A DNA stretch of 57,829 bases, taken from IMG/VR virus record IMGVR_UViG_3300001683_000002, positions 1 through 57,829 of that record. One strand, 5' to 3'. Source of the stretch: a virus (Duplodnaviria > Caudoviricetes). Shown in pieces: positions 1 to 57,829 of the stretch (position 1 is its first letter; each line of letters opens with the position of its first letter). Both the position numbers and the translations under genes were made by a program. The notes beneath the pieces were generated by a model. The model did no database searches. It had not been told where the DNA came from and saw only the letters and a list, made by a program, of their open reading frames with translations.

Positions 1-91
1 AAGCTAGAAGAAGTATACCATACAGGCGAGAGACCATATGTGATAGGTTCATGTATATTAGAGTCCAATAGATCAATGCCTTCTAGTGTCT
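1..91. repeat. Terminal direct repeat, identical to 57739-57829 (circular assembly overlap)
   Basis: AAGCTAGAAGAAGTATACC...CCTTCTAGTGTCT occurs at both ends and the reading frame is continuous across the join. Confidence 0.97.
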
Positions 92-1230
92 GTGACCTGA
101 CGCGTGACGTACAGGCGGAAATCAATGACGTTACAAACCAACGAATGGACAACGTCAAGCTAGTACTGAATAAGCGGTACTTTGCTAAACGTGGCGCAAT
201 GGTAGATCTTAGATCACTTACACGCAATGTGTCCGGGTCAGTTACACTAATGAATGATCCTCAGACTGACGTGCATGTACAGAACACTCCAGATGTTACT
301 AGTTCTTCCTTTAGCGAGCAAGACAGATTAAACCTTGATTTTGATGATCTAGCAGGAACATTCTCTGGATCTAGTGTCCAGGCCAACAGAAGCTTGAACG
401 AGACAGTGGGTGGAATGAACCTTATGAGTCAGCAAGCAAACCAGCTTGGTGAGTACCAATTAAGAACATTCGTAGAGACATGGGTAGAGCCAGTGCTAAA
501 GCAGCTAGTTAACCTGGAGCTTAAATACGAAACAGACACTACCATACTTAACGTAGCAGGTAAGCAGTCAGAGACATTTATAGAGAACAAGCTGAATGAA
601 GTGACTGACGATATGCTAACTGGCGACATGATCGTAACAGTTAACGTTGGTACAGGAGCGAGTAACCCTCAAACACAGGTTGAACGTTTCTTCTATGGAC
701 TGAACTCATTAGCAGGCGTACTTGGTGAAGAGTTTATACAAAGTATTGATACTGAGGAAGTTATAGCGGAAGTCTTCGGTAAGCTAGGATATAAGGACGG
801 ACAGCGCTTCTTTAAGCAAGAAGAAGAAGGTGTTGATCCTAAGGTCGCAGAACTAGAGCAGATGGTTCAGCAGCTACAGCAGGAACTACAACAGAAGAGA
901 GATCCTGAAGAGCAAGCGGCTAAGATACGTAAACTAGATGCGGACACAGAGTACCGTAAAGCGGAAACAGTTAATAAGAGCGTTGAAGCAACATTCAGTG
1001 CAATGAGTAGTGCAGAGAAGATAGCAATGCAACCTCAAATTGTACCGATTGCTGACGACCTATTGTCAAGTTCTAATTATGAAGATCATAATGGGGCTCC
1101 AATAGCGAATGCTCCATTATCAGCCACAGCGGCGTATGAGCCTCAAGAACTAAATAACAACCCTATCACCCCACTTAATCCAGATCGTGGCTTACAGGAA
1201 GGTATGATGGCCGTAGAGGATGACATTTAA
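1..1230 (+). CDS. Portal protein, C-terminal part
   Basis: Frame 1 is open from base 1 (KLEEVYHTGERPYVIG...); DVQAEINDVTNQRMDNVKL and ETVGGMNL motifs; Q-rich coiled-coil tail. Confidence 0.8.
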   Translation, partial: KLEEVYHTGERPYVIGSCILESNRSMPSSVCDLTRDVQAEINDVTNQRMDNVKLVLNKRYFAKRGAMVDLRSLTRNVSGSVTLMNDPQTDVHVQNTPDVTSSSFSEQDRLNLDFDDLAGTFSGSSVQANRSLNETVGGMNLMSQQANQLGEYQLRTFVETWVEPVLKQLVNLELKYETDTTILNVAGKQSETFIENKLNEVTDDMLTGDMIVTVNVGTGASNPQTQVERFFYGLNSLAGVLGEEFIQSIDTEEVIAEVFGKLGYKDGQRFFKQEEEGVDPKVAELEQMVQQLQQELQQKRDPEEQAAKIRKLDADTEYRKAETVNKSVEATFSAMSSAEKIAMQPQIVPIADDLLSSSNYEDHNGAPIANAPLSATAAYEPQELNNNPITPLNPDRGLQEGMMAVEDDI

Positions 1231-1337
1231 TGTCTGATGGAGGCAAGGGAAGTACACAACGACCTACTGACCAGGAGAAGTACAATGACGCCTGGGAACG
1301 TATATGGGGAAAGAATAAGAAAGAGGACAATAAATGA
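1230..1337 (+). CDS. 35-aa small phage protein (MSDGGKGSTQRPTDQEKYNDAWERIWGK...)
   Basis: TAATG and ATGA coupling to its neighbours; GKGS-x-x-RP...W-x-RI pattern resembles a common small phage protein; below the ORF-track cutoff. Confidence 0.65.
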   Translation: MSDGGKGSTQRPTDQEKYNDAWERIWGKNKKEDNK

Positions 1338-1603
1338 CAGACTTATTAGCAGAAGCGCAATTAGGCGTGGAAGCAGAGCTATTTAAGGTATCAGCTTTAG
1401 GCCGGTACATGAATGACAACGCAGTTAGTGAGATTATCGAGGCTAGCAATGAGCTATGCACCGTTGATCCAACTGACACTAAGTTAATTACTTCACTCCA
1501 GAACAAGGTTTACCGTGCTAATTCTTTCCTGATGTGGATTGAGTCAGCCATAGAGAGCGGCAACTTTGCAGTGGACACAGTAAGAGACGAACACAATTTT
1601 TAG
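1334..1603 (+). CDS. Hypothetical protein between portal and scaffold
   Basis: 89-aa ORF, GAGG RBS, typical head-module position. Confidence 0.75.
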   Translation: MTDLLAEAQLGVEAELFKVSALGRYMNDNAVSEIIEASNELCTVDPTDTKLITSLQNKVYRANSFLMWIESAIESGNFAVDTVRDEHNF

Positions 1604-1625
1604 ATAACAACAAAGGAAATAGATT

Positions 1626-2636
1626 ATGACTGACGAAACCATCGTATCAGACGTTTCAGACGAAGTATCAGAAGAACTTGTAGAAGAAGCAGTAGAAACA
1701 GTAGAAGAAACCGAACAACCTAGAGATCATAGACAGGATGCCATCGAAGCACTTGTCAATGGTCGTATAGACGAACTAAAGGAAGAGGTCGGAGAAGTAG
1801 CCTCTAAAGATGTAGAGGAAATAGAACAGGAAGAAGTTAAAGAGGATGCGGCTGAAGAGCCTACAGAATCGGAGACTGAGCCTGAACCAGAAAAAGAACA
1901 GGAAGTTATTGTTAAGATCGATGGAGAGGAGATATCGTTACCCTTATCAAAGCTAGTTAAGGGCTACCAGAAAGAAGCGTCGGGTGACAGGAAGTTAAAA
2001 CAGGCTGCGGATGAACGCCTTGAGATAGACCGACTACGAGCAGAAATGTTCAAAGCACCACCAGCGGAAGCTACACCAGTAGAACCCAAGCAAGAAGAGC
2101 AACAGCTACCTGATGAAGGCGCTGAAGCAAGTCTAGCGGAAAAAATTAGAGATTTGTATGATGATATCTCTGTTGGTTCTGATAGTGAAGTGATCGCAGC
2201 AAATAAAGAGTTACAATCTCTGCTAAGCGGACGCGGAACAGATGCTCCCGCCATCCAAACTGAAGACATAGTGTCACAAGCAGCACAGCAAGTACATTTA
2301 AAAATGGAGTATGACCTCGCGCACACTCAATTTGCTGATGAGTATCAAGATATCGTAAATGATCCCACGCTACTTAATATGGCGACAAACGTACTAAATG
2401 AGCAGATACCTAACTCAAGAACGTACAGTGAAGCATTTAAGAAGGCAGGTGATCAAATACGTGAATGGAAGAACGGACTAACGGCTAAGCAGGACGTGAG
2501 CGAAGATAAGCTGGAGTTGAAGCGGCAGTTACAGAAAGAACCTGTACGAGCTTCAGGACGAGCGGAACGAGCACCACGTAAGACTGAGTCTGTGTCTGAT
2601 ATAATAAATAGCATGCGGTCGAGTCGCGGACAGTGA
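1626..2636 (+). CDS. Capsid scaffolding protein
   Basis: Very acidic N-terminus, VKIDGEEISLPLSKLVKGYQK..D.K motif, basic C-terminus, directly upstream of the capsid gene. Confidence 0.8.
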   Translation: MTDETIVSDVSDEVSEELVEEAVETVEETEQPRDHRQDAIEALVNGRIDELKEEVGEVASKDVEEIEQEEVKEDAAEEPTESETEPEPEKEQEVIVKIDGEEISLPLSKLVKGYQKEASGDRKLKQAADERLEIDRLRAEMFKAPPAEATPVEPKQEEQQLPDEGAEASLAEKIRDLYDDISVGSDSEVIAANKELQSLLSGRGTDAPAIQTEDIVSQAAQQVHLKMEYDLAHTQFADEYQDIVNDPTLLNMATNVLNEQIPNSRTYSEAFKKAGDQIREWKNGLTAKQDVSEDKLELKRQLQKEPVRASGRAERAPRKTESVSDIINSMRSSRGQ

Positions 2637-2690
2637 CATCCGGATGCAAACTCGCGCAATATAGCGCAAAAACCTTAGCGGAGAAATAAG

Positions 2691-3635
2691 ATGGCTGGTC
2701 AAGTATGGGGAACCAATTCACTTGGTGGATATATGTACAGTTTAAACCTTTCTAAAGAGTTGCGCCAGGCAGTGCAACCTATGGTAAAGTTTAGACAGTT
2801 TTGCGACGTAAAAGACGCGACACAACAAGGTAAAAAGAAAGGCGATACATTTAACTGGAACGTATACTCTGATGTTGATACACAGGGTGCAGCGTTAACA
2901 GAGAACGTAAGTATGCCTGAGACTAACTTTAACATCACACAGGGAAGCTTAACTATTACTGAATACGGTAACAGTGTTCCTTTTAGTGAGAAGCTAGACA
3001 ACTTGTCTGAGCATTCAGTTAGAGAAGTAATTAACAAAGTATTAAAGAACGATGCAAAGAAGTTATTCGATATTGCAGCACACGCTCAATTTGATGCAAC
3101 TCCTTTAACAGTAACTCCAACACTTGGAAACTCTCCAGACTCAGTAACACTTGAGACTGCGGGTCAATCTACTATTATTAACTCTATTGCAATGGGTAAA
3201 GACCATGTAAAAGCAATTAGTGACATTATGAAGGAACGTAACATCCCTACATATGCTAATGATGATTACTACTGTATCGCTCACCCTTCAACATTCAGAA
3301 GCTTCAAGAACGATCTAGAAACTATTCATCAGTACACTGATCCTGGTTTTCAGAAGATCATGAATGGCGAGATCGGACGTTATGAAGGTATGCGTTTTAT
3401 CGAGCAAACAAACATTGCGAAAGAGGCATGGACTGGTGGTTTATCTAACCAGGCATACTTCTTTGGTGAAGATACTGTTGCTGAAGCAATAGCATGTCCT
3501 GAAGAAGTTCGTGGTAAAATACCTACTGATTACGGTCGCTCTAAAGGTATCGCATGGTACTACTTAGGTGGATTTGGATTAGTACACGCTGATGCTGCTC
3601 AAGCACGTATCGTAAAATGGGATAGCTTATCTTGA
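2691..3635 (+). CDS. Major capsid protein (N4-gp56-like family)
   Basis: 314 aa; FRQFCDVK, G.TFNWN.Y, EYGNSV, GEIGRYEGMRFIE and DYGRSKGIAWY motifs; GGAG RBS; followed by a terminator. Confidence 0.88.
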   Translation: MAGQVWGTNSLGGYMYSLNLSKELRQAVQPMVKFRQFCDVKDATQQGKKKGDTFNWNVYSDVDTQGAALTENVSMPETNFNITQGSLTITEYGNSVPFSEKLDNLSEHSVREVINKVLKNDAKKLFDIAAHAQFDATPLTVTPTLGNSPDSVTLETAGQSTIINSIAMGKDHVKAISDIMKERNIPTYANDDYYCIAHPSTFRSFKNDLETIHQYTDPGFQKIMNGEIGRYEGMRFIEQTNIAKEAWTGGLSNQAYFFGEDTVAEAIACPEEVRGKIPTDYGRSKGIAWYYLGGFGLVHADAAQARIVKWDSLS

Positions 3636-3652
3636 TCTAACCCCTAACAATT

Positions 3653-3678
3653 AGAGGGCGTAACAGCCCTCTTCTTTT
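3653..3678 (+). terminator. Intrinsic terminator after the major capsid gene
   Basis: AGAGGGC-gtaaca-GCCCTCT hairpin followed by TCTTTT. Confidence 0.65.
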
Positions 3679-3694
3679 ACTTAAGGAGTAGAAA

Positions 3695-3874
3695 ATGGCG
3701 AAATATCATTTAGATAACGCGTACGGTACGACCTTACCAGATGTCGAGAGAGGACACTCAAATGAGAGTGTTGCTAAAGAATCAGAGCTTGACACATGGT
3801 ATAAGGCTGAGAAAAATGAAATTGACTACGAGAACACAGGTTTCGTAGGTCGAGCAACAGGAGATGAACGATGA
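3695..3874 (+). CDS. 59-aa hypothetical protein (MAKYHLDNAYG...)
   Basis: AAGGAG RBS; ATGA overlap with 3871; not in the ORF track. Confidence 0.7.
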   Translation: MAKYHLDNAYGTTLPDVERGHSNESVAKESELDTWYKAEKNEIDYENTGFVGRATGDER

Positions 3875-4062
3875 GTACTGAAGCAAGATATGTACCTACT
3901 GGTGAGCTACAGGGTGATGATCGCCCAATAACTGACCACGGTAACTCTAAGTCTGGTAATATGAATGGCTCTCTAGGGAAAGCTAGCAAATCAGATTTGG
4001 ATAAAGGGTTCCATGCTGAAGGTAAGCTAGGGGATACAGGATCTGACGAGGGGTTCGCATAA
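3871..4062 (+). CDS. Hypothetical protein
   Basis: AGGAG RBS, coupled to both neighbours. Confidence 0.65.
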   Translation: MSTEARYVPTGELQGDDRPITDHGNSKSGNMNGSLGKASKSDLDKGFHAEGKLGDTGSDEGFA

Positions 4063-4262
4063 TGTTAGATAAAAACAAACCATTCGGGGAAGTGTACGGA
4101 CAGTCCGAAACAGCCTTTGAGCAAGATGGTGTGTTGTTTAATCTGCAAGGCGAAGAGCTTAATGCTCCGAAGAAAGAAGCCCCAAAAGTGGTGAAGAAGC
4201 CTAAGGATGTTGTTGTTAATGAAACACCAGCAAGACGCAAACCAAATAAATCGGTGAAATAA
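4062..4262 (+). CDS. Hypothetical protein
   Basis: TAATG coupling; K/P-rich tail. Confidence 0.65.
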   Translation: MLDKNKPFGEVYGQSETAFEQDGVLFNLQGEELNAPKKEAPKVVKKPKDVVVNETPARRKPNKSVK

Positions 4263-4910
4263 ATGTTAGTTGATGAGCTTATTACAGAATGCAGGGTCAG
4301 ACTTGATGATGCGGTAGCTCCTTACCTACAACCTACTGATGACTTGATAAGATGGATAAACGAGGCACAGCATGAAGCATGTAGACGTGCGAGAATACTA
4401 TCAGACGCAAGAGCAAAGGTAAATGTTGTAGCAGGACGTGCAACGTATAACAACCCTGGTAAGACAATACAGATAAGACGAGCCAGGCTTCTCCTAGATG
4501 AATTGCCTTTGGTGTTCACTGGATCTAGGGATATGGACGAAGATGTGCCAGGATGGGAAAACCATACAGGAACACCTACGGATGTAATTACAGATCTATC
4601 TAGTGATAAGTTCACTCTATATCCAATTCCAATTGTATCAGATACGCTGATGATGACTATTATCAAAGAACCTGATGATATCACTGACGAGGACGACACC
4701 TTACAAATACCATCAAGGTTTCATTATTCGTTAGTAGACTACGTGCTCTTCAGAGCTTATAGTGTCGCAGAGAAAGATATGGGAGATAAGCAGAAGGCAG
4801 CAGACAGTCTTGCATTATTTGAGCAAGAGTTTGGTACCAGGAGCTCAGCTAAAGATGAAGTATTCAATATTAGGCAGATGCCCTATAACAATTCAGATGG
4901 TTATTATTAA
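4263..4910 (+). CDS. Head-tail adaptor/connector-like virion protein
   Basis: L..WINEAQ.E.CRR, LYP.P and IP.RFH..LVDY..FRAY motifs typical of podovirus adaptor proteins; position after the capsid gene. Confidence 0.7.
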   Translation: MLVDELITECRVRLDDAVAPYLQPTDDLIRWINEAQHEACRRARILSDARAKVNVVAGRATYNNPGKTIQIRRARLLLDELPLVFTGSRDMDEDVPGWENHTGTPTDVITDLSSDKFTLYPIPIVSDTLMMTIIKEPDDITDEDDTLQIPSRFHYSLVDYVLFRAYSVAEKDMGDKQKAADSLALFEQEFGTRSSAKDEVFNIRQMPYNNSDGYY

Positions 4911-4918
4911 TATATAAG

Positions 4919-5101
4919 GTGATTAAAATGAAAAAAGGTGATGAGGTTCGTATCATTATGCCTAATCTAGTTGGCGTAGTAACCAAGGTAGAGTGGGACG
5001 AGGACGCTGACGAGAAGAGACTGAGAGTAGATTTCTCAGGGTCTGAAGGTACTGTGAGCGAAAAGTGGGTAAGAGAAAGTAACTTGGAGTCAATATCATG
5101 A
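4919..5101 (+). CDS. Small SH3/KOW-like hypothetical protein (start may be 4928)
   Basis: KKGDEVRI...GVVTKV beta-rich pattern. Confidence 0.55.
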   Translation: MIKMKKGDEVRIIMPNLVGVVTKVEWDEDADEKRLRVDFSGSEGTVSEKWVRESNLESIS

Positions 5102-5652
5102 TGGGTGATAAACTAAAGGTCAAAGAAAGTCTAGGCTTATCGGTTGGCAAAAAAAATGGGATCAGCGAAAGCTGTGACGCACAAGGTCATTACGGCATAA
5201 CATGTACTGGTGCTGATGGCGAAGTTAAATGGACTGAGGGAATAGAGAACCTAGTAACAACTGAGGGCAAGAATAAGCTCTTGGATATATTCTTTGAAAC
5301 TCCTGCTTATACTGCTGCTTGGTACATGGGTCTACAGAACGGTGCTGCTGCTACTGTAGCTAGTACATACGCTGTACCTATAGTAACTGAAGTGACTACC
5401 TACGATGAAGTAACTAGACAAGTGGTAGCGTTTAGCGCGGCTACAGCTGGTAGTATATCGACGGCAGCTCCAGTAACATTTTCAATTAACGCAAGTGTCA
5501 CTATTAACGGTGTAATGCTAGCAACATTCGCAACTAAAGGCGATGTAGCTGAAGTAGGCGCATTCTTGTACTCAGCTGGTGATTTTACTGGTGGAGCAAA
5601 GGTTGTTGCCGCTGGTGATACATTAAACGTTACTTATACAGCTAGCCTATAG
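5098..5652 (+). CDS. Virion structural protein (tail/fibre-associated)
   Basis: NLVTTEGKN.LL, Y...RQ.V.F and GDTLNVTYT motifs of beta-rich tail structural proteins. Confidence 0.65.
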   Translation: MMGDKLKVKESLGLSVGKKNGISESCDAQGHYGITCTGADGEVKWTEGIENLVTTEGKNKLLDIFFETPAYTAAWYMGLQNGAAATVASTYAVPIVTEVTTYDEVTRQVVAFSAATAGSISTAAPVTFSINASVTINGVMLATFATKGDVAEVGAFLYSAGDFTGGAKVVAAGDTLNVTYTASL

Positions 5653-5723
5653 AGGGTAGGTAGCTCAAGTAGATAGACCGCAGCCAGGGATAGCAAGCGG
5701 TCAATCCTACACAGGAGGTATAT

Positions 5724-5846
5724 ATGGCAATTACCAGGCTAGTATTAGTAGCATCAATTGCTTCTTCTGTCGCAGCATACTTTATAGGAGCCGGTTACGC
5801 GGCACTTTGGTTGCTATGGTATTACAGCGCTAACATTAAAGAATAG
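5724..5846 (+). CDS. 40-aa hydrophobic membrane microprotein
   Basis: AGGAGG RBS; MAITRLVLVASIASSVAAYFIGAGYAALWLLWYYSANIKE. Confidence 0.55.
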   Translation: MAITRLVLVASIASSVAAYFIGAGYAALWLLWYYSANIKE

Positions 5847-5893
5847 CATAATACCTATACTCAAAAACACATACCATACATAAGGTCAAAAAA

Positions 5894-7828
5894 ATGCAAA
5901 TATTAAGAGCGGACACGATAACAGAAGTTACTATAGGATGTGCAATCTCAGTGGCTGACTCCTTTACCCCTGTGACAACTTTGTCTATAGCAGGAGCAGA
6001 CGAGGCTGAAATTATTAAGCATGGAGCTACTACAACAACACCAATAACAGGAACATTATCGGCAATTACTGGAGCAGATGGATACTATGCCCTGGACTTA
6101 TCTGCAATAGATACAGACACTGAGGGTAGGTTTACGATATTGATTAACGATGATAGCCTTATCTTGCCAGTTAAACACCAATTCATGGTGGTAAGCGCTA
6201 ACGTGTACGACTCATTATACGCACCAGCTACAACAGATTACCTACAGACAGATGCCGTACAGATAAGCAGTGACACACTTGCTGCTGATAACCTAGAGGC
6301 AACCTTCGACGGAACGGGGTATGTTGACGCTAAAGCACCAGGCACACAGCACACGTTAGGGATGTTGTCCGTAGGCTCTGCTGGTATCGCAATTAACGCT
6401 GCGTCGTTTACTAAGACAGTTGGTGGCGCAGAAACAGGATCAATCGCATCCACTACATCAGCTGATGGTGTATTCCATACAGTGGAAGATCTAGCTGGAA
6501 ATACTGATATCTACTATGAATTTGTACTACAAGGTGATGAGGTCGCAACGGATCTATACTGGGAAGGGTACGCTAGAAAGAAAGACGATGACTATGGGGT
6601 ATTCTCATGGGATTGGATCGCTGCCTCATGGGTGCAGCTTGGAGAGATAGAAGGAAAGAATGGTACTGGGATAATGACAGAAACGTTTACTCCAGTCTTG
6701 TCGATGACGGGAACAGGGGCTGATCTTGGTAAAGTTCGATTTAGGTTTCAATCAACTAATGGAACAGATTTTGCAACAGACAGAATTTATTGCGAATACA
6801 CTGTGGTTAGTAGGACAGTAGGGTATTCAAACGGTGCTATCTGGATTGATACGAATGATGGCGTTGCCGGTACAGAGATATACGTTAATGGTGTTGCTGA
6901 TAACCCTGTTAACACACTTGCTGACGCACTTACTCTAAGTACAAATGGCGGGTTAAAGCACTTTACTGTCACTCCTGGTAGCGTCATAACGTTAACAGCT
7001 GGAGTTGCTGGTAAGGTTTTTGATGGAGAAGGGTATCAACTTGCCTTAGCTGGGCAGGATATATCTAATTGTCACGTTTCACACGCACATGCAATCTCTG
7101 GCACTGCTACTGCAACTGCTGTATGGATGATTGATCACGGCATATTCATGGACGTTACTATCCCTGCAGGTGGATACATCCACCAAAGCGCTATGAAGGG
7201 AGTTGTAACTCTTGGAGAGCCTGGAGCATTCCATTTACACGGATGTTACGCTGATAGTGATTCTGGTATGACTCTTGACTTCGCTGTCGTGGGTAATGTC
7301 ACTTTGTATATTCATCAGTGGGACGGGAAAATAACTTTCGCTAACATGTCTACCGGTGATAATGTTCATATTGCTGGTGCTGGCCAAATAATAACGACTA
7401 ATTGTAGTGGAGGACATATCCATGTACAGGGTGAATTTAGATATACTGATGCAGGTGGTAATATAATGCTGCTGCAGTCCGACGCGAAGGATTCACTTGA
7501 CGATGTACAGACTAAGGTGATTGACGTACAGACTCGTATACCGACAGCTGCTGAACTAACCTATATGGTCGATAACTCAGCAACTGGAACTCCTGTGACA
7601 TTCACGACAGCAGGGGGCGGCATAACAACAGCTGTATTAAACCTTGTTGATGGGGCAGCGGCTTCAGCGGTTGACGAGCAATATACTGGACGACTACTAG
7701 TGTTTACAGATGGAACCTTGAAGGGTGTCGTAACAGATATCACTAGCTATACTGGCGGCACTACAACAGCAACCATAACAGGAATACCGACCGCGCCATT
7801 GACATCGCACAACGCAAGGATGATATAA
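5894..7828 (+). CDS. Tail fibre/spike-like virion protein
   Basis: 644 aa, G/T/A/D-rich; central segment with beta-helix-like periodicity; NG.ADNPVNTLADA motif; tail-module context. Confidence 0.6.
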   Translation: MQILRADTITEVTIGCAISVADSFTPVTTLSIAGADEAEIIKHGATTTTPITGTLSAITGADGYYALDLSAIDTDTEGRFTILINDDSLILPVKHQFMVVSANVYDSLYAPATTDYLQTDAVQISSDTLAADNLEATFDGTGYVDAKAPGTQHTLGMLSVGSAGIAINAASFTKTVGGAETGSIASTTSADGVFHTVEDLAGNTDIYYEFVLQGDEVATDLYWEGYARKKDDDYGVFSWDWIAASWVQLGEIEGKNGTGIMTETFTPVLSMTGTGADLGKVRFRFQSTNGTDFATDRIYCEYTVVSRTVGYSNGAIWIDTNDGVAGTEIYVNGVADNPVNTLADALTLSTNGGLKHFTVTPGSVITLTAGVAGKVFDGEGYQLALAGQDISNCHVSHAHAISGTATATAVWMIDHGIFMDVTIPAGGYIHQSAMKGVVTLGEPGAFHLHGCYADSDSGMTLDFAVVGNVTLYIHQWDGKITFANMSTGDNVHIAGAGQIITTNCSGGHIHVQGEFRYTDAGGNIMLLQSDAKDSLDDVQTKVIDVQTRIPTAAELTYMVDNSATGTPVTFTTAGGGITTAVLNLVDGAAASAVDEQYTGRLLVFTDGTLKGVVTDITSYTGGTTTATITGIPTAPLTSHNARMI

Positions 7829-7829
7829 C

Positions 7830-8828
7830 ATGGCTCTCTCAGGCTCTCAGAAAACCAGGCTCAGACTGTCTACCTTCGGGGTAGGCATCTCGACCACGTC
7901 TGGCATAGATTTTGAGGTTGGCTATGCGGATACTGCTAACGCGTCAGATCTATCGATTAACGCAACGGTAGACTACGTAGTCAGCCTCTTTGATGATCTT
8001 ACGGCGGGAACATTTGGAATAGACGAAGAATTTTCTGCGGCTCAAGAAGCTAATGCACTAGAGGCTACAGTAGCACTAAGTCAAGACACTGCAGACGTTC
8101 ACTTACAAGCTAATGCACTAGAGGTTACAATAGCACTAAGTCAAGGCGACGCAGACGCTCAGATCTCATTCGCACCATCATATACAATAGTTTCAACTTT
8201 ATATCCACAATATTTTTCAGACACAGCGGTGAACTCTGCTGCCACAGGGATAGGTAGCGCAACAGTTACTACTGTAGCAATTAGAGATTCATTTAGCGAG
8301 ATAGTTATAGATGGTAGTGTAACGGGTATTAGTAGCGTTATTGTAACGCCACCACATGATTCAAGTAATCATCCAGATCCAGTTGTGACAGCCGGGGTAA
8401 CAGGTATTGATAGCGCTGTAGTGACTACCATAGTAATTAGAGACTCATTTAGCGAGCCTGCTCCTACTGGTAGTGTAACAGGTATTGATAGCGCCGTAGT
8501 GACCACTGTAGTAATTAACGACTCATTTAGCGAGCCAGCCATAACTGGTAGTGTAACGGGTGTAGGTAGTGTTATAATAACACCTCCACATGATCCAGGT
8601 AATCATCCTGATCCAGTGACAACTGGTAGCGTAACAGGGATTGATAGTGCCGTAGTTACTACCGTCATAGTTAGGAATTTATTTAGCGAGCCAGCGACAA
8701 CTGGTAACGTAACAGGTATTGACAGTGCTGGAGTGACCACTGTAGTAATTAGAGATTCATTTGGCGAACCAGGTGCAACTGGTAGTGTAACAGGTATTGA
8801 CAGTGTTATAATAACCCCAACCCCATAA
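7830..8828 (+). CDS. Repeat-rich virion protein
   Basis: Two 20-aa repeats and eight 26-aa GSVTGIDS repeats. Confidence 0.65.
   Translation: MALSGSQKTRLRLSTFGVGISTTSGIDFEVGYADTANASDLSINATVDYVVSLFDDLTAGTFGIDEEFSAAQEANALEATVALSQDTADVHLQANALEVTIALSQGDADAQISFAPSYTIVSTLYPQYFSDTAVNSAATGIGSATVTTVAIRDSFSEIVIDGSVTGISSVIVTPPHDSSNHPDPVVTAGVTGIDSAVVTTIVIRDSFSEPAPTGSVTGIDSAVVTTVVINDSFSEPAITGSVTGVGSVIITPPHDPGNHPDPVTTGSVTGIDSAVVTTVIVRNLFSEPATTGNVTGIDSAGVTTVVIRDSFGEPGATGSVTGIDSVIITPTP
8047..8166 (+). repeat. 60-bp tandem duplication
   Basis: AAGCTAATGCACTAGAGG(C/T)TACA(G/A)TAGCACTAAGTCAAG at 8048 and 8108. Confidence 0.85.
8235..8825 (+). repeat. About eight 78-bp (26-aa) coding repeats in A-B-A-A-B-A-A-B order
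   Basis: GGTAGTGTAACAGGTATTGA-like unit heads; A units end in RDSFSEP, B units in TPPHD..NHPDP. Confidence 0.85.
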
Positions 8829-8844
8829 TTAATAAGGATACATC

Positions 8845-9804
8845 ATGTTTAAAACACCAAAAGTAGGAATTAGCGGAAAATTCAAAGCGGAAGTGCTCCG
8901 CGACGGCAAGGTCATAAATACCGTAGAGAGTAGTAATGTGGTGTTATCACAGTACCTCACTAATACAGCGCTATTAGCAGCCGGCACTAACCTTCAAGTA
9001 GGCATAGGTACTACTCCACCTACGATAACTGATACAGCTCTAGTGAACCGCGTAGGGTCTGTCCAAACCTTTGTATCGTGGATTCAGGAGGCCGGTACGT
9101 TGACTGGTTCTGTATTTACTGACTCTTCATCAAAACTATTCACCTTTACCTTGGGGACTATCGTAGGTGATCTTACTGAACTGGGCTTATCTTCGGCTGC
9201 TACTTCTGGATTACAGACCAGGTCATTATTTGTAGATGAACTTGATGTACCAACTACTCTTACTGTGACCGCACAAGATCAGTTAGTCGTAACCTATACA
9301 GTATCAAAAGCTTACTCAATGACTCCTGTATCAGGATCAGTGACTGTGGGTGGTAGTGCAGTTGCTTACACAATTTCACCTATGATATCCTCTTTCGGAC
9401 TTGGTGGTTTACAAGCACAGTACTTAAATGAAGTATTCCCAACCTCAAGAATTTCATTTTTTGGTGAGGATAATGTATATACTGTAGATCCTGTAACATT
9501 TGTACTATCTGCAGCAGCAGGTGGATCACTTCCGCCAGCCGTTCCTAATTTTGTTAGCACCCTAAGCAAGGTGGTAGTAGGCAATGTAGCAACAGTATCT
9601 CAGGTATACACGGTTTTACCAGAACAAGGTAACGCACCAGGTGGTGTGATCAAACAGGCGATAACGGGGTCAACACAGAGCGGTAACGCGTTTAGCACCG
9701 GACATGCCTACTATTTAATCAACTTTCCGGGGCCAAATTTCATAACCAAGACCGCTGACGATAGTATGGATCTTGTCTTACTAGAGACGATTGATCAGTC
9801 ATGA
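8845..9804 (+). CDS. Virion structural protein
   Basis: VGIGTTPPTITDTAL and LTELGL...QTRSL motifs of tail structural proteins. Confidence 0.6.
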   Translation: MFKTPKVGISGKFKAEVLRDGKVINTVESSNVVLSQYLTNTALLAAGTNLQVGIGTTPPTITDTALVNRVGSVQTFVSWIQEAGTLTGSVFTDSSSKLFTFTLGTIVGDLTELGLSSAATSGLQTRSLFVDELDVPTTLTVTAQDQLVVTYTVSKAYSMTPVSGSVTVGGSAVAYTISPMISSFGLGGLQAQYLNEVFPTSRISFFGEDNVYTVDPVTFVLSAAAGGSLPPAVPNFVSTLSKVVVGNVATVSQVYTVLPEQGNAPGGVIKQAITGSTQSGNAFSTGHAYYLINFPGPNFITKTADDSMDLVLLETIDQS

Positions 9805-11411
9805 CACCAGAATGGATAGACCTGCCGGCTAGCGTTTACAAATCATACGGAACTCCACCTATAATACCGTATGCAGTGAGCGCAACAACCATTGGCGCTG
9901 TAGCGCTTGATGATAATTCAGCTGGGTTAACTAATAAATTCTGGGGGGTAGGCTTTGAGCCTATCTCAAAAGAGATTAGACTGTGGGATGCAGGCACAGA
10001 AACAGTACTTCACACGGAGACAGAAGATGTAACCAACATAAGTATTGCGTTTACATCAGATGCTACGGTTGCTGTAGCGTATATAACAGCGTCAGGGGCA
10101 CTCAAGTTATACTGGTTTAGTGGTACGTACATTGTGTCCGCATTGGACACTGGGGTATCGCAGGTAGTGATCACTCTAGATATGAAGGATAACCCAAGTA
10201 ATCCGTCAAGTGACGTCATATTAACTTACTTAAAAAGTCAGGCCATCTTGACTAGGGTACAGAATCAATCGTACGCTATAGTGGGGACTACTCCTGCAGC
10301 TAGTGGAGCTGGTCTTATATTACAGTCAGGAATGTCTGTTGCTGGAAGATTTCAGGTCACATTCGAATCAGCTTCAGTATCAAGTGTCCTTGAAGCAGGT
10401 ATCGCAACTGATACTATTATTGCACTAGGTAATAACATTGGTACTATTGTGGATGAGGGGCTAACCAGTCAAGAGGCTCATAGCGCGGGATCTGACACCC
10501 CTGCGTCCTTATCAGAGAATACATCAGCGTCAGATGTTATCATTGGCGGCCTAGCAGCGATAGCTAGTGCAGTAGAGTCTACAACGGCACTAGATGCGAT
10601 TACAGCTGGAGTACGTATAACCAAGGCTCTTATCGAGTCCTTGTCCGCTATCGACCTTGTATCAGCAACAGGGAGCTTCAACGGATCATTAGGGGAAGCT
10701 AGCAATGCCACTGAAACCGAGACGACCAATTTAGGTTTTGAAGCTGCTGTTCTTGCGGCTGTTACTTCTTCTGATTTACAATCTCCTGCGGTAATAGCCC
10801 TGGTCGATGTATTAGAATTTGCTTCTCCATTAATTTTCGATGGTTGTACTGTAGATACGGCTGCTAGTTCGTCTGAATTTGCTTTTCCATTAGTTTTCCA
10901 AGGTACTTCGGCAGACTTTTTCGTCGCAGAACAAAGCGCTGCTGCTACCGATAGCATTTCATCACAGCTAACTAGCATAACAGGTGCAATAGCAAACGCA
11001 GTAGACGCAAGCGACACAATTATAAGCGGTATCATCAGTCTTAATGATATAGTAGAAGGGTCTACAGCAACAGATTCGGTTAGCTCTTCCGGTGTATTTT
11101 CAGTGTCATCTAGCGACCTAGCTAGCGCACTAGATAGCGCCATTAATTCCTCTAGCTTTGAAGTAGGAACACTAGAAGCAGTAGAGGCCTCAGATATATG
11201 GACTGGCTTTGATGCTGGTTTGATTAACGTCATAGAGCAAAGCGAGGCGGGTGATTTCTTCAGTGTCTTTTTAGCTAGTGATAGGGACTCGATCTCTTGG
11301 ATAGCTATAGAAGGATCTTCACCGTACACTATGGTAGAGTCCGGTGACCTTATATATGTAGAGCATAGCGATAAGCTAGTTTCTATAGGTGTCAGATATG
11401 CTGACGTATAA
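9801..11411 (+). CDS. Tail fibre-like protein with an S/A/E/D-rich repeat region
   Basis: N-terminus IGAVALDDNSAGL...W resembles siphovirus/podovirus tail-fibre proteins; C-terminal E...A.D periodicity. Confidence 0.55.
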   Translation: MTPEWIDLPASVYKSYGTPPIIPYAVSATTIGAVALDDNSAGLTNKFWGVGFEPISKEIRLWDAGTETVLHTETEDVTNISIAFTSDATVAVAYITASGALKLYWFSGTYIVSALDTGVSQVVITLDMKDNPSNPSSDVILTYLKSQAILTRVQNQSYAIVGTTPAASGAGLILQSGMSVAGRFQVTFESASVSSVLEAGIATDTIIALGNNIGTIVDEGLTSQEAHSAGSDTPASLSENTSASDVIIGGLAAIASAVESTTALDAITAGVRITKALIESLSAIDLVSATGSFNGSLGEASNATETETTNLGFEAAVLAAVTSSDLQSPAVIALVDVLEFASPLIFDGCTVDTAASSSEFAFPLVFQGTSADFFVAEQSAAATDSISSQLTSITGAIANAVDASDTIISGIISLNDIVEGSTATDSVSSSGVFSVSSSDLASALDSAINSSSFEVGTLEAVEASDIWTGFDAGLINVIEQSEAGDFFSVFLASDRDSISWIAIEGSSPYTMVESGDLIYVEHSDKLVSIGVRYADV

Positions 11412-11434
11412 TAACTAAATAACGAGAAATAATT

Positions 11435-11935
11435 ATGAGATCATACCCAGCAAATTCACAAGATATCCTACAGGCCAGTGCGCCTCAAGATCCTGATTCT
11501 GAACTATTTTATGGATTTAAATACAAGCCTCAAGTATGGGAGCCAGGAGTGGTTTACAATAAGCTGCTCAATTGGGTAGCTCCGACTGTTCCTAATGGAT
11601 ACCTGTACATAATTACAAGTAATGGCGTTAGTGGCTTAGATGAGCCTGTGTGGCCTACAGTAGCTAAAGGTACTATAGATGACGGCACTGTAAAATTCAA
11701 AGCCATCGAATACAACGCATTCTTATTCCCAGGCGATACGCTAACTGATAGCGCATGGACTGCAACAGGAGGCGTTCCGGTTACTAATACGTCTTTTACT
11801 GCTGAAGGTGAGACATTAGCAATGTTTGGGACTATCCCTGCAGGCGTAACAGAGTTCACTATCACTAATAGCGTTACTAAGCATAATGGAGAGAAAGACG
11901 ACCGGTCTCTACTTATAACAGTAGCAGAGAGATAA
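11435..11935 (+). CDS. Virion structural protein
   Basis: DPDSELFY and terminal DRSLLITV motifs; internal SG..EP.WP......DGTV.F module. Confidence 0.55.
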   Translation: MRSYPANSQDILQASAPQDPDSELFYGFKYKPQVWEPGVVYNKLLNWVAPTVPNGYLYIITSNGVSGLDEPVWPTVAKGTIDDGTVKFKAIEYNAFLFPGDTLTDSAWTATGGVPVTNTSFTAEGETLAMFGTIPAGVTEFTITNSVTKHNGEKDDRSLLITVAER

Positions 11936-11938
11936 GAT

Positions 11939-13108
11939 ATGGCTAATGATCCTACGGTTAACATAGATAAATTCACAGGCATTCGTAACAAGCAACAATC
12001 CAGAAGGTTAGCACCAGGGTCGTTGGTTACAGCGGAAAACGTCAACATCGATGATGCTGGCGGTATAGTTAAGCGCCAGGGACATTCTCTGGCTTTGTCT
12101 GCCTCCAATATAACAGCGGCTTTCTCTACTCATGATCAGCGTCGAACATTCGTTATTGACTCTGGTAATCTACAGCTCATTAATGAGGATTTTACAGTAG
12201 TAATCCTGGAAACAGGCCTGAGTGCTGAATACGTTTACTGGCTTGAAACGGCTGATTTCATACTAATGTCAACAGGACATCTTATTGATATTAACAATAA
12301 TGTTAGCCTATGGCGCATCCCAAATCCACTAGCACCCGTTGTAGCCCACGGATCTGGCGACCTCCCTGCTGGACAGTATCAGTTAGTAATTACTTACGTT
12401 GATAGCACAGGAAGAGAGGGCGGAGCAAGTGAAATCTTATTCTTTGATACTGAAGATAATGCTGGCTTTTCTTTCATACCAGAGTATAATGGTTATAACG
12501 TACGCGCGTATGTGTCCGACACTAACGGAACAGTTCTGTATTTTCAAGGCGAACATACGTCTGGTGGCGTAACAGTGACAGATACTTCGTTACTATCATC
12601 ACCTATAGATGACAATCAATTAAATTCATACCCTGCTCCAGCGGACAGCAAACAACTTGCGTTCTTTGAAAGCAGTGTATATACGGCAGTTCCAGATGGT
12701 AATCAAACTGCTGTGTTCTTTTCACAACCTTTCTGGTGGAACTTGTTCAGTTTACGTACTGATCACTTAATTGTCCCCGGCAAAGTTAATCTTCTTCACG
12801 GAACGCAGTCTGGGTTAGTTATTGCGACTGATGATGAGATCTACGTATACACAACAGAGGGCGCACTTGCGCGTATAGCAGAATATGGAGTGCCTGCAGG
12901 TAAGGCACTTGCAGAAGCGGACAATGGAGTGTCTTATATACATACCAACCAGGGTCTTTGCCGGCTATTCCCGTTTGAGAATTTAACGGAGGATAAGTTG
13001 AGCTTAGCTCCTGGCGATCTATGTTACACGGAAGTGATGGAGGACGAAGGATATACACGAGTCGTTACGATAACGGACGGTAATGGAGTGGCAGACAACA
13101 AACTTTAA
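11939..13108 (+). CDS. Tail nozzle/stabilisation-like virion protein
   Basis: F.GI.N......L....AENVNIDD.G.I.KR.G N-terminus typical of podovirus tail proteins. Confidence 0.6.
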   Translation: MANDPTVNIDKFTGIRNKQQSRRLAPGSLVTAENVNIDDAGGIVKRQGHSLALSASNITAAFSTHDQRRTFVIDSGNLQLINEDFTVVILETGLSAEYVYWLETADFILMSTGHLIDINNNVSLWRIPNPLAPVVAHGSGDLPAGQYQLVITYVDSTGREGGASEILFFDTEDNAGFSFIPEYNGYNVRAYVSDTNGTVLYFQGEHTSGGVTVTDTSLLSSPIDDNQLNSYPAPADSKQLAFFESSVYTAVPDGNQTAVFFSQPFWWNLFSLRTDHLIVPGKVNLLHGTQSGLVIATDDEIYVYTTEGALARIAEYGVPAGKALAEADNGVSYIHTNQGLCRLFPFENLTEDKLSLAPGDLCYTEVMEDEGYTRVVTITDGNGVADNKL

Positions 13109-13127
13109 CTTAATTTAGGAAATAAAA

Positions 13128-13553
13128 ATGACAGTAAAATACTCAACAGGCCAACTAAATAGTTTGCAGGAGAAGATTAAAGCGGATATGACTCTCTCTT
13201 TTGTCAATATCTATACTGGCGCACAACCTGCGTCGTCTGATCAACCTATGACAGGGACTCTATTAGCAGTAGTATCAATTGACGCTAACGGTACAGGCTT
13301 GACGTTTGATACGCCATCTGGTACTAGTATGTCTATCCCTGCAGGTGTCAACTGGCAGTACACTGGTATTGCAGCTGGTACGGCAGGATGTTTTAGACTT
13401 GTATCCTCAACTGATACTAACGCACAATCCACAACAGAGAAGCGTATTGACGGTAACGTAGGTACAACTTCAGGTGACATGATCCTTAGCAACATTAACA
13501 TCGTTGTTGGTGCTCCAGGAACAGTCGATATCTTCAACATCGTACTTTCATAA
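13128..13553 (+). CDS. Virion structural protein (paralog of 15173-15619)
   Basis: IYTGAQPA..D, GTA..FRL and RIDG.VG motifs. Confidence 0.65.
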   Translation: MTVKYSTGQLNSLQEKIKADMTLSFVNIYTGAQPASSDQPMTGTLLAVVSIDANGTGLTFDTPSGTSMSIPAGVNWQYTGIAAGTAGCFRLVSSTDTNAQSTTEKRIDGNVGTTSGDMILSNINIVVGAPGTVDIFNIVLS

Positions 13554-13563
13554 GGGGCTTATC

Positions 13564-13989
13564 ATGGCAATGTCCAATTTTTCAGAAACGGCAGTACTGG
13601 ATCATATTTTGACCGCTACAGCTTACACGTCGCCTAATGCTACATTGCATCTAGGTCTTCTTGTAGCAGGGTTCTTAGACGGAAGTCCTGCAGCTGGTGA
13701 AGTAGATGCCGTGGCTGACGACACAGCATACGCTAGACAACCCATTTCATTCGGCGCTGCTGTTGCTGGGAACTTACAATCATCAAGTGAGAGCAGTAAC
13801 ACTCAAACATTCCCTGCAGTAGTGCATGGAACTAACGCTGCAGACTACAATGTAACGCACTTTGCTATCTATGACGCATTAGTCGCTGGGAACGTTATTT
13901 ACTGGGCACCTTTATCAGCTTCTATCTTAAGGCAGGTAGGCAAGACTCTTGTCTTTGATACTGGTAATGTCACAGTGGTGCAGAGCTAA
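13564..13989 (+). CDS. Virion structural protein
   Basis: Start moved to ATG 13564 (AAGGGG RBS); MSNFSE..LDH, YARQPISF and THFAIYDA..GN motifs. Confidence 0.65.
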   Translation: MAMSNFSETAVLDHILTATAYTSPNATLHLGLLVAGFLDGSPAAGEVDAVADDTAYARQPISFGAAVAGNLQSSSESSNTQTFPAVVHGTNAADYNVTHFAIYDALVAGNVIYWAPLSASILRQVGKTLVFDTGNVTVVQS

Positions 13990-15134
13990 TGGTTGATCCC
14001 TTCTGGATAAATTTACGGAACGCCAACAGCAACCAAGGAGAAATCCCTTTATCCCCTAACTCTTTATGGGTTACGGGTCAGGGACTGTATGGTCAGATAG
14101 GAGACGGAAGTGCAGCGCCCAGACATTATTTTGATGTTCTGACTGGGTTTGAACCATTCTCGCCTGTACCGGGCTTTCCACTAGAGAGTGATCTTACTAT
14201 AATTGATGGAGCGGGTAACAGTGCGTTCCTGATAAGTAACGGAGTCATATGGGGAACTGGTAGAGACCATAGCGGAAAGCTGGGTATCGGTGGCGGTATA
14301 GGTGTTCATCAAGACGCTTTTGAACCATCAATAACAGCAAACATGGTGTCCGTATCGGGTAGTGCGTCGAGTCAGTCAGTGGCTCTGGATAGCACGGGCT
14401 TAATGTGGGGTGCAGGAGCTACTAATCAGTTAGGTGGTGTAGGCGGCGGTGATTCTTTTGTTCCAATGGGACTTGTTGCAGATAGTGTACACTGTGCGAG
14501 TGCTGGGGTTTTCTATATTCTTAATGGTTCGTTATTTGCGACTAGCTCGTCTAATACTAGCTCAGAGTTTGGATTTGGAGATTTTCTTCCGCATCCTACA
14601 TTCCAGCCGGTACCGGGCATGGTAGGTGTTAAGTCTGTGCAGAGTATAGGAGGAGTGTCATTCGCGATCATGCTAAATGGTGACTTATATGCTGATGGGT
14701 TTTCTTGGCACAACGATGGCAACAATCAAACCCCAGGTTTCACCTTTACAGGGTTGACAAATGTTACTGCTGTCGATAGCTCAGATGACTTCGGCATGGC
14801 AATATCTAATGGAACGCTATACGCGTGGGGAACGAATACAAGCGGACAACTAGGAATGGGTGATAAGGTTAACAGATTCGGTGCGCCAAGCTTTACTAAC
14901 ACTGGTCACACTGGAGTAACCCAGGTTGCCTGCGGGGATCAGCATACGATGATGGTTAAAAATGGACAGCTATACGCTGCTGGTTCAAATTTCCACGGAC
15001 AACTAGGACTGGGTGCGCTTCCGGAATCGATATCGTTTGTTACAACAACCGATACATTCTTAAATGTAATTGACAACGTTGCACAAATTAGTTGCGGACT
15101 GAATACTTCTTACGTTTTAAGAAGCTCGTATTAA
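13989..15134 (+). CDS. RCC1/BLIP-II-type beta-propeller protein, putative receptor-binding
   Basis: Repeated [LIV][WY].[TWA]G.N..GQLG.G units and VACGDQHT / ISCGLNTS. Confidence 0.8.
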   Translation: MVDPFWINLRNANSNQGEIPLSPNSLWVTGQGLYGQIGDGSAAPRHYFDVLTGFEPFSPVPGFPLESDLTIIDGAGNSAFLISNGVIWGTGRDHSGKLGIGGGIGVHQDAFEPSITANMVSVSGSASSQSVALDSTGLMWGAGATNQLGGVGGGDSFVPMGLVADSVHCASAGVFYILNGSLFATSSSNTSSEFGFGDFLPHPTFQPVPGMVGVKSVQSIGGVSFAIMLNGDLYADGFSWHNDGNNQTPGFTFTGLTNVTAVDSSDDFGMAISNGTLYAWGTNTSGQLGMGDKVNRFGAPSFTNTGHTGVTQVACGDQHTMMVKNGQLYAAGSNFHGQLGLGALPESISFVTTTDTFLNVIDNVAQISCGLNTSYVLRSSY

Positions 15135-15172
15135 GCAGTTAGACATTTATTAAATAAAATAGGAATAAGATA

Positions 15173-15619
15173 ATGGCTTTAAAATTAAGCACAGGATTAA
15201 GAAATAGCATGCTAGTGACCGCGCCATTTAAAGGCAGTATGGATACCTGCGTGATGAAGATATACTCTGGCACTGTTCCAGCAACAGCTGATGCTGACTG
15301 TACTGCAGCAGCATTGTTATGTACAATATTTAAAGATAATGACGGAGTTACTACGCTAACGTTTGAAGGAGCCGCTGTCGATGGCACAGTGACTAAGACG
15401 ACCGCTGAAGTATGGGCGGGTACTAATGCCTTATCAGGTACTGCGTCTTTCTATAGACTAGAGCTTGCAGCTGACGATCAGTTATTAAGCACTACACAGG
15501 TCAGAGTGCAGGGCGACGTAGGTACTTCAGGAAAGGAATTAAACCTAACAAGCACAGTACTGACAGTAAACTCAACTCAGAATATTGACTTCTTCTCTTT
15601 AAGTTTACCAACCTTATAA
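15173..15619 (+). CDS. Virion structural protein (paralog of 13128-13553)
   Basis: IYSGTVPATAD, GTASFYRL and RVQGDVG motifs. Confidence 0.65.
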   Translation: MALKLSTGLRNSMLVTAPFKGSMDTCVMKIYSGTVPATADADCTAAALLCTIFKDNDGVTTLTFEGAAVDGTVTKTTAEVWAGTNALSGTASFYRLELAADDQLLSTTQVRVQGDVGTSGKELNLTSTVLTVNSTQNIDFFSLSLPTL

Positions 15620-15624
15620 TATAA

Positions 15625-17373
15625 ATGTCGTCATTTACGTACGAAGGCAGCCTTAGCCAAGCGCTACAGTGGTGGCCTTTTGCTATTGGACAGCAAGCAG
15701 TTATGGCTAAGCATGGGCAGGTTATGAAAACAGTCGTTCCTGCTCCTGGCGTAACTGTCATGATACGTACTGCGCCCAACCATGTGCATATAATTGCAGG
15801 TGAAATTGGGTACGAATTCTCTATACACCTTTACCCTTTTTTTGGAAACGATATAGAGGTTGCTTACTTCTTAGATACTAAAGACGCCAAACAAAAGGAC
15901 GGTGTAGGAGAGAGTATATTAGGATCCCCTTATCAAGATGGTTTAATCCCGTCTACGCCAGTACAAGGCAATCATATCAATATGTGGATGGGTGAGGAAG
16001 GTCGTGTAATGACAGGTTGTAATGGACAGAGATACGGATCTGGCGTAGGGTTAAGCACTTCTAATATGTCAGATAAGGTCACAGAGAGGTATCCTCGACT
16101 AGTTATTGACAGACAGCTACTATGGGAAGGCGATCAGCTAGTAACAGCCGCAGCGATAGTTTTTGGAGTAAAGGTTGGGGTTAGTTTAGATGGTGGCTTA
16201 CACTACTGGAGTGGAACTAATAATGACCACTCATTTTTTCCAACTGTACTTGGTGCAGGAACTGAGTGTTACTGGGTTTTCAATAAGGCAGGTACTGAGT
16301 GCGTAGGTATAGACTACGGCATATATGACAGTCAAGTAGAAAGAACAGCTAACCTAATAAGAATTACCTGGACTGAAGAGTTCATTCATAATGGCACGGA
16401 ACAGATTATCACTCCTGAATATACATCTGAGCCTATAAATATAAGTACTTACGCTGCAGACTATGACCGTACAGAGGATGCTGACGAGTTAATTACGTGT
16501 GAGTTTAAAAGTTATAACAGAGGGTCGTATACACTCTTTCCTGGATATATAGGAACTGAGAAAAACCCACCTGACTATCGAGACACATTCGAAGCTTACA
16601 GATTCCAGGAAGGGGACTATAGCTTTGTTAAGGACGGGGTAACGCTAAATGGCTATTTCTATTGGTACTACAAGGATGCATGGGAAGACGTGCCAGTTGG
16701 TCTCATCGGTGATGTGGCGCCCTATGTAGGGACAAGGACTGACCTTGGTAGTATGTTCTGGATGGACGCTGTGGACACCACAATGGTCATTTCTCGTGGG
16801 TTCACATCCAAGAAATTAGCAGACATAATACCTTTTGCTTATAACGATCGAGGAACAGACTTACCTCTGGGTAGAGTTGATCCAACTGATGTATCGTATA
16901 GGGGATCGCTAATAGGAATGGATTTGCGATATAGATCTTACTGTATTTCTACAGATGGATACATCTCTAGTCCTACTGAAATAGTTAGCACACACACACC
17001 TACATTCAATACTAATATAACGTGCGTAGTAAATGGAAAGGCCGTGATGAATGGCGCTCTTAGCTCTGGTACTATAGTGCCATTCGAGGGAATGCAGACG
17101 CCTAGTAAGAATGTTCCAGAACAATACAGAATAATGACGTCCTATGAGCTTGTACGTAGAGCTGAGGGACTGGCTGTTTCACCGAAAGGGGACGAAGCCG
17201 CAACATATGTACGTACAACTTTTACAGGCCTGTCTCACGATATAGATTTTAATAGTAGCGAAACGTCAATGTTTGGAGGATATCACGCTAACGTATTAGA
17301 TAAGTTCATCTCTGATGGCAATAGCATTGGCTACAGCGAAACACTGATTTCAACATACAATTCATGGGTATAG
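15625..17373 (+). CDS. Hypothetical virion protein
   Basis: 582-aa ORF in the tail module, aromatic/beta-rich. Confidence 0.55.
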   Translation: MSSFTYEGSLSQALQWWPFAIGQQAVMAKHGQVMKTVVPAPGVTVMIRTAPNHVHIIAGEIGYEFSIHLYPFFGNDIEVAYFLDTKDAKQKDGVGESILGSPYQDGLIPSTPVQGNHINMWMGEEGRVMTGCNGQRYGSGVGLSTSNMSDKVTERYPRLVIDRQLLWEGDQLVTAAAIVFGVKVGVSLDGGLHYWSGTNNDHSFFPTVLGAGTECYWVFNKAGTECVGIDYGIYDSQVERTANLIRITWTEEFIHNGTEQIITPEYTSEPINISTYAADYDRTEDADELITCEFKSYNRGSYTLFPGYIGTEKNPPDYRDTFEAYRFQEGDYSFVKDGVTLNGYFYWYYKDAWEDVPVGLIGDVAPYVGTRTDLGSMFWMDAVDTTMVISRGFTSKKLADIIPFAYNDRGTDLPLGRVDPTDVSYRGSLIGMDLRYRSYCISTDGYISSPTEIVSTHTPTFNTNITCVVNGKAVMNGALSSGTIVPFEGMQTPSKNVPEQYRIMTSYELVRRAEGLAVSPKGDEAATYVRTTFTGLSHDIDFNSSETSMFGGYHANVLDKFISDGNSIGYSETLISTYNSWV

Positions 17374-17376
17374 TAA

Positions 17377-20300
17377 ATGGCTAATTCAATATCAAAAACA
17401 ATTCAACAAATTCTTGTACCCTCATCCCCTGTTACAGTAACAACGTCAACTCCAGGGTCAGTTAAACTTTCCCTAAAATCCAGTAGAGAGCCTGCTGTTT
17501 ATAGTTACTTATCTATAGCACCTAAGTCTGGCGCCTCTGGTAGTTCTTATACTAACACCTACCTAGACCTTACTCAACCAAAGAGCATACTTGAAGATGT
17601 GTGGGAAGGTGTAGAACCTGGAACTTATACAGTATTCGCAAGAGGTACTGCAAAATTCCTAGATAGCACTAATACTGAGCCCGGAGCTACTTTTCCAATG
17701 ACTGTTCCTGAGTCATGGATAGACACCGTCACTACACCCGCTAAAACAACTACAATAACATATACACCACCACCTGTATTGGTAGATGCTCCTACAGCAA
17801 GTTGGGATTCAGGCGGCACATCTTCACCAGTATTTTCTGATGATGGTGAAGTATCCTTTAGAATAAAGGGCGATAACGTACAGTCTGTTGCCGGTCTAAA
17901 CGAATCATTAGGAGCTGAGTCAGTCACTTACACTGATATCAATTTCGCTATATATGCGAATCGTGGTGAATACCGGGTAATGGAAAATGGAGGGTACTCC
18001 ACTGCAGCTCAACCGTTTACTGAAGAGCAGGTATTTAAGATTTCTCGTATCGGAGGCCTGGTAAAGTACTACGTAGATGACGCTCTGATTCATTCGTCAC
18101 TTCAAGTGTCTACTGCAGACCTGATACTGGATGCGTCATTGTATTATGGCGGTGACACTATATTGGATGGTGAACTAATAGATCTAGAATCACTTTCCGT
18201 GATCGCTCCATCTCCGCAAGTACTAGCAGGATCATCTGAATTAGAACATAAAGTCATTCAAACAGGAAATGGAGCTCTAGGTTGGGGCACATTTTATGGG
18301 TTGTCAGACATGGATCTGATCAGAACATCTATCTATGCAACCGAAACACTTAGTGGTGAGGCTTCTGCGTCAGCTACTGGGAGAGAGCTTGAAGGTCAGA
18401 ATAACTCTCATACACTTCCTTTAACTGGTATATCTAGTGATGTGCCATATGGAGCTGGTACAGGAGCAATGCTACCGGCTACTAGCTCAGCTGCTGCTGG
18501 ACTGATTAATGTTGGTGTGGGTATTGGGAATGCCTTAATGCACCCCGCTCTGTCTCAGGCTACAGGATTGACCGGTGGAAATAACTTAGATACCACGGCA
18601 AGCATGCAGGCTATCACCGGGCTTTCCTCTGATAGAGATCTAGCGCAAGGCATCGGGTCTATGTCAGAAATGACAGGATTTGCAACGAACTATACGACTC
18701 CGCAAGCTAGGCCAGAGGTGACAATATATACGACTCTAGCACAAGGTTCCGGAACATTACTACATACTGGTAGGCATATACTAACAGCCGCTCACGTACT
18801 AGATGGTTCTCAGCACTTAACGGCTAATTACAGCCTGGTCTTTTTTGATGCGATAGAAAACGGATTTACACCGCCTGCAATAACAGGGATAACATTCCAC
18901 CCTGATTGGGACGGAGACTTCAGAAACGGTAATGACATTGCGATCATAGAGCTAGAGGAGTATATCCCCTGGGCAAGAGGTATTGAACCAAGTCAGTCAC
19001 TCGACTCTATAGATAGGGATTGGGACGCTTTATCTTATAGTCCTCGCGTACATCCAGTAACTGGGTCAGTATCAACTGCAGGATGGGATGCGTACGCAAA
19101 CACTTACGACGACAATGAAGTTGCTATTAATGCAAGACTTCCTGGTACATTTAATGTCCCAGTCGATTCAATGCTGGCGTATGATTACGACAATGGACTA
19201 GCAGCTAACGATGCCTTTGATGTCGTTCTTGGTATACCTGGATTAGGGATTGATAATGAAGGTATAGCTACGCCTGGAGACTCTGGAAGCGCAAGGGTTA
19301 TTGATGGGAAGATAGTAGGTATATCCAGCTATAGTGGATCCACTGGATCATCAGCAGACATTAATACAGCTAGTAACGGTACTTACGGGGACTTCGGGTT
19401 TGACGTTAGAGTTTCCTACTACCTTGATTTTATTGAAGAAACAGTGGGATCACTGACGTTTGCTACCTCACCAGACAATACTGTTCCTGGCCAGGCTGAT
19501 GTTGCAATAACAGGCTTTAACACATTCATCTATAGTATAGGTAAGGCTAACTTTAATACTGCTAGCCTAAGCGGCTTTGATACAGAAGTAACACTATATG
19601 GTGGATCTGTCGCAGCAGTTGGATCAATGACGACGTCTATAGAGTCCACTGTTAACAATCCTGTTTACGGGGTGGTTAATCTAGGATCATTCACATCATC
19701 AATGACATCAACAAGTCCTACTGGTTCGATAGCTTCTGCAGACGTCCATATGAGGCTTGGGAAGACCGTAGTGGCTTATACAGGCGCAAGCTGTACCATA
19801 GGGTCATTTAGTAGCACAATCACCGCTAAGGGCATTAACGGGCTTGTTGGACGGGCTACGCTAGAAGGATTCAGTACATCACTAACTTCGATTGTGAGTA
19901 CTCCTTATCTTGCTCAAGCAAATATTGCGATGCCTAGTGTAACTAGCGTGTACGGAATTGCAAGACCAGGTGGCTTTAGCACACAGATAATTGCTAGTAA
20001 TACTCTAGTAGTTAATAACGTCGTTGCGTACTCTGTTAACGTGACGTCGAATGAAACAACAATTTACACGCCTTACGAGTTCGACTCAATACTAAGGATA
20101 TTTAATAAATACTATGGCGTTAAGTCAACAGGATTGTATTTACTAGAGGGAGTAGACGATGATGGGGTCAATATCGACGTTAAGATTAAGACGTCAATGA
20201 TGGACTTTGGTACAGCATTACATAAAAGAGTTCCTTATATGTATATGGACTCAGACAATGACACACTCATAACTCCTTTCATCGATGACGTACCAAGCGA

Positions 20301-20454
20301 ACAACATCAGTCTGGGTTTGCTGGAAGAAGAACTAAACTAGGGCGAGGTAACTCAGGTAGATTCTGGGGCTTTGAAGTAGTTAACGTTGAGGGTAACGAG
20401 TTCAAGCTAGGTAGCTTAGAAGCGTACGCACAAACACTAAATAGGAAAGTATAA
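17377..20454 (+). CDS. Large tail-region protein with an inserted trypsin-like (S1) serine protease domain
   Basis: ILTAAH (His 18793), NDIAIIEL (Asp 18934), GDSGS (19276-19290); C-terminal DFGT..KR / R.KLGRG..GRFW region of tail-protein type. Confidence 0.72.
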   Translation: MANSISKTIQQILVPSSPVTVTTSTPGSVKLSLKSSREPAVYSYLSIAPKSGASGSSYTNTYLDLTQPKSILEDVWEGVEPGTYTVFARGTAKFLDSTNTEPGATFPMTVPESWIDTVTTPAKTTTITYTPPPVLVDAPTASWDSGGTSSPVFSDDGEVSFRIKGDNVQSVAGLNESLGAESVTYTDINFAIYANRGEYRVMENGGYSTAAQPFTEEQVFKISRIGGLVKYYVDDALIHSSLQVSTADLILDASLYYGGDTILDGELIDLESLSVIAPSPQVLAGSSELEHKVIQTGNGALGWGTFYGLSDMDLIRTSIYATETLSGEASASATGRELEGQNNSHTLPLTGISSDVPYGAGTGAMLPATSSAAAGLINVGVGIGNALMHPALSQATGLTGGNNLDTTASMQAITGLSSDRDLAQGIGSMSEMTGFATNYTTPQARPEVTIYTTLAQGSGTLLHTGRHILTAAHVLDGSQHLTANYSLVFFDAIENGFTPPAITGITFHPDWDGDFRNGNDIAIIELEEYIPWARGIEPSQSLDSIDRDWDALSYSPRVHPVTGSVSTAGWDAYANTYDDNEVAINARLPGTFNVPVDSMLAYDYDNGLAANDAFDVVLGIPGLGIDNEGIATPGDSGSARVIDGKIVGISSYSGSTGSSADINTASNGTYGDFGFDVRVSYYLDFIEETVGSLTFATSPDNTVPGQADVAITGFNTFIYSIGKANFNTASLSGFDTEVTLYGGSVAAVGSMTTSIESTVNNPVYGVVNLGSFTSSMTSTSPTGSIASADVHMRLGKTVVAYTGASCTIGSFSSTITAKGINGLVGRATLEGFSTSLTSIVSTPYLAQANIAMPSVTSVYGIARPGGFSTQIIASNTLVVNNVVAYSVNVTSNETTIYTPYEFDSILRIFNKYYGVKSTGLYLLEGVDDDGVNIDVKIKTSMMDFGTALHKRVPYMYMDSDNDTLITPFIDDVPSEQHQSGFAGRRTKLGRGNSGRFWGFEVVNVEGNEFKLGSLEAYAQTLNRKV

Positions 20455-22352
20455 TGGCACAAGATATAGATACAATTATAAAGGACTCCCGTACAGCTGC
20501 TTCTAACTTCGCTAGTATTGCGAACGCAGCGCTGAATGGCGCACAGGGAGCGGCGGGTGCCATACAGACTGCTGTATCAGGAAACCTTAACTTCCAGCAA
20601 GACGCGGCAATAAACTTCCAGGGTGGTAATGCACCCACTCTTGAGGATAGGTTTACGCTTCCCTTTGATAATTCAGCGAGGCCAACCCTGAATGCCATAA
20701 ATTTACCTGAACCCCCTTCATACCCTAATCCTGTAAGTATAAACATTGACGGGTTGTTTGGTCAGTCGGTACCGGACTTTGATACGAGAGGCTTTGGCGA
20801 ATCAGCGCCTGTCCTAAATACAGACGGCCTGTTTGCCGGCTTAGAAGCTCCTGTATTAAACACGTTTGAAGCACCTGCAGTGTCTGACGTTGATGTGGGT
20901 GACGCTCCAGAATTAAACATACCAGAATTTACAAGCAATTTTGTTGATCCAAACATAGCCGCACCTACAGCATGGGACAGCGCGTACCAGACTGATTACG
21001 ACACCGTGCTACCAGAGATGCGTGGGTTCATCGAAGACAACCTTAGCAGTTGGATGGCTACGTACGCACCTGACTACCAGAGTAACTTGGCTGAGCTTCA
21101 AGCAAAGGTCTCTACTGATATGCAAAGCGGACAAGCTTTGTCTGACGAGTTTGAAACGTCACTGTACAATAGAGCAAGAGCAAGAGTAGAAGGCGAGAGA
21201 ATAAGAACTGAGCGTACAGCACTGCAAGGGATATCTAAGAGAGGCTTTAGCCTTCCGAGTGCAATACTGTCAGCCAGCCTCCAGGACTCACAGCAAGCAG
21301 CAGCAAACAACATAGCGACACAGTCAACAGAACTTGCAATAGAGCGAGCAAAAATAGAGATACAGCACGTACAATTTGTCATGCAGATAAGCCAGGGATT
21401 AACGCAAGTGTTAGTCGGAGCATCTTTATCCTACGCAGGAGTATTAGCAACGGTTAATGGTCAAGCGCTAGAACACAGTAAGCAGTTAGCTACCATACTA
21501 TCCGACATATACGGAAACCTGGTCAGCAGAGGGAACTTAAGTATTGATGTGCACAGGGCTGAAGCGCAAATATACGAGACACAATTAAAGTCATCTCTTG
21601 CTGCACTTGATGGTTTTAAGCTAGAGCTAGACGCTGCCAGACTAGAGAAAGATATTGATGGGGTTAATGTTGATATCTATAGTAAGCAAATACAGGCTGA
21701 GGGATTGAAGATCCAGCAGTACGTATCGAACATCCAGGCGACTAGTGAGAAAGCTTCTCTGGAGAAATTAAAGATTGACTTATACGGTGAACAGGTTAAT
21801 GCATATGCTGCAGAAGTTAAAACCCAAGAGTACGCGTTGAGTGCGTACGTAGCATCACTAAACGGAGATGAGTCACGGGTTAAGGGAGAGATCGCTAAAC
21901 TATCTGCTTATACCGCTGAAGTTGAAGCAGTGAATGCTAAACTTGGTGCTGACGTAGAGTACATGAAAGCTAGTGATTCACACAACCGTAGTATACAAGA
22001 TATATACTCTACTGAACTTGGTATATATAAGACTGCCGTTGATGCTGAGAGTAGTCGTTTTGCTGGATCAGTTGAAGCTAACAAAGCTGCACTATTCGCA
22101 TATACAAGTGACAACGAGGCTAACTTAAACACATATAAAATAAGCTACGATAAGTCTAGGCTAGACCTACAGGCTGCAGAGAAGAGCTTTGAAGCTGACC
22201 TCAAGGTAGAGATAGAAAATGCTAGCAACATCCTTAAGAGCGCCAATATACAGGCCGATACATCAGTGGCTGCAGGCCGGGTGTACGGAACGATGGCGGC
22301 AAGTGCTCTTAGCTCTCTAAACACAATGGCATCTAAGTCAGCGACAGAGTAA
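20454..22352 (+). CDS. Coiled-coil virion protein, probably internal/ejection
   Basis: Pro-rich N-half, S.RGFSLPS motif, long helical Y-periodic C-half. Confidence 0.55.
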   Translation: MAQDIDTIIKDSRTAASNFASIANAALNGAQGAAGAIQTAVSGNLNFQQDAAINFQGGNAPTLEDRFTLPFDNSARPTLNAINLPEPPSYPNPVSINIDGLFGQSVPDFDTRGFGESAPVLNTDGLFAGLEAPVLNTFEAPAVSDVDVGDAPELNIPEFTSNFVDPNIAAPTAWDSAYQTDYDTVLPEMRGFIEDNLSSWMATYAPDYQSNLAELQAKVSTDMQSGQALSDEFETSLYNRARARVEGERIRTERTALQGISKRGFSLPSAILSASLQDSQQAAANNIATQSTELAIERAKIEIQHVQFVMQISQGLTQVLVGASLSYAGVLATVNGQALEHSKQLATILSDIYGNLVSRGNLSIDVHRAEAQIYETQLKSSLAALDGFKLELDAARLEKDIDGVNVDIYSKQIQAEGLKIQQYVSNIQATSEKASLEKLKIDLYGEQVNAYAAEVKTQEYALSAYVASLNGDESRVKGEIAKLSAYTAEVEAVNAKLGADVEYMKASDSHNRSIQDIYSTELGIYKTAVDAESSRFAGSVEANKAALFAYTSDNEANLNTYKISYDKSRLDLQAAEKSFEADLKVEIENASNILKSANIQADTSVAAGRVYGTMAASALSSLNTMASKSATE

Positions 22353-22359
22353 TAAGCCC

Positions 22360-22388
22360 TTGTAATTACAGTAAAAATAATGTAGAAT
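22360..22388 (+). promoter_or_regulatory. Putative sigma70 promoter for the two last virion genes
   Basis: TTGTAA-17 bp-TAGAAT. Confidence 0.5.
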
Positions 22389-22429
22389 AAGCCTAAGAAT
22401 AGGCATCAAATTTTTCCGGAGATATAAAA

Positions 22430-23590
22430 ATGAACGACCCTAAGAATAACTTTGAAAATGCTCCGCAGCTTAATGCGATGGTCATGAAGGATAACCCTGC
22501 AGGTGTAAACAGGGCTGTTGCAAAGCATAACGCCGGTATTAAGCCAGTTGGTGCAGCTGCAGCACAGAACACCCCCGTAGCAACGCCTAACCAGGCCACA
22601 CAGAATTCATATGACGTCACTAACGATCAAGGTGCAAACCCTTTCGAGGCTGTCAGTCAATTAGGAAGCCCCGACTCTCAGGCTAGATGGGATTCAATAA
22701 TACAACAGAACCAGGCTAATATCCTTGAGCATGATAGGATATCAGGTAGAAAGTCTACTGAGCCAGTGGTCACGCTAGCTGCTAATCTACCTCCACAGGG
22801 CGTACAGACAATGGATCAGCTAGGGTACTCCCGTAACGTACGAGACCCAGGAACTGGACTACTAGGAAAAACTCGCTTCGATGAAGATCATCAGTTCGGA
22901 GTTCAGTTCGGTGATAACAGTATTGGTGGGCTGACTCAAGAGAAAGCAGCGGAGATAGCAAAGCTGACAGGCTCTAAGTCATTCAATAATACATCACCTG
23001 AGATTTTAGAGCAGAGAGCCACCCAGGTAAAGGAAAGACAATTAGCCCAGGCAAATTTTGCATTACTGAATAGTAGTGATGAAGCTGAAGTTGCTCGCGC
23101 TCGACAGTTTATTGCAGCGTCTCAAGGACAGCAGAAAATAGACGCAAACATTTTTAATGCTGAGAACGTCAATACCAACGCCCAGAGCTTAACTACGGAA
23201 ACCGGCAGACAGTTCGACGCGACCAACAAACTGGCTAAGGAAAAACAACAACCAGCTATAGATAAAGCTGCAGTAGATGCTGAGCTAGTACAGTTAAGAC
23301 AAGCTCTTCTTGACCAAGCAGTTGGCGGTGATAAGAAGGCGCAAAAGGAATTCCAGACTAGATATGGAGTACCTACACCAACAGAACTACAAGAGCTGAC
23401 TGACGGTTCCGGTAGAGTCTTCCCGGTAAGTGGAGACGGTGCACAGGAATATTTACAGAGTCAACAGAAACAACAGAATAGACAGAACAATGCTAGGTCT
23501 ATCCTTAACAACCCTAACTCGACGCCACAGCAGCAACAGTTAGCACAGAATTACCTAGCACAGTTTGCTCAACAATTACCACAACTTTAA
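22430..23590 (+). CDS. Q/N/A-rich putative internal virion (ejection) protein
   Basis: GGAG RBS; low-complexity helical sequence; directly upstream of the giant protein. Confidence 0.5.
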   Translation: MNDPKNNFENAPQLNAMVMKDNPAGVNRAVAKHNAGIKPVGAAAAQNTPVATPNQATQNSYDVTNDQGANPFEAVSQLGSPDSQARWDSIIQQNQANILEHDRISGRKSTEPVVTLAANLPPQGVQTMDQLGYSRNVRDPGTGLLGKTRFDEDHQFGVQFGDNSIGGLTQEKAAEIAKLTGSKSFNNTSPEILEQRATQVKERQLAQANFALLNSSDEAEVARARQFIAASQGQQKIDANIFNAENVNTNAQSLTTETGRQFDATNKLAKEKQQPAIDKAAVDAELVQLRQALLDQAVGGDKKAQKEFQTRYGVPTPTELQELTDGSGRVFPVSGDGAQEYLQSQQKQQNRQNNARSILNNPNSTPQQQQLAQNYLAQFAQQLPQL

Positions 23591-23599
23591 GAGATTAAG

Positions 23600-26500
23600 A
23601 TGCCTGAAAATAAGAACCTAAAGAAAACAAGTACAGACGCTGCTGCAATGGGACTCGATCCTTACGCAGCTCTGGATAATGATCCATTAGCGGTCTTAGA
23701 AAACGATCCATATGCAGCGCTAGACGGTGACTTTGGTGTAGAGCCAGCACCATTAGCTTTAGCTCAACCCGAAAGAACGATAGGCGGAACCCTTGGGGAT
23801 ATAGGAGTAACCGGACTAAAGTCAGCTGTAGGATTGGTTGAGGCTGGTATTGGTTTGGCTGACATTCCAACCCTGGGTTATGCTGGAAAAGCCGCAGAGG
23901 CACTAGGTATTAGAACCAAGGATACCCAGGATATATTAGAGAACTTGTATAGTCCTGCTCAGAAGTATGCAGACAAGCAAGTATCTGACGCTAAGGGTTT
24001 TGTGGACACAGTCGGGGCGGGTCTCAGCAATCCATCAACTATACTAAAAGCAGCAGGAGAGTCCGCAGCCTTAATGGGTGGCGGTGGTGTTATTGCGCGT
24101 GGAGTACTTGCGGCAAAAGGTATAACATTGGCTAACGCAACTGCAGGACAACTAGGTCTTGCATCAGCTATAGGTGAGGGTGCTGTCGGAGCAGGTTCAG
24201 CAGCAGAAGGATCAAGACAAGGAACTACAGATGGCTTATTAACTCCTAAGCAGTCAGCTCTAGCGATTGCGACCGGTATAACTACTGGTGCGTTCAACAG
24301 GGTTGGTAGTAAGCTTGCAAACAAATTTGGCTTTGACGATATAGATCAAGTCATAGCTCGTGGTGCCCGAAGCGGAGAAACAACATCAAAGACCATTGGT
24401 CGTAGAATGGCTGAAGGTGGTATATCGGAAGGCTTGTTCGAGGAACTACCACAAAGTGTTGCAGAAACAATCCTTAGCAACGCAGCTATGGATCTTCCAC
24501 TTATGCAAGGTGTCCCGGAAGGTGCTGCTATGGGTCTATTGACCGGTGGTGCAATGGGTATGGCAATCAACGCTAGGCCTACTAGAAAGCCCAACGCTCC
24601 AATAGGCAACGCACTGGATCAAGCGCAACTAGCTCTACCGGCTCCAGGACAGGTTCCTATATTAGCAGGTTATGATAATCAAGATGAAGCACAAGCAGAA
24701 CGAACAGAGGCAGATGGACAAAGACTAGCCCAGCGCTTCTTTAACAAAGCCAATCCCGGAAAGGATGAAGAGATAGATACTACTGACTTTAAAGCGCAAG
24801 CGATAGCAAGTGGTCAATCACAATCAGCGGTCGATAGTTTTCTAGAAGGTCTTGATACACCTATCGAGCCTAACACTACAGGACTACAGGACGGCATTAA
24901 TCCACAGGACGTAATCAGTCAGCAAGAAGAAGGTAAGCTGAAGCAAGCCCAGATGGATTCGGACTTTGAAGGAAGAGAGCAAGATCCTACACAACCTGCT
25001 AAGGACTTTGTTACGTTTGCAAACGAGAAAGGATTATCACGTAAAGAGCGTAAGGCACTACGTAAGTTCATGGCAGACCAACAGATGTCGAGAAGAGCTA
25101 AAGATAACTTCATAGCTAAACTACAGGAAGGAACAGACCAGAACACCCAGGACAATACCCAGGAAGAGAGTATTGTGGACATAGCCCTAAAGGAAGCGAG
25201 CAAGCTCAAACAGAGCGGAGAAGTGGCTAACACTCAACTATCATCAGCACTAACAAAGGCAATCAATGAACCAATCATCAGCGGAAACACTAACAACGAT
25301 ATCAATACTAACGGGTCTAGTGGAAGCACAGAGTCAAGCGTTAACACGGATGGAGTCGGAAATAATCTCGTTACGGGTAGAACTAACGAATCAGAAGTAC
25401 TTGATGGAGCTAGCAATACCGAAGCAGGAGTTGAAGCAACTCATGCCGCCGTACCAAAATTAATTAATCAAACCAGAGAAAACATTAATGAGCAGAAAGA
25501 AACGGAAAGCAAAAAAACGGCAGTTAAAGCGGAATCAGGAGAACAAATAAATGAAATTTACAATAGCTCCATTACACCCACCAATCAGATCAAAGCTACA
25601 GAAGCTGAGATCGAATCAGGGGTCATCGGTCAAAGTCAAGATAGCTCTAAGCCTTTGGAACAAACGGTGGCGAGTCCTGCTGTCAAAAAAGAAGCGATTC
25701 TAACGCAGAAGAAAAACAGATACATTAACAATCAAATTAAAGCTGCTGGTTTAAATAAAAATTCACCTGGGTACGATAATGCTGTCAATACTTTACAAAA
25801 GCAGTATAATAAAGATCTCGAAAAAGCAGAGTTTTCTTTGCCGTTCGAGGAATTTAAAAAGCTACCTGGTAATCGCAAGCAGAGTGATGGGGTTGTACGT
25901 GAGGTCTATGATACTGTTCGTGCGGAACTGGGGATACAAACTAATAAAACACAGGATAATAATGAGCATAGCCCAGAAACCAAAAAAAGTACCACCAACA
26001 CAGCCGCCGTGGGAAACGGAGAACCAACGGCAACTAGAGTACCTGATGGAGCATCAACCACCAATAAAGAAGAAAAAGTAAGTGCGCCTGTAGAAGAAAC
26101 AACGGAAGTTTTAGCTAACACAACAAAGGGCACTAGTACTAGGCTTGATCGCAAGACAAAAAAGGTCTCACCCAAGAAGCGCAATTACTCAGACAGTCGA
26201 GTTGCGAGAGAAAATGATGGAGACACACAATCCTTCAGCAAGGAAGATCCAAGTGCTGATCAGCGAGATGATGTACAAGCAGTATTTACTCCTTCAAAAA
26301 AGTTAACTATGAGCGCAAAGCTAGGCGGTATGACTGCCAGTCCAATGACTGAGCTTAAGCCTACGAATAAATCAGTGCGTAAGTTTCTTGCAGGAATGAA
26401 GAAAGCAAAGGCAGGAAAATTCGGAGCAGCAGTTTTTGTTTATGAGGCTTCAGAATATAAGAAGATGAGAATGTTCTTATCTAGTGATGGTCAGAGTGGG

Positions 26501-29500
26501 TTCGCAGTTAAGCCTGATGGTGATATAGTTAGTGTATTTAATCATGCTGGTGGTGGTAGAGTTAACCCAATGATGGAACTAGCAGTACAGGAAGGCGGAA
26601 CAAAACTTGATGCGTTCGATACAGCACTAGTTGACATGTACGAACTAAGTGGATTCAAGCCAACAAAAATGGATCCTTGGGACGAAGCTTACAAGCCAGC
26701 TGGCTGGAGTAAAGAAACATTTAAAGATTTTAATAACGGAGAACCTGGTGTAGTATACATGGTTCACGAGAAAGACTATAGTCCATCTAATATTTTAGCC
26801 AGTAAAAAGACAAAGGAAACAAGCAATGACAGTACCACAGGAAAAGAACAACAGAGTAGAGACGGAAGCGGACGGAGTTCTAGCCGGGACACTTCGCGTC
26901 TTGAAGGCGCACCAGAGATTAAGGGAGCGTCAGGACAAGATAAAGCAATCGTCGAAGTCGCACAGCAATACGCAAAAGACAACGGAATAGATCTAAAGAG
27001 ACAGTCAGACTATGTCGAGGTGGATTTTGAACTCGCAAAGAGGATAGCCCAGGCATACGAAGATATGGAGCACAAGCCGTCTGATCCTGTTGTTGCTGAA
27101 GCGTACCAGAACCTAATCAAGCAAACTAGAGCCCAGTATGATGCACTAGTTAAAGCTGGATATGAGTTCTACTTTGTTAATGCAGCGGACGCTATCGACT
27201 TCCTGTCTAGTCCTTTTAATGCTATGCGTGAACTACGTCAAGCTAAAAAGCTAGGCGTGTTTCCAACTGTAGATGGATTTGGCGAAGAGAATTCAAAGCT
27301 TGATGTGTCCGACAACCCATTGCTAGCTGACACTGGTATAGTATGGAATGACATCCAGGGCAACAAAAAGAAAGTATTAGCAAATGATCTATTCCGTGCA
27401 GTACATGATGTCTTCGGGCATGGCACAGAGGGGTCAGGATTCCGTGCGCGTGGAGAAGAGAACGCATGGCAGGCACACAGACGCTTATTCACTGGATCCG
27501 CTGTAGCGGCTATCACCTCTGAGACACGAGGACAGAATAGCTGGTTAAATTACGGCATTCACGGAGAAACTAATCAGACTGCTCAGATAGAGGATACAAT
27601 CTTTGCAGATCAGAAGACAGGGTTAATGCCTGAGTTCACATGGACAGAAGGTGTTGCGGGTGACGAAGGTGTGCTTCAGTCTAACAGCGATACAAAGACT
27701 GGATCTACAGTAGAACAAATAGAAGCGCTCATACCTAGACGTACCAAAAAGCTGCTTGATAGCGGTAGGCTAGAGGTCGTGCAGTCTGTAACCGATATTA
27801 GCGATAACTCATATTCATTTACTAGCAATGATGGTCTTGAGGGATTTTATGATCCTAAGACTGATAAGCTATATTTAGTAGCTGACATGCTAGACAAGGA
27901 GAACTTCTCTAGTGTATTGAACCACGAGCTATTCCATAGAGCAAGACGCACAGATAAGAAGCTAAAGAGAAACCTGGCTGAGATAGATAGAAGACTTCAA
28001 GCTAGATTCAACTTAGCAGCGGAAGGCAAAGGTACTGCAGCAGAGCAGGCAGCCTACAAGCGAGTGATGGATGCCAATACTCCAGCTAAAAACCAGCTAG
28101 AGGAATTCCAGGCGTACATGATCACTGACTATAATCAATCACCTAGATCTTTAAGTGCCTCAATGAGACGTTTAATGAAAGATCTGATATCACTGATAAG
28201 GGCATCATTGATTCGTCAAGGAGTGCCTCTAAAGAACATAACAGCTTCCGACTTAAATGCCTTGGCTCAGTACGGCTCAGACAAGCAAACAACCAGCGTT
28301 GCATCAGCAGGTGATACCCTGGTTGGATTAGCCAGCAGAAAAGGATACAAGGGCAATAGCACTAAAGGGGCTAAAGCTTTCCTTACTGGTGATATATACG
28401 GGCGTAAAGCTAGTAATAGTAAGACAGAAGTTTTAGCTAGTACAGCACAGGAAGTGAAGAACGAGAGAGCTAAACGTCTAGAAGAAATAATATTCAGAAA
28501 GACAGGGAAAGATACAGATGATGACATTGACTCAACTCCTCGTCCGGACGATCTTCTAGCTAGTACAGCTGAAATTGCTGCTGAAGCACTTCCTTCTAGT
28601 GGCCTTCACGGAGGCAGGATTATAAAGCAGTGGTCTAAGGATCTCCAGAAGGAGTACCATGACGCAGTGTTTGATGTAATCACCAAGGGTGGAGTGAATG
28701 CAGTATTAAAGCTAGCAGGACTTACTCAAACAAGCACAGTAACAGCACCAAGCTCATACCAGGGTCACGTTGGATCGGTTGAGCAAATCAGTGTTGACGT
28801 TGAAACAACTGTTGACTCCAATGGTATGGAGACCCCAACGCAAGAGTCTAAAGATAAGCTAGAACTAGCGTCAGCAATGCTGGGATACGTCCTTGACCAA
28901 GATGCGGTCGTTGACAGATATCTAGAGCCAGTATCTGCGGGGAGCGACAATATTAACGCTATCAGCTTAAACTATGATAGAGTGCTAACAGGTAATGAAG
29001 TCAAGAACATGATGTCTCATATTGATGTACTGTCTAAAGAGATGGGCTTTGATCCGGAGATGATTGCTATCCCTACCAGTAAGACAGGAGTGGATGTTCT
29101 TAATCTTTCGCCTGATACTATTAGCACTGACATGCTAATTGATATTTCAAGGAGTCTTGCGGCGCAAGTAAACGGAGACTCAAAAACTATATACGCGCAT
29201 AACGCGCTAACGGAGAACGGATATGTCGGGTCAGATAATTTCAGAGAAGGGCAGAGAGCGTATAGCAAGGTCAGAGCGCGGTGGCAGAACCAAAGTAGTG
29301 ACGGAGATAACTCCAGAGCTTCAGGACAGCATGAACCAAAGTGGGACGATAGTACTATTGAGTCGCTCAGAGGAGAAACTAGAAAAGTAACGGAAGAGTT
29401 TCTAGGTAAGCACCACCCGCAAAATAAGAAAACAACTCGTCAGTTTGCTGAACTGATTGACGCCAGGGTAAAGAGCGAGAACGGTACACTTGACGTAAAG

Positions 29501-32500
29501 GATTACTCAGAGAAGGCAATCCAGACAGTTACCAGTAAGCTATTGAGCGAGACTCAAGCTATATTAGAAGGTGGTGATAAAGACGCCATTGGCTGGTATA
29601 CATCAAAGTACAATGATGCTATTAATTTATTGTCAAGACGATTCCCTGAATTTAAGAAGAACGGCGACGCAAGAAACCTGTTCACGGCTATAGTTGCCAT
29701 CACTTCGGACGGAACCTCTGTAAAGGACAATCTGAAATACGCAGTAAAAATATACAAAGAGTACAAGAAGACGGGCAAGCTAGATTCAGTGGGCTTGGGT
29801 GGCGAGAGAGCGGCAAGCTACAAGGCTAACCTCAAACTATTAAGCGGCATAATTGATGAGCATGGTGTTGATGGAATGGTTAACTACCTGACAGAAACCA
29901 TGACCGCTGGTGAGCTTGAAAAAGAATCAGCGTCTATTCTGGGTAAGCCGAAGACGGTTGGCTATCCAAATGAAACAATTGTGCCACGGTCTATGTTATT
30001 CGGAGATAAGCTAGGTGCATTCTTCGCTAACCTTATGGGTCATCCTGATTATCTAACTATGGATAGATGGTGGTCTAGAACCTTCAATCGTCTACGTGGA
30101 CAAATGAGAGCTAACCCAGCTACAGACTCCTCTTGGAAGAGGCTTGCCGAAGCAATAAGGAAAGAGCATCCAGAAGAGAAGCTTGCAAAGTCCCCAAGAA
30201 AAGCCACGCTTCAGAAGCTGGCTACAAAGTACCAGAAGACTTACAAGGCTAGTGGTTTTAAGGATAAGACCGCAACAAATAAAATAGCTAATACTATCAT
30301 GAAAGCTGAGACAGGTCTTAGGGATATACCAGACGGCAAGAGAGGAAGAGCCTTTATGCTTGAGGTTTCGCAGAGAGTCACTGAGGAGTTGAAAAAAGAA
30401 TACCCAGATATGACTGTCGCGGACATGCAAGCGGTGGTGTGGTTTGGGGAAAAGCGACTGTTCAATGAGAACGGCGTCATCTCAACTAAAGCATCTGCTG
30501 AGTCAGACTATAGCGATGCGGCAGCTAACCTTGTCGAGGATGATGCGCCTGTTGATAGAAAGAATATGTCTCACTCTGATGTGCTTAAGCGCGTACCGCA
30601 GCTAACAGAGGCGGCTAAACAGCTGGAGCAGGGTACGATTACCAAGAAAGAATATGCGGAGGTTGTGAAGAAGTATAAGCCTATATTCAAGATTGATGAG
30701 CTACCTGACTCAGCAACCAATGAGCAGATGACTCAAGCCTTAACAAAGGACAAAGTTGAACGTATAGGTATGCCAGTTAAGACCGGCGAGAGAGTTGGAT
30801 TACGATTAGATATACCCGCTTATAAAGAGTCAGGCGTGTGGATTCCAGCTACTCATGTGGCGGGTAGCGGTAATTCATTTAATCCTACAGCTAGAATAAC
30901 TGATGTAAAATTCCTAGATACCAAGAAGGCTGCACTTAACGTAGCAACTGGTGCAAAAAGTAAATCGCCATTTGCTACAATTAAAGGCTCTTATGTTCAA
31001 GGCACTACGGAAGAGAATAGAGCTTTAGCTAAAGAGGCGATGAATAGTCCTGAGTGGATCCAGGTGGGCTTTGACCCTGAGCGTCACAGTTACTTCTACG
31101 ATAGAACTCCTGATGCTAATGGTCATCATAATCCTGTAGCGGCTGCAGATGAAGCGATACAGATCGGGCAGTTAGTGTTAGCCAAGAACCCAGTTTACGC
31201 TAACGAAGATGAAGTATTATTTAGCCGAAAAGCAGTAACCAAAGAAGCTCATGCAGTAGCACAGAATAACGCAACTCTACCTAAGAGCCAGGGAGGCTTA
31301 GGCTTGCCTGCGAATAACACAGCTAAAGACAGAGCTAGGGCTATGGGGTTTGATGTTGATACAGTTTGGTACAGAGGGGTTACGGGTGATTTAGCTGAAG
31401 CTAACGGCTCGTTGCAGGGGCGCGATACTTATAATGGACAGAGGGGTGGACTACAATTCTTCTCCGAAAACCCGGACATGGCAAGTACATTTGCCAACAC
31501 TGATGCAGGGCGCGTTTACCCTGTATATTTGAAACTCAGCGATGTAAAGCAGTTTCCAGTGGGGAAGGAAGGGCGCTTTAGTAAGACAGGTTTTGATGAT
31601 GCCGCGTTAAAGCTAGACGAAGGTCAGGCATTAATGGCGCGTAAAGTTATTGATAGCGGCGCTTATGTTGACAAGACCCTTGACCCTAACAGCCTATGGA
31701 GTTACAACGCTGATCAAGTCGCTATAAGAGGAGATAAAAACATACGCTCAATACACGCAGCTTTCGATCCTATGCTTGCGGATGAGCCTACTCTTCTTTA
31801 TTCTATAAAATCCACAGCACAGAAGAACGCGGCTCTACCTAAGAGCAAGGGAGGCTTAGGCTTGCCTGAGGGTAACACAGCTAAAGACAGAGCTAGGGCT
31901 ATGGGGTTTGATGTTGATACCACTTATTATCGCGGGACGACGGAGGCATGGTCAGAAGATGGTGATCTGACTGGCGTTTACTACACCTCTGATCCTGAAT
32001 ATGCGTCAAGCTATTCGGACGGAGAGGAAGGCCAGATGGTCATTCCCGTTTTCCTAAACACAGAACATTTCAAAATTGAGACTGATATAAATGATGTTAC
32101 TGACTGGAACTTCAACCAAGATGAGCTGGCAGCTCAGGGCTATACCGGAGTAATGCACGAAACGGATGACGTAGCTTTCATATTTTCAGATAAATACAGA
32201 CGGAACACGCCGAAAGCCAGCTCAAACATTCGCTCAATACACGCAGCTTTCGATCCTATGCTTGCTGATGATAGTAACCTTCTAGCTAGCACAATAGAGA
32301 AACGTAAGCCAGTAAAGAGAAAGCCAGTATCAAAAAGAAAGAAAGCCCCTAGCAAGATTAAAGGGACTAATGCTACATGGCGCGATAGACCAGGCTTTGA
32401 AGGTGTTACTGAGGCAGGCTTTGCAGCACTAGGAAAGATAGGCGCTCCATTGACTGGGAATTTTGTAGAAAAAACTAAAGCAGCGGTTAAGGACGCATCA

Positions 32501-34912
32501 ACTTTATGGCGTAGAAAAGTAAGACAATACGGTGTCGATCAGTTCGACTCGTTTAAAAACATCTTAGGAGATAAAGAGTCATGGATGATGGCTCATATAA
32601 GCGGCACAGGATCTAGCGTGGTCGAAGCACTTACGGAATTCGGTAGACCATTACTGGATTGGTCTGGTGCTGTCAAGGTTGACATGAAGAAGAAAAGCCT
32701 AGCACAGATCTTTGAGCCACTAGGCACAGAGACAGATAGGTTCTTGATGTGGGTAGCGGGTAATAGAGCGGAAGGTCTGAAGGTTGATGACAAAGAGCAT
32801 CTATTTAACCACGCTGAAATAGCAGAGCTTAAGCGCTTGTCTGATGGCACGAAGGATGGCAAGAGTCGCTTAGCACTATATAAGGAAGTGCTTGTAGAGT
32901 TTGAAGCTATGCATAATGCTGTAGTTCAAATCGGTGTTGATACAGGACTAGTTAGTAAAGAAGACGCCAAGATCTGGAAGGATCAGGGTTTCTACGTTCC
33001 ATTTTACCGCATAGCTGAAGAGTCAAGCGATCACCAGGGTAAAGGTGTTCCGTCAGCGAGTGGACTTCAAGGACAAGAAGCGTACAAAAAACTCAAGGGT
33101 GCTGATATGCAGCTTGATGATTTACTAGTTAATACCATGATGAATTGGACGCACTTAATCGGAGCATCACTAAAGAATCAGGCTGCTAGTAAAGCGTTAG
33201 TACAGGCTGTGAAGCTTGGGATAGCTACACCAGTAAAGGAGTCAGAGCGAGGCGAGAAGGCTATCTTCGTTCGTGTAAATGGCCAGAAGCAGTACTATGA
33301 TATTGTTGATACTACAGAAGGTAGATTAGTCCTTGACTCTCTAACATCTCTGAACTTTGACGGTCTGAATGGTACGCTAATGAAAGTAATGCGTAAGTTT
33401 AAACGTGCCTTAACTATTGGTGTAACAGCGTCCCCTGAATTTAAGGTCGCTAACCTACTACGAGATACGCTTCAAGCAATAGCGGTAGCTGACATGAGTA
33501 CCAATATAGGTAGGAACCTTGTAGAGGGATACAAGGCGACATCTAAAGACAATCCGATTATAGCCCAGATGATTGCTGGTGGTGGCGCGTTCGGTGACTC
33601 CGGGTATATTTCTGGTGGCGATCCAGATGCTATCAAAGCTAGTCTGAAAAAGGGAATACCTAGCTCGTCTATACTTAATACAGATAGTAAGATAAAGAAA
33701 ATGTGGGATGCATATCAGGACGTAGGCGCTAGAGCGGAGAACATTAACCGTGCAGCTAACTTTAAGCAAGCACTAGAAAAAGGAAAGAGTTTACTAGAAG
33801 CTAACTTTGAAGCTCGTGATCACCTAGACTTCACTAGATCAGGTTCAGCTGTTTCAGTGAGAGCTATATCTCAAATGGTTCCGTTCTTAAACGCAAGGCT
33901 ACAGGGTCTTGATAAACTTAGTCGTGCTGCTATGGATCCGGAGCAGAAGGGACAGTTTGCAGCGGTCGTCGGTATGTATTCGCTAGCATCAGTGCTTCTA
34001 TACTTAGCTATGCGTGGAGACGAAGACTATGAAGAAGCTGAAGACTGGGAGCGTGATACGTACCATCTGTTTAAGCTTCCTGGTAGTGACATCATGTACA
34101 GATTCCCAAGGCCTTTTGAAGTTGGAGCTATAGGTAGTATGGCTGAACGATTCGTGGAGCAGCTAGTTGATGATAAAGTTCATGGTGAGTTATTTGCGGA
34201 AAGACTAATGCATACAATTTTTCAGACATTCGCAATGAACCCTACACCTCAGTTGTTCAAGCCTCTCGTTGAGACCTGGGCTAACAAGAGTTGGTTTACT
34301 GGACGTGGCATAGAGTCCCAGTCAATGGAGCGCTTATCTAAAGTGAACCGTAAGAAGGCCTGGACGTCACAGACAGCTATAGGTTTGAGTACCGCTATGG
34401 ATGCAATTTTATGGGATGACGTAGTACTTAGTCCTGTTCAGATAGATCACCTTGTGAAGGGCTACCTGGGCTGGTTAGGAGCAACTACTCTAGCTGGTAT
34501 CGATACGCTCGCAAGACCTGCGTTAGGCGTTGCTGAGGCTCCAGACATGGAGATACAAGATCTAGCAGTGGTAGGAAGGTTTGCCAGAGAGGGTAAGGCT
34601 CGAAACTCAAAATTCATTAGCCAGTTTTATGAGAACCAACGTGACCTTAATCAAAAGTTTGCAGACATTAAGCACTACAGAGATAACCAGGAGTATAAGA
34701 AGGCAGCGGCGGCACTTCAGCTTCACGGTAACGAGCTTCGGAACCGCAAAGCTTTCAATCGTGTTGGTAAGCGATTATCAGATATAAACAAAAAAATTAG
34801 ACTGATAACAGCAAGCAAGAGAATGTCGGGTGCTGCAAAGAGAGTTGCGATTAATCGCCTTAATAGGCAGCGCATCTTAATAACTAAGAGAGCTGCCAGG
34901 CTTCTTGAGTAA
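23600..34912 (+). CDS. 3770-aa polyvalent (DarB-like/LPD38-type) internal virion protein
   Basis: G/A-rich N-terminus; GNAT-like segment (~26360-26790); HDVFGH domain; HELFH zincin motif (~27922); HhH-glycosylase-like segment (~29500-30530); two ART-like domains (31259-32280); C-terminal PFLNA.LQG, PRPFEVG and SP.QIDHL..GY.G motifs of LPD38 type. Confidence 0.8.
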   Translation: MPENKNLKKTSTDAAAMGLDPYAALDNDPLAVLENDPYAALDGDFGVEPAPLALAQPERTIGGTLGDIGVTGLKSAVGLVEAGIGLADIPTLGYAGKAAEALGIRTKDTQDILENLYSPAQKYADKQVSDAKGFVDTVGAGLSNPSTILKAAGESAALMGGGGVIARGVLAAKGITLANATAGQLGLASAIGEGAVGAGSAAEGSRQGTTDGLLTPKQSALAIATGITTGAFNRVGSKLANKFGFDDIDQVIARGARSGETTSKTIGRRMAEGGISEGLFEELPQSVAETILSNAAMDLPLMQGVPEGAAMGLLTGGAMGMAINARPTRKPNAPIGNALDQAQLALPAPGQVPILAGYDNQDEAQAERTEADGQRLAQRFFNKANPGKDEEIDTTDFKAQAIASGQSQSAVDSFLEGLDTPIEPNTTGLQDGINPQDVISQQEEGKLKQAQMDSDFEGREQDPTQPAKDFVTFANEKGLSRKERKALRKFMADQQMSRRAKDNFIAKLQEGTDQNTQDNTQEESIVDIALKEASKLKQSGEVANTQLSSALTKAINEPIISGNTNNDINTNGSSGSTESSVNTDGVGNNLVTGRTNESEVLDGASNTEAGVEATHAAVPKLINQTRENINEQKETESKKTAVKAESGEQINEIYNSSITPTNQIKATEAEIESGVIGQSQDSSKPLEQTVASPAVKKEAILTQKKNRYINNQIKAAGLNKNSPGYDNAVNTLQKQYNKDLEKAEFSLPFEEFKKLPGNRKQSDGVVREVYDTVRAELGIQTNKTQDNNEHSPETKKSTTNTAAVGNGEPTATRVPDGASTTNKEEKVSAPVEETTEVLANTTKGTSTRLDRKTKKVSPKKRNYSDSRVARENDGDTQSFSKEDPSADQRDDVQAVFTPSKKLTMSAKLGGMTASPMTELKPTNKSVRKFLAGMKKAKAGKFGAAVFVYEASEYKKMRMFLSSDGQSGFAVKPDGDIVSVFNHAGGGRVNPMMELAVQEGGTKLDAFDTALVDMYELSGFKPTKMDPWDEAYKPAGWSKETFKDFNNGEPGVVYMVHEKDYSPSNILASKKTKETSNDSTTGKEQQSRDGSGRSSSRDTSRLEGAPEIKGASGQDKAIVEVAQQYAKDNGIDLKRQSDYVEVDFELAKRIAQAYEDMEHKPSDPVVAEAYQNLIKQTRAQYDALVKAGYEFYFVNAADAIDFLSSPFNAMRELRQAKKLGVFPTVDGFGEENSKLDVSDNPLLADTGIVWNDIQGNKKKVLANDLFRAVHDVFGHGTEGSGFRARGEENAWQAHRRLFTGSAVAAITSETRGQNSWLNYGIHGETNQTAQIEDTIFADQKTGLMPEFTWTEGVAGDEGVLQSNSDTKTGSTVEQIEALIPRRTKKLLDSGRLEVVQSVTDISDNSYSFTSNDGLEGFYDPKTDKLYLVADMLDKENFSSVLNHELFHRARRTDKKLKRNLAEIDRRLQARFNLAAEGKGTAAEQAAYKRVMDANTPAKNQLEEFQAYMITDYNQSPRSLSASMRRLMKDLISLIRASLIRQGVPLKNITASDLNALAQYGSDKQTTSVASAGDTLVGLASRKGYKGNSTKGAKAFLTGDIYGRKASNSKTEVLASTAQEVKNERAKRLEEIIFRKTGKDTDDDIDSTPRPDDLLASTAEIAAEALPSSGLHGGRIIKQWSKDLQKEYHDAVFDVITKGGVNAVLKLAGLTQTSTVTAPSSYQGHVGSVEQISVDVETTVDSNGMETPTQESKDKLELASAMLGYVLDQDAVVDRYLEPVSAGSDNINAISLNYDRVLTGNEVKNMMSHIDVLSKEMGFDPEMIAIPTSKTGVDVLNLSPDTISTDMLIDISRSLAAQVNGDSKTIYAHNALTENGYVGSDNFREGQRAYSKVRARWQNQSSDGDNSRASGQHEPKWDDSTIESLRGETRKVTEEFLGKHHPQNKKTTRQFAELIDARVKSENGTLDVKDYSEKAIQTVTSKLLSETQAILEGGDKDAIGWYTSKYNDAINLLSRRFPEFKKNGDARNLFTAIVAITSDGTSVKDNLKYAVKIYKEYKKTGKLDSVGLGGERAASYKANLKLLSGIIDEHGVDGMVNYLTETMTAGELEKESASILGKPKTVGYPNETIVPRSMLFGDKLGAFFANLMGHPDYLTMDRWWSRTFNRLRGQMRANPATDSSWKRLAEAIRKEHPEEKLAKSPRKATLQKLATKYQKTYKASGFKDKTATNKIANTIMKAETGLRDIPDGKRGRAFMLEVSQRVTEELKKEYPDMTVADMQAVVWFGEKRLFNENGVISTKASAESDYSDAAANLVEDDAPVDRKNMSHSDVLKRVPQLTEAAKQLEQGTITKKEYAEVVKKYKPIFKIDELPDSATNEQMTQALTKDKVERIGMPVKTGERVGLRLDIPAYKESGVWIPATHVAGSGNSFNPTARITDVKFLDTKKAALNVATGAKSKSPFATIKGSYVQGTTEENRALAKEAMNSPEWIQVGFDPERHSYFYDRTPDANGHHNPVAAADEAIQIGQLVLAKNPVYANEDEVLFSRKAVTKEAHAVAQNNATLPKSQGGLGLPANNTAKDRARAMGFDVDTVWYRGVTGDLAEANGSLQGRDTYNGQRGGLQFFSENPDMASTFANTDAGRVYPVYLKLSDVKQFPVGKEGRFSKTGFDDAALKLDEGQALMARKVIDSGAYVDKTLDPNSLWSYNADQVAIRGDKNIRSIHAAFDPMLADEPTLLYSIKSTAQKNAALPKSKGGLGLPEGNTAKDRARAMGFDVDTTYYRGTTEAWSEDGDLTGVYYTSDPEYASSYSDGEEGQMVIPVFLNTEHFKIETDINDVTDWNFNQDELAAQGYTGVMHETDDVAFIFSDKYRRNTPKASSNIRSIHAAFDPMLADDSNLLASTIEKRKPVKRKPVSKRKKAPSKIKGTNATWRDRPGFEGVTEAGFAALGKIGAPLTGNFVEKTKAAVKDASTLWRRKVRQYGVDQFDSFKNILGDKESWMMAHISGTGSSVVEALTEFGRPLLDWSGAVKVDMKKKSLAQIFEPLGTETDRFLMWVAGNRAEGLKVDDKEHLFNHAEIAELKRLSDGTKDGKSRLALYKEVLVEFEAMHNAVVQIGVDTGLVSKEDAKIWKDQGFYVPFYRIAEESSDHQGKGVPSASGLQGQEAYKKLKGADMQLDDLLVNTMMNWTHLIGASLKNQAASKALVQAVKLGIATPVKESERGEKAIFVRVNGQKQYYDIVDTTEGRLVLDSLTSLNFDGLNGTLMKVMRKFKRALTIGVTASPEFKVANLLRDTLQAIAVADMSTNIGRNLVEGYKATSKDNPIIAQMIAGGGAFGDSGYISGGDPDAIKASLKKGIPSSSILNTDSKIKKMWDAYQDVGARAENINRAANFKQALEKGKSLLEANFEARDHLDFTRSGSAVSVRAISQMVPFLNARLQGLDKLSRAAMDPEQKGQFAAVVGMYSLASVLLYLAMRGDEDYEEAEDWERDTYHLFKLPGSDIMYRFPRPFEVGAIGSMAERFVEQLVDDKVHGELFAERLMHTIFQTFAMNPTPQLFKPLVETWANKSWFTGRGIESQSMERLSKVNRKKAWTSQTAIGLSTAMDAILWDDVVLSPVQIDHLVKGYLGWLGATTLAGIDTLARPALGVAEAPDMEIQDLAVVGRFAREGKARNSKFISQFYENQRDLNQKFADIKHYRDNQEYKKAAAALQLHGNELRNRKAFNRVGKRLSDINKKIRLITASKRMSGAAKRVAINRLNRQRILITKRAARLLE
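31259..31362 (+). repeat. Left flank of ART-like cassette 1; near-identical to 31817-31920
   Basis: 104-nt repeat containing an exact 48-nt match (31315-31362 = 31873-31920). Confidence 0.92.
31745..31779 (+). repeat. Right flank of ART-like cassette 1; identical to 32231-32265
   Basis: CGCTCAATACACGCAGCTTTCGATCCTATGCTTGC, exact 35-nt match. Confidence 0.92.
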
Positions 34913-35197
34913 TTATAAGAGAGTAGCGTGGTATAAGATCGTCGAGTGGGCACTATGAAGCTGCTTGCTCGACCATGCGTTTATTGCGTCTTGATGTTTG
35001 TTAAATGCTCTACGGACGAAGTATGATCTAACAACGGAGACGATAGTCATAGCTGCACTGATTTTCATATTCAGTCCTATGCTTAGGTAAACACCGAACA
35101 CCGGAAGGAGTAGTATAGCCGTGGCCGTATTGATAACGTACCCCATCGATATGTTTAAAACTGTTTCTATTATAGATGCTAGTTTAGTCTGTCTCAT
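34913..35197 (-). CDS. Two-TM phage membrane protein (DUF7220-like)
   Basis: Q.K..S.IE...N...GY...LP.FG and S.VRSY.VRR.FN motifs. Confidence 0.65.
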   Translation of the reverse strand: MRQTKLASIIETVLNISMGYVINTATAILLLPVFGVYLSIGLNMKISAAMTIVSVVRSYFVRRAFNKHQDAINAWSSKQLHSAHSTILYHATLL

Positions 35198-35424
35198 TTT
35201 AGATCCCTTAGTGGTAAGTCTACAATGACAACGTCATACCGTGGTGGTGGGGCGCTGCAAGAGTAGCTGGTCGCATTGGATTTCTGTTCCACTCTGACAC
35301 ACACTCCGTCAGACGTTTGAAACATAGTGGGTATCAATGCAGTCACGAGACCTATGCAACCTATCGTTAAAACAAATAGGATAGCCATCCTAAACTCGCG
35401 CTGTGATAATCTATCGTCAGCCAT
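35194..35424 (-). CDS. Membrane-anchored hypothetical protein
   Basis: N-terminal TM segment, AGGAG RBS. Confidence 0.6.
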   Translation of the reverse strand: MADDRLSQREFRMAILFVLTIGCIGLVTALIPTMFQTSDGVCVRVEQKSNATSYSCSAPPPRYDVVIVDLPLRDLK

Positions 35425-35435
35425 TTTATATACTC

Positions 35436-35549
35436 CTAGTCTGGTATAGACTCTGGGTGATCCCAGTAAAACTGAGACAACTGATCTTCGTCGAATGCCT
35501 CTACATCATAATCTTCATTAACATCTAGCGGTAAACTTAAATAGCTCAT
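35436..35549 (-). CDS. 37-aa acidic microprotein (MSYLSLPLDVNEDYDVEAFDED...)
   Basis: GGAG RBS; ATGA coupling to 35546-35707. Confidence 0.5.
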   Translation of the reverse strand: MSYLSLPLDVNEDYDVEAFDEDQLSQFYWDHPESIPD

Positions 35550-35707
35550 TTTCTTTCTCTCCAGTTTTTACAGTCTGTTTCGTCACGCAAGTAGTGTTCA
35601 AAGTACGTGTCGTCTTTACATGCCATGACTAGACCTATGGCAATCATTATTAAAGCTGGCATTATAAAACCAGCTGCTATTATAATCTCTAAACCTGTCA
35701 TTATCAT
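35546..35707 (-). CDS. 53-aa single-TM microprotein
   Basis: MIMTGLEIIIAAGFIMPALIMIAIGLVMACKDD...; fills the gap in the leftward operon. Confidence 0.55.
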   Translation of the reverse strand: MIMTGLEIIIAAGFIMPALIMIAIGLVMACKDDTYFEHYLRDETDCKNWRERK

Positions 35708-35710
35708 TCC

Positions 35711-36580
35711 TTATAAGTTGTTCATTAATAGGTACGCCCGTTCTAATATCTTATCCGATACTGAGTGGCCTTCACCTCCGTACTCCACTACTATAGTGTT
35801 AGTACTATCCTGCATTAATTCGTTGAACGCCTCTTTAGCTGCGTTATTTATGACCGGGTCATTGTAGCTAGTGCCAATGTAGACTGGGATAGTTATCCTA
35901 ACCCTATCGTTGGGCAAGCCTAATAAACGCCCCGCTAATTCAGGAGCGTATTCATCGACACCCCAATATTTATACCTATCATAAGTGGCTAAAACCTCAC
36001 TACGATACCCATCAAATACACCTGGTGCTGACCCGTCTGCAGTAATAGCGTATGGGTTCACCGGGTCAAACATCAAGGCTCCTTGTACCTTGTCTTGCTT
36101 TCCTAGTCTAGCTAGTTCTGTAATTATTCTAGCCGTCATGATTGCTCCTGCACTTCCCCCGTGCAAGATGATTTTAGTGTCCGGATAATGAAATCTTACT
36201 ATGTCAATGATAGATATAATTCCGTATACCTGGCTGTTGTTCCAATAAGCCCAAACTGTATGAGTCTCATTGTCTACTGTTTTGTTACCGGAGAATGGTA
36301 TGATAGTTATATTCCCCTGGCTCTCTTGATTGTCTAAGAAGATACTGGAGACCACATCTTCAGGATGCCTCATTCCAGACCCACTAGTATCTAACCCACC
36401 GAATGCTATTACTACAGCGTTGGGATTGACGGCTGCTCCATGCATATTAATCTGGAACACCTGCCCCGGAACTGTTGTGGAGTCCGTAAACCATTCACCA
36501 TACGTTGCTCGTGGCAATAACGCAGTGATCAAAACTCCTAGTGCTAACACACCTGATAGCATGTCTAATATTTTTTTCAT
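35711..36580 (-). CDS. Exported alpha/beta-hydrolase-fold protein
   Basis: Signal-peptide-like N-terminus; LHGGSAG nucleophile elbow, NDPVI Asp and GEGHS His. Confidence 0.72.
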   Translation of the reverse strand: MKKILDMLSGVLALGVLITALLPRATYGEWFTDSTTVPGQVFQINMHGAAVNPNAVVIAFGGLDTSGSGMRHPEDVVSSIFLDNQESQGNITIIPFSGNKTVDNETHTVWAYWNNSQVYGIISIIDIVRFHYPDTKIILHGGSAGAIMTARIITELARLGKQDKVQGALMFDPVNPYAITADGSAPGVFDGYRSEVLATYDRYKYWGVDEYAPELAGRLLGLPNDRVRITIPVYIGTSYNDPVINNAAKEAFNELMQDSTNTIVVEYGGEGHSVSDKILERAYLLMNNL

Positions 36581-36784
36581 TCATTCTGCCTTCTGCATGT
36601 TACGTGCAGCTTGTCGTGTTTGAGGTATCAATGTATCTGGAGTAACGAAGATATGCTGCTCGCCTGCTAGTTCTACTGTGACTGTTGACGCTGTCTTCTT
36701 TACTATGCGAATAGGTACCACTCTACGGTGATATACAATGAACGCTAATCTGTTTGAATTTGCTGCTGTCTCTACGTTTTTCAT
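36581..36784 (-). CDS. Hypothetical protein
   Basis: AGGA RBS; abuts the hydrolase gene. Confidence 0.6.
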   Translation of the reverse strand: MKNVETAANSNRLAFIVYHRRVVPIRIVKKTASTVTVELAGEQHIFVTPDTLIPQTRQAARNMQKAE

Positions 36785-36793
36785 GTCAGTATC

Positions 36794-36967
36794 CTAAAAT
36801 GGTAAAGCGGTTTGAGAAACTTCTGTTAATGTATTTACCCAGTTAATTAAAAAACCGTTGATAGAAAAAAAGTGATCAACCGCTCCTAGTACTACTAATA
36901 AAACTAACTGAGTCCTAGTAACTGTAGAAGTTCTTGGTTGCTCTTCTATTAAGTTTGCATCAATCAT
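36794..36967 (-). CDS. 57-aa hypothetical protein (MIDANLIEEQPR...)
   Basis: AGGTG RBS; first ORF after the 37019-37047 promoter. Confidence 0.5.
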   Translation of the reverse strand: MIDANLIEEQPRTSTVTRTQLVLLVVLGAVDHFFSINGFLINWVNTLTEVSQTALPF

Positions 36968-37018
36968 TGGATTTCACCTGGGTTATAAGGGTCAGGAACA
37001 TTCCCAACCCTTGACTAC

Positions 37019-37047
37019 ATCTTATCAATAATAAATTATAAATGCAA
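37019..37047 (-). promoter_or_regulatory. Leftward sigma70-type promoter
   Basis: Minus strand TTGCAT-17 bp (ending TTATTGA)-TAAGAT. Confidence 0.7.
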
Positions 37048-37094
37048 GGTTATTCGTACATGGAAATCATATGTCATTGATATTTAAATAACTA

Positions 37095-37790
37095 TTATAA
37101 GTCCAGCTCCTCCTTAGCCATCAAGTATTGCCTTACAAACTCAGACCTAACACAATCATTAGGTGTGAACTCAATTATATTAAAGTGACTAGACATCTTA
37201 TCAAACACCCTGATTATATCATGTAACCCGGACTGACTAGCTCTTAGGTCGTTTTGCTTATAGTCCCCAGCAATGATCAGCTTAGAGTCTAGTCCTGTCC
37301 TTGTCACAAGAGTGTCTATCTCATGAAATGTTGCTGACTGTGCTTCATCGAAGAACACAATAGCATTGTCGAAAGTAAGCCCCCGTAGGTATGATGTGTT
37401 AACAAAATGGATCTGCCCCTGTGCCTTCATCTTGTCGTAGTTTGAGGCGTACACCTCATGATCAGAGAAAGATAGTGGCTCAGTAATACTATTGATAATC
37501 TCTGAATAGGGAGACTCATATACAGCCATCTTCTCTTCCAGCGATCCTTTTAAGAAACCAACGTCACGAGTTGGTACGGATGATCTTACAATAACCAACT
37601 GATCAAACCCTGACCCTTGAGTCACAATCTGTTCGACAGCTAGTCTTAACGCGGTAAATGTCTTCCCTGTTCCTGATGATCCAATTAAGATCTGATGCTT
37701 CGCTAAAAAAGTATCAGCGATAACTTGTTGCTTCTCATTCAGTGCCTCGAATGGTGCGCGTAAAACCACATTCTTTAGTTTTTTAGACAT
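37095..37790 (-). CDS. phoH: PhoH-like ATPase
   Basis: GSSGTGKT Walker A, R..VPTRDVGFLKG, YLRGLTF, DEAQ, GDYKQND, D.VRS; likely start MSKKLK at 37790. Confidence 0.92.
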   Translation of the reverse strand: MSKKLKNVVLRAPFEALNEKQQVIADTFLAKHQILIGSSGTGKTFTALRLAVEQIVTQGSGFDQLVIVRSSVPTRDVGFLKGSLEEKMAVYESPYSEIINSITEPLSFSDHEVYASNYDKMKAQGQIHFVNTSYLRGLTFDNAIVFFDEAQSATFHEIDTLVTRTGLDSKLIIAGDYKQNDLRASQSGLHDIIRVFDKMSSHFNIIEFTPNDCVRSEFVRQYLMAKEELDL

Positions 37791-37875
37791 TTCAGTTCCT
37801 GTAGTTATTGCTCCTAGACTATGGGAGCGAGGAATGCAGTGGACAGAATCGTTACTGCTCACCGCTGTTTTTTAT

Positions 37876-38214
37876 CTAGTCTTTTTCAACATTGATTGTT
37901 ATATTCTGTACCACTGGTGCTGCACATGCAGGTACTCCAGGTACTCTCACTGCTCTTCCACCGATGAAAATAGCATGGATGCTTTGAACAGGAGATAAGA
38001 ACAACCAGTATAGTATGACCGTAACCACACCATGTTCTTTAGCCATTGTCACTGTACCTTTAAACCATCTAACTGTTAACCATATATATAGACCTACAAT
38101 CAATACTAAAAACACTATAAGGCCACCATCACCTGTTGGTGTGACTGCAGCGAAAGCTGATGTTGATGCTGTTGCTGCTACTGTTGCTACTGTTGATTTA
38201 ATTAATGTGTTCAT
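37876..38214 (-). CDS. Membrane protein with a signal-like N-terminus
   Basis: ASTSAFA signal-like segment followed by two hydrophobic segments. Confidence 0.6.
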   Translation of the reverse strand: MNTLIKSTVATVAATASTSAFAAVTPTGDGGLIVFLVLIVGLYIWLTVRWFKGTVTMAKEHGVVTVILYWLFLSPVQSIHAIFIGGRAVRVPGVPACAAPVVQNITINVEKD

Positions 38215-38247
38215 TTTTTGAGTTCTCTATTTATTTAAGTCGAGTTC

Positions 38248-38276
38248 ATTCTATCAATAAAAAAGTATAAAAGCAA
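38248..38276 (-). promoter_or_regulatory. Leftward sigma70-type promoter
   Basis: Minus strand TTGCTT-17 bp (ending TTATTGA)-TAGAAT. Confidence 0.7.
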
Positions 38277-38310
38277 TATTATTCTATACCTTTATTTGTA
38301 TACCATTGAT

Positions 38311-38700
38311 CTAAAAGCAAACTGTTACTCTACCTCCATCTTCTTCGACGCAAGTAGTGCCGTCATCACCACTGATAATATCCCCTTGTCGCTGATACAT
38401 TCCCCCACCTACTATGAACGTAGTGTTCCCTCTAGTAATCCCCAGTGATCCATCATGACAGAACGTTCTATCGCCCCGGACAGTACATAAGCTGCCGTCA
38501 TCGCCTGTCCTAACTCCACCTACAGTAACATAAGTTGTCCCGGAAGTGTATGGTTTTGCCTGTACTCCTGTGTATGACCCTAGCGAGAACACCAGTAGCA
38601 CGTATATGGCCGCCATCAACTGTTGGCGTAACTGCAATCCGGTGTATGACCCTAGTGCGAACACAGTTGTCACTATAAGTGCTTTAATATAATTACTCAT
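38311..38700 (-). CDS. Exported small beta-repeat protein
   Basis: Duplicated VF.LGSYTG.Q segment; G.DG...T.RG..T repeats. Confidence 0.55.
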   Translation of the reverse strand: MSNYIKALIVTTVFALGSYTGLQLRQQLMAAIYVLLVFSLGSYTGVQAKPYTSGTTYVTVGGVRTGDDGSLCTVRGDRTFCHDGSLGITRGNTTFIVGGGMYQRQGDIISGDDGTTCVEEDGGRVTVCF

Positions 38701-38894
38701 TTGTCTGTCCCCGTTGCTGCGACTGATAAGTCCCTCCTTAGCAAGTATAAAGATCCCTCAACAACTACATAACCCTGGTGCCAATTCACGACAGCCTGGT
38801 GACTTACACCTAAGAATTCAGCCAGGCCTCTTCTGCTACCGAACTCGCGTTCAGCGTATTCATCTACTGTTTCTACTTCTTTAGATACACTCAT
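38697..38894 (-). CDS. Cro-like HTH protein
   Basis: FGSRRGLAEFLGVSHQAVVNW. Confidence 0.7.
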   Translation of the reverse strand: MSVSKEVETVDEYAEREFGSRRGLAEFLGVSHQAVVNWHQGYVVVEGSLYLLRRDLSVAATGTDK

Positions 38895-39592
38895 GATCTT
38901 TCCCCTGTTACGTTAATGATACGTTCATATATTTCTCTAGTCTTATTCACATCATCCTCACAATACTCAGATATTTTATCGTATTCACCCAGCTCAAAAG
39001 CTCTAGCTACATGTGACCCATCAAACTCGCCTTTAGCCGGTAAGCCAAGAGCGTTACAAATATTATCCAATGATCCACCTGACCTGGACTGAAACCCATT
39101 CCATGCTCTCATTGTGTCGTAAACTTGTCGTGATCCGTGGCGCTGGTTAATAGGTACCTCTACTCCTTGTGTATCCACTCCTAATATTACACATCGCTTA
39201 AACAGAAACGGTAGATCAAAGTCGATAAGGTTGTGTCCGACCCAGCGAACAGATGATGACCTAGCTACATCGATATTATGAAACTCATACTCGCCCAGCA
39301 ATCTCAAGAAGAAACAATTCAAAAGCATTTTTTCGGTTGAGTACTGACCTACAGGGTTGAGCTGCATAGATCTAGCAGGCTGACTATCTATAGAGTAACC
39401 TATAGTGCAGATAGTCCCAGCTGACCCGTCGAAACTTGTAGCATTCACCATGTTGGATCTAGCAGTTAAGCGCCATTTGTCTAGTGCCTCCTTTGATTTG
39501 TAGTTAGCCGGTGGCTTTAAATTCTTATCGAGATAGTCTAACCGATCTACGTCCTTACACGGAAGAGTCTCTAAGTCAATTGTTATTCTCAT
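38891..39592 (-). CDS. DEDDy 3'-5' exonuclease (PolB-exo-like)
   Basis: IDLET, VGHNLIDFDLPFL, YDTM, SLD.IC..LG, YCEDDV. Confidence 0.85.
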   Translation of the reverse strand: MRITIDLETLPCKDVDRLDYLDKNLKPPANYKSKEALDKWRLTARSNMVNATSFDGSAGTICTIGYSIDSQPARSMQLNPVGQYSTEKMLLNCFFLRLLGEYEFHNIDVARSSSVRWVGHNLIDFDLPFLFKRCVILGVDTQGVEVPINQRHGSRQVYDTMRAWNGFQSRSGGSLDNICNALGLPAKGEFDGSHVARAFELGEYDKISEYCEDDVNKTREIYERIINVTGERS

Positions 39593-40140
39593 TCATTTAC
39601 CTTCTTAGCTTTATCCAAAAGTTCACGCGCTACAGCCTTATCAGAAGAGTTAAGTAACTTCCATATTTTAGACTGCGAGTCTCGTGACTGCTCATTCCAT
39701 AGTACACTGAACTCGATATCATCCTTACGTATCAGTTCAACCATCTCTTCAACAGCATCTTCTATCGCTTCGCCTTCCGCTTCCGGGGCACCTTCACCTG
39801 AATACAAGTACAAGCCCAGTCCGAAGACTGCAATACATTTAACTAGACAACGCATCCTGGCATCACTTATATCTCTAGATGTAGGGTCAGCAATTGACTT
39901 CATCTTATGATCCATGACAGGTAGTATCATCGCCCTAGTGACGCCACACACTGTAACGTGAACTTCAACCTCACACGACCCATTAGAATAGAGTACTGTC
40001 TCGCAAAAAGTATACCCGCTATCTGGATATACTTTCTGGAGTTCAGCCCAAGCATGGTGCCACGGTAAATAAGTAAGACCCATTTTCTCTTTAGTATACT
40101 TAGATACATTTATAGCACTTAATTTTTTAAAAACACTCAT
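39589..40140 (-). CDS. sak: Sak/Rad52-like single-strand annealing protein (DUF1071-like)
   Basis: K.GLTYL.W..AW, LPVMD, RCLVK.IA.FGLGLYLY.GE. Confidence 0.85.
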   Translation of the reverse strand: MSVFKKLSAINVSKYTKEKMGLTYLPWHHAWAELQKVYPDSGYTFCETVLYSNGSCEVEVHVTVCGVTRAMILPVMDHKMKSIADPTSRDISDARMRCLVKCIAVFGLGLYLYSGEGAPEAEGEAIEDAVEEMVELIRKDDIEFSVLWNEQSRDSQSKIWKLLNSSDKAVARELLDKAKKVNE

Positions 40141-40499
40141 TAAAATAATTCCTCCGTTAGCTTTGTTATTTTTGCTTGCTGCTCGTACTGATAGCTATAC
40201 CCTGACATAAACACAGTACGGTCGTTGTTTAGTAAAGCTCTTCCAGGTACATTTATACCGACTTCACATGCTAATTGACCTACTATATAAGCCAGAGTGT
40301 TATCGACCGGTGGTGCCACCTTGGCTGCCCCCTTCTTCCATGATACTGTTACACCTTCATCAGACAACGACCCTGATGTAACGTTACCACTCTCTATGTG
40401 ACTCGCAGCAGACGATACTAAGTCTACTATGTCTGTCATCCTGTCCGTTACTTCTATTGTTATTGTATAAGTTCCAGTTTGCATTTTCTGCCCTTTCAT
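40140..40499 (-). CDS. Hypothetical protein (start possibly 40484)
   Basis: First ORF of the leftward early operon, coupled to sak. Confidence 0.65.
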   Translation of the reverse strand: MKGQKMQTGTYTITIEVTDRMTDIVDLVSSAASHIESGNVTSGSLSDEGVTVSWKKGAAKVAPPVDNTLAYIVGQLACEVGINVPGRALLNNDRTVFMSGYSYQYEQQAKITKLTEELF

Positions 40500-40518
40500 T
40501 TTTTTTTAAAGAGGCTAT

Positions 40519-40547
40519 AATATACCACTTAGTTAAACAAAACGCAA
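40519..40547 (-). promoter_or_regulatory. Leftward early promoter at the strand-divergence point
   Basis: Minus strand TTGCGT-17 bp-TATATT with an extended TG. Confidence 0.6.
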
Positions 40548-40564
40548 TAAAAAATTATACAAAT

Positions 40565-40735
40565 ATGAAGAAAAAGACTAAGGTATATCACGCAACCCGC
40601 ATCGATGCTGACGACTTGGAGTTCATGACAAAACTTGCTGACCGGCAGGGTGTAACATTGTCACTACTAATGAGAAGAGCAGTTCACAGATTTGTTGAAA
40701 TAGAATTAATTGAATTAGGTAAGGAGAAACTATGA
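40565..40735 (+). CDS. Ribbon-helix-helix (CopG/Arc-like) regulator
   Basis: ATRID......LADRQGVTLSLLMRRAV; start reset to ATG 40565. Confidence 0.7.
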   Translation: MKKKTKVYHATRIDADDLEFMTKLADRQGVTLSLLMRRAVHRFVEIELIELGKEKL

Positions 40736-41013
40736 CTGTAGATGACACGCTAGAAGAACGCCAGGGCACATATGGTGACTATATAGATAACGCAGGTATA
40801 GCTCAGAGTATTAAAGAAGCTATGCAGACCACAAATAACTGGGACTCTCTGCCTGCCATTCACCGTGAAGCACTAGACCAGATAGCTAGTAAAATAGCCA
40901 GGTCTATAAATGGTGATCCATATCACAAAGATAATTTTGACGACATAGCTGGATACGCTTTATTAGTTAGTCGCCACATTGAAGATAAGCTGACAGGAGC
41001 CTTAGATGAATAA
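40732..41013 (+). CDS. DUF6378-like phage protein (possible nucleotide-metabolism role)
   Basis: ERQ.TYGD, KIAR..NG...H.DN..DIAGYA. Confidence 0.7.
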   Translation: MTVDDTLEERQGTYGDYIDNAGIAQSIKEAMQTTNNWDSLPAIHREALDQIASKIARSINGDPYHKDNFDDIAGYALLVSRHIEDKLTGALDE

Positions 41014-41767
41014 TGATATTTTAGTGATAGCTGATACACAAATTACACCTGATGCTCCTATTGACCATTTACAGGCTTTGTCACAGTATATCTGGCAGCA
41101 TAAGCCAGGTACGATTGTACATATCGGAGACCATTGGGACTTCGAGAGTCTATCATCTTTCGATAGCGCGAAGGAACAGGAAGGTAAGCGACTATATAAT
41201 GACTTAGAAGCTGGGTTCAACGCATTCCGTATTATCATGTCAGTGACAGATGAACTGAACGCACGTCACAAAAAAACAAAGTACGTACCGAACAAACATT
41301 TCATTATGGGTAATCACGAGAATCGCCTACGACGCTTTATTGATAGTCACCCTGTACTTGAAGGCTGCTTCGATTTAGATAGGTTCATTAGTGACCAGGG
41401 TTGGAGTGTGAATAAGTTCCTTGATCCGTTATGGGTTGATGATATCTGCTTTGTTCACTACTTACCTAGTCCACAAAGTAGTAGACCGGTGGGTGGTAGT
41501 ATCGAGAACAAGCTTAATAAATTTCCTCACAGCTTTGTTCATGGTCATCAGCAGCAGTATCAATACGGCAGACGACAGAATATGCGAGGTGTTCCTCATT
41601 TCGGTGTGTGTGCTGGATCGTTCTACATGCACGACGAAGACTACAGGGGCGCTAATAACACAGAGCTTCGCGGTTTCGTTCATATGAAAGCATATCAAAA
41701 CAGGTTCGACCAATTAGATCATGACGTAGAATTTGTGTCGCTTGAGAGATTACTGTCTACTTATTAA
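41006..41767 (+). CDS. Calcineurin-like metallophosphoesterase
   Basis: IADTQ, IGDHWD, GNHE, FVHY and GHQQ motifs. Confidence 0.85.
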   Translation: MNNDILVIADTQITPDAPIDHLQALSQYIWQHKPGTIVHIGDHWDFESLSSFDSAKEQEGKRLYNDLEAGFNAFRIIMSVTDELNARHKKTKYVPNKHFIMGNHENRLRRFIDSHPVLEGCFDLDRFISDQGWSVNKFLDPLWVDDICFVHYLPSPQSSRPVGGSIENKLNKFPHSFVHGHQQQYQYGRRQNMRGVPHFGVCAGSFYMHDEDYRGANNTELRGFVHMKAYQNRFDQLDHDVEFVSLERLLSTY

Positions 41768-41776
41768 AGAATAACC

Positions 41777-41805
41777 TTGCGTTTATATTTGTTTATTGAT
41801 AAACT
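41777..41805 (+). promoter_or_regulatory. Sigma70-type promoter (repeated family)
   Basis: TTGCGT-17 bp-TAAACT with an extended TG, followed by GAAGGCTAGTTA. Confidence 0.75.
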
Positions 41806-41835
41806 GAAGGCTAGTTAATTAATCAGGAGGAACAC

Positions 41836-42042
41836 ATGGTCACATGCGGAAGCTGTGAACACTTCATACCAGACCCAATCGGGTTTGGTGGAGGGATTGG
41901 TCAATGTAAGATATATAATGCCAGGGTGGCTGCTCACGGTTCGAAAAAAGTGGCACCACCTAGAGGTCGTTGTTTATTCCCACTCGTTGAAAGAACATGT
42001 AGTCAACATCAACTTAAAACTAATAAAGAAAATGAAACTTAA
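41836..42042 (+). CDS. Small Cys-rich putative Zn-binding protein
   Basis: AGGAGG RBS; CGSCEHF...GQC...C..H. Confidence 0.65.
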   Translation: MVTCGSCEHFIPDPIGFGGGIGQCKIYNARVAAHGSKKVAPPRGRCLFPLVERTCSQHQLKTNKENET

Positions 42043-42346
42043 AATAATTGATAGTGAGAACTGGGTACGCAAATCTGAAGCATCTACTTTAAAAGATAGA
42101 ATCACAATCTTGAAATCAGATGCATTCCATAAAGGAAGAGAGTTCGATGCATTCAAAGAGAAGCATGCAGAACTTAAAGAAGCACACGCAGAAACTGAAG
42201 CGTTCGTTTTAGAAGTAGTTCAGGCGAATGAAGATATCTTTGCAGTCAACCAACGTATTTCAGCAATTTTATGGCTGTATAAAGTGATAGGTGTTCCAGT
42301 CGTTCTTGTACTAGGAGCGGTCTTACATTGGGTATATTGGCTATAA
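42032..42346 (+). CDS. Coiled-coil protein with a C-terminal TM anchor
   Basis: Start reset to ATG 42032; heptad region followed by a hydrophobic tail. Confidence 0.6.
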   Translation: MKLKIIDSENWVRKSEASTLKDRITILKSDAFHKGREFDAFKEKHAELKEAHAETEAFVLEVVQANEDIFAVNQRISAILWLYKVIGVPVVLVLGAVLHWVYWL

Positions 42347-42429
42347 TCCTGACCCTATGGTAAGGGGTAAGGTCTAAAAACGTCACCAGCACCCCTTAAC
42401 GGGGCGATTTCAATAATCAGAGGGTAATT

Positions 42430-42525
42430 ATGGTAGAAGCAGTAATAAGTGTGATATTAATCGTAAGCGGCTTTGCAGTCACTTTTTTATTCCATTTAAA
42501 GATAGCTGAACAGCTAGACACATAA
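42430..42525 (+). CDS. 31-aa single-TM microprotein
   Basis: GAGG RBS; MVEAVISVILIVSGFAVTFLFHLKIAEQLDT. Confidence 0.5.
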   Translation: MVEAVISVILIVSGFAVTFLFHLKIAEQLDT

Positions 42526-42547
42526 AACTTACGCAGGAAAAATAATT

Positions 42548-42571
42548 AAGCCTCTTAACTGAGGTTTTTTT
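42548..42571 (+). terminator. Intrinsic terminator
   Basis: AAGCCTC-ttaact-GAGGTTT followed by a T-run. Confidence 0.75.
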
Positions 42572-42642
42572 ATGCCTGGTGATTACGTATTGGGATTTGG
42601 AACTTATGAGAGGTAAGACTAGAGGATGGGATTATATTTTAA

Positions 42643-43005
42643 ACATAGCAAGATCATAGACCGAGAAGTGATAACCCTGTAGTGACGTGAGAAGTTGTAT
42701 ATAACTTATCTCTCATTACCAAGGGTTGATACTTTGGTCATTCATCTCATTGTGTACCGCTAGCTACGGTTAATCTATTCTCAGATAATTACAATCCGCA
42801 TAACGCCCCCGGAGCGAACGAGGTAAGGTATGCCAGCTTATTGTTTTCTGCCCAGGAAGGGCATATCACTATTCTGAATTTATCACGTGAACTGCTATGT
42901 CCACATCGCCTGGCCAACTTGCGATCTGAGTAAGACTGACTGGAATGTATATATACCACGGTAAAAATTGAATAAGCCGTATATACGTTTGTTAGTTTAC
43001 TTCTT
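42643..43005 (+). ncRNA. Candidate structured ncRNA or structured origin element
   Basis: No ORF; several long hairpins with plus-strand G-U pairs and long-range helices (see findings). Confidence 0.4.
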
Positions 43006-43242
43006 GAGTTTAGGTCAAGCTTGTAAGCAACACCTTTTGATTAGTACGAGAATGCCCCTACAGCAGGATTAAATACACTACCGGTAGGCCTGGTCATTGT
43101 ACAACTGAACACAGCACAGATGACCTGGTAAGCATTACTACGTGTCTTTCAAGTTTCGAGAGAAGCCCTTCCAGTACGACTAAATCCCTACACACCCGTA
43201 GTATAACATAAAAAACCGCGCTGAACATTAAAAAAATAAATA

Positions 43243-43271
43243 TGTACATTCGTTTGACATTTCTGTATGAT
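43243..43271 (+). promoter_or_regulatory. Putative promoter for helicase-primase
   Basis: TGTACA-17 bp-TATGAT with an upstream A-tract; overlaps the TTGAC-N18-GTCAA inverted repeat. Confidence 0.4.
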
Positions 43272-43309
43272 AGTAGGTCAATAACCGATCGCCTGGAGGG
43301 GCACAATAC

Positions 43310-44821
43310 GTGGAAATAGTACCAAGAGACTATCAAGAAAGCTTCATTCATGATATTAAGGCGGCCATACGAGCCGGTGACAAGCGAATAATTGCTTGCG
43401 CCAGCACTGGTGCAGGAAAAAGTATTGTCCTGGCTGCTATAGCACAATCAGCGCTAGCAAAAGGAAAGAGGGTGATCATAGTTCTGCCCAGGAAGTCTTT
43501 AGTCATTCAGTTGTCTGCAACTTTCGAGCAGTTCAAGATCAGACATACTATTTTAATGGCTGGAGAACCTTATCACTCGCAAGCTAGATGTCAAATCATT
43601 AGTATTGACACGTACACATCAAGACTAGCAGCGAAGAGAATGCTTTTCGTAGATGCTGACGTGCTATGTATAGATGAGATGCATGTACAGCATACAGATA
43701 CTAAAATAAAACTGTTCGATAGGTATAAAGTAATCGTAGCATTTACAGCTACTCCTGTTGCACCTAAGAAAAGACCACTGGGTGTCCTATATACTAAGAT
43801 CGTTTCATCCATATCAATGAAAGAGCTGGTGTCGATGGGGCATCTTGTGCCGTTGCGTTATTTTGCACCTTCTGATTTTCATTCAGATGATGTGAAGGTT
43901 GACGCTGAAGGAGAATATAACTCAAGACAGCTGGACGAATATATTGACGATAAGCTAAAGACGGAAGATGGAAAACTGAAGATCGTTGGAGATGTGGTAG
44001 AGAACTGGCAACGAATCGCTAGCGACAGACAGACAGTGGTCTTCTGCAAAACCCAGGCGCACTCTAGACATATACAGCAGGAATTTTTAGACAAGGGTGT
44101 CAAGGCTTTATATATAGATTGCAATACAGATATCCCTGATCGTGAGCAGATCTTTCGAGACATGGCAGAAAAGAGAGCGCAAGTCCTGGTCAATGTTGGG
44201 ATTGTTGCTATGGGGATTGACATTCCAATTTTGTCTTGTGTGATCCTGGCTACTCCGATCAATAGAATAGCTAGGTACCTACAGTGCGTAGGAAGATTAA
44301 CTAGACCGCACAAAGAAAGCGGCAAGGTTGATGGCCTGGTGATCGATCATTGTGGTATCGTTTCTAAGCTGGGCTTTGCTGATGACGAACAATTCTGGAC
44401 ACTGGACGGAGAAGAGTCACCTGAAGAGCTTAAGAAAAAAGACAAAGAAGAGAAAGAAGCACCAAAGGAAATTACATGCAGCGAGTGTAGCTTTATATTT
44501 GTTTCTCGTAAGTCATGTCCTCAATGTGCTTTTGAGATGGTTCCTTTGGGTGAGGAAATACCAGTTCATCAGGCTGAGCTAGTTGAGATCAGTGCGAAAG
44601 ATAAGGTACCATCACCGGCAGACAAGAAGGTTTTTTATTCTATGTTGTTAGGACATGCTAAGAATAAAGGATTCAAGACAGGCTGGGCAGACCATAGCTT
44701 CAAGACGAAGTTTGGTCACTTCCCTAAAACTAAAAAAGGTGTGGAGGCTATCAACCCGGACGATACTGTGTTAGGCTACATTAAACATTTGCAAATCAGA
44801 AGAGCTAGGTCGAGAAAATGA
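43310..44821 (+). CDS. SF2 (DExH) helicase with a C-terminal Zn ribbon
   Basis: PRDYQ, ASTGAGKS, DEMH, TATP, QCVGR..R, C..C...CP.C. Confidence 0.92.
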   Translation: MEIVPRDYQESFIHDIKAAIRAGDKRIIACASTGAGKSIVLAAIAQSALAKGKRVIIVLPRKSLVIQLSATFEQFKIRHTILMAGEPYHSQARCQIISIDTYTSRLAAKRMLFVDADVLCIDEMHVQHTDTKIKLFDRYKVIVAFTATPVAPKKRPLGVLYTKIVSSISMKELVSMGHLVPLRYFAPSDFHSDDVKVDAEGEYNSRQLDEYIDDKLKTEDGKLKIVGDVVENWQRIASDRQTVVFCKTQAHSRHIQQEFLDKGVKALYIDCNTDIPDREQIFRDMAEKRAQVLVNVGIVAMGIDIPILSCVILATPINRIARYLQCVGRLTRPHKESGKVDGLVIDHCGIVSKLGFADDEQFWTLDGEESPEELKKKDKEEKEAPKEITCSECSFIFVSRKSCPQCAFEMVPLGEEIPVHQAELVEISAKDKVPSPADKKVFYSMLLGHAKNKGFKTGWADHSFKTKFGHFPKTKKGVEAINPDDTVLGYIKHLQIRRARSRK

Positions 44822-45756
44822 ATATTGATATAAAAGAAGAATACAAAGGGCGCTGGGCATCCATACTGATAGGGGCTGGTGTTGATGGCAATGTACTGAA
44901 CGGTAAGCATCAACCTTGTCCTTTATGTAGTGGTAAAGACAGGTTCCGCTGGATAGCTGATACAGAGACAGCATTTTGCTCTCAGTGTGGTGTACGTGGA
45001 GGGATAGACTTCCTTATGGAGTTTGCCGGGCATTCGTTTCGAGAGGCGTGTGAATATATTAGAGGTGAAAAAGTGGAATATAAACAGCAAGAGAAGAAGA
45101 TTAAGGTCAACCCGATCAACAGATTGAAACAGATACATAAAGGTCTTAAACCTATAACTCCTGGTGATCTAGTGTCTACGTACCTAGAAAGACGGGGAAT
45201 TACTAAGGTGGGTTCTGATATCTTTACGTCGTCTAGTATCCCATATTATGGTGGTTTTGTTGACGGTAAGAAAGTTACAGGAGTCTTTACAGCTATGATC
45301 GCCAGAATAACCAACCTGGACGGCAGCTTACAAAGCTATCATGTAACTTACTTAAATGATCATGGCTTTAAAATAGATTTTGCAGCAGCTAAAATTATCA
45401 TCACTCCAATGACTACTATTACAGGGTGTAGTATAAAGCTAGCTGAGCCAGTTAATGGGCAGCTGTGCGTCGCTGAGGGGCTGGAAACTGCTTTAGCTAT
45501 ACAACAGGAAGAAGGAGTACCTACTTGGTCTGCTATCAACGCCAACGGCATGATAAAAATGGAAGTGCCTAGTACTGTTACTAACGTAAATATTTTTCTG
45601 GATAACGATCAAAATTTCACTGGACATGCAGCAGCATATCAATTAGCTAATCGTTTAGCAGTAAAAGGGGTGGCTGTTACCGTCATCAATGACTGTGAAA
45701 TCGGCGACGATTATTTAGACTTAATGAATAAAAACAAGGAGTTAGGAAATAGTTAG
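44818..45756 (+). CDS. DNA primase (Zn-binding plus TOPRIM domains)
   Basis: H.PCP.C.GKDRF...CSQCG, YL..RGI, VAEGLETAL, DND, DYLD. Confidence 0.9.
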   Translation: MNIDIKEEYKGRWASILIGAGVDGNVLNGKHQPCPLCSGKDRFRWIADTETAFCSQCGVRGGIDFLMEFAGHSFREACEYIRGEKVEYKQQEKKIKVNPINRLKQIHKGLKPITPGDLVSTYLERRGITKVGSDIFTSSSIPYYGGFVDGKKVTGVFTAMIARITNLDGSLQSYHVTYLNDHGFKIDFAAAKIIITPMTTITGCSIKLAEPVNGQLCVAEGLETALAIQQEEGVPTWSAINANGMIKMEVPSTVTNVNIFLDNDQNFTGHAAAYQLANRLAVKGVAVTVINDCEIGDDYLDLMNKNKELGNS

Positions 45757-45766
45757 TTGAAAAACC

Positions 45767-45815
45767 TTGCTTTAATATTTTTTTATTGATAAACTGAAGG
45801 CCAGTTAGAAATTAA
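45767..45815 (+). promoter_or_regulatory. Sigma70-type promoter (repeated family)
   Basis: TTGCTT-17 bp-TAAACT; 45786-45815 is identical to 46831-46860. Confidence 0.78.
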
Positions 45816-45837
45816 GTTAAACCACTGGAGATACAAA

Positions 45838-46062
45838 ATGAAAACTTTAGACAACCAATATAACGAAGAGAAGGAAGCACTTTATAAAGCCAAGGAAGAA
45901 GCTTTTCAATTATTAGTTTGGGAATACGAACACAATGGCGAAGTAGCTTATGAGTTGGGAGACTGGAAAGAAGTAGCACACTGGAATGACTCTGTTGATG
46001 AAGCTGTTGCTAACATGAATTATTTCACTAGATTACATAGAGCAGAATTAGAAAAGTTTTAA
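45838..46062 (+). CDS. Acidic hypothetical early protein
   Basis: GGAG RBS directly after the promoter. Confidence 0.65.
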   Translation: MKTLDNQYNEEKEALYKAKEEAFQLLVWEYEHNGEVAYELGDWKEVAHWNDSVDEAVANMNYFTRLHRAELEKF

Positions 46063-46071
46063 ATAAATAAC

Positions 46072-46100
46072 GTGGGAGGTTTTTTGCTTCCCACACATTT
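46072..46100 (+). terminator. Possible terminator/hairpin
   Basis: GTGGGAGG...CTTCCCAC followed by ACATTTT. Confidence 0.4.
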
Positions 46101-46120
46101 TACCTACTAAGGAAAAGAAA

Positions 46121-46222
46121 ATGATAGACGCAGAAGTAGCATATGTATTAGGACACGCATTCGTGATTTTATGGGGTGTAGTGATTTTAGTTAAATTAAT
46201 TAAAGAAGATAGAGAAAATTAA
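46121..46222 (+). CDS. 33-aa single-TM microprotein
   Basis: AAGGA RBS; MIDAEVAYVLGHAFVILWGVVILVKLIKEDREN. Confidence 0.55.
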   Translation: MIDAEVAYVLGHAFVILWGVVILVKLIKEDREN

Positions 46223-46249
46223 TTAAGAAAGTTCATTTAGGGGTACGTC

Positions 46250-46726
46250 ATGAAAACAAGTATAAGAAGTAACGCTAAAACCCATCTAGGTAGTTCGGAA
46301 TATGTAAGATTAGTTAAATTCCTAGTATGGCTTGATAATAAATTAGAGATTCCATCAGCAACGAACTTAGAGGTAGTAGTAGTTGATGATCCTCAAGATC
46401 ATAGAACAGGGTCAGTGGCTTGTAAGAGCGCTAAGGAATTAACTCTTATGCTTAATGCTCATGACTGTAAAGATGAAACTATTTTGAACCCCGTTACTGG
46501 GCGTTATGAAGACTGGTTTGCTACAGCAGCACATGAGATGGTACATGTAAAGCAATTCTCAACCAGTCAACTTACTGCTGACACATCATTTTATTGGGAA
46601 AGCAAAAAGTTTCACGAAGTACAAGGTTGTAAACTATCTTATAAGCAGTATGTGGAATTACCTTGGGAAGCAGAAGCCTTTACAAGACAGGATGAATTAT
46701 ACCAGGAGTGGTTAGCAGTAGAATAG
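46250..46726 (+). CDS. Zincin-like metallopeptidase domain protein
   Basis: AHEMVHVKQ (HExxH) and PWEAEA. Confidence 0.75.
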   Translation: MKTSIRSNAKTHLGSSEYVRLVKFLVWLDNKLEIPSATNLEVVVVDDPQDHRTGSVACKSAKELTLMLNAHDCKDETILNPVTGRYEDWFATAAHEMVHVKQFSTSQLTADTSFYWESKKFHEVQGCKLSYKQYVELPWEAEAFTRQDELYQEWLAVE

Positions 46727-46811
46727 CCGGCAGTGATGGCGGTCATAAATACAAGATTGAAATTAAATAACTAATAGTAACAAGGACTTATAATATAACT
46801 GTAAAACAATT

Positions 46812-46860
46812 TTGCTTTTCCAGGTTGGTTTTGATAAACTGAAGGCCAGTTAGAAATTAA
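46812..46860 (+). promoter_or_regulatory. Sigma70-type promoter (repeated family)
   Basis: TTGCTT-17 bp-TAAACT plus the 30-nt shared block. Confidence 0.78.
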
Positions 46861-46883
46861 TTTGAACCACCCGGAGAAGCATC

Positions 46884-47024
46884 ATGAAACATCAAGATTG
46901 GCACCAAGAAGCACCAGAACGTACAGAACAAGAAAAGAAAGATAGGATAGTGAGATTGGGCAGTATTATGGTACGGAAATCAGCAGGATGTCCAATTGCT
47001 AGATCACCAAAAGCAGATAGATAA
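46884..47024 (+). CDS. 46-aa hypothetical protein
   Basis: GGAG RBS after the promoter; MKHQDWHQEAPER... Confidence 0.55.
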   Translation: MKHQDWHQEAPERTEQEKKDRIVRLGSIMVRKSAGCPIARSPKADR

Positions 47025-47053
47025 CATTGTAGTTAACTTAAAAAGGTATCAAA

Positions 47054-47311
47054 ATGAAAACTTCAGAATCAAGAATTATCAGGGCAGCTAAAATCATTAA
47101 TAAAAAGGAATTTAAGACAGAACGTTTATTGTTTGTCGCACTAGAGAGTGCATTGGATAATTTAGCTGGTGTATCTTTAGTAGAGAATCATTCAGTGAGT
47201 GAATACTCTATCCCAGATACTTTGGATTTGAAATCTACAGGGTATACAGTTCGCGAATTCTTAACCGTAACTGACTGTATAGATGATGCAAGAAACTTGG
47301 CTCACTTGTAA
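47054..47311 (+). CDS. Hypothetical protein
   Basis: AAGGT RBS; 85 aa. Confidence 0.6.
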   Translation: MKTSESRIIRAAKIINKKEFKTERLLFVALESALDNLAGVSLVENHSVSEYSIPDTLDLKSTGYTVREFLTVTDCIDDARNLAHL

Positions 47312-47325
47312 TTTGGAGTAAGATC

Positions 47326-47493
47326 ATGACAAACCAAAAGTATTATTTAGGGTACTGTACAGGATGCAGACAGTCAATGCCGGTAACTTACGCACAAGCC
47401 GTGAAGCCCCTGGCAGACCAAAGGTGCCCATATTGTACAGCGAAGCATGAAGAGAATTTAAGAACCTCAAAAGGTGATACAGATGATAAGTAA
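47326..47493 (+). CDS. 55-aa Zn-ribbon protein
   Basis: GGAG RBS; CTGC...CPYC. Confidence 0.6.
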   Translation: MTNQKYYLGYCTGCRQSMPVTYAQAVKPLADQRCPYCTAKHEENLRTSKGDTDDK

Positions 47494-47698
47494 TAGAGTT
47501 AGATCAGCAATAATAAACAAACCGGGATATCAGTTTGATAGAGAAGTTGAAATAGGCGGATTCCTGGTACAGTACGACGTTACGAACGGTGACGTAGACA
47601 TTGTAAGCATCACAGCAGATCCAGATAAAGATCTATTGGACTTTTTCTCTGAAGAAGCTATAGATGCAATTACAGCAACCATTGATGGGACTACATAA
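47474..47698 (+). CDS. Hypothetical protein (start possibly 47483)
   Basis: Fits the operon packing. Confidence 0.55.
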   Translation: MIQMISNRVRSAIINKPGYQFDREVEIGGFLVQYDVTNGDVDIVSITADPDKDLLDFFSEEAIDAITATIDGTT

Positions 47699-47699
47699 A

Positions 47700-48299
47700 A
47701 TGAGCAGACCAAACACTTGTAAAGAAAAAATAATCTTCGCGGTTTTTAGAGAAGGGATCGTGAACCCAGTAGACGTAGTACTAGTAGAGTTTAAGGTTAC
47801 TACTGTCATGCAGAATATATCTACACTTTTGTCAACGGGCATTCTAGTTAGAGTAGGCATCAACCGCACTGGAGCACATATCGCTCTTAGTGAAGAAGGA
47901 TTAGCAGCGTACCATGCGATACTTGAGAAGCCTGATAAAGGTGAAATAGCAACAACCAGCGCCGTTAGACTGGCTATAAAGGGAAGAGAAGAGTTTTCGC
48001 CGTCATCTATATCAGGAATTATTTTTGGTGACATTAAAGTTAGCAAGAAACAAAGGAATGGAGTTCGATATATCTTATGTCGTATGGTAAAGGACGGAGA
48101 AGTAGTTAAATTAGAAGAGGGTATATATTCAGCTACCGGAACCAGGACAGCAAGAGTAGAGCAGGGTCTGGATTATTCAAAGAATTTTAAGAACATCCAG
48201 GAGTTATATACAATCTTGCCTGGGACTCTTACTAAACACGTTCCTTTAAACGAGAGAACAGAAAATCAAATATTACTAGACTTAGTAGAGGAGGATTAA
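47700..48299 (+). CDS. Hypothetical protein, possibly tandem winged-helix
   Basis: L...GILVRVG and L.RMVKDGEV.K...G.Y wHTH-like ends. Confidence 0.5.
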   Translation: MSRPNTCKEKIIFAVFREGIVNPVDVVLVEFKVTTVMQNISTLLSTGILVRVGINRTGAHIALSEEGLAAYHAILEKPDKGEIATTSAVRLAIKGREEFSPSSISGIIFGDIKVSKKQRNGVRYILCRMVKDGEVVKLEEGIYSATGTRTARVEQGLDYSKNFKNIQELYTILPGTLTKHVPLNERTENQILLDLVEED

Positions 48300-48715
48300 T
48301 GACAAAAGCAATACTAAGGAAAGGCGTCAACGGCTTAGTTGCTGAGACGCCAGGGGCAGTCGAGTTTTTAATGGGACTGTCATTCGGAACAGATTATAAT
48401 GTTAATGTAGTTGAGTCCAGGAACGCGTCTTTTCACAGAAAGTTTTTTGCCCTTATCAGTGCTACATATGATATGCAAGAGTTTTTTGATAGTAAAGAAG
48501 CATATAGAAGATGGTTGACCATGAAGTGTGGATACTTCTCTTCTATAGTATGTCCCAGCGGTAGTACTGTTTTTGTGGCTGACAGCATATCTTTCGCTAA
48601 GATGTCACAGGAAGATTTTGAGGAGCTGTATAGCACAGCAATAGATGTTTTCATACGGGAGCTAGGGGAAAAATTAACTCGCGACGATATTGATAAGGTA
48701 CTAACATACGCATAA
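48299..48715 (+). CDS. DUF1367-like protein
   Basis: RN..FHRKFFAL, R.WL...CG, SISFAKM.Q..FEELY. Confidence 0.75.
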   Translation: MTKAILRKGVNGLVAETPGAVEFLMGLSFGTDYNVNVVESRNASFHRKFFALISATYDMQEFFDSKEAYRRWLTMKCGYFSSIVCPSGSTVFVADSISFAKMSQEDFEELYSTAIDVFIRELGEKLTRDDIDKVLTYA

Positions 48716-48719
48716 TATA

Positions 48720-48923
48720 ATGACTAAAAAACAAAGAGAAGCAATCGAAAAAAATACATGCCTTAACACCCTCATTGATGAAGGTAGGTTGAGTGCAGAA
48801 GAAATCGTAATCACAATGTCCAGAGGAGTGAATTTAAAATTCGTGAAAGGGATAATGGAGAAGAGAACCAGAGAAGCAGCAGAACTAAAGGAGTTATTGC
48901 AATGTGCGGTGATATCAGCGTAA
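48720..48923 (+). CDS. Hypothetical protein
   Basis: 67-aa ORF in the operon. Confidence 0.5.
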   Translation: MTKKQREAIEKNTCLNTLIDEGRLSAEEIVITMSRGVNLKFVKGIMEKRTREAAELKELLQCAVISA

Positions 48924-49012
48924 GTATAATGTTAACAACGATCGTGATGGTGTTTATGCTTGTAATCACATTAGTGATAGCAGTAGCACAAGAACGTGAC
49001 GAAGACGAATAA
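48902..49012 (+). CDS. 36-aa single-TM microprotein
   Basis: AAGGAG RBS; MCGDISVSIMLTTIVMVFMLVITLVIAVAQERDEDE. Confidence 0.55.
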   Translation: MCGDISVSIMLTTIVMVFMLVITLVIAVAQERDEDE

Positions 49013-49028
49013 TCAAACAGGAATAAAA

Positions 49029-49160
49029 ATGAACACAATTAAATTATTAATAGCACTATTTATAGCTATAGGCGCATTGTCTGTCATACTAGCACCAGAA
49101 GCACCAGTGGTAGAGCACGGACATCCTTATATTGATCACCATCATAACCGGGGAATATAA
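49029..49160 (+). CDS. 43-aa signal/TM microprotein with a His-rich tail
   Basis: MNTIKLLIALFIAIGALSVILAPEAPVVEHGHPYIDHHHNRGI. Confidence 0.55.
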   Translation: MNTIKLLIALFIAIGALSVILAPEAPVVEHGHPYIDHHHNRGI

Positions 49161-49161
49161 C

Positions 49162-49287
49162 ATGATAGATTGGTACATAGACCAGTTCATAATCAGTATC
49201 ACTATAGTGGTTTTATTTGAGATACTAGCAGTTAGTGGGATAGTCTACACTAACAGAATATTAACAGAGATAGAGGCAAACTCATGA
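49162..49287 (+). CDS. 41-aa single-TM microprotein (WY family 1)
   Basis: MIDWYIDQFIISITIVVLFEILAVSGIVYTNRILTEIEANS. Confidence 0.6.
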   Translation: MIDWYIDQFIISITIVVLFEILAVSGIVYTNRILTEIEANS

Positions 49288-49406
49288 TATCTTGGTACGT
49301 AGCAAATTTCACAGCCGCAATTCTTATAGTAGTATCGTTTGAGGTACTTGTGATAGTCGGTATATTACATCATAACAAAGTAGAAGCATCTAAGGAGACA
49401 AGATAA
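49284..49406 (+). CDS. 40-aa single-TM microprotein (WY family 2)
   Basis: ATGA coupling; MISWYVANFTAAILIVVSFEVLVIVGILHHNKVEASKETR. Confidence 0.6.
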   Translation: MISWYVANFTAAILIVVSFEVLVIVGILHHNKVEASKETR

Positions 49407-49525
49407 TGGGGATTGAATGGTACGTACAAAATTCAGTGGGCGACGTAGTTATACTAGTAGTATCGGTACTGTTCGTCGTTCAGTTCTATCGTGAAATGAA
49501 ATTTGGAGAAAAGGATGAAACTTAA
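49406..49525 (+). CDS. 39-aa single-TM microprotein (WY family 3)
   Basis: AAGGAG RBS, TAATG coupling; MGIEWYVQNSVGDVVILVVSVLFVVQFYREMKFGEKDET. Confidence 0.6.
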   Translation: MGIEWYVQNSVGDVVILVVSVLFVVQFYREMKFGEKDET

Positions 49526-49724
49526 GGAAGCAAAAGCACAAGCGAAGGACTTCGGGTACCAATATGCGGCAGTGGATGCCGACGGTTCTATCTATTATTA
49601 CCTAACCAAACCTTATGCAAATCTATACCTTGGCTTCTGGGTTGGCAATGATTCCAAGGTGTTCACGCATAGGGGGTTCTATTCAGGAAAGAAGCCCTGG
49701 AGAGAAACACTACGAAAAGTATAA
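49515..49724 (+). CDS. Hypothetical protein
   Basis: Y.AVDADG..Y.Y..KP...W...WRETL motif seen in small phage proteins. Confidence 0.6.
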   Translation: MKLKEAKAQAKDFGYQYAAVDADGSIYYYLTKPYANLYLGFWVGNDSKVFTHRGFYSGKKPWRETLRKV

Positions 49725-49730
49725 AAAGAC

Positions 49731-49759
49731 TTGCCTTTCTTGCTGATTTATAATAAAAT
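49731..49759 (+). promoter_or_regulatory. Sigma70-type promoter
   Basis: TTGCCT-17 bp-TAAAAT. Confidence 0.6.
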
Positions 49760-49808
49760 TATAGACCAGTAAGAAAACTTGCTGAATAACTAAATTTTGG
49801 AGAATACC

Positions 49809-50000
49809 GTGAAAGACCTATATCAATTTACCCTGGACATACTTTTATTAACTAAAGCTAAAGAAGAGGCTCAAAAAATCGCAATAGAAGTAGAGGTTAG
49901 GGACGAAGAATGGGAAGTAGGCGCCGGCTTACGTTCACAGACAGCTACGGAAGCATCAGTAACAAAGGATCAATGGAATAACTACATAGACGAACAGTAA
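49809..50000 (+). CDS. Hypothetical protein (GTG start)
   Basis: GGAG-aatacc-GTG initiation region. Confidence 0.55.
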   Translation: MKDLYQFTLDILLLTKAKEEAQKIAIEVEVRDEEWEVGAGLRSQTATEASVTKDQWNNYIDEQ

Positions 50001-50033
50001 TAATAAATAACTACTAAAATTTTGGAGAATACC

Positions 50034-50330
50034 GTGAGCAATATTAACGTAACATTGGAAGAGCTATTTTTGGGCGATACATGTAGCACAGACTACAGCC
50101 ATTATATAGACGCAGCGATAGATGCAGAAGATCATGCTTGTAACGCTGAACCTGCAGAATGGGATGCTTATCTAGAAGCAGTAAACAACCAAACAATCAC
50201 CCAGAGATTAAAAACAAAATCACCCACGCAAATTCGTAACGGTGTGATTTTAACGGCAGTCTATAAGGACTGGGTAACAGTAGAGGAAGAGGAGTGGGTT
50301 AACACTCACGAAGACAATGAAAATATTTAA
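50034..50330 (+). CDS. Acidic hypothetical protein (GTG start)
   Basis: Same duplicated GGAG-aatacc-GTG initiation region. Confidence 0.6.
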   Translation: MSNINVTLEELFLGDTCSTDYSHYIDAAIDAEDHACNAEPAEWDAYLEAVNNQTITQRLKTKSPTQIRNGVILTAVYKDWVTVEEEEWVNTHEDNENI

Positions 50331-50469
50331 GTTAAGAGGTGTAATCGGGGCGTTACTAACAATGTTTATGGATAATCCAGCGCCATTTTTCACGAAAGTT
50401 AATAGTCTTGTGAAGTTTGTAGGACAGGTAGTAGCTTTCATGTGGACAACTAGAGCTTGTCGGAAGTAA
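50317..50469 (+). CDS. 50-aa hypothetical protein
   Basis: Fills the gap before 50473; weak RBS. Confidence 0.4.
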   Translation: MKIFKLRGVIGALLTMFMDNPAPFFTKVNSLVKFVGQVVAFMWTTRACRK

Positions 50470-50472
50470 CAG

Positions 50473-50790
50473 ATGGGTCATAAATGGAACGACAAGACAA
50501 AACTAAGGGGAAAAGCTAAAGGGGAAGATTGCCAGGTTAGAGTACCTGGTGTCTGTAATTTTAACGCGGAAACGACTGTACTTGCACACCTGGGAGGAGC
50601 AGGTATGGGTACGAAGAATCACGACATACAAGGAGCTTGGTGCTGCAGTAGTTGCCACGACACTATCGATGGACGTGGCAGTACTCAGTTTACAAAGCCA
50701 GAGTTAACACTCATGCACCTGGAAGGGATCATGCGAACTATAGAAGCACTCTTGAAACGAGAGATTATTGAAATTAAAGTGAATAAATAA
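50473..50790 (+). CDS. DUF1364/YbcO-like His-Me-finger nuclease
   Basis: A.G..CQVR.PG.CN...ETTVLAH...GMG.K..D...AW.CSSCHD.ID. Confidence 0.85.
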   Translation: MGHKWNDKTKLRGKAKGEDCQVRVPGVCNFNAETTVLAHLGGAGMGTKNHDIQGAWCCSSCHDTIDGRGSTQFTKPELTLMHLEGIMRTIEALLKREIIEIKVNK

Positions 50791-50810
50791 CAAACAAAAG
50801 GGCAATTAAC

Positions 50811-51194
50811 GTGAATAAAGTAATTATAACAGGCAGACTAACATCAGACGCAGAACAGCGTACCATTCCGTCCGGTACCGCGATTCTGTCCTTCAGCGTA
50901 GCTAATAATACAGGATATGGTGATAAAGAGAAGGTTCATTATTTCAATTGTAGTTTATTTGGAAAACGAGCTGAGGGTAGATTACAAGAGTTTATGAAAA
51001 AGGGACAACTTGTAGCAGTGGAAGGAGAAGTTAGCTTGAACACGTACACTAAGAAAGATGGAACTGGAGGATCGTCTCTAAATGTATTTGTACAGAATGT
51101 AGAATTAATGGGTGGTAAGAACGACGTAGGAGTCGCACCAGCACCAGCCCAGGCAAAGAAAGATGAAGACTTTGATCAAGATGTACCGTTTTAA
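50811..51194 (+). CDS. ssb: Single-stranded DNA-binding protein
   Basis: NKVII.GRL..DAE.R, KGQLVAVEG, acidic DFDQDVPF tail. Confidence 0.95.
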   Translation: MNKVIITGRLTSDAEQRTIPSGTAILSFSVANNTGYGDKEKVHYFNCSLFGKRAEGRLQEFMKKGQLVAVEGEVSLNTYTKKDGTGGSSLNVFVQNVELMGGKNDVGVAPAPAQAKKDEDFDQDVPF

Positions 51195-51577
51195 TGAGTG
51201 ACCCAACAGAGCAACAGGAGCAAGTGGCCGTCATCGGTTGGCTTAAGGCTAACAATGTCAGTTTCTTCGCTCCGCCGTCTTCGTTCTTTAGCTCAGCAAA
51301 AAAAGACAAAAGGTTTTTCGGTATGATTGGGAAATTAAAATCAGCAGGATGGTCGAAAGGGTTTCCTGATTTAATAATTTTCTTGAATGGTCGTACGGTT
51401 TTTATAGAGATGAAAACCCTGAACACAGGAGTAGTATCGCCAGCACAAAAGGCCTGGCTAGAAAAGCTAAGGTCATTAGGACACGACGCCTACATCTGCA
51501 AAGGAGCGGATGCAGCAATAGAACAGATTAATAAATGCATACAGCACGGAGGTGAGTTTTGGGAGTTAGGGTTATAA
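51194..51577 (+). CDS. VRR-NUC domain nuclease
   Basis: E..EQ, G...GFPDL, FIEMK, S.AQK.W...L. Confidence 0.88.
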   Translation: MSDPTEQQEQVAVIGWLKANNVSFFAPPSSFFSSAKKDKRFFGMIGKLKSAGWSKGFPDLIIFLNGRTVFIEMKTLNTGVVSPAQKAWLEKLRSLGHDAYICKGADAAIEQINKCIQHGGEFWELGL

Positions 51578-51700
51578 CAGTATCAGTAATATTATTTAGT
51601 GCTGTAGGGCTGGCAGTAGGAGTTGCGCTAGCATACACAGCAATTTTTGTGGGGATCATAGCCCACGCAGTCCATGATTTTTTTACGTAGGAGAAAGACA

Positions 51701-51853
51701 ATGGCCAAAGACAGAGCACGTATTGAGTGGCTTACTGAGGAGGTGGCCGCCCAGCAAGAGCAGCTAGATTATTATAGAGATCTACTGAAGGAAGAGAAGG
51801 AATATACTAGACAAGAAGAGGCAGACAATGAGTACGTCAAAAGAGAAGAGTAA
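51701..51853 (+). CDS. 50-aa coiled-coil hypothetical protein
   Basis: AGGAG RBS; MAKDRARIEWLTEEVAAQQEQL... Confidence 0.55.
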   Translation: MAKDRARIEWLTEEVAAQQEQLDYYRDLLKEEKEYTRQEEADNEYVKREE

Positions 51854-52547
51854 CGTAGGGTCGATAATGACAGAGTTTGCTGAGGCGGATCACTTATTTG
51901 AAGGCCTGGGCAAGGCGGTCACTATATTTGGTTCCGCTAGAACGCCTAGAACAGCAGTACCATACCAAAAAGCCGCTGACATTAGCGAGAAGCTAGCTAA
52001 AAATGGTTTCAGTACTATTACTGGCGGTGGGATGGGTATTATGGCTGCAGGGAACGAAGGAGCATATAGAGTACAGAACGAAGAGGTTGAGTCTGTTGGA
52101 ATGGGAATAGTACTTCCTTTTGAAACGGAGAACAACCAGTACGTTACTAAATGCTATACGTATAAGTACTTCTTTGTTAGAAAAGTAATGATGGTAAAGT
52201 ATTCAGACGCCTTCATATGTATGGAAGGTGGTTTTGGGACACTAGATGAAATGTTTGAAGTATTGACGCTTATACAGACATTGAAGACCCGTAGAGCTAA
52301 AGTGTATCTGGTTGGTGTAGACTACTATACTGGACTACTGGACTGGATAAAGACGACAATGCTGGGTTTTGGTTATATATCACCTGAAGACATTGATTTA
52401 ATCCACCTAACGGATGATGTTGATGAAGTGGTACGTATGATATCTGACGAACATGCCAATAATCAGCGATTAGATGAAAAAATTGCCTTAGGTAGGCAGT
52501 TGTTTGACCGAACTACAGAAAGAAGACCAACGAGGATAAGAATGTGA
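51828..52547 (+). CDS. LOG-family (SLOG) nucleotide 5'-monophosphate phosphoribohydrolase-like protein
   Basis: VTIFGSAR, TGGG.GIM.A.N.GA, YFFVRK.M.VKYSDAF, EGGFGTLDE. Confidence 0.9.
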   Translation: MSTSKEKSNVGSIMTEFAEADHLFEGLGKAVTIFGSARTPRTAVPYQKAADISEKLAKNGFSTITGGGMGIMAAGNEGAYRVQNEEVESVGMGIVLPFETENNQYVTKCYTYKYFFVRKVMMVKYSDAFICMEGGFGTLDEMFEVLTLIQTLKTRRAKVYLVGVDYYTGLLDWIKTTMLGFGYISPEDIDLIHLTDDVDEVVRMISDEHANNQRLDEKIALGRQLFDRTTERRPTRIRM

Positions 52548-52726
52548 TTTTAGATTATAGAACATACGTGGTAACGGAGTTCATGTGCGGTAACTGTTCG
52601 TGTGTATGGACTATACCCTCTCATGATAGAGAGAAACATGCTTATGTTACGTGTCCTAAATGCTCAATAACAGCAAACCCGGACGTTGACGAAGACTTAA
52701 CTAAAGGTGTGAATGATGAACTTTAA
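52544..52726 (+). CDS. Small Zn-ribbon protein
   Basis: CGNC...CPKC. Confidence 0.6.
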   Translation: MILDYRTYVVTEFMCGNCSCVWTIPSHDREKHAYVTCPKCSITANPDVDEDLTKGVNDEL

Positions 52727-52740
52727 ACAGGTAATAAAAA

Positions 52741-52770
52741 TAGACTGTCACGGTCAAATAATGATATACT
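52741..52770 (+). promoter_or_regulatory. Putative late promoter upstream of the lysin
   Basis: TAGACT-18 bp-TATACT with an extended TG. Confidence 0.55.
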
Positions 52771-52812
52771 TAATTAACTTCGATGCTCCTCCAAAAGCAA
52801 AGTAGCAACCTC

Positions 52813-52855
52813 AGCCTGCCTAGCCTCGAAAGAAGCGAACGCAGGCTTTTTTTTT
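52813..52855 (+). terminator. Intrinsic terminator immediately upstream of the lysin
   Basis: AGCCTGC...GCAGGCT followed by a 9-T run. Confidence 0.75.
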
Positions 52856-52868
52856 ATAAGGAATTAAG

Positions 52869-53285
52869 ATGATTACTAAAGAACTAAGGAAACACGTAGA
52901 ACAAAGTGAAGGGCTGCGGTTAAAGCTCTATAAATGTACAAGTGGCCGCTTAACGATAGGTTACGGACACAACATAGATGACAATGGGATTACTCTTACT
53001 ATTGCCAAGGACATGCTAGAGGAAGACCTACAAGAAGCAGAACGATCACTGTTTGCTGCTTTCCCTGCATATCAGATGTTATCACAACCGCGTATAGACG
53101 CATTAATAGATTTGACTTTTAACATAGGTATCACTAAGTTTAAAAGGTTTGGCTATTTACATAAAGCACTAGCAATGCAAGACTTTGAAACAGCAGCAGC
53201 TGAACTAATGGACAGCAAGTATGCTAGACAAGTTGGAAATCGTGCCAAAATCAATCGTGACCTAATACTAACGGGTAAGAGATAA
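52869..53285 (+). CDS. Endolysin, GH24 (T4-lysozyme-like)
   Basis: EGLRLKLYKCTSGRLTIGYGHN (E-x8-C-x5-T), FNIG, AA.ELMDS.YA.QVG.RA. Confidence 0.9.
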   Translation: MITKELRKHVEQSEGLRLKLYKCTSGRLTIGYGHNIDDNGITLTIAKDMLEEDLQEAERSLFAAFPAYQMLSQPRIDALIDLTFNIGITKFKRFGYLHKALAMQDFETAAAELMDSKYARQVGNRAKINRDLILTGKR

Positions 53286-53569
53286 TGACCAGGAACACTG
53301 CGAGAAGAAACCTAAAATTATTTTATGTCTTTGAAGATCATAAGATGGAGAAGGGATACGTAGAACAATGCTCTCCAGTAACAATAAGCACAGCAAAAGC
53401 GGTATCGACTGCTCTAGCTGCATTAAGGATGTTTGAGTTCAAAGCGTTCGAGTACGTTATAATGAGGTACGAGAGAGGGGTACCATTAGACAGAATAGAA
53501 CATATGCTCAAGAGCGATTTAACAGAGCTTGATGCTAAAGCTATGGACATGATTATTAAATGGGGCTAA
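53285..53569 (+). CDS. Hypothetical protein, possibly sigma-region-4/antiterminator-like
   Basis: V..AL..L......VIMRYERG.PL..I...L resembles the C-terminus of sigma4/Q-type HTH proteins. Confidence 0.4.
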   Translation: MTRNTARRNLKLFYVFEDHKMEKGYVEQCSPVTISTAKAVSTALAALRMFEFKAFEYVIMRYERGVPLDRIEHMLKSDLTELDAKAMDMIIKWG

Positions 53570-53647
53570 TTATACGTTTCAGCACATGCGAGTTTGCTAA
53601 TATTATGGTATACTACCATGTTTCTTTTATACACAGAGGCAATTGTA

Positions 53648-54067
53648 ATGTTTGATATACCCAGTGCGGTCGAAGCTGCAAGCAACTTAATCAATGGTGT
53701 AGTAAGTCGTGTCTGGCCTGATCCAAGCGAAGTAGAAAGAAACAACCTGGAGCGTTTTAAAGCGGACTTGTCAATGGAAATGGCCATTACACAAGCCCAG
53801 ACTTCTATCAATAAGCAAGAGGCAGCACATAAGAGCATCTTTGTAGCAGGATGGCGTCCCTTTGTAGGGTGGTGTTGCGCGGCGGCGTTATTGTATGCAG
53901 CTATACTAGAGCCAATGGCTCGATTTATCTCACAAGTGTTCTTTGATTATGCTGGTGAGTTTCCCATTATCAACACAGACTTAACTCTTCAAATCTTGTT
54001 AGGAATGTTGGGATTGTCAGGGATGCGCTCATTTGAAAAAACAAGATCAGTAGCAAGGAGTAAATGA
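53648..54067 (+). CDS. Holin (3TM/GTA-type)
   Basis: N..EA.H.S.FVAGWRPFVGW and LLGMLGL.G.RSFEK motifs. Confidence 0.85.
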   Translation: MFDIPSAVEAASNLINGVVSRVWPDPSEVERNNLERFKADLSMEMAITQAQTSINKQEAAHKSIFVAGWRPFVGWCCAAALLYAAILEPMARFISQVFFDYAGEFPIINTDLTLQILLGMLGLSGMRSFEKTRSVARSK

Positions 54068-54068
54068 C

Positions 54069-54359
54069 ATGAGTCTAGTGGTACAAATTATGGATAGTAT
54101 TCCATTCCTCCAGCACGGTGAAGACAAGGCCGGTAAACAAACCAAGGGGTATGAAGTGGACTTTAAGAGAATTTCGGAGGCAGCGCTAATAGCGGTAACG
54201 GCAGCAGTACTTACTATGTATGGGACACAAGCCAGCCTTACTGAGAGATTGTCAGCACTGTCACATGATATCCAAGAAGTCAAGAATAGCCAGAAGCAAA
54301 TCATACGTGATCTATATATACCTAGAGTAACATCAAGAGATAGTAGAGAACTACGATGA
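54069..54359 (+). CDS. TM plus coiled-coil protein, lysis-associated candidate
   Basis: One hydrophobic segment followed by heptads; directly after the holin. Confidence 0.5.
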   Translation: MSLVVQIMDSIPFLQHGEDKAGKQTKGYEVDFKRISEAALIAVTAAVLTMYGTQASLTERLSALSHDIQEVKNSQKQIIRDLYIPRVTSRDSRELR

Positions 54360-54790
54360 AGAACGGACTAACACCACGGATGAAACGATTCTGTGAGTTT
54401 TACGTAGCCAACGGTGGCAATGGTACGGCAGCAGCTAAAGAAGCAGGATACAAGCCAGATAATGCTGTTGCTATAGCAGGCGAGAACTTAACAAAACCTG
54501 CGATACAACGATACATAGCAGAACTCAATGAGCCAGGACAAAATGCACGTATTGCATCAGCACAAGAGCGCCAGGAATTCTGGACATCAGTAGTGCGTGG
54601 TGAAGAAGCAAGTCGTACAGATCACGAAGGATTACCAGAGTTAGACATGAAAGACAGATTGAAGGCGTCAGAATTACTAGGACGTAGCCAACTGGACTTT
54701 GTAGAGAAGCGCATTATAGATGTAAGTATTAACGTAGCTGATCAATTAACAGCGTTAAAGCAGGCTGCAGTAGATGCCACATCAGATTGA
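54356..54790 (+). CDS. terS: Terminase small subunit
   Basis: LT....RFCEFY...N.T.AA..AGY...A...A.ENL.KP.I..YI; DRLKASELLG. Confidence 0.9.
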   Translation: MKNGLTPRMKRFCEFYVANGGNGTAAAKEAGYKPDNAVAIAGENLTKPAIQRYIAELNEPGQNARIASAQERQEFWTSVVRGEEASRTDHEGLPELDMKDRLKASELLGRSQLDFVEKRIIDVSINVADQLTALKQAAVDATSD

Positions 54791-56192
54791 AGCATTCCTC
54801 ATAGAGACAGCGCATAAGTTCAGACATGACCCCTTAGCCTTCGTTAAGTTTGCCTGGGAAGCGAAACCTCATGAGTGGCAAGAAGACCTATTGAGAGATA
54901 TAGGCGATAAATTAAAGGCTGGAGAGATAGATCAACATGCAGCTATACTCCAAGCTATAGCGAGTGGACACGGCATAGGTAAGAGTTGTTTAGTATCCTG
55001 GTTAGTATTGTGGGCGTTAACTACTGAAGTGGACACCAAGGGTGTGGTAACAGCCAATACAGAGAACCAGCTGAAGACAAAGACCTGGGCAGAGATTGGT
55101 AAATGGTACAACTCGTTCAAGTATAAACACTGGTTTAAGTTTACTGCAACAGCTATCTTTAGTGTTGATACCAGTCACGAGAGAACCTGGAGGGTCGATA
55201 TGATCCCCTGGAGTGAAAGAAATACAGAAGCGTTTGCCGGGCTACACAATGCTGGTAAGCGTATTTTAGTGGTCTTTGATGAAGCATCTGCTATCCCGGA
55301 CAACATATGGGAAGTTACAGAGGGTGCCTTGACAGATGAAGACACGGAAATAATATGGTTAGCGTTCGGAAACCCGACAAGGAACACAGGGCGCCTGCGT
55401 GAATGTTTTGGAAAGCTAAAGCATCGATGGTCTCACCGTAAGGTAGACTCACGCACAGTACCGGGTACTAACAAGACTCAGATCGCCCAGTGGGTTGAAG
55501 ACTACGGCGAAGACTCAGACTTTATACGTGTTCGTGTTAAGGGTGAATTCCCTAGAGCGGGTACAAGACAGTTCATATCAGGGGACATAGTAGACGAGGC
55601 AGTAAAGCGCACCGTTGAAGTCCCATTTGGAACACCCAAGATCCTAAGCGTTGACGTAGCACGTTTCGGAGATGACCAGAGTGTCGTGGCAATGCGTCAC
55701 GGTAGAAAGCTAGAAACACTCATAAAGTTCAGAGGGTTAGATACAATGCAACTCTCTAGTGAAATATCGGCACTAATCACCAGTTCCAGGCCTGATGCGG
55801 TTTTCGTTGATGGCGTTGGTGTAGGTGGTGGTGTAGTTGATAGGTTAAGACAGATGGGTCACATGGTAATAGATGTGAATGCAGGTAGAGCACCAGATAC
55901 AGAGAATAAAGATACGCACGTTAATAAGCGTGTAGAAATGTGGGATAGAATGAAGAAATGGCTAGATGGAGCTGACATACCTGATGACCAGGATCTCAAG
56001 GATGAACTAATAGGGATTGAATACGGCTATGACAATAGAATGCGTCTACAGCTGGAGAAGAAATCAGACATGAAGAAGAGGGGACTATCGAGTCCTGATT
56101 GTGCGGACGCGGTATCGTTGGGCTTTTATGTTCACGTAGTGCCCCAGCAAGATGAACAGAACATGGAACCGGAGATATATTATGACAGTTAA
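54774..56192 (+). CDS. terL: Terminase large subunit
   Basis: SGHGIGKS Walker A, VFDEAS Walker B, GNP, DVARFGDD, SPDCADA. Confidence 0.95.
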   Translation: MPHQIEAFLIETAHKFRHDPLAFVKFAWEAKPHEWQEDLLRDIGDKLKAGEIDQHAAILQAIASGHGIGKSCLVSWLVLWALTTEVDTKGVVTANTENQLKTKTWAEIGKWYNSFKYKHWFKFTATAIFSVDTSHERTWRVDMIPWSERNTEAFAGLHNAGKRILVVFDEASAIPDNIWEVTEGALTDEDTEIIWLAFGNPTRNTGRLRECFGKLKHRWSHRKVDSRTVPGTNKTQIAQWVEDYGEDSDFIRVRVKGEFPRAGTRQFISGDIVDEAVKRTVEVPFGTPKILSVDVARFGDDQSVVAMRHGRKLETLIKFRGLDTMQLSSEISALITSSRPDAVFVDGVGVGGGVVDRLRQMGHMVIDVNAGRAPDTENKDTHVNKRVEMWDRMKKWLDGADIPDDQDLKDELIGIEYGYDNRMRLQLEKKSDMKKRGLSSPDCADAVSLGFYVHVVPQQDEQNMEPEIYYDS

Positions 56193-56340
56193 GCCACGTA
56201 ACCCAGATAAAGTACGCTCATTTAAAGACGAAGTGTCGATAGCGGATAAAGGACAGCGCAAGGAGAAGGAGTCTGGCTATGAGTTCAGTTGCCGTATCTT
56301 CGAGGATAAAGTAAGTAAAGAGGGTTACGACGAAGATTAA
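56182..56340 (+). CDS. Small hypothetical protein
   Basis: GGAG RBS; overlaps the terL stop. Confidence 0.5.
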   Translation: MTVKPRNPDKVRSFKDEVSIADKGQRKEKESGYEFSCRIFEDKVSKEGYDED

Positions 56341-56409
56341 CCCACCGGTGGAAGATGTTAACTAACCCTTTGATTGATAAGATAAATATATAGACAGGAA
56401 TAAACGAAT

Positions 56410-56589
56410 ATGTGGGCAATGGTAATAGTATTAGTATCAGCAACAAGTTTCGCCACGGTTGCGAATCAAGTAACGGTATCAGATCAGTTCGCTAGCTTAG
56501 AATTATGTAGATCTGGTGCTAAACATTTCCGTGACGTTGTAGCTATTAATGATGTAACTGCTCACATAACTTGCATTCAGGTAAAATAA
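56410..56589 (+). CDS. 59-aa exported small protein with two Cys
   Basis: MWAMVIVLVSATSFA...FASLELC...TC; AGGA RBS. Confidence 0.55.
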   Translation: MWAMVIVLVSATSFATVANQVTVSDQFASLELCRSGAKHFRDVVAINDVTAHITCIQVK

Positions 56590-56591
56590 AT

Positions 56592-56915
56592 ATGAGTATA
56601 CAAGAAGAACTAGCAAGCCAAGCAATAGCAAGAAGTGTATCGGAAGTGCTAGATAAGCATTATCCCGGTCATGCATGGGCAGTACAAGCGGATGTGATGC
56701 AAGGTATTGTTAAAGTGCATAACCTTAAATTGTCAGGGGAATGGGGATTCATGCTGATGATGGATGACTTAATGAATGACCCCACAGAACGTCCGGTTGT
56801 TAATGCAGGCGGTGAACTCCTGGAGCGATTCAAGCTTAGTCGTGGCAGGGCTCAAGAAGATGAAATCGAGAACCTACAGAGAGATATGCGAGGAGACGCA
56901 CTACATGGCACTTAA
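56592..56915 (+). CDS. Hypothetical protein upstream of the portal gene
   Basis: L..HYPGH.W.V and GGELLERF.L.RG; overlaps the portal start. Confidence 0.65.
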   Translation: MSIQEELASQAIARSVSEVLDKHYPGHAWAVQADVMQGIVKVHNLKLSGEWGFMLMMDDLMNDPTERPVVNAGGELLERFKLSRGRAQEDEIENLQRDMRGDALHGT

Positions 56916-57829
56916 TGACAAAGAATTCTTAGACCTGGCAAGGGACGCGTATACAACAAGCGAAACCTATGTTGACTCATTTATGCGTAAGCAATGGGAA
57001 GACGGATTAAAACAATGGCAAGGTAAACACGCAACAGGCTCCAAGTATCTAGCAGAAGGATACCGTGGACGCTCACATTTATTTAGACCACGCACTAGAG
57101 CAGTAATACGTAAGAATGAGGCAGCAGCAGCAGCAGCGTTCTTTTCAACGTCAGACGTAGTCAATATATCACCTCAAGATGACTCAAACCCATTAGACAA
57201 GCTTACGGCTGAAATAATGGACAGCTTAGTCAACTACAGATTAAATAATACTATTCCTTGGTTCATGATCCTGAACGGTGCTTATCAGAGTGCCCAGGTA
57301 ATGGGTCAGGTGTGTAGTTACCAGTCGTGGAAGTACGAGAATGGCAAGGATGAGCCATGCATTGACCTACGACCAATAGAGAACATACGAATAGATCCAG
57401 CTTCAGATTGGCTAGATCCTGTGAATTCAAGCCCTTATATCATCGATTTAATCCCTATGTACGTAGGCGACATCGAAACAAAGATGAGAGTGCCTGATGA
57501 GAAGACAGGGGAACCAGAGTGGATAGATACAGATGAAAAGACATTATTAAGTGCTACCAATGAATATTGGGATAGTACACGCATGCAAAGGGAAGATAGA
57601 GGAGATAGTAAGTCTAATCTATATACTACAAACAACAAGTTTGCCACAGCATGGGTCAGACGTAACATTATTAAAGTAGACGGTCAAGACTGGGTATTCT
57701 ATACTCTGGGCAGTGAGCATTTACTAAGTAAGCCAAAGAAGCTAGAAGAAGTATACCATACAGGCGAGAGACCATATGTGATAGGTTCATGTATATTAGA
57801 GTCCAATAGATCAATGCCTTCTAGTGTCT
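56905..57829 (+). CDS. Portal protein, N-terminal part (continues through the circular join into 1-1230; ~687 aa in total)
   Basis: ATG at 56905 after AGGAG; open to the window end in the same frame as ORF 40..1230; follows terL and precedes scaffold/capsid; RSHLFRPRTRAVIR motif typical of podovirus-type portals. Confidence 0.8.
   Translation, partial: MALNDKEFLDLARDAYTTSETYVDSFMRKQWEDGLKQWQGKHATGSKYLAEGYRGRSHLFRPRTRAVIRKNEAAAAAAFFSTSDVVNISPQDDSNPLDKLTAEIMDSLVNYRLNNTIPWFMILNGAYQSAQVMGQVCSYQSWKYENGKDEPCIDLRPIENIRIDPASDWLDPVNSSPYIIDLIPMYVGDIETKMRVPDEKTGEPEWIDTDEKTLLSATNEYWDSTRMQREDRGDSKSNLYTTNNKFATAWVRRNIIKVDGQDWVFYTLGSEHLLSKPKKLEEVYHTGERPYVIGSCILESNRSMPSSV
57739..57829. repeat. Terminal direct repeat copy of 1-91
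   Basis: Exact 91-nt match to the window start. Confidence 0.97.

Follow-up and report, generated by a model that had tools for sequence, protein, structure and literature searches.

ART-PolyVal, the ADP-ribosyltransferase domain of polyvalent proteins, occurs in one to several copies per protein, up to a maximum of 12, and its active site is given as H-Y-D in the accessible portion of the account by Iyer et al. (2017, PMC5512222). The same portion cites polymorphic toxins as an analogy and, unlike what is reported below, describes no conserved flanks, DNA homogenisation or core replacement for ART-PolyVal (PMC5512222). The window analysed here, i.e. the whole stretch of 57,829 nt, resembles the ART-PolyVal systems of phages and conjugative elements in that its modules with an ART-like fold lie in a giant multidomain protein together with an LPD38 domain. 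Related principles are known from other systems. In polymorphic toxins such as Rhs and CdiA, the toxin tip that follows a conserved motif is variable, and cassettes kept in store enter the main gene by recombination. In MARTX toxins, arrays of effector domains are reshuffled by recombination between strains, the effector borders being processing sites for the toxin's own protease. In concerted evolution, gene conversion keeps paralogous repeats identical.

The giant ORF (23600-34912, plus strand) encodes a phage polyvalent-type protein of 3770 amino acids and closes a plus-strand block of structural genes, in which it is preceded by head, connector, tail-fibre and virion structural genes. LPD38 (PF18857, E 3.9e-33) was detected near the C-terminus at 34019-34573 on the plus strand (residues 3474-3658), and a HExxH motif is located at residue 1442. 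The combination of LPD38 with two ART-like modules in one protein of this size is a trait of polyvalent proteins, and PF18760, the Pfam model of ART-PolyVal, occurs together with LPD families in related giant proteins. The protein probably travels in the virion and is ejected from it; its ART-like modules may act as injected, active enzymes.

Both modules lie on the plus strand, directly adjacent to each other inside the giant ORF. Module 1 (31259-31816, 186 aa, residues 2554-2739) and module 2 (31817-32302, 162 aa, residues 2740-2901) are each composed of a left flank, an ART-like core and a right flank. In a codon alignment, the left flank of module 1 (AQNNATLPKSQGGLGLPANNTAKDRARAMGFDVDT; 31259-31362) is identical to its partner in module 2 (31817-31920) at 97 of 104 nucleotides, leaving seven differences, and 48 consecutive nucleotides match exactly (31315-31362 and 31873-31920). 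The right flanks (31738-31797, NIRSIHAAFDPMLAD...LL, and 32224-32283) contain an exact 35-mer at 31745-31779 and 32231-32265. A repeat search recovered both pairs, D1 (31258-31385/31816-31943, 128 nt, 86%, spacing 558) and D2 (31738-31797/32224-32283, 60 nt, 88%, spacing 486). A 47-nt piece of the left run likewise recurs exactly (31316-31362 and 31874-31920). Neither this piece nor the 35-mer had a match in any of 100 dinucleotide-preserving shuffles. The flank differences sit at the outer ends and the identical runs abut the cores. By contrast, the DNA of core 1 (375 nt, 31363-31737) and core 2 (303 nt, 31921-32223) is unrelated: the repeat search gave no common seed, and the aligned columns are identical at 97 of 285 nucleotides and 16 of 95 residues, a likeness that does not exceed chance. 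When 145 cores were compared, neither of the two ranked among the 12 that match the other best, and the distance between them equals that to cores of unrelated phages. Thus, the coordinates and counts with which a preliminary description had reported near-identical flanks around divergent cores hold, and the motifs quoted there, of the type [WY]YRG...[FY][FY][ST]..., are present in both cores (module 1/module 2: WYRG/YYRG, FFSENPDMASTF/YYTSDPEYASSY and VYPVYL/VIPVFL). In the 57.8-kb genome, the module was found at only these two places, both within the giant ORF, and no orphan or spare cassette and no immunity gene was seen.

Pfam ART-PolyVal was matched by module 1 with 24.0 bits (E 7.4e-5), by module 2 with 22.1 bits (E 2.7e-4) and by the whole giant protein with 30.8 bits. 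Unlike ART-PolyVal itself, the modules as well as the protein remain below the curated PF18760 cut-off of 31.2 bits. An HMM built from the modules scored 146.8 for module 1 and 140.6 for module 2, and 60 of 67 aligned modules matched PF18760 at E <= 0.001. By these profiles, the modules are clearly homologous to ART-PolyVal through intermediates. A second difference from ART-PolyVal concerns the active site. The family's active-site histidine (YHG, strand 1) is absent from both modules and an arginine (YRG) stands in its place, Arg2592 in module 1 (AGA, 31373-31375, plus strand) and, with a different codon, Arg2778 at the equivalent site of module 2 (CGC, 31931-31933, plus strand). Among 142 unique modules, this position is occupied by H in 130, by R in eight and by other residues in four. 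The tyrosine of the H-Y-D site belongs to strand 2 and the aspartate to strand 5; the strand-2 motif reads FFS in module 1 and YYT in module 2. Because arginine replaces the histidine in both modules, they may best be described as an R-variant homologous to ART-PolyVal and not as canonical members. Their common His-to-Arg change could mean that this subgroup follows another chemistry or has lost activity.

The predicted structure of module 2 (pLDDT 82.7) gave a best ART-fold match with Z 5.4 and an rmsd of 3.5 A over 101 residues (VIA-align), and 28 of the 44 matches listed are, by their titles, PARP/tankyrase domains or ADP-ribosylating toxins. In Foldseek, its top match was domain III of exotoxin A (E 0.05). 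A chain of the cyanophage pre-ejectosome (solved structure) also occurred among the fold matches of module 2 (Z 5.2). The cyanophage A4 paper (PMC12002296), when searched for these terms, mentions neither ADP-ribosyl nor ribosyltransferase. Module 1 yielded RES toxin, ParT and tankyrases as top matches at E >= 0.02, which are taken as supportive only, because the confidence of this model is low (pLDDT 61.7). Searching solved structures by sequence with the profile of the modules returned nothing below E 0.3. Since the match scores are modest (Z <= 5.4, Foldseek E >= 0.02), an ART fold of the modules is likely, but not proven. The earlier assignment of both modules to ART-PolyVal-like domains was supported by Pfam, the module HMM and the fold matches, and both cores were modelled as an ART fold, albeit with weak matches.

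The N-terminal end segment of the module comprises approximately 35 residues (LPxSxGGLGLPxxNTAxDRAxAMGFD..) and lies mostly N-terminal of the PF18760 model; the C-terminal segment reads NIRSxxAAFDP...LL[AFY]S. Both are conserved. In alignments of 11 and 67 sequences, all invariant columns fall into the flanks or at YHG, and the flank motifs are kept across very distant polyvalent proteins. P0005 and P0009 are otherwise unrelated proteins, yet their left flanks agree in all 38 residues. P0007 and P0009 are near-identical over approximately 1000 residues and both flanks, but have unrelated cores. In blastn comparisons, a homology of 88-97% reaches +121..+134 nt into the module and is picked up again at the right flank; the breakpoints of core replacement lie at YHGT and NIRS. 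Among 68 pairs of modules sharing the backbone, in which same and replaced cores were judged by blastn coverage, the core is shared in 40, replaced in 28 and partly replaced in none, and five of 12 backbone groups contain two to four core types. A motif of the type [DSNE]xx[LIVM][LM][AFY][SQ] was observed 42 times in 35 giant proteins (9.7 expected) and three times in the window protein (0.35 expected). Its use as a wider punctuation signal was dropped, as the pattern had been picked post hoc and mostly marks the ends of ART modules.

The preliminary description had reasoned that a simple duplication should diverge evenly. This does not apply here: because the flanks are peptide segments conserved across the family, uneven divergence at the protein level is expected regardless, and protein-level likeness alone is no proof of recombination. 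At the protein level, flank identity ranks above 95% of the background in only three of five multi-module proteins. It is the test at synonymous sites which reveals recombination. Where both modules encode the same residue, the codons are identical in 35 of 39 cases in the flanks (left 23/25, right 12/14) but in only three of 16 cases in the cores (Fisher p = 6.9e-7). The baseline, obtained from 2925 pairs of modules of different loci with a core identity <0.3, is 0.42-0.45 for flanks and 0.41-0.45 for cores. The flanks are therefore homogenised at the DNA level, as had been proposed, most likely by gene conversion. This homogenisation is not general, since it is absent from the remaining three loci that have a pair of full modules and whose flank codons are ordinary (L011, 16/30; L082, 6/13; L085, 6/14). 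Identity abutting the cores combined with differences at the outer ends is the expected trace of a conversion tract stopped by heterology. Homogenisation resembles concerted evolution in its identical synonymous sites next to saturated sequence and in tracts ending at heterology. It differs from the usual form in its very short tracts (~100 and 35-60 nt), which coincide with the crossover points of module exchange in related phages.

The six full-length versions of the protein each come from a contig of their own: that of the window, one of 20,011 nt and four that measure 57,790-57,876 nt. All have 3770 amino acids and the same two cores. At 31267 (plus strand), a T/G polymorphism causes the exchange N2556K, G being the state of the flank of module 2. 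The module-2 state, K at residue 2556, is present in three of the five other full-length versions, and G was also found in contigs from runs X2 and X4. Variants of the runs were read from assembled contigs, not from raw reads. In X4 and X6, a contig follows module 1 as far as 31310 and continues with nine letters in the module-2 state. In such mixed left flanks, states of the two modules are <=31 nt apart. Another X4 contig (record 11) carries four differing letters in 31243-31304 which were not placed and were kept out of the evidence. A joint between 31744 and 32231 in one X7 contig, corresponding to a deletion of 486 nt, was not counted as evidence either. It is possibly an artefact of the assembly graph, because the repeat has only 35 nt and the depth of X7 is low; contigs of these runs were built from 31-letter words, and the 35-mer is longer than these.

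Close relatives were not detected among phage records by blastn, and tblastn retrieved one record with 28.7% identity. Metagenome contigs contributed two distant loci only (34-37% identity). The virome search with flank strings that had been suggested earlier gave 0 matches to the exact 47-nt and 35-nt strings in other viral contigs, and degenerate peptide patterns were used in its place. Close kin of this phage are missing from the phage and metagenome collections, and none that departs from it in core, module copy number or set of flanks came to light. The idea of swappable cassettes is supported in other lineages, in which 28 of the 68 pairs have replaced cores; it is not supported by this phage, whose six versions all have the same two cores. 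Its variants speak for gene conversion between the copies and not for an exchange of cores.

We favour, with a probability of roughly 0.7, the reading that this polyvalent protein carries tandem ART-like modules whose flanks, matched by conversion, correspond to the crossover points used in the family for the replacement of whole cores. Each of the two modules, homologous to ART-PolyVal ADP-ribosyltransferase domains, consists of a conserved N-terminal segment, a fast-evolving core of ART-like fold and a conserved C-terminal segment. As the end segments are conserved family-wide as protein, some DNA identity is always retained, and homologous recombination would exploit this residual identity. 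Gene conversion between the copies would hold the flank DNA of this phage nearly identical and halt at the non-homologous cores. In the wider family, both end segments are the crossover points when whole cores are replaced between related phages.

An assembly artefact, in which the flanks look identical because two strains were collapsed or fused into a chimera, is the least credible alternative. The flanks do break short-read contigs in all four runs examined, indicating that the repeats trouble assemblers. Such a collapse, already considered in the preliminary description, is nevertheless contradicted by the same 3770-aa structure in six full-length versions from separate contigs and by contigs of four runs from four studies. 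These tile flank, core and flank as in the window and connect each flank with unique sequence of the core, and the X2 contigs (records 5, 6, 7 and 8) cross the junction of modules 1 and 2 without differences. Hardly more probable is an old duplication with constrained ends, in which purifying selection on the flank peptides alone would have preserved the likeness. The conservation of the flank motifs in very distant polyvalent proteins and the 38-aa left flank shared by P0005 and the otherwise unrelated P0009 fit this explanation, but selection on the protein leaves synonymous sites free, and 35 of 39 identical flank codons contrast with a baseline of ~0.45 and with three of 16 in the cores.

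More serious, though still unlikely, is a recent tandem duplication of a whole module followed by the acquisition of a foreign core through a double crossover within the flanks, which would be alike because they are young. It would amount to a genuine exchange of cassettes within this genome. Core replacement at the equivalent segments is frequent in other lineages, and cores 1 and 2 are as far apart as they are from cores of unrelated phages. This scenario, however, needs two events, and the crossovers must have occurred exactly at the core edges to leave identity abutting the cores. Moreover, an imported core would have to possess by coincidence the rare arginine (8/142 unique modules) that both cores carry at the position of the histidine. 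The mixed flank variants and N2556K, which shifts towards the state of the paralogue, argue for a continuing exchange between the copies. Under the favoured reading of flanks matched by conversion, their likeness would stem from this process and not from a recent import.

A candidate recombinase is encoded by the phage. As already noted in the preliminary description, the gene at 39589-40140 (minus strand) encodes a Sak-like single-strand annealing protein (phrog_659, E 3.7e-40; phrog_8492, E 1.8e-36). It adjoins an exonuclease-like gene at 38891-39592 (minus strand; phrog_403, E 1.2e-14; phrog_25228 '3'-5' exonuclease', E 1.6e-7). The Sak-like annealase may drive the recombination of the flanks. 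One might go further and regard the flanks as an exchange socket, in which the segments with the module's invariant residues form a structural or catalytic frame and their DNA offers a homology handle of ~35-100 nt. Annealases, e.g. Sak, would use it to plug any ART core of a co-infecting relative into the ejected protein, while conversion keeps the tandem handles matched. This extension is tentative and, on balance, we doubt it. If true, recombination would serve to diversify anti-host effectors that are injected, much as in polymorphic toxins, but inside a virion protein.

With polymorphic toxins, the modules have in common a conserved border segment at which, in the relatives, a hypervariable effector is replaced all-or-none. 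Here, however, the variable stretch lies inside the protein with a border at either end, and it is carried by a phage protein of virion type, whereas polymorphic toxins are secreted by bacteria. Because the genome contains no spare cassette, the likeness is an analogy and not a membership. MARTX toxins share the giant carrier and a central modular array of effectors that varies among close relatives, but the proteins are unrelated, the delivery system is different, and protease processing at the effector borders is a trait of MARTX. In the literature searched, no paper was found that describes these flanks or an exchange of cores in ART-PolyVal modules; the supplements and FTP files of Iyer et al. 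may contain alignments with the flank motifs.

Polyvalent proteins are regarded as the first weapons that a phage injects, and the diversification of their domains has so far been described in general terms only. For their commonest enzymatic module, the data provide a testable rule, the all-or-none exchange of the core between two short conserved segments. Since cores are exchanged between these segments, close phage relatives differ in one stretch, and within one gene the exchange segments can stay identical through gene conversion. The flanks can be used as search handles to catalogue the repertoire of cores in viromes, and they mark natural junctions for experimental core swaps by which host targets may be found.

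The two modules reside in a giant ORF (23600-34912, + strand; 3770 aa) that is the last gene of a plus-strand block encoding structural proteins of the head, connector, tail fibres and virion. As a whole, the window represents a complete virus record of 57,829 bp with direct terminal repeats. Close to the C-terminus of the giant protein, an LPD38 domain was detected (residues 3474-3658; Pfam E 3.9e-33), and the protein's match to ART-PolyVal was slightly short of the curated Pfam cut-off (30.8 vs 31.2 bits). Due to these two features, the protein can be assigned to the polyvalent kind treated by Iyer et al. 2017 (PMC5512222), according to which ARTs are the most frequent protein-modifying domain of polyvalent proteins, with copy numbers from one to twelve and an active site of the H-Y-D type. 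At residue 1442 (27923-27937), the giant protein has an HExxH motif (NHELFHRARR), which may represent a zincin-like metallopeptidase typical of polyvalent proteins; no Pfam match at E <= 0.1 was obtained around this residue. The structural block also contains an RCC1-like repeat protein (13989-15134, +; phrog_7220, E 9.3e-29), and a PhoH-like gene is located at 37095-37862 on the minus strand (phrog_170, E 1.7e-71).

The modules, of 186 aa (31259-31816) and 162 aa (31817-32302), are paralogous and adjoin head to tail. A repeat search of the window revealed a left repeat (31258-31385 vs 31816-31943; 128 nt, 86%) and a right repeat (31738-31797 vs 32224-32283; 60 nt, 88%). In the codon alignment, the left flanks (31259-31362 and 31817-31920) agree in 97 of 104 nt, with an exact run of 48 nt, and the right flanks have an exact 35-mer in common. 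Neither this 35-mer nor a 47-nt part of the left run was matched even once in 100 shuffles of the window. The cores (31363-31737, 375 nt; 31921-32223, 303 nt) are identical in 97 of 285 aligned nucleotides and 16 of 95 residues. All numbers of the preliminary description thus hold. Its expectation of even divergence after a simple duplication is by itself insufficient as an argument, since the flanks are peptide motifs conserved across the module family. A search with residues 2540-2905 yielded 36 giant proteins, nearly all of which contain the left motif LPxSxGGLGLPxxNTAxDRAxAMGFD..YHGT and the right motif NIRS[VI][NH]AAFDP...S.NLLAS. As all right-hand motifs formed the C-terminal end of a match to an HMM built from 25 modules of related giant proteins, both motifs are part of the module itself. 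Invariant columns occurred only in the flanks or at YHG (alignments of 11 and 67 sequences). The Pfam model begins about eight positions ahead of YHG, the left flank being for the most part an N-terminal extension to it. Even in the absence of recombination, the flanks would therefore be expected to keep a higher similarity than the cores. In its tail, the right flank carries [DE]xx[LV]L[FYA]S (31784-31804 and 32270-32290), which also ends an unrelated domain directly upstream of module 1 (NEDEVLFSRK; 31205-31225, residues 2536-2542). A pattern for this tail, defined post hoc, was seen 42 times vs 9.7 expected in 35 related giant proteins; the tail may mark domain ends or processing sites.

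To what extent protein constraint alone explains the likeness of the flanks can be judged from codons encoding the same residue in both copies (Met and Trp excluded). Such codons were identical at 35 of 39 positions in the flanks vs 3 of 16 in the core (Fisher p = 6.9e-7). Among 2925 module pairs from different loci with a core identity below 0.3, the fractions were 0.42-0.45 for flanks and 0.41-0.45 for cores. Protein constraint alone therefore yields about 45%, not 90%, and is contradicted as an explanation. The claim that the flanks are homogenised at the DNA level stands: the flank DNA of modules 1 and 2 has recently been exchanged. Moreover, the exact flank runs touch the cores, the mismatches being found at the outer flank ends, and in a set of 145 cores the 12 closest matches of each core do not include the other. 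Together with the codon test, this excludes a recent duplication followed by fast divergence of the cores. The main rival is a young duplication into which a foreign core was later imported; it would use the same recombination points, and we regard it as rather improbable. Homogenisation within one gene is not general in the module family. The three other loci with two full modules had ordinary flank codon identities (L011, 16/30; L082, 6/13; L085, 6/14); at the protein level, three of five multi-module proteins exceeded 95% of the background in flank identity, the window being the most extreme (0.83).

An assembly artefact as the source of the identical flanks is contradicted by independent sequences, namely full-length versions of the protein and contigs from four runs, each of a different study. 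The protein cluster contains five further versions, each of 3770 aa with one to four substitutions. Module 1's left flank (35 aa) contains two of the seven variable positions, one of which, N2556K (31267 T>G), introduces the residue of module 2 and occurs in three of the five. Near-identical copies of a 2-kb stretch (30800-32800) were present in 20 public runs (14 studies, dated 2016-2025) labelled as sediment, marine sediment or hydrothermal-vent metagenomes; the phage is widespread in sediment and hydrothermal-vent habitats. For the four runs, contigs, not reads, were aligned to the window. Both cores were found in all four, the contigs tiling flank, core and flank as in the window. The G at 31267 accounted for a depth of 9.4 of 27.9 in run X2 and, in X4, where three contigs carry it, for 18.8 of 42.2. 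One contig each in X4 and X6 combines unique upstream sequence and module-1 states up to 31310 with nine following letters in the module-2 state, GAG GGT replacing GCG AAT. A span of 31 nt covers both these letters and the closest letter specific to module 1 (31289); contigs of this kind are built from 31-letter words, so that the mixture must be present in the reads. Taken together, these population data point to ongoing gene conversion between the modules. One contig of run X7 jumps from 31744 to 32231 (486 nt) across the common 35-mer, which would mean deletion of module 2's core if true; it is ambiguous, since a 35-nt repeat and low depth can yield such a join. X6 also harbors a more diverged relative, which differs at 17 positions within 225 nt (30961-31185) and whose contigs depart from the window exactly at the module boundary 31815/31816. 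Its letters ahead of module 2's flank resemble the upstream context of module 1, so that its modules may be arranged differently.

Whether the cores are ARTs was addressed by profile and model comparisons. PF18760 was matched by 60 of 67 aligned modules at E <= 0.001, while modules 1 and 2 reached only 24.0 and 22.1 bits. The model of module 2 (pLDDT 82.7) matched nearly exclusively ART-fold proteins: Foldseek placed exotoxin A domain III first (E 0.05), and 28 of the 44 VIA-align rows listed are by title PARP/tankyrase domains or ADP-ribosylating toxins (best Z 5.4). Among the ART-fold rows, a cyanophage A4 pre-ejectosome chain (9k3a_B, residues 950-1600) reached Z 5.2; the paper on this structure does not contain the terms ADP-ribosyl or ribosyltransferase. 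The model of module 1 was weaker (pLDDT 61.7), with RES toxin, ParT and tankyrases as leading matches. Because of the modest scores, the proposed ART fold is likely, not proven. In both modules the family histidine is replaced by arginine (YRG), with AGA as its codon in module 1 but CGC in module 2. Since so few modules share this arginine (8 of 142 unique ones), the two are called an R-variant homologous to ART-PolyVal. YRG was also found in the loci L085 (4031), L011 (4001) and L013 (2762) and in the related giant proteins P0024 (residue 4186), P0013 (1658) and P0021 (781); in L011, L085, P0024, P0013 and P0021, the same protein or locus contains a further module-like stretch.

In other lineages, cores are replaced at the same borders. 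The giant proteins P0007 and P0009 are near-identical across about 1000 C-terminal residues and have identical left and right flanks, but do not align from WYHG to PSNIRS; P0005 and P0009 possess an identical 38-aa left flank in otherwise unrelated proteins. A pattern search with the module alignment added 80 viral loci. Between related loci, blastn homology of 88-97% over kilobases stops at module positions +121 to +134 nt, directly after YHGT, and restarts at the right flank (e.g. L007/L043, L043/L017, L020/L041, L027/L069). A systematic tally of 81 full modules gave 68 pairs, each from two different loci, with a shared backbone (at least 80% identity across the 300 nt adjoining the module). 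The core was the same in 40 and replaced (blastn coverage at most 15%) in 28, with no intermediates, and five of 12 backbone groups contained two to four core types. Thus, core replacement between conserved segments is recurrent and all-or-none in the module family. The idea of swappable cassettes holds for these lineages, while the window phage had the same two cores in all four runs.

Probably, short-tract gene conversion starts in the constrained flanks and is halted by core heterology. The Sak annealase of the preliminary description is present as a Sak-like gene (39589-40140; phrog_659, E 3.7e-40), which together with an adjoining exonuclease-like gene would be a likely driver. A whole-genome module search detected no spare cassette in the 57,829 bp. 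Neither the module family nor its presence in several copies is new. In the literature searched and the passages of Iyer et al. 2017 (PMC5512222) consulted, no description was found of the border segments as crossover points, of all-or-none core replacement or of DNA-level concerted evolution of the borders. A conserved border beside a variable effector is a feature shared with polymorphic toxin systems and MARTX effector arrays. In the phage modules, the variable part is internal, has a border on either side and is located in a virion-type protein.

Follow-up and report, generated by a model that had tools for sequence, protein, structure and literature searches.

Two strong hairpins in the largest noncoding gap of a tailed-phage genome, a possible replication-control region beside the helicase and primase genes

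The largest noncoding gap in the genome of a tailed dsDNA phage lies directly upstream of the phage's helicase and primase genes. It is composed of two strong hairpins (H1 and H2) and a small one (H3) in otherwise unstructured noncoding DNA, and is not a single pseudoknotted molecule. The kinds of imperfection in H1 and H2 point to their selection for the plus strand in single-stranded form, either as RNA or as unwound DNA. The gap is tentatively read as a cis-acting replication-control region, most likely an origin without iterons, which would act via plus-strand RNA or unwound DNA. The finding provides no evidence for a new RNA class and is best filed under a known kind, the noncoding origin or control region located beside phage replication genes. 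As it stands, one apparently lineage-specific noncoding region with two real hairpins is described, which is useful for annotating the phage.

Replication origins are unknown for most uncultured phages. Modules that pair an SF2 helicase with a stand-alone Toprim primase and have no recognised initiator are widespread, and the helicase described here is matched by 2461 phage records. If the gap is a hairpin origin, it offers a testable example of an iteron-less replication start in such modules.

Genome setting

The window analysed here is a complete phage record of 57,829 bp. Since the record has direct terminal repeats and one open reading frame (ORF) that leaves one end and continues at the other, its start is arbitrary. 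Metagenomes of hydrothermal vents and marine sediments, from 14 studies, contain near-identical DNA. Isolated phages are distant relatives; the terminase is 49.7% identical to that of a Pseudomonas podovirus, and the helicase shows at most 33.5% identity to helicases of isolated phages.

The genes adjoining the gap are all located on the plus strand (Table 1). Upstream of the gap, they encode an RHH-like protein, a DUF6378 protein, a metallophosphoesterase and small membrane proteins, and beyond the primase they encode NinB, an HNH endonuclease, SSB, a resolvase-like protein, a DprA-like protein, an endolysin, a holin and the terminase. A leftward block (34.9-40.5 kb) encodes a Sak-like annealing protein, an exonuclease and PhoH. 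Among the approximately 35 genes annotated in 34.9-54 kb, several small ORFs of which have no family, none was recognised as an initiator, polymerase, RNA polymerase or integrase. After the tail genes, positions 23600-34912 contain a single ORF of 3770 aa, whose only matches are to PHROG families without known function (best match phrog_18222, E 7.6e-150, over the last 800 residues).

Table 1. Coordinates of the gap, its structural and sequence features and the adjoining genes
Feature	Position	Strand	Remarks
Largest noncoding gap of the genome	42526..43309		784 nt from one called gene to the next; 736 nt of these follow the terminator
Intrinsic terminator (7-bp stem, 6-nt loop, T-run)	42548..42573	+	Stem 42548-42567; closes the upstream small-gene operon
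Weak promoter-like match (ATGAGA, 18-nt spacer, TGnGATTAT with extended -10)	42606..42635	+	Score 9.0, in the same range as other candidates
Proposed enclosing helix, ACATAGCA / TGCTATGT	42643-50 / 42893-900		8 bp; present in the sequence
H1, irregular 81-nt hairpin, 33 pairs including 5 G-U	42659..42739	+	Fold compared with shuffles; the one clearly non-random structure among the listed parts
Hairpin ACCG / CGGT	near 42757-71		Present in the sequence
Proposed pseudoknot pair CTCAGAT / ATCTGAG	42780-86 / 42924-30		Present in the sequence
Hairpin TGCCC-aggaa-GGGCA	42849-63		Present in the sequence
Hairpin ATCGC / GCGAT	42905-25		Present in the sequence
H2, A/U-rich 75-nt hairpin, 27 pairs including 6 G-U	42928..43002	+	Stable on the plus strand only
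H3, short hairpin, arms CCTGGTCAT / ATGACCTGG, loop of about 20 nt	43087..43130		In folds of both strands
A/T-rich tract	43205..43250		Contains the least stable 40-mer of the gap (from 43227)
Promoter-like site (TGTACA, 17-nt spacer, TATGAT)	43243..43271	+	About 40 nt before the helicase start
SF2 helicase gene (ResIII / Helicase_C), C-terminal Cys-rich segment	43310..44821	+	GTG start
Primase gene (Zn ribbon, DUF7146, Toprim_3)	44818..45756	+	Directly after the helicase gene

Extent and noncoding status of the gap

The original prediction for this DNA described an ORF-free element in an otherwise tightly packed genome, and both statements are borne out. In a gene call based on a simple codon score (85 genes), the second-largest real gap measures only 238 nt; a further listed "gap" of 635 nt (56916-57550) is an artefact of the ORF that runs off the record end. 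Only four ORFs of at least 30 aa touch the gap, and their codon scores are all negative. Four ORFs or stop-free stretches of the gap were compared with Pfam, and none of the four matches a family. The stop codons TAA, TAG and TGA are each present in all six frames of the gap, so that stop-codon recoding would open no frame and was rejected. When stops are ignored, the best 150-nt codon score in the gap is 9.6, compared with 8.8 ± 1.8 in shuffled sequences, and the 3-base periodicity is 2.26 in the gap versus 7.1 and 7.3 in the flanking genes. A comparison of the gap with 435 ORFs located upstream of the helicase in relatives gave no match better than E 0.047. A decayed protein gene or pseudogene, which the original prediction had named as one of the outcomes that would speak against it, was rejected because no signal was obtained from Pfam, codon score, periodicity or the ORFs of relatives.

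A 15-codon ORF (42830-42877, ATG at 42830), preceded by a well-spaced GAGG, is present in the unstructured middle of the gap. This ORF carries no coding signal and is probably a chance occurrence. At the upstream edge, the 35 terminator-like nucleotides at 42541-42575 are matched by contigs with unrelated flanks in three of the four metagenome runs, and matches of 30-33 nt in the opposite orientation (81-87% identity) occur in five related viral loci (L006, L008, L010-L012). This stretch may be a terminator that co-occurring phages have in common, or one shared with a host.

Hairpins H1, H2 and H3

On the plus strand, H1 (42655-42743 folded) has a folding energy of -31.7 kcal/mol with a z-score of -5.37, and none of 200 dinucleotide shuffles was as stable; the corresponding minus-strand values are -25.3 kcal/mol and -3.27. 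A genome-wide scan of 90-nt windows in 10-nt steps, with GC regressed out, places H1 first on the plus strand (residual z -4.26); among 482 windows of 150 nt, which reach position 48,100, H1 ranks second. H2 (42924-43005 folded) has a plus-strand energy of -21.6 kcal/mol (z -3.49, 1 of 200 shuffles), versus -10.6 kcal/mol (z -0.85) on the minus strand. H3 corresponds to the minus-strand window at 43051 (residual z -2.99). The stems of H1 and H2 are interrupted by loops and bulges of 1-2 nt, and H2 has an additional 5-nt bulge.

As RNA, the plus-strand folds of H1 and H2 exceed their minus-strand counterparts in stability by 6.4 and 11 kcal/mol, respectively, and DNA folding parameters again favour the plus strand for both; a plus/minus difference of 6-11 kcal/mol is within about 1-2 standard deviations of the genome's 90-nt windows (sd 5.3). 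The observation that imperfect pairs are G-U on the plus strand, made in the original prediction, extends to the complete count, which gives 11 G-U pairs (5 in H1 and 6 in H2) and no A-C 1x1 mismatch. The rest are bulges and mismatches of the A-A, T-T and G-A kinds. Because the neutral decay of a palindrome is expected to give both G-U pairs and A-C mismatches, the ratio of 11:0 (approximately 0.001 in a two-sided sign test, for hairpins that were picked out by inspecting the plus strand) argues for selection on the plus strand.

Searches for related elements were negative. Rfam at standard thresholds gave no match in the whole window, and relaxing the E value to 10 gave only three matches, of which two are located elsewhere in the window; the three score 16-18 bits where 45-60 would be required. 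ARAGORN detected no tRNA or tmRNA gene in the window. The Rfam families covered include large phage-associated RNAs, introns, RNase P, tmRNA and riboswitches. No other copy of H1 is present in the phage genome. The best complementarity of the gap elsewhere in the genome is 20 nt, and antisense targets in the rest of the genome were rejected on this basis. No pile-up of other contigs on the H1 region (42611-42711) was observed in the four runs compared at 80% likeness, and two exact hairpin patterns had no match in 2.9 million viral contigs. A miniature repeat element (MITE or REP-like palindrome) finds no support either, as multiple copies were found neither in the phage nor in the four runs or the viral contigs.

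The proposed larger fold

In the original prediction, the long hairpins were part of a densely base-paired element of 363 nt that also comprised an enclosing helix, several small hairpins and a pseudoknot. Every one of the listed pairings is present in the sequence, and their frequency was compared with that in shuffled sequences. The 363 nt contain one perfect 8-bp inverted repeat, against a shuffle mean of 1.16 (57% of 1000 shuffles have at least one), and ten 7-bp inverted repeats, against 4.7 ± 2.9 (6.4% of shuffles reach ten). The segment between the two hairpins (42740-42927) has a z-score of +1.70, and 190 of 200 shuffles fold as well. The z-scores on the plus and minus strands are -2.49 and -1.28 for the 363 nt, -1.98 and -2.44 for the 258-nt "enclosed" unit, and -0.89 and -0.57 for the whole 736 nt, respectively. 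The 8-bp helix appears in the centroid fold. Since the inverted repeats and the folds are at the level of shuffles, the enclosing helix and the pseudoknot are indistinguishable from chance, and the small hairpins do not exceed it either. The description as densely base-paired likewise did not hold, as the 736 nt fold no better than shuffles on both strands. The folding z-scores that had been suggested as a check gave a divided result: H1 and H2 exceed dinucleotide shuffles, and the whole gap and the inter-hairpin segment are unremarkable.

Origin and transcription signals

No iterons or tandem repeats were identified in the gap, the best k-mer having a p value of 1e-3 among 591 hexamers, which is not significant. 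Several repeat candidates were rejected. A 14-nt family at 257-nt spacing, considered as a tandem triplication, has members that are 79-86% identical, does not extend into an alignment, and no tandem repeat was found. The heptamer GTATATA has 5 of its 23 genome matches within 42697-42986 (p 1.9e-3 among 679 heptamers, not significant). The motif CCWGG occurs six times in the gap, yet is over-represented genome-wide; the whole window contains 145 copies, approximately twice the 69 ± 8.6 found in dinucleotide shuffles. DnaA boxes are absent from the gap, and their number in the genome (16) is close to expectation (15.3). The GC skew tracks gene orientation and passes through the gap without a switch. 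Within the gap, the least stable 40-mer ranks 479 of 57789 in the genome, several other intergenic sites being less stable.

A consensus promoter scan found no more promoter-like sites than in shuffles. The match at 42606-42635, which from its sequence would start an RNA near 42643, 16 nt before H1, is weak evidence for a promoter because ten promoter-like matches occur in 820 nt on both strands. The site at 43243-43271 is a candidate promoter of the helicase and primase genes. The ribosome-binding site of the helicase gene is GGAGGGG, and an 11-nt segment at 43053-63 is complementary to its Shine-Dalgarno region (43293-303), a complementarity that is estimated to be at about chance level for a 1-kb region.

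A three-copy intergenic element (41777-41817, 45767-45807 and 46812-46852; about 60 nt, 81% identical overall) has been identified on the plus strand elsewhere in the window. It contains an invariant TTGC, a 17-nt spacer and TGATAAACT (sigma-70 with an extended -10), followed just downstream by a conserved GAAGGCYAGTTA. A small gene follows each copy after about 30-40 nt, and a 22-mer of the element occurs three times, against none in shuffles. The copies probably serve as early or middle promoters of the phage itself, sharing a leader or operator. None of the three is located in the gap, and a copy of this element there was rejected.

Relatives and population copies

A blastn search with 42400-43400 against 50,697 phage records gave no match. 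Searches for the helicase locus returned one locus in viral contigs (34% identity), three loci in metagenome contigs, two of which are copies with approximately 99.7% identity, and 16 loci in genome contigs, the best of which (L086) has a helicase with 54% identity. With an alignment of 19 helicases as the query, 124 relatives were found in viral contigs, of which 80 were kept (best 45%). Among 401 genomes of the order to which L086 belongs, 34 have a helicase match, the best besides L086's own genome being 39%. Closer helicases exist, with 67%, 62% and 55% identity; the gap DNA was compared in the approximately 99.7% copies and in relatives of 54% or less.

No DNA alignable to the gap was found in the diverged helicase relatives (54% identity or less). 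In 23 IMG/VR loci (from the 80 kept of 124, with 45% identity or less), only 0-76 nt upstream of the helicase gene are free of ORFs. L086 has only the helicase and primase in common with the window, and contains no DNA similar to the gap. The short ORF-free regions of the 23 relatives and the lack of similar DNA in L086 indicate that the replication module does not include the gap as a conserved element. Within the reach of these comparisons, the gap appears to be lineage-specific.

L086 is a contig binned with a Methylomarinum MAG. Its divergent promoter region contains two blocks of 6-7-nt words ending in GCT (2720-2890). The contig also carries a terminator, a near-consensus promoter (TTGACA, 17-nt spacer, TATGAT) and then two interleaved 22-nt inverted repeats (3327-3474). 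The arms of these repeats (3381-3402 / 3437-3458 and 3407-3428 / 3453-3474) could form alternative or knotted structures. These L086 segments show no sequence similarity to the gap of the window.

Two metagenome contigs run straight through the gap. Among the 21 matching runs listed, none is an RNA run. The population set consists of 4 of these 21 runs and contains low-depth fragments of essentially the same sequence, in which uncovered parts (e.g., around 42932-43000 in three of the four runs) were left uninterpreted. Variation among the copies comprises a T>C change at 42590 in one run and the A-run at 43214-43221, upstream of the helicase promoter-like site, which is the main variable spot of the gap. 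The A-run has substitutions in L003 and L005 and 1-3-nt deletions (43219-43221) in one run. Inside the helicase gene, a Lys/Glu-rich coding stretch that is A/G-rich (44420-44470) draws very high summed contig depth from unrelated organisms, a low-complexity artefact that is relevant to mapping.

Possible functions of the gap

The reading as an iteron-less origin or control region is favoured by the size of the gap, its position after a terminator and before the helicase and primase genes, and its plus-strand hairpins. The plus strand would act in single-stranded form. A noncoding transcript, perhaps starting at about 42643 and passing through H1 and H2, would prime replication or open the DNA; alternatively, H1 and H2 would form in unwound plus-strand DNA and recruit the adjoining helicase and primase. 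The host polymerase and replicative helicase would then take over, a step that is proposed because neither a phage polymerase nor an initiator was recognised among the annotated genes. The helicase operon itself would probably start at the promoter-like site at 43243-43271. The lack of both iterons and a recognised initiator fits an origin that needs no dedicated initiator, and the fact that origin types have no common sequence between groups would explain why relatives show nothing alignable. The same reading is weakened by the lack of iterons, DnaA boxes and a GC-skew switch, by the unremarkable A/T-rich tract, by the absence of the gap in 23 relatives and L086, by the weak promoters and by the modest energy difference between the plus and minus strands.

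The original prediction of a novel ncRNA or a primase/origin signal thus survives as a class, which is still the best fit to the noncoding status, H1 and the G-U bias, and loses its proposed architecture, which is at chance level. It is improbable that H1 and H2, possibly with the closing helix, constitute a new structured ncRNA that primes or licenses replication for an initiator-less SF2-helicase/Toprim-primase module in a vent and sediment phage lineage. If this were true, RNA priming via H1 and H2 would represent a new RNA-dependent origin type in tailed phages.

H1 and H2 could instead control the replication operon at the RNA level, as RNase III-type processing or stabilising hairpins that time the expression of the helicase and primase. 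The transcript would be read through the terminator from the upstream early operon or start at the weak promoter at 42606-42635. Both hairpins are plus-strand-specific, have small internal loops and, at 33 and 27 pairs, are of sufficient length for RNase III, which requires approximately 20 or more pairs of mostly continuous dsRNA. The neighbouring genes are all on the plus strand, and the layout is lambdoid-like, with divergent early operons, a Sak-like annealing protein, NinB, lysis genes and terminase; the segment at 43053-63 could pair with the helicase Shine-Dalgarno region at 43293-303. However, RNase III sites need about 60-100 nt, far less than the 736 nt present; on the upstream side there is a good terminator, and on the downstream side a promoter-like site separates the hairpins from the helicase gene. 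With the anti-Shine-Dalgarno complementarity estimated at about chance level and the remaining spacer unstructured, this kind of control is considered somewhat unlikely. The gap may also be a selectively neutral spacer, a recombination scar or what remains of an insertion lost where two modules meet, with the hairpins as functionless remnants, for example of a palindromic element. This would agree with its absence from all 23 relatives examined and from L086, with most of the gap folding like shuffled sequence, and with the lack of repeated words or protein-binding arrays. It is nevertheless considered unlikely in a genome that is compact elsewhere, as decaying DNA palindromes would not be expected to show the statistics of H1 or an 11:0 G-U bias, H1 is no multi-copy repeat (in the phage genome or in four runs at 80% likeness) and no pseudogene signal was found.

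An independent trans-acting ncRNA gene of about 100-360 nt around H1, acting for example on the host or on a defence system, is distinctly doubtful. The z-score of H1 (-5.37) and its top genome rank, the G-U bias of H1 and H2, the promoter-like site whose predicted transcript would begin at about 42643, 16 nt upstream of H1, and the presence of helix 42643-50 / 42893-900 in the centroid fold are all consistent with such a gene. On the other side, Rfam contains no family for it even at E values up to 10, no terminator follows H1 or H2, the closing helix is at chance level and the plus strand of the 258-nt unit has no folding advantage over the minus strand. In addition, the best complementarity to the rest of the genome is 20 nt and the two exact patterns revealed no second copy in 2.9 million viral contigs. 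Physical genome ends with a fixed terminal repeat, or a packaging signal, would be compatible with the direct terminal repeats of the record, the ORF across its ends and its arbitrary start, and the genome ends of T7-like phages are located in large noncoding regions. These are very improbable in the gap, as the terminase genes are 11 kb away and two metagenome contigs cross the gap, though reads from concatemers would allow such crossing.

Comparison with known systems

In the early transcripts of T7 and lambda, RNase III processing hairpins with 20 or more pairs and small internal loops are located between cistrons. H1 and H2 resemble them in their irregular stems, number of pairs and small internal loops, and their cleavage is putative. 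Unlike the T7 and lambda hairpins, H1 and H2 lie within about 700 nt of unstructured spacer downstream of a terminator.

Primosome assembly sites and single-strand origins of plasmids and ssDNA phages are ORF-free, function in one orientation only and form strand-specific imperfect long hairpins with G-T wobble pairs. The gap shares with these initiation signals its strand-specific imperfect long hairpins, G-T wobble and lack of ORFs. Single-strand initiation signals serve ssDNA replicons or the displaced strands of rolling-circle plasmids, whereas the gap belongs to a tailed dsDNA phage and has both hairpins on the same strand. Like the iteron-type origins of phages and satellites (P4 ori/crr, SPP1 oriL/oriR), it is a noncoding block with a long hairpin adjoining the phage's own helicase and primase genes; unlike them, it has neither an array of short direct repeats nor a second copy in the genome.

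For a transcription-dependent origin (c2 PE1-T or ColE1 RNA II type), the ORF-free region is present and the flanking promoters are only weak consensus matches. The nearest precedent considered here is the origin of the Lactococcus Ceduovirus (c2-type) phages, an ORF-free and RBS-free region between two promoters. The noncoding transcript made there, PE1-T, is believed to initiate replication, and origin types show no sequence similarity between groups (PMC7150918). The gap has no sequence similarity to the Ceduovirus origin and no match in the phage collection. The c2 origin is located between divergent early and late modules, whereas the gap follows a terminator within a block of co-directional genes; its promoter matches are weak, whereas the Ceduovirus region is flanked by promoters. 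Function in Ceduovirus is ascribed there to the length and structure of the noncoding transcript, and the corresponding transcript of the gap is putative. No iteron requirement is stated for Ceduovirus, and the gap likewise has no iterons. The Ceduovirus origin is like the gap in being an ORF-free and RBS-free intergenic region of several hundred nucleotides.
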